Shown: piece after piece, positions 1-14,033 of the stretch
Layout: each line of letters opens with the position of its first letter
Numbering within the stretch: the stretch's first letter is position 1
Origin: Abditibacteriaceae bacterium
GTDB lineage: Bacteria; Armatimonadota; Abditibacteriia; Abditibacteriales; Abditibacteriaceae
Length of the DNA: 14,033 nt
Direction: 5' to 3'
Assembly (NCBI GenBank): GCA_031372065.1
Contig: JANMKN010000119.1
Span: 1-14,033 of the forward strand
The notes under the pieces: generated by a model
Database searches by the model: none
The model's input: the letters and a program-made list of their open reading frames with translations, nothing else
What the model was told of the DNA's origin: nothing
Position numbers and translations under genes: made by a program

Positions 1-21
1 CAGGAAGTAGACAATCACCCA

Positions 22-72
22 CAGGCCCAGAGCCGCGATTCTCCAATGGAGAATCGCGGCTCTATTGTTTTT
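22..72 (+). terminator. Conserved CAGGCCCAGAGCC-hairpin-T-tract element, copy 1
   Basis: CAGGCCCAGAGCC at 22-34; perfect inverted repeat AGAGCCGCGATTCTCCA (29-45)/TGGAGAATCGCGGCTCT (47-63); then ATTGTTTTT; GAGGAG RBS at 78-83. Confidence 0.8.
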
Positions 73-89
73 ACTTTGAGGAGACAATT

Positions 90-1163
90 ATGAAATTGTT
101 TGGACTAAACCGGAAACCGGAAGTGCGCGGCGAAGTTGCAACCCCACAAACACAAGGGGAGCAGACTGATTTCGCGGGCCGGGCACAGGCTATGAACGCG
201 CGCGCTGCGACAGCAACCACCACGGAAGATGCCATTAACGTCATGCAGGAAGCTGCTGGCATCACAAACGACCTGATGAAAGCTGTCTCGGCTATGGCGG
301 CTCCCAACCCGACAGAGCCGACAGACGAAACGACAGACGAGCCAACGGACGAAACCATTGGAGATGATGCAACGGCCCCTGACACTGCTGCTGCTCCTCC
401 CGCCTCCGATGCTGAGGCGCCTGCGGATGCAACTCCCGAAGATGCAACCTCGGCGACAGAGGATGACCCTGATAACGCACCGAAGCTGGCTAAATCTGTT
501 GAAGAATTGCTGGCCGAGGCCAATCGCGTCGCACAGGACAATGGCGCCGAACTTCAGGTGGACGCCTCTTCCTTGATTGGCGCGCTTTTGAAATCGGTGG
601 CCGCCAGTCAAGAACAAACCGAAACGACCAACAATTATTTGGAGCAACTGGGCGCGCTTCTCTCAAAATCACTCGAAGGCCTTTCCGCAATTGCGGAAAA
701 TCAGCAAGCCTTGCACGAAACCCAAGTGGCGCTTAATGAGCGCCTTGATCGCTTTGAAAACGACCAGCGTGAAGGCGCGATTGCTGCCGATAATCAGCCG
801 GAACAGCTTGCCAAGTCGGTAGAAGCGATGCTCCAGCCGATTATCGGTTATGTGAACTCGCAAAGGCAGGCACCGCAAGGAACGCCCGCCGGACGCGCGC
901 CGCTGGCGCCGAATTCCGTGGTTGGGGTTAGTCTGGCCGATGCTGCGCCGCTCATTGAGCCGGAAGTCGAATCATTCAACGGCTTTACGCGTGCTGAATT
1001 AAAGAAGAGCATCGAGGTGCATATTCGTTCTGACCGCGCCAAAGAAACTGGCATTAACTCCCAGCATTTTTTGGCGATTGGCCGCACGCCGCTTTCCGAA
1101 CTTGATCCGTTGATTTATGAAATCGCGGCCAGGGAACTAAAGCGGCCTTTACCCGGCAATTAA
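90..1163 (+). CDS. Putative capsid scaffolding/internal head protein (357 aa)
   Basis: GAGGAG RBS; acidic, Ala/Thr/Pro-rich disordered N-half and helical middle; directly upstream of the major capsid gene; six L-x-K-[S/A]-[V/L/I] motifs. Confidence 0.7.
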   Translation: MKLFGLNRKPEVRGEVATPQTQGEQTDFAGRAQAMNARAATATTTEDAINVMQEAAGITNDLMKAVSAMAAPNPTEPTDETTDEPTDETIGDDATAPDTAAAPPASDAEAPADATPEDATSATEDDPDNAPKLAKSVEELLAEANRVAQDNGAELQVDASSLIGALLKSVAASQEQTETTNNYLEQLGALLSKSLEGLSAIAENQQALHETQVALNERLDRFENDQREGAIAADNQPEQLAKSVEAMLQPIIGYVNSQRQAPQGTPAGRAPLAPNSVVGVSLADAAPLIEPEVESFNGFTRAELKKSIEVHIRSDRAKETGINSQHFLAIGRTPLSELDPLIYEIAARELKRPLPGN

Positions 1164-1280
1164 CCGCAGTTTTCACACATTCAAACATTCCAGAGCGCCA
1201 AATAGCCAAAGGCTTTAGCTTCCCGCTTCATAGCTACCAGCTTCAAGACGCGCCATTTCGCATTTAGTGAGGAAAACACA

Positions 1281-2783
1281 ATGGATTTCCCCAATGGTAA
1301 TACGCTGAGTTGGAAAGACTTTCAAAAGTCGATCTCAGCGACGTATGAAACGCGTTTTGGCGCGGACGTAGCGGCTGGCATGGCCGAGGCGTTCATGGAA
1401 AGCGCTCTGGAAAAGGGTTTGGCTTCGACTGGCACGCAGGCCATCGCCGGTGTGACAACGGGCGGCGACGCCACCACAATGGAATCGCTTTATGATGAGG
1501 TCGTTTCAACCGAACTCAACATGAAGGATCACGCCACCATCTGGAACGATTTGCAGAAAATTCCGGTTTTCGAAGAATTTGTGCAGAAGGTGGACATGAA
1601 CTCCTACGGCGGTTTCCGTCGTGGCGGCTTCATTAACCCCAACGTCGCCAGTGGCGGCGTAACCGGACGCGTGCCCAATCTCAAGCGCGCCGGCATTCCT
1701 GTTCGCTGGGTGGGCGGGCGCTTTCAAACGTTCACCAACTTGAACAGCCAGCGCACGCTCGGCCTCAACACCGACCCGGCAATTGGCAACGCCACCGAGA
1801 TCAACTCGGAAGCTCGCTTGCAGCAGATGATTCTCAACGCCAACGAATTGTGTTGGCATGGCGACAACGACATCAACTCGCTCGAACCAGAAGGCATTTT
1901 GAAGCAGATTCGCGGGCACTATAGCAAGGCCAAGCCAACGCGCCTTGATATGAAAGGCCAGCCGATCACGCGTGATTTCGTGCCGACGCTGCGCACTATG
2001 TTGCGCCTTTCCGGTGGCAACTGGACGCATTTCTACGGCGCGCCCACGATGTATAACGACTTGGAATTATCCATGCTCGGTGACATCCGCCGCGCGGACG
2101 GTCAGGCTGCCACGCTCGGTATGTATCCCGAAGAGGCTTTGATTCGGGACTTGGGCGGCAAGCGTGGCACCTCGCAACTGCGCGAAGACCAATTCTTGGA
2201 AGGCCTCGGCGATGAGCCGACTGTCGGCGACGACGGCGCGCCCACGCGTCCCTCGGCGGTCACAGCCGCAGCGGCCACCAACGCCGCAGGTACGAACTTC
2301 TGGGGTTCCAACTTGGCAGCGGGTGTTTATTACTATTCTGCTGCCGCAGTCGGCATCAATGGCCGTTCGGCCATTCGCGCGTTGACTGGTAGCGTGACGG
2401 TGACCAGTGGTCAGGCTGTAACACTGACCATTACCAATGCCGATGCCGGAACGGTCTTCTTTGAGATTTATCGCGGCACAACGGCCACCAACCGCAAATA
2501 TCTCTATCGTGTCACCGCCGAAGGCATTGACTCCGGTTCGACGCAGACTTTCAAGGACGATGGCGAATGGGTGCCGAACTGCTCCACTGCCGTTGCGCTA
2601 ACGATTCGTCCGATGCGCAAATGCCAGAGCATTCACATCGCGCAGCTGCTCCCCACCACCAAAGTGGAATTGCCGCCGGAATTGATGGCGCGTGAAGCTG
2701 GCTGGATCTGCGGCTTTACACCGCGTGTGATGAACGAAGTTCACAACGTCGAAATCGTCAACATTGGCCGTTACACCGGCTAA
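1281..2783 (+). CDS. Major capsid protein, SPO1/Twort/phage K-like (500 aa)
   Basis: GAGG RBS at 1269-1272. Motifs recall Herelleviridae capsid proteins: GGDATTMESLYDEV (cf. AGALRREILDDQI), IWNDLQKIP, PNLKR, ELCWHGD...LEPEGILKQI (cf. EWASFYGD...LEFDGLAKLI), Ig-like insertion YYYSAAAV...VTLTI...EIYRG, and IAQLLPTTKVEL (cf. FELLPMMKLPL). Confidence 0.9.
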   Translation: MDFPNGNTLSWKDFQKSISATYETRFGADVAAGMAEAFMESALEKGLASTGTQAIAGVTTGGDATTMESLYDEVVSTELNMKDHATIWNDLQKIPVFEEFVQKVDMNSYGGFRRGGFINPNVASGGVTGRVPNLKRAGIPVRWVGGRFQTFTNLNSQRTLGLNTDPAIGNATEINSEARLQQMILNANELCWHGDNDINSLEPEGILKQIRGHYSKAKPTRLDMKGQPITRDFVPTLRTMLRLSGGNWTHFYGAPTMYNDLELSMLGDIRRADGQAATLGMYPEEALIRDLGGKRGTSQLREDQFLEGLGDEPTVGDDGAPTRPSAVTAAAATNAAGTNFWGSNLAAGVYYYSAAAVGINGRSAIRALTGSVTVTSGQAVTLTITNADAGTVFFEIYRGTTATNRKYLYRVTAEGIDSGSTQTFKDDGEWVPNCSTAVALTIRPMRKCQSIHIAQLLPTTKVELPPELMAREAGWICGFTPRVMNEVHNVEIVNIGRYTG

Positions 2784-2807
2784 AATCGGCGATGGAACCA
2801 ATTAACT

Positions 2808-2846
2808 TTAAGAGAGATGTGCTACTCAATAGCACATCTCTCTTAA
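2808..2846 (+). terminator. 17-bp perfect hairpin after the capsid gene (terminator or 3' mRNA-stabilising stem)
   Basis: TTAAGAGAGATGTGCTA (2808-2824), loop CTCAA, TAGCACATCTCTCTTAA (2830-2846); no clear T-tract. Confidence 0.65.
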
Positions 2847-2881
2847 TTCAAATCTATCAAGAGAATTTCTGAAGAGATTTG

Positions 2882-2914
2882 AAAACCCACCAATATCCAC
2901 CAAAACCCACCAAT
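2882..2914. repeat. 10-bp imperfect tandem repeat (~3.3 copies)
   Basis: AAAACCCACC-AATATCCACC-AAAACCCACC-AAT. Confidence 0.75.
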
Positions 2915-2941
2915 TTCAGGTAAAAACAAAGGAGTTTTTCG

Positions 2942-4162
2942 ATGAAACGACATCTGAAACAAAAACATTGCTTATTACTATTTGCTGCCTTGTTGAGCGG
3001 CATTTGCTTTGCCTTGCCTTGCGCCGCCATTCCCCGTGCGCCTATTCCCTGCGCGATTCCGACTTTGGACCTTACGGTGAACCATGGTTCACAAAACGTC
3101 GTGACGCGCTATAATAAAGCGCGAATCTCTTTGTCCGGCTTCACTCTTCCCCTGCCGGAGGGAAAGGCAAAAACCATGTCCAACGTGCCAGAAACGTCTC
3201 CAAGCACATCCGTCATTCCACGCGATACGGATGGCACTCCGTTATCCTCGACACCGATCATATTGCGCGGCTCTCAGCCGATGCGCCCTGCTGAAAAGGT
3301 GCCACTGGTCAAATTACAATGCTCCGATTCATTCGAGCATATGTGGGGTGAACCAACACAAACCGGCGCGGGACAAGCGCACATCGGCGCCGACGGCGTG
3401 GTGTTGGAACCAGCGCCGATTGCCAGTGCCTTGCTGAAAGTTTTCGTGGAAGACCCTAAAACTAAGGTGCGCGACTTTGTTTTCAAAGCAGCGACTGACG
3501 CTTATTTGAAAATTGTCGCCGATTACGAGAAATCCCTTTCTCGAAATCCACAGACGGATGAAGATTTTGGGCCTTTGGTCATCATTGAATGCCCGACTCT
3601 GGCTGGGGAACAGACGACCACGCCGGCAGGCACGACGATTGACTTTGATGCGCAGGGCATCGGTATCACTGGCGAGCGCATTTATCAGCAAATGCGTCCG
3701 GCGTTTGCTGGCGATGGCACCAACACCACCAAAGATGCTCACGAAATCTTTTTCCGGGGTTATGTGGAATCTGCTAACGAAAGTGCGAACGAAGCACCTA
3801 ATGAAACCGCTGTCAGCGAAGCGCCTGTTGGAGTGGACAACGCAGAAATGCGTCAGTCTGATAGTGAATCAAGCAGCGGTTCACAGCCGCCCTTGCCGCC
3901 CTTGCCTCCCTCGTATGAGGATGGTGGATTGCTCGCGCAACGTCTGTCTGCTGTGATTGGTGCCGACAAGGTCAAGCTGCTAATCGATGCAGGTTTGACT
4001 GATGTAATAAGACTGTCAAATGCAATGCACGACAGCAGTTTTCCCAAGGGCTTCGGCGCGGCCAGCGTCAAAAAGCTGGAGGAGTTTTTGACTGCGGAAC
4101 TGGACACTCCCACAGATGTTCCCGCAAACACTCAGACGCCCGAAACGCCAGACGCTTCGTAA
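2942..4162 (+). CDS. Phage protein with internally duplicated small domain and C-terminal helix-hairpin-helix; second in-frame start at 3176
   Basis: AAAGGAG RBS before ATG 2942 and GGAGGGAAAGG before ATG 3176. GADKVKLLIDAGLTDVIRL...KGFGAASVKKL fits an HhH (RadA/NusA-type) pattern. LVKLQC...WGEPTQTGAGQAHIGADGVV resembles LVIIEC...AGEQTTTPAGTTIDFDAQGIG. Confidence 0.7.
   Translation: MKRHLKQKHCLLLFAALLSGICFALPCAAIPRAPIPCAIPTLDLTVNHGSQNVVTRYNKARISLSGFTLPLPEGKAKTMSNVPETSPSTSVIPRDTDGTPLSSTPIILRGSQPMRPAEKVPLVKLQCSDSFEHMWGEPTQTGAGQAHIGADGVVLEPAPIASALLKVFVEDPKTKVRDFVFKAATDAYLKIVADYEKSLSRNPQTDEDFGPLVIIECPTLAGEQTTTPAGTTIDFDAQGIGITGERIYQQMRPAFAGDGTNTTKDAHEIFFRGYVESANESANEAPNETAVSEAPVGVDNAEMRQSDSESSSGSQPPLPPLPPSYEDGGLLAQRLSAVIGADKVKLLIDAGLTDVIRLSNAMHDSSFPKGFGAASVKKLEEFLTAELDTPTDVPANTQTPETPDAS
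3077..3092. promoter_or_regulatory. 16-bp perfect palindrome GTGAACCATGGTTCAC, candidate operator
   Basis: Perfect palindrome, identical copy at 7410-7425; contains GAAC-N4-GTTC; overlaps a candidate -35. Confidence 0.55.
3088..3115 (+). promoter_or_regulatory. Candidate sigma70-type promoter upstream of ATG 3176
   Basis: TTCACA (3088-3093), 16-nt spacer, perfect TATAAT (3110-3115). Confidence 0.5.
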
Positions 4163-4181
4163 ACTGATTTATTCGCATTAA

Positions 4182-4232
4182 CAGGCCAAGAGCCGCAATT
4201 TCCTAAAAGGAAATTGCGGCTCTTTTGTTTTT
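4182..4232 (+). terminator. Conserved element, copy 2
   Basis: CAGGCCAAGAGCC at 4182-4194; 17-bp stem AAGAGCCGCAATTTCCT (4188-4204)/AGGAAATTGCGGCTCTT (4208-4224); then TTGTTTTT; AAAGGA RBS before ATG 4260. Confidence 0.8.
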
Positions 4233-4259
4233 ATAAGAAAAAATCTGAAAGGAAAACCG

Positions 4260-4700
4260 ATGGCAAATCATTTTTTAGATAATGTGACGGATATGTTCCC
4301 ACCCGAAGAAAAGCGCGTGGCGAAACCAAAAGACACGAATTTGCCTGATAATTTGGTCTGGCAATCAACAGGCCGCGCCGCCTCGCGCCTTGTGACCCAA
4401 GATTTTACGTTAGCGGTCGCTCTCTTATGTGCTGGATGGGAGGCGCCGGATTTGACTCCCATTGGTCACTCCAAGCGTGGCAGACTGCGCGTTTCCTTTA
4501 GTTTTCCTATGCCAAAAGGCCACTCCCAAGCCGCTGTCGAAGATAAATTCCTCCGCAAAGAAATGCGTGCAGAGGTGAGTCGCGTTTTTGCGGAATCGCA
4601 ATCGTTAAAGGCGCGCATTTATCGCTTGTCGCGTTCATTAGATGAAAACGCAGCCAATGACACTGGGAATCAAGAAAGCAGCGAACCGGACGGGCAATGA
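4260..4700 (+). CDS. DUF5659-like small protein (146 aa), possibly nucleic-acid binding
   Basis: Pattern TQDFTLAVALLCAGW...RVSFSF...LKARIY recalls DUF5659; AAAGGA RBS; basic segment SKRGRLR. Confidence 0.55.
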   Translation: MANHFLDNVTDMFPPEEKRVAKPKDTNLPDNLVWQSTGRAASRLVTQDFTLAVALLCAGWEAPDLTPIGHSKRGRLRVSFSFPMPKGHSQAAVEDKFLRKEMRAEVSRVFAESQSLKARIYRLSRSLDENAANDTGNQESSEPDGQ

Positions 4701-4732
4701 ACTGAATGGGTAGGGAAGGGCGATAGGTTTAT

Positions 4733-5593
4733 ATGGCAAAACCCCTGATTGTCAGTTCCGCGCAAGTGCGCAAGGCTCTGGCTGGAGCCTCCATGCAGCG
4801 TTTCATCAGCGCGCTTGGCGCAACGGAAGAAGAGCGCAACGCCGAAATCGAGACTTTAGTGCGCGAATCACAAAGCGAGTTTGAAACGCTTTGCGGCGTG
4901 CATCTTTTTGAGACCCGCATCATCTCCCGGCCTGCGGCGGCGACTCTGACGCGCCGCACCGCGCTGGATGCCAATGATTACGACAAACTGGAAGACGGCT
5001 ACACCTATTTCGCTGATGATTTCCGGCGCGGGCCGGTTTCCGTGCGTTTGCGTAAACGCCCGATTGTGTCGGTGCAGGGCGCCTCGCTGTCTTGGGGTAA
5101 TACTGTGCAAGGCAAGCTGCTCGAATTTCCCCAAGACTGGATGGGCGCCGACTCGCGTTTGGGCAATTTGCAAATCATGGCGGTTTTTGGTTCTGGCACT
5201 CTGCGCATCAACAATGGCCTGTTGATGCTGCCGGTCTTGGGGGCCATTATGCAAAGCGGCGCCGTTCCGCTGCTCTTTTGCATCCATTACACGGCGGGTT
5301 TTCTGCCTTATGATTTCAATCCCGACACGGATGATTTGGATGAGGCGTGCCCCGACTTTGAAAATATTCGCATGGTCGCTGCTGGTGTCAAAGCGCTGAC
5401 CGCGCTCAAAGTCCTGAAAAATACGCGTTTTGCCAAAGGCGCCGGTGGCGGCGCTGTGGCGATTGACGGCATCTCGCAAACTCATCAAGCCGGACGCTTT
5501 GCCGATGAAATTCAAACGCTGGCCGATGATGTCAAAAATGCCAAAACTGCACTGAAAGAATTTATGGGCGGCGTGGATTTCATGTTTGCGTAA
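4733..5593 (+). CDS. Head-tail adaptor/neck protein (286 aa), phage K/Twort-like
   Basis: VRLRKRPIVSV, FPQDW, IHYTAGF and C-terminal AIDGISQT...EIQTLADDVK...LKEFMG recall the neck protein downstream of Twort-like capsid genes; synteny agrees. Confidence 0.75.
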   Translation: MAKPLIVSSAQVRKALAGASMQRFISALGATEEERNAEIETLVRESQSEFETLCGVHLFETRIISRPAAATLTRRTALDANDYDKLEDGYTYFADDFRRGPVSVRLRKRPIVSVQGASLSWGNTVQGKLLEFPQDWMGADSRLGNLQIMAVFGSGTLRINNGLLMLPVLGAIMQSGAVPLLFCIHYTAGFLPYDFNPDTDDLDEACPDFENIRMVAAGVKALTALKVLKNTRFAKGAGGGAVAIDGISQTHQAGRFADEIQTLADDVKNAKTALKEFMGGVDFMFA

Positions 5594-5618
5594 AAGGCTT
5601 TGTAAAACGCTTTGTATC

Positions 5619-5828
5619 ATGCCACTTTTTGTGATTCCACATTCTTTTAGTTTAGGCCTCTGGTTGGTTGTATTTGCGGTTGTGGGGTGGCGTTCGTTGG
5701 ATGAGCGCCAAAAGACCATCCTTGACGACGATGATTTTCCAGTGGGCTTTGTTTGCGTCATTGTTTTTGTATGGGGCGTGTGCCTGATAGTCTCCACTGG
5801 CGCTCTCTGGGTCTTCTCCGGCCTATAA
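5619..5828 (+). CDS. Small membrane protein with two hydrophobic helices (69 aa from ATG 5619; track start TTG 5586)
   Basis: FSLGLWLVVFAVVGW and PVGFVCVIVFVWGVCLIVSTGALWVF separated by a charged loop (RSLDERQKTILDDDD); fills the gap between two neck genes. Confidence 0.6.
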   Translation: MPLFVIPHSFSLGLWLVVFAVVGWRSLDERQKTILDDDDFPVGFVCVIVFVWGVCLIVSTGALWVFSGL

Positions 5829-5868
5829 AAATAAAAGGGGGACAAAGGTAAATCCAAGGTAAATCGAA

Positions 5869-6558
5869 ATGGCAGACGCGTGGATTGACATAGATGCAGA
5901 CGACATTGCCGAACTTGTGGCTGATCGCGGCGAATTCGTAGATGTTTATCGCGCCACGCCTTGCCCCTCGTGCCTCAATCAGGATGCCGCCAACGAAAGT
6001 TCGCGCGTCGAAGGTTGCCCTTATGGCTGCGAGGATGGGCAAATCTACGCTTTACTCGAATTGCCTGACGATGTAGTTGTTGTGATTTACGACTACAACA
6101 AGGGTGTCTGGCGCCCCGAATTTGGCCGCGTGCCTTCCGGCGAAGCGAAATGGATTAGCATGGCGGCGCAAGTGACACTGGGCAATCAGGATCGTGTGGT
6201 TTTAAAAGACCGTGAGGAAGAAGCGCGGCAAACTGTCAAACGCGGCGTTGACACCTTATCGCATCCTTTCGCATTCGAGGTCTTACGAGTAGAGCAAGGC
6301 TTAACGCAATTTGTGGAGGGCGACGATTTTGAATTGGTGCCAGGCACACAGGACAATGCCGGCAATCCCTTCACGCCCTCCTCCATTAACTGGCTGACCG
6401 ATGGCCCGGACGTAGACGAGAATTACTCCGTGTCTTATCTTCGCCGTCCGCGTCTCATTTATCGCGGTGATGATATGCGGCCCGCGCGCCGTAATTTCAC
6501 CGGCGATCAGCTGGTGCAACGTTTAACACTCACGATTCTGCCACTGGCAAATGGATAA
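5869..6558 (+). CDS. Head-closure/neck protein with putative Zn-binding cysteines (229 aa)
   Basis: LVADRGEFVDVYRATPCPSC...GCPYGCEDGQIY recalls the DRG...CPC...CPRCHG motif of the Twort-like protein that follows the adaptor; AAGGT RBS. Confidence 0.7.
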   Translation: MADAWIDIDADDIAELVADRGEFVDVYRATPCPSCLNQDAANESSRVEGCPYGCEDGQIYALLELPDDVVVVIYDYNKGVWRPEFGRVPSGEAKWISMAAQVTLGNQDRVVLKDREEEARQTVKRGVDTLSHPFAFEVLRVEQGLTQFVEGDDFELVPGTQDNAGNPFTPSSINWLTDGPDVDENYSVSYLRRPRLIYRGDDMRPARRNFTGDQLVQRLTLTILPLANG

Positions 6559-6560
6559 GC

Positions 6561-7379
6561 ATGAATACTTTCAGCGTTCATTCATGGGGGCGAGAAGGCG
6601 TAAACGGCGCAATGGAAACTCCCTTATCAACTCCCTTATCAACTCCCTTATCAACTACCTTGGGGTTTGCGGTGCCTCGGTCTGGAGAACCTGGAGAATC
6701 AAGCGAAGTAGCACCCATCGGGCAAATTGGGCAAATCACGCGCGCGCTGCCCTCGTTGCAGAATATCGTGCGCGTGGTCGGCCATCCCTCGATGCGTATT
6801 TTTCAGGATAGCAATGGGTGGACTGTTTTGGCCTTGCGGCGCAATATCTCTCGCATGGTGGAACTGGGCCAAAGCGATGTGCAGTTCATCCAGCAGTTTG
6901 GGGATCGTGTTTTAGCGCAATTAAAAGCGATGTCGCGCGGGCCACTCACAAAAAGGGATTTGCGCCGTTTGGGGCATCCTTACGGCTTTAATCGAAGTGG
7001 CGCGAATGGTCGTCAAATAAAGACAACACGCGCGCTGCCGCGCCGCGTAAACGGCAAATCCTTAAACCACGTCCAAGGCGTGCGGGGCAGTGTGCCCACG
7101 CTATCGATCATAAACAAACAATCCGGCGCGCTTGAAAAAGCGTGGCATTGGGATTGGGTGCGCGATGAAAATGGGTTTGAAATCCGTTTCTGGAACGAAA
7201 TGCCCTATGCTTTCCAATTGGCAAAAGGCACTAAGAAGATGCAAGCGCATGGCCCGTTTTCGTATGCACCCTTGCAGAATTTGCGGCAACTGGACAGCCA
7301 AATTCAGAGTGTCATCAGGCGCGTTCGAAGCCGCCAAATCGCCGAAATGATGACGGAAAACGTATTCGCCGTGTTGTGA
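6561..7379 (+). CDS. HK97-gp10-like neck/tail-completion protein (272 aa; start uncertain, alternative ATG 6792)
   Basis: Basic protein with QSGALEKAW...NEMPYAFQLAKGTKKMQAHGPF, matching the TGxL...PYA...GTxKM...PF pattern; ATG is 2 nt after the upstream stop. Confidence 0.65.
   Translation: MNTFSVHSWGREGVNGAMETPLSTPLSTPLSTTLGFAVPRSGEPGESSEVAPIGQIGQITRALPSLQNIVRVVGHPSMRIFQDSNGWTVLALRRNISRMVELGQSDVQFIQQFGDRVLAQLKAMSRGPLTKRDLRRLGHPYGFNRSGANGRQIKTTRALPRRVNGKSLNHVQGVRGSVPTLSIINKQSGALEKAWHWDWVRDENGFEIRFWNEMPYAFQLAKGTKKMQAHGPFSYAPLQNLRQLDSQIQSVIRRVRSRQIAEMMTENVFAVL
6617..6656 (+). repeat. 12-bp tandem repeat AACTCCCTTATC x3.3 (encodes TPLS x3)
   Basis: Exact copies at 6617, 6629 and 6641 plus a partial copy. 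Confidence 0.9.
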
Positions 7380-7440
7380 ACTGACTATTGTGAATTATGG
7401 TGAACTGTTGTGAACCATGGTTCACAATGGTTCACAATGG
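7374..7440. promoter_or_regulatory. 20-bp palindrome TTGTGAACCATGGTTCACAA (7408-7427) inside a 10-bp-phased half-site array
   Basis: GTGAA at 7376, 7390, 7400 and 7410; TTCAC at 7421 and 7431; lies in the intergenic gap. Confidence 0.55.
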
Positions 7441-7497
7441 GCTTTTCCTCATGGTGGATAAATCAGTAGATAAATCAAAGGAGTTTCCAAACCAACT

Positions 7498-8076
7498 ATG
7501 CCCGATCCAATGCCGAACCCCGATATTAATGAATTATGGGCGGGACTGACGGCCAGTAACATTCGCCTTGATAAAGTCTGGGCGGGTGTGAAAGAGGTTC
7601 TCGCCGCTAAAATGCCCGGTATGGTGGCACGCTACAACACGGAAAACTCGCGCACTGGTTCTAACGCGCTGCCAAAGCCCACTGAATATTTCACCGGCGG
7701 GGTCAATTTAGATGATAAGGACAAATTGCAATTGCCGGTCGCTGTTGTCGGAAGCGAAAGCGAGTTTTTGCCGCTTGGCCCCGCTGCTCAGTCGTCGAAC
7801 AATACCACCTGTATTTGGATGGTTTACCGCGCCACGCTAACAGACGATCAGGTGCGGGATAGTTGCTTGCTCATCCATTTAGCTTTCGGTGTCATGTTGG
7901 GTTATCAGATGGGCTATCAAAATAGCATCGGGCAACGGCTCTGGACTTGCCTTTCGCCGGGAGCGGTGCGGGTCATTCCCAAAAGTGAAAAGTCACTTTA
8001 CGGCGGGTGGTATTTGAATTTGGATGTGGTGCAAGGCCCGGCGCCGAACGTCGCGAGTTTGTATAGCGGCGCTTAA
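7498..8076 (+). CDS. Putative tail terminator/tail completion protein (192 aa)
   Basis: Size and position between the gp10-like gene and the major tail gene; AAAGGAG at 7477-7483. Function from synteny only. Confidence 0.55.
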   Translation: MPDPMPNPDINELWAGLTASNIRLDKVWAGVKEVLAAKMPGMVARYNTENSRTGSNALPKPTEYFTGGVNLDDKDKLQLPVAVVGSESEFLPLGPAAQSSNNTTCIWMVYRATLTDDQVRDSCLLIHLAFGVMLGYQMGYQNSIGQRLWTCLSPGAVRVIPKSEKSLYGGWYLNLDVVQGPAPNVASLYSGA

Positions 8077-8080
8077 AACT

Positions 8081-8125
8081 GCACGCTTTAAAAGCCGCAC
8101 GCTTTAAAAGCCGCACGTTTTAAAA
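8081..8125. repeat. 16-bp tandem repeat GCACGCTTTAAAAGCC x~2.8
   Basis: Exact copies at 8081 and 8097; partial GCACGTTTTAAAA at 8113. Confidence 0.85.
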
Positions 8126-8132
8126 TTTCGCG

Positions 8133-8141
8133 TGTTAAAAT
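8133..8141 (+). promoter_or_regulatory. Candidate extended -10 (TGnTAAAAT) upstream of the major tail gene
   Basis: TGTTAAAAT; the same GTTAAAATAA occurs at 13802-13811 before element copy 4. Confidence 0.3.
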
Positions 8142-8196
8142 AAAACAGAGATTGAATATCGAGAGCCGCCTCAGAGATAGCGGCCCCATTTTTTTG

Positions 8197-8243
8197 CAGG
8201 CCCAGAGCCACATTTCCTTTTTGGAAATGTGGCTTTTGTTTTT
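8197..8243 (+). terminator. Conserved element, copy 3
   Basis: CAGGCCCAGAGCC at 8197-8209; stem AGCCACATTTCC (8206-8217)/GGAAATGTGGCT (8223-8234), extendable by G-U and A-U pairs; then TTTGTTTTT. Confidence 0.8.
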
Positions 8244-8270
8244 ACGTTATGGGCCAAAGGGGTTACAGCT

Positions 8271-9296
8271 ATGCCAGCAACAGTTGCAGAAGCAACATAT
8301 GGTGGATTGCTCGCGCGAGGCGGGCAAGTTGGCTTTGCCAAATTCGCTCTGGAAACAAACAACGGCACCGGCGGCGCGGGCATGATCACGCCGGGTGTGG
8401 AAACCTTGCCCGCCGCGCCCAGTTCACTGGCGAACATCGGTTACTGCGATGTTCCCACCTTCCAAATCGGGCAAAACGGCGGCGAAATTCGTGGTGTCGG
8501 TGCCTACCGCGCTCTCAAGCTCACCAAGGGTCGCCGTGATGTGACCGTGCGCCAGCAAATGCGCATCGGCAACTACGGCTTCTTGCGCTATGGTTTGCGC
8601 AGTGCCGGACTCGGCGGCACCAGCACATTTATGGGTTTGCCCGTTTTGTGTGTGGGTGGAGGTGCGCTCGACCAGTTCGGGGCCGGGTTCTCGTGGTTGG
8701 CGCGTTATGCGTTGATGCGTGAATTCAGCTTCACGTTCACCGACCAGCCCAATTCGCCGGTGACGGCCTCGGCAGAAATGTGGGCGATTGCGCTGGATCG
8801 CGTCGGAGCGGCTCAAGCCACAACGGGTCTGCCAGCAGCTTTAGTGACCGCTGGTGGCGAACAACTGATGTGGCAACACGCCCGCTGGTTGTTGGATGTC
8901 GGCGGTGACTTAACCGAATTCAAGAGCATTCTGAAATCGGTTACTGTCACCGTTACTAACGAACTGGAACGAGTGAACACCAACTTCGATTGGGGCGACG
9001 ATAACCCGCTTTCGCGAACGGCGATTCAAATCACGCCGCTGTCGGAAACGGTTAAAGTGACGTATCAGTTGCATGATATGCTGCCACCCGATTTCTTAGA
9101 TGCGGCGGCTAATTCCACCAACATGGGCGCTATCATTTTGGAAGCAACTGACGCTAAAGCCGGCGGAAGTAAAACCATGACTTGCACCATTGATAACAAC
9201 CTTATTAATGGTTTTTCGCTACAGGGCGTGGCGCCCAATGCAAAGATGGAATTCAGCATGGACACCATGTCCAGTTTCATCACGATTTCGGCGTAA
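8271..9296 (+). CDS. Putative major tail (tube) protein (341 aa from ATG 8271)
   Basis: AAAGGGG RBS at 8256-8262; beta-rich alternating patterns (REFSFTFT, VTASAEMW, KSVTVTVTNELE, VKVTYQL); follows the terminator-like gene; flanked by hairpins like the capsid gene. Confidence 0.7.
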   Translation: MPATVAEATYGGLLARGGQVGFAKFALETNNGTGGAGMITPGVETLPAAPSSLANIGYCDVPTFQIGQNGGEIRGVGAYRALKLTKGRRDVTVRQQMRIGNYGFLRYGLRSAGLGGTSTFMGLPVLCVGGGALDQFGAGFSWLARYALMREFSFTFTDQPNSPVTASAEMWAIALDRVGAAQATTGLPAALVTAGGEQLMWQHARWLLDVGGDLTEFKSILKSVTVTVTNELERVNTNFDWGDDNPLSRTAIQITPLSETVKVTYQLHDMLPPDFLDAAANSTNMGAIILEATDAKAGGSKTMTCTIDNNLINGFSLQGVAPNAKMEFSMDTMSSFITISA

Positions 9297-9300
9297 CAAA

Positions 9301-9331
9301 AATGGCTGCCCTGTTTTGCAGGGCAGCCATT
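9301..9331. terminator. 13-bp perfect hairpin after the tail gene; T-tract only on the minus strand
   Basis: AATGGCTGCCCTG (9301-9313), loop TTTTG, CAGGGCAGCCATT (9319-9331); preceded by AACAAA, so the minus strand reads GCCATTTTTGTT. Confidence 0.65.
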
Positions 9332-9369
9332 CCATGCCACTTGGTTCGATTAAGATGGCAAAACGCCAA

Positions 9370-9409
9370 CACCATTGATAACAACCTGATTAACAAGTTC
9401 TCAATGCAG
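9370..9409 (+). pseudogene. 40-nt diverged fragment homologous to the 3' part of the major tail gene (9185-9224)
   Basis: 31/40 nt identical, first 18 nt exact; translates TIDNNLINKFSMQ versus TIDNNLINGFSLQ. Confidence 0.75.
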
Positions 9410-9472
9410 TTTCAATTCCATATTTCAATTCCATTGTGGCTGTGCCTGTAAACAAAATCTTACCAAATTCCT

Positions 9473-10825
9473 ATGTCTTTCGATCCCAGTAACGACTATT
9501 CTGAATTTGATAACGTCGGCAGCGGTCTTAATGGAACGATTGAAGGCCTCATTAACATTGATGGCTCGGCGTCCGCGTTTCGTTATCGTAAAGTTCTACA
9601 AATCATCTTTTTAGGTTCCGTCTCCGATAATTTCTCGATAGTTGTTAGGGGAAATTGGACGGTTCGCATTCGCGAAAACTCCGAGCGCAATCCCGATGGC
9701 TCGTATAAAGGCGCCATTCTTTTTGAGCAGGAAGTGACGTGGGAAGCCGATATTATCGCTTTTAATTTCGGCGGTATTGACTTTGTGACGTGGGCGCCAC
9801 GCGGCCCCGCTGGATCTGGTGAACACAAAACCAGCATCGTGAATGGCGAAGCCTGCGCCGTTGTGACTGATGTAAACGCGGGCAACGATGCCGAATTGGC
9901 TGCTTATGGTGAAACAGGAGCATGGCGCTTTCTGGATAACAGCGCGGTTCGCCCGACATTTACGCCCGGTCAAAAATACGATGTCGAGCGTGGCTTTGTG
10001 CCGACAGAAAGTTTCAATCCCACGGGCGTGGCCTCCATCGGCGGCTTTGTCTTCTTTTGTGAGTGGCAAAGCGCTGATTATTTAGGCGATGCTCCTGAAG
10101 GCGCCATATTCGAAACAGTTTTCGATCATTGGCAAGTTGGCACCATCGACACAGAAGCGGGCTACACATTTTCCTACAAGGCAGGCGATGAATTATTCGA
10201 CGGATTGCGCGATGTGTGGACAGGACAGGGATGGTGGTTTCATAGGGCAGAGGGCGCCATGCGTTGCGCCCGCACGCGGCGCGATGAAAGTTTCGTAGCC
10301 AATGACGATGACCCGGCGGTTTTAAGTGGCGCTTTTGGCGCGTTTCGGGCCATTCAGCACGGACACAATCTTTTTGTAGTGCATCAGCAGGGCGCGGGCA
10401 TCGGCCTACGCTATTCGTTGGACGATGGCCGCAACTGGGAGGGGATTGACAATATGGTAACCGGTGTCACGCAAATTGACGCGATTCGTGATAGCAGCGG
10501 TGGCTCGTTATTGATTCTGGGCAAGGCAAAAACAGCTTTAACAGGGACGGAAGTGATAGGAACCGTTGCCGCTTCCGATTTGGTGCGCGTGCTACTGTGT
10601 TCTACCGAAGAGACCAATGAGACTGGCCTACCAAAACTGTGGAAAGTCAAGGAAATCTGCAAAATTAGCTCGGCTGATTCTACACCGTTGCCCGCGAAGC
10701 CCAAAGGCCGTTTAACCAGAATCGGCACGGGTTTGGAGTGGCTCATTCAGGATGGCTCCGACATCAAAGTGTGGCAGTCCCTCGACGGCGGCCTGACGTG
10801 GACGTTTATCCCATCAACAAACTAA
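9473..10825 (+). CDS. Putative virion/tail protein with Asp-box (BNR) motifs (450 aa)
   Basis: SLDDGRNW (10415-10438) and SLDGGLTW (10778-10801) fit S-x-D-x-G-x-T/N-W; beta-rich; no clear SD before the ATG. Confidence 0.6.
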   Translation: MSFDPSNDYSEFDNVGSGLNGTIEGLINIDGSASAFRYRKVLQIIFLGSVSDNFSIVVRGNWTVRIRENSERNPDGSYKGAILFEQEVTWEADIIAFNFGGIDFVTWAPRGPAGSGEHKTSIVNGEACAVVTDVNAGNDAELAAYGETGAWRFLDNSAVRPTFTPGQKYDVERGFVPTESFNPTGVASIGGFVFFCEWQSADYLGDAPEGAIFETVFDHWQVGTIDTEAGYTFSYKAGDELFDGLRDVWTGQGWWFHRAEGAMRCARTRRDESFVANDDDPAVLSGAFGAFRAIQHGHNLFVVHQQGAGIGLRYSLDDGRNWEGIDNMVTGVTQIDAIRDSSGGSLLILGKAKTALTGTEVIGTVAASDLVRVLLCSTEETNETGLPKLWKVKEICKISSADSTPLPAKPKGRLTRIGTGLEWLIQDGSDIKVWQSLDGGLTWTFIPSTN

Positions 10826-10841
10826 AGAGTGAAGGGCGATT

Positions 10842-13490
10842 ATGCCAAGTGTCAAAATTAAAGAACGCGCCGAATTCCAGATTCGGGCCTACACCGCCGA
10901 TTATATTCCCAGAGTGACCTCGCATCATTTTTCGATTGCGGACGTTTTTCAACAGTTACTTTTTCGCGATCAAGGCGAAAGCTCACGTTTTTCTCTGGAT
11001 GACACCGATATAGCCCAATCGTGGGGCCGTCAATCGGAATTTCGCTCTATCTCCAACGAAGCCCAATTCGTGTTTTTGGGAGACCGCGTTTATTTTGGCG
11101 CCGAAGCGATTCGGGCAGCGCATAACGCCAAAGCGGATAGCTCGGCTATTTCAGGGTTCTGGCCCCGCCCTTATGTGTTTTATCAAAACTGTGTGATGCA
11201 GCCGGCCTTGCCCAGAGAACCCAAAGGCAATGCCGAATTCTCCAAGTTGCGTTGGAAGTCAATCAGGGGCGTTTCGGTAGGTGGGCGCACGCGGTGGGAA
11301 ACCTACAAGCCGCTCCGTTGGCCGGACGCTACTTTTATCACCCACTCTGCCCAGACTCCCAACGCCATTGTCGAAGCGCAAACCATTGATCTACTGCCAG
11401 CGAATCAGCAATTCTTGACATCGCTTCTGTGGCGCGGCGTGGCACGCGGGCAAAAGGCGCCGCCCGCTTCGCGCGTGATCTTCGGGAGTGGCGCGCTTTC
11501 AGTCAAATTTCATTATCAGGCGCCAGCGACGGTTGAATATTGGCAGAACAACGATTGGCACAACTGGAAAACCCTTGAAGGCGCGCCGGTGCCAACGTTT
11601 GACAACGAAACGCAAACCGAACTTGCCATTTTGCGCATCGCGGGCCGTCTCGTCGTCGGCGTGGATAATCACTTTTTTGAATTGTTAGGTTCCACAGCGG
11701 CTCTGGGGACGGGAACTGATGCCAATGCGACATATGATCTGGTTGATGTGGGCTGGGCAAGGGGCCCCATTCGCGTGCGTCACTTCGGCGTGTCGGCGGA
11801 AGCAGGAATTTCCAAGTTGCTGCACCTCGCCAAACTTGATGAGGGTGAGGAACAGCCCATCGGCTCACCGCGCGGTTATAAACCGCTCGCGCCGGAAATT
11901 GAGCGCGATGTGAACCGGCCCGGCCTGACGCCGCGCATGGATGAGGAGGCAAACGCCACAGAAGGCACGCCGTATGGCTGGTTTAAAGAAGGCACAAAGG
12001 CCGAAATCAGCGCGGAAATTCAACCGAATAAAGTGCATTATAAGGTCAAATTACGCGCTTCGAAGGATGGCATTGTCGCACCATTCGTAGATAAAGTCGT
12101 CGCGCGCTATTTGGGCTTATTTACAGTAGATAATGCGCCATACATTGATATTTCTGAGGCTTGCACAACCGGACGCGAGACGACAGCGTTCCCGCCTCAT
12201 TCGCCGGGAGCGGAGTGGTCTATCAATGTCAATCGCGGCGTTTTGCTCCGTAAATTCGCCACGGCCATGCAGGAATACGTCCGCCAATTCAATCCTATTG
12301 AGATTTTAATGCGCTGGCGTTTTGAGGATGGCACCTACTCAGAGTGGGTCGGGCGATTGCATGGTTACATCAATATGATAGGGCTTTCGAACCCACGCGC
12401 TAATGACTGGCAAATGACGTTGCAATTGAAAGACTCAATCATGCGCCTGATGAAGCCACATAGCGTGATAGACCATCGTTATTATGCGCTGGATTATCTG
12501 CTCTTCCAATTGCGCGGAGCGCCGCTGTTTGGATGGCGGTGCGTTAAAGAGATTTTGGCAATTGAACTGGGAGAAGAGGAAGCGAATCGCTTAGTGGCGT
12601 ATTTCGCGCCGTATCATTACCCCTTGCTCTCGCCGCAAACTGATACGGTTGGTGCGTTTCAACATCCGCTCATGCAACCGCCGCGTGGTCGCGGTTTTTA
12701 TTTGAATCCGCCTTGGTGGGGCACGGCCTTGGAGTGGATTAACAATACATTTTGCAAAGCCGACTACGCCATGCTTTTTTACGGCTATCCAACCGGCACT
12801 TTAACTGGAAGTTCGCAGATAACTGGCGCCACGATTCCCATTACAGGCACGCAAAATTTGGCAACGCCTTGGCCGGTGCCGATTTACGGGCAGTATCCGT
12901 ATGTGATTGCCAACCGGCCAACATGGAAGATTCCTGATGCCAGCTACGCCGCTGGCGATGTGAATCTGGTCGCATTTTTAATGGAAGTGACCGGAATGCC
13001 GGAAGAACAAATTAACCGTGTGCTGGTGTCCAGCACTTTAGGGGGAGGCAGCGCCGATTTACCTGTGCCTTCGGTTCGCATTGCCGAGCGCGTTTTGCCT
13101 GATGACGATCCCAATGCGGCTATTTTTAGCTGGGCGCGCACGTTGGTGCATCAGGGGCCGCAATACTTTTATCCCGGCGCGGCTGAAATCCATGCGGATC
13201 AGGTGATTCGCTTATATCGCGGCAAGACGATTCGACGGTGGAAGTTTGATTGTCGCGGTGAGGAGCGTATGCAGTGGGGAGATCTTGCGACGCCAGTGAT
13301 GATGAACAGTGGCAGCAGCGGCAACTATTCGGATCCAACACTTTCGGATGTTCTAACGCCGGGACTTGGCATTCACGGCGAAAAGTTCCGCATTTGGCGT
13401 TTGGTGAATCAGTATAATTTTCATGGCAGCGGCGCCGAACAAATTAAAACGAGTGGCACTTGCCTGCCAGTATCAGCGTTGGGTTTTTGA
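10842..13490 (+). CDS. Putative tail-tip/baseplate hub protein (882 aa)
   Basis: GAAGGG RBS; C-terminal INRVLV...RGEERMQWGD...FRIWRLVNQYNF resembles the end of phage hub/Tal-type proteins; position in the tail module. Confidence 0.55.
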   Translation: MPSVKIKERAEFQIRAYTADYIPRVTSHHFSIADVFQQLLFRDQGESSRFSLDDTDIAQSWGRQSEFRSISNEAQFVFLGDRVYFGAEAIRAAHNAKADSSAISGFWPRPYVFYQNCVMQPALPREPKGNAEFSKLRWKSIRGVSVGGRTRWETYKPLRWPDATFITHSAQTPNAIVEAQTIDLLPANQQFLTSLLWRGVARGQKAPPASRVIFGSGALSVKFHYQAPATVEYWQNNDWHNWKTLEGAPVPTFDNETQTELAILRIAGRLVVGVDNHFFELLGSTAALGTGTDANATYDLVDVGWARGPIRVRHFGVSAEAGISKLLHLAKLDEGEEQPIGSPRGYKPLAPEIERDVNRPGLTPRMDEEANATEGTPYGWFKEGTKAEISAEIQPNKVHYKVKLRASKDGIVAPFVDKVVARYLGLFTVDNAPYIDISEACTTGRETTAFPPHSPGAEWSINVNRGVLLRKFATAMQEYVRQFNPIEILMRWRFEDGTYSEWVGRLHGYINMIGLSNPRANDWQMTLQLKDSIMRLMKPHSVIDHRYYALDYLLFQLRGAPLFGWRCVKEILAIELGEEEANRLVAYFAPYHYPLLSPQTDTVGAFQHPLMQPPRGRGFYLNPPWWGTALEWINNTFCKADYAMLFYGYPTGTLTGSSQITGATIPITGTQNLATPWPVPIYGQYPYVIANRPTWKIPDASYAAGDVNLVAFLMEVTGMPEEQINRVLVSSTLGGGSADLPVPSVRIAERVLPDDDPNAAIFSWARTLVHQGPQYFYPGAAEIHADQVIRLYRGKTIRRWKFDCRGEERMQWGDLATPVMMNSGSSGNYSDPTLSDVLTPGLGIHGEKFRIWRLVNQYNFHGSGAEQIKTSGTCLPVSALGF

Positions 13491-13527
13491 TCAGCGCTGG
13501 GTTTTTCAGAGAGGTTTTTAAACAAGC

Positions 13528-13764
13528 ATGGCAACTTACATTGACATCAGCCGGGATGAAAATGAAGCGCGTCGCTCAGAGGACACCGTAGAACGCGCTG
13601 TGAACACAATGCTGGATGAAGGCGCGGCGCGGGCAGCGATTCGTCAAGGTGGCTCCCCCTCTGTCCCGGCTCCAATGAAAAACGCCGAGGGTGAACCATT
13701 CTTTCTTTTTGGCGAGGCGCTGGTAGATGAGGATGGCAACGGGCGGGCGTTGGCACCGGGTTAA
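13528..13764 (+). CDS. Hypothetical phage protein (78 aa)
   Basis: ATG ORF co-oriented with the operon; GAGAGG upstream; protein-like composition. Confidence 0.65.
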   Translation: MATYIDISRDENEARRSEDTVERAVNTMLDEGAARAAIRQGGSPSVPAPMKNAEGEPFFLFGEALVDEDGNGRALAPG

Positions 13765-13826
13765 ACCCTATTGGGATAACCGCCATTCATTTCGCCATTG
13801 GGTTAAAATAATTTTCAATTCAATTT

Positions 13827-13885
13827 CAGGCCCAGAGCCGCCAATTGCGCGATGAAAAATCGCGCAATTGGCGGGTTTTTGTTTT
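13827..13885 (+). terminator. Conserved element, copy 4
   Basis: CAGGCCCAGAGCC at 13827-13839; 16-bp stem CCGCCAATTGCGCGAT (13838-13853)/ATCGCGCAATTGGCGG (13859-13874); then GTTTTTGTTTT; AAAGGA RBS at 13891-13896. Confidence 0.8.
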
Positions 13886-13904
13886 GGGCTAAAGGAAATT
13901 TCTC

Positions 13905-14033
13905 ATGAACGATCAAGGTAACATCCTAAACAGCGAAGCGAACACAAAGTATTACGGTGGCTCAGTGAGCAATGGTTCGGTGCCATCGCATCCAATTCCG
14001 CCTTCAGGCCCAGAATTCTTAGTGGCTCCGGTG
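13905..14033 (+). CDS. 5' part of a hypothetical protein truncated by the window end (MNDQGNILNSEANTKYYGGSV...)
   Basis: AAAGGA RBS, ATG at 13905, 43 open codons to the edge; not in the ORF track. Confidence 0.7.
   Translation, partial: MNDQGNILNSEANTKYYGGSVSNGSVPSHPIPPSGPEFLVAPV

Follow-up and report, generated by a model that had tools for sequence, protein, structure and literature searches.

A short box overlapping terminator-like hairpins ahead of late genes in P1-like phage-plasmids of Abditibacteriaceae: putative late-gene gates

Why should what looks like a transcription stop signal stand directly in front of one phage structural gene after another? The question is raised by the window, the whole 14,033-nt stretch of DNA analysed here, which is part of a P1-like phage-plasmid of ~100 kb from Abditibacteriaceae, an almost unstudied host group. 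The four copies of a shared motif described in it are real: CAGGCCMAGAGCC matches exactly at positions 22, 4182, 8197, and 13827, all on the forward strand, against 0.55 +/- 0.75 matches in shuffled windows even when two mismatches are allowed. They head the window's four top-ranked terminator-like hairpins (29-63, 13838-13874, 4188-4224, and 8204-8236), with 14-17 pairs and U tails. Start codons do follow closely behind the tails, as had been claimed, with ORFs beginning at 90, 4260, 8271, and 13905 after gaps of 17-27 nt.

All features of the window are on the forward strand except for one hairpin without an assigned strand. Copy 1 (23-72; box GGC-CCAGA-GCC at 24-34, stem 29-45/47-63, U-rich tail) precedes an acidic ORF of 357 amino acids (90-1163), which lies between the head protease (on contig C284) and the capsid gene and by its position may encode a scaffold. 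The major head protein gene (1281-2783; phrog_752, E 4.5e-32) has at its 3' side a perfect 17-bp hairpin with no box (2808-2846), and relatives have a box-less terminator in the same place. A phage-specific palindrome (3077-3094) then overlaps a promoter-like site, TTCACA-16-TATAAT (3088-3115), the two spanning 3077-3115. Copy 2 (4183-4233; box GGC-CAAGA-GCC at 4184-4194, stem 4188-4204/4208-4224) is 20 nt past the stop codon of the upstream gene and ahead of ORF 4260-4700 and head-tail connector genes. Copy 3 (8198-8243; box 8199-8209, stem 8204-8236), 57 nt downstream of a -10-like TAAAAT with a TG extension (8136-8141), precedes ORF 8271-9296, which has no library match and by position and conservation is probably the tail tube gene. 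Copy 4 (13828-13885; box 13829-13839, stem 13838-13874 with a base mismatch), 19 nt downstream of another -10-like TAAAAT (13804-13809), precedes an ORF that starts at 13905, runs on into contig C38, and may encode a tail chaperone-like protein. The box-less hairpin, the promoter-like site, and the TAAAAT sequences upstream of copies 3 and 4 do not fit the single co-oriented operon that had been proposed.

In the source genome (G000) the element occurs 11 times, always on one of five phage contigs (C282, C284, C408, C38, and C370) and with a bias in strand and position, so that it is not a host-wide dispersed repeat. A covariance-model scan of this genome, as suggested with the original prediction, returned phage copies as its ten best matches, and comparison with Rfam assigned the window copies to no known family (nine sub-threshold matches in the window are chance). 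The five contigs are syntenic with the single 107-kb contig G023:C91, which encodes RepA, ParA, ParB, a tyrosine recombinase, a DarB-like protein, terminase, portal, protease, and capsid. Altogether 43 elements were collected from five related phages, with 5-11 per phage, all on the sense strand of late genes, at positions orthologous between phages and ahead of packaging, head, tail, DarB, and lysis genes. Copies in G023 precede the terminase block, endolysin, portal, large helicase, DarB, protease, capsid, connector block, probable tube, chaperone, and holin-like gene; none precedes its rep or par genes. A more distant loop sequence came from a terminator scan blind to the motif: in the related phage G006:C4, whose capsid is 41% identical, a different box, GGC-ATTAC-GCC, stands at 5 of 12 late-strand hairpins and in seven copies overall, six of them ahead of homologues of gated genes. 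In G021, a remnant at a contig end, the 83 kb read contain no boxed hairpin. DNA contigs from three runs of one study had zero differing letters.

What is conserved in these copies is shorter than first thought, the conservation counts being partly circular because copies were gathered partly by motif similarity, from phages related by descent. A 13-mer had been taken as the unit, but its leading C is present in just 14 of 39 copies, and conservation begins at position -12 of the box in the 39-copy alignment; the true core is the 11-nt GGC-N5-GCC, or GGC-N4-6-GCC family-wide, whose GCC provides the G-C pairs at the foot of the covarying terminator stem. The loop is lineage-specific (CMAGA in G000, ATTAC in G006, with CNTGA also in the set), and two of its positions vary freely in G023 and G022. 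Among the 33 of 43 copies aligned over the stem, 98.4% of 386 cells are paired, 8 of 12 pairs show two-sided change, and none of 500 shuffles reached the covariation score. The compensatory change proposed for the stems is thereby upheld, but not their perfect pairing: in copy 4, whose box is intact, the base of the stem is a G.G mismatch. The two arms differ, the 5' GAG being constant and its 3' partners variable (G-C or G-U, with one mismatch). As for the box itself, 7 of the 227 host hairpins that have a GCC..GG base carry it, and 8 of 8 such phage hairpins do.

The two halves of the box could also pair with each other. Such a GGC:GCC mini-hairpin is formable in 39 of 43 copies (the other four have AGC and lose the outer pair), and its mean predicted probability in a growing transcript that has not yet reached the 3' arm is 0.41 (42 copies, calculated without a shuffle control). 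It is worth only -2.2 kcal/mol, and a search for covariation within it found none. When the box is blocked in folding, mean energy rises from -28.3 to -14.5 kcal/mol (39 copies).

The hexamer TAnAAT occurs within 110 nt upstream of 20 of 37 copies, against 4.9 +/- 2.0 (maximum 10) in a control consisting of shuffles rather than of other intergenic regions, and 5 on the opposite strand. No -10-like hexamer lies in the 60 nt downstream of the stem in any of the 43 copies. With such sites upstream and none downstream, the genes likely need read-through. Phage-specific palindromes adjoin several of the promoters; they were considered as host SOS boxes, and this was ruled out by their absence upstream of lexA and recA.

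On these sequence features, the boxed hairpins are on balance probably late-gene gates, each opened locally by a putative phage-made factor. Site-by-site antitermination, ANTAR- or RAT-like in action while belonging to neither family, is the best reading. Host RNA polymerase would begin at an upstream promoter, or arrive from an upstream gene, and would by default halt at the boxed hairpin, a putative terminator in this host. In the late phase of lytic growth, the box in the emerging transcript would be recognised by a small phage protein, probably in its GGC:GCC mini-hairpin form and with help from a pause at the box end. The bound box would keep its GCC from the 3' arm, and the 6-14 bp of stem that remain would close at a distance from the U tail that is 3-6 nt too great, so that transcription would continue. 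Every gated stop has its own box while box-less stops, such as that after the capsid gene, persist, which argues for local, non-processive action. In a more specific and distinctly tentative version, each genome would carry about ten independent minimal attenuators, each made of the 11-nt box with the loop typical of its lineage. The phage proteins that open them would be a new family of small RNA-binding antiterminators, possibly a zinc-ribbon-like protein encoded beside the terminase operon, with box and protein co-evolving as orthogonal pairs. Late-gene antitermination, as originally predicted, has the best support, and the alternatives offered with it, a late promoter or a processing site, are weakened, but a constitutively leaky terminator of the IsrK type had not been considered.

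That explanation, although unlikely, survives best among the alternatives. Closing of the stem would be delayed by the mini-hairpin or by pausing at the box, so that a fixed share of host polymerases reads through; promoters would provide the late timing, which the palindromes beside several of them could set, and the hairpins would only tune or stabilise. At the terminator foot, the isrK consensus of Rfam reads GGC-AAACA-GCC, and GGCCAAGAGCC occupies that place in four unrelated prophage loci ahead of C4 RNA, with isrK scores of 26-36 bits (cut-off 50). The IsrK terminator is reported to be partly read through (PMC4825925). The predicted occupancy of the mini-hairpin is also compatible with leakiness. 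A device working without a factor, however, has no reason to keep one loop per phage and another in a relative, and a stop 15-80 nt past a promoter would be wasteful. In IMG/VR, terminators with GGCC-NN-GAGCCG show no enrichment, with 34 loci where two control tetramers give at least 120 and 68, so the likeness to IsrK may be due to chance.

Somewhat less probable again is an ops-like loading site, at which the polymerase would pause on the box and a phage elongation factor would read the non-template DNA, yielding a terminator-proof polymerase in the style of RfaH or Q. The spacing G-10, Y-1, G+1 is that of the consensus elemental pause and of ops; in the phage element, G at -10, C at -1, and G at +1 are found in 38 of 43 copies and G at -11 in 35 of 39, and eleven copies lie 14-24 nt past a -10-like hexamer. 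A processive factor, however, needs neither a box at every internal stop nor an overlap with the stem. Nor was a likely protein found: each of the five genomes has one NusG, on host contigs, and no NusG paralogue (a very divergent one could be missed), and there is no Q- or N-family match among the best five families for each of 106 ORF pieces of G023:C91 and 130 chosen ORFs of G006, G000, and G001 (at least 70 amino acids).

The elements could conceivably be RNA processing sites, 5'-stabilising leaders, or parts of late promoters instead of stop signals, but this is improbable. The stems are long, up to 18 bp, and lie directly ahead of ribosome-binding sites, and the dispersed late promoters of P1, activated by Lpa, offer a precedent. 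Yet the build is that of ordinary host terminators in 43 of 43 copies, with GCC..GGC at the base of a G+C-rich stem and at once a U tract, 6-9 T in the next 10 nt, and the distance to the -10-like hexamer ranges from 6 to 79 nt, unlike that of a promoter element. Control by an antisense RNA, in the manner of P1 C4 or P4 CI, is very improbable: four look-alikes in IMG/VR do sit 10-20 nt upstream of C4 RNA, but Rfam scans, which covered the window, G023:C91, and three G000 contigs other than C284, detected no C4, an a1b1-like loop is found upstream of 1 of 43 copies, there is no free-standing exact box on either strand, and the two loop positions in G023 and G022 are free to vary. Least probable of all are plain terminators copied round the genome with the box as passenger, since stem interiors have diverged between copies while the box was kept and the downstream genes lack a promoter-like site past the stem (0 of 43), even if the G006 copies, which reuse a host palindrome present 879 times, indicate that copying of hairpin sequences happens.

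If the preferred reading of locally opened gates holds, the phages should encode the factor. The best positional candidate, weakly supported, is a 113-aa zinc-ribbon-like gene (G000:C282:8456-8797) just upstream of the terminase operon. Its fold matches are none of them firm (PDB best E 1.0; VIA best Z 2.8), and its best viral match has E 0.17, to a protein named Elf1-like. Homologues are present in G021, where the 83 kb read have no boxed hairpin, and in G022; these lack the cysteines and are directly coupled to the terminase operon with no intervening box, so the candidate may instead be a packaging gene. CAT_RBD proteins were found in none of the five genomes (85-94% complete), with 4 of 14 controls over the cut-off; ANTAR-domain proteins were over the cut-off in 0 of 5, and likewise in 0 of 14 control genomes. 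No other tiny ORF was found that is common to the phages and non-structural by position. Three further genes were set aside. One of 136-144 aa behind one box, initially taken for the possible regulator, looks like a holin-like membrane protein. The ORF that precedes the zinc-ribbon gene is missing at that place in G021 and G022 and broken in G006; sequence searches of Atlas and PDB had no result. The first gene of the terminase block has an arginine-rich tail but overlaps the small-terminase frame and gives a poor model (pLDDT 57.5).

Searches farther afield returned little. In G023:C91 and the three G000 contigs, Rfam found only a tRNA. In IMG/VR, the strict pattern had no matches, capsid searches yielded none that was confirmed, and the relaxed pattern had 34, single-copy each and not above controls. 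Distant terminase relatives (80 metagenome loci and two others; 781,524 bases) gave 12 scattered box-plus-hairpin matches and no homologue of the candidate gene, and ten stretches with single 14-mer matches (in G002, G007, G009, G012, G017, and other G023 contigs) contained no boxed terminator. Literature searches, with most subscription journals and supplements outside their range, found no paper describing this phage arrangement, and of 11 papers that name both the host group and phages, none is on its phages as judged by title or the start of the abstract.

Control of phage late genes classically relies on activators, on sigma factors, or on antiterminators that are loaded a single time and act processively. 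If true, an ANTAR- or RAT-like gate that acts non-processively before every late unit would add another means of coordinating dispersed operons. The existence of two natural loop variants makes specificity directly testable, and these could yield compact orthogonal switches.

Among known systems, one close likeness is to ANTAR/EutV regulation of Enterococcus eut, in which four terminators of a single locus each have their 5' part overlapped by a mini-hairpin of 13 nt (PMC3369931); the phage element likewise has a shared sequence of ~13 nt, with a possible 3-bp mini-hairpin, over the 5' part of several dispersed terminators. It would have one mini-hairpin, however, rather than two in tandem (a second is found upstream of 5 of 42 copies, versus 5.4 expected; a strict upstream hairpin in 0 of 42), its loops are of 4-6 nt, mostly 5, without the A1/G4 hexaloop, and it precedes phage late genes rather than metabolic ones, with no ANTAR protein over the cut-off here or in the controls. 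RAT sites with BglG/SacY/LicT share the conserved sequence over the 5' arm of the terminator and the proposed local action, but they are of ~30 nt with their own stable hairpin (PMC3369931, PMC12591593), against a box of 11 nt. No CAT_RBD protein was found in the five genomes, and no Rfam match in the window. IsrK of Gifsy-1 (Rfam RF01394) and the pre-C4/CI terminators resemble the element as phage leader terminators with a GGC-N5-GCC foot in the Rfam consensus, and IsrK is partly read through (PMC4825925). Each phage has a single such terminator, preceded by a1b1 hairpins and followed by a C4-type RNA, and neither of these was found here. RfaH and ops license long operons past a leader terminator, with pause-like spacing. 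Lambda Q/N and BrrG (for the latter, 10.1101/2024.11.20.624540) similarly license late or long operons by overriding a leader terminator. All of these are processive, loaded once and off the terminator stem, and no homologue was found here. Phage P1 has the same plasmid-prophage gene set, with about ten dispersed late units under one common promoter signal. The P1 signal is a promoter element, whereas that of the Abditibacteriaceae phages is transcribed and fused to a terminator.

The 13-mer CAGGCC(C/A)AGAGCC has four exact matches in the window, all on the plus strand (at 22, 4182, 8197, and 13827), against a chance expectation of 0.55 with two mismatches allowed. The four longest terminator-like hairpins in the window each have a copy lying across their 5' arm, and a start codon follows 17-27 nt after the copy ends, bearing out the original observation of four repeats preceding genes. 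The Rfam comparison suggested with it found no family at or over threshold in the window. There are also short tandem repeats in or between genes, with periods of 12 (6617-6661), 16 (8075-8122), and 10 nt (7397-7438).

In the 6.1 Mb, 410-contig genome (G000) the element was found 11 times, only on contigs C282, C284, C408 (the window), C38, and C370. These represent ten distinct places, because window copy 1 and one of the copies on C284 come from overlapping sequence: C284 20046-20146 is 91% identical to window 1-101, with a different copy 1 stem, and the two are neighboring contigs from strain variants. All five show synteny with one 107,091-bp contig from a relative (G023:C91), which encodes RepA, ParA, ParB, a tyrosine recombinase, a DarB-like protein, terminase, portal, protease, capsid, and endolysin; from this gene content, the element's genome is a putative P1-like phage-plasmid. 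The major head protein encoded in the window is phrog_752, its closest named homologue coming from an Abditibacteriaceae bacterium; the capsid is present in 5 of 27 family genomes, and near-full-length matches occur in those same five among 401 phylum genomes. A further genome, G021, retains a remnant of the phage near a contig end (G021:C11:154744-160395), with the zinc-ribbon-like gene, the small terminase, and an interrupted large terminase, and in G006:C4:73548-76698 the large terminase, read by eye, is split by an insert resembling an intein plus homing endonuclease, with a frame break.

Forty-three copies are known from the five phages (11 in G000, nine in G001, 11 in G023, five in G022, seven in G006), all in the same orientation as the late genes; they were gathered by hand, mostly through motif similarity, from phages that are kin, and are therefore less independent than their number suggests. 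The G023 copies precede the terminase block, endolysin, portal, a 1890-aa helicase, the DarB block, protease, capsid, connector block, probable tail tube, a chaperone, and a holin-like gene; none is ahead of replication or partition genes. A motif-blind terminator scan of G023:C91 returned 20 plus-strand hairpins, 11 with the box. The same scan of G006:C4, whose capsid is 41% identical, returned 12 late-strand hairpins; five of them carry another box, GGCATTACGCC or a near match to it, and six of the seven G006 boxes precede homologues of genes gated in other phages. The 13-mer is a genuine repeat in the window, but the part conserved across relatives is therefore shorter: GGC-N4-6-GCC (39/43 copies; GC-N4-6-GCC in 43/43), with a loop nearly uniform inside one phage and different between lineages. 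A tRNA-like gene lies just upstream of the boxed hairpin preceding the endolysin (L031:14939-15044, in G023:C91), and in four phages the box ahead of the probable tail-tube gene has an additional GAGCCGC...GGCC hairpin, a weaker one, 12-20 nt upstream (window about 8165-8190; equivalent places in G001:C728, G023:C91, and G022:C145).

The stem is well supported: in an alignment of 33 copies 98.4% of cells are paired, with two-sided change in 8 of 12 pairs, while in slid controls pairing drops to 41-55%. Its lowest G-C pairs join the box's final GCC to the GG preceding the U tail. Host terminators share this build, but with an A tract in place of the box; in the same scan, hairpins with this base had GGC-N4-6 upstream in 7 of 227 host cases and 8 of 8 phage ones. 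The box fused to predicted late-operon terminators is real, phage-specific, and lineage-varying. The G006 phage employs a 16-bp palindrome of its host (879 occurrences there; not in G000 or G010) as the interior of its boxed stems.

The upstream GGC could alternatively pair with the same GCC, as a predicted 3-bp mini-hairpin (-2.2 kcal/mol); covariation was looked for in it and not found. By these folding energies it cannot, unaided, outcompete the terminator (mean -28.3 kcal/mol). With the box blocked, predicted folding leaves -14.5 kcal/mol and a stem displaced from the U tail. The consensus pause has the spacing G-10, C-1, G+1, which the box shows in 38/43 copies.

TAnAAT is found within 110 nt upstream of 20/37 copies (shuffles, 4.9 ± 2.0; opposite strand, five) and 22/41 in a larger set, with none within 60 nt downstream of any of the 43. 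About half of the copies thus belong to promoter leaders; the others sit between co-directional genes, window copy 2 among them. Expression of the genes behind them would probably depend on read-through. Frequently close to late promoters is a palindrome with core GAACCRYGGTTC (window 3077-3094 and 7410-7427; also C282, C284, and C370, G023:C91, and G001), with seven occurrences on the phage contigs and none in 6.07 Mb of host; G023:C91 has nine GAAC-N4-GTTC sites. It is absent upstream of host lexA and recA. Dispersed ParB sites are known from N15, and such sites or repressor operators are candidates here.

G023, G022, and G006 all retain a box-less terminator behind the capsid gene, which favors local over processive action. 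Site-by-site antitermination appears the most likely function of the boxed terminators, a reading given somewhat better than an even chance. Searches for a NusG paralogue, CAT_RBD, or above-threshold ANTAR domain found none. A candidate for the factor is a 113-aa gene carrying CxxC and CxxxH motifs, immediately ahead of the terminase block (G000:C282:8456-8797). Among the 401 genomes it was found in six: the five with the phage, plus G021 with its remnant. It has distant homologues, with no context for them. Its predicted structure is confident (pLDDT 84.9), with no firm match in structure comparison; the best viral one, a 67-aa protein named Elf1-like (E 0.17, TM 0.73 of target), may serve as a zinc-ribbon lead only. 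Its candidacy is weakened because the cysteines are missing in G021 and G022, where the gene leads directly into the terminase block and no box intervenes, and G021 has no boxed hairpin across 83 kb. Among 22-110-aa ORFs of G023 and G006, no other small genes were found to be common to the phages besides tail-region ones.

The boxed hairpins might instead be leaky terminators, stops that are partly read through. Scanning IMG/VR with a relaxed pattern yielded 34 single-copy matches, below both control patterns; an Rfam scan of 20 of these placed four just upstream of C4 RNA, and these four align to the isrK model below cut-off. The four prophage loci (L185, L191, L197, and L207) each have an isrK/a1b1-like leader, a GGCCAAGAGCC-footed terminator, and C4 RNA. 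The isrK consensus has a box-like GGC-AAACA-GCC at its terminator foot, and partial read-through of the IsrK terminator (PMC4825925) is the main ground for this alternative. In these phages, the scanned parts contain neither C4 nor a1b1.

As a site-by-site antitermination gate, the boxed terminator would be a new variant of protein-controlled attenuation, worked by a putative factor; no account of such a layout in phages turned up in the literature searched. RAT sites are longer than the box and depend on CAT_RBD. The closest working analogue is the eut ANTAR system, where each of four terminators shares its 5' part with a 13-nt mini-hairpin (PMC3369931), although its second hairpin and A1/G4 hexaloop are both absent from the phage copies.
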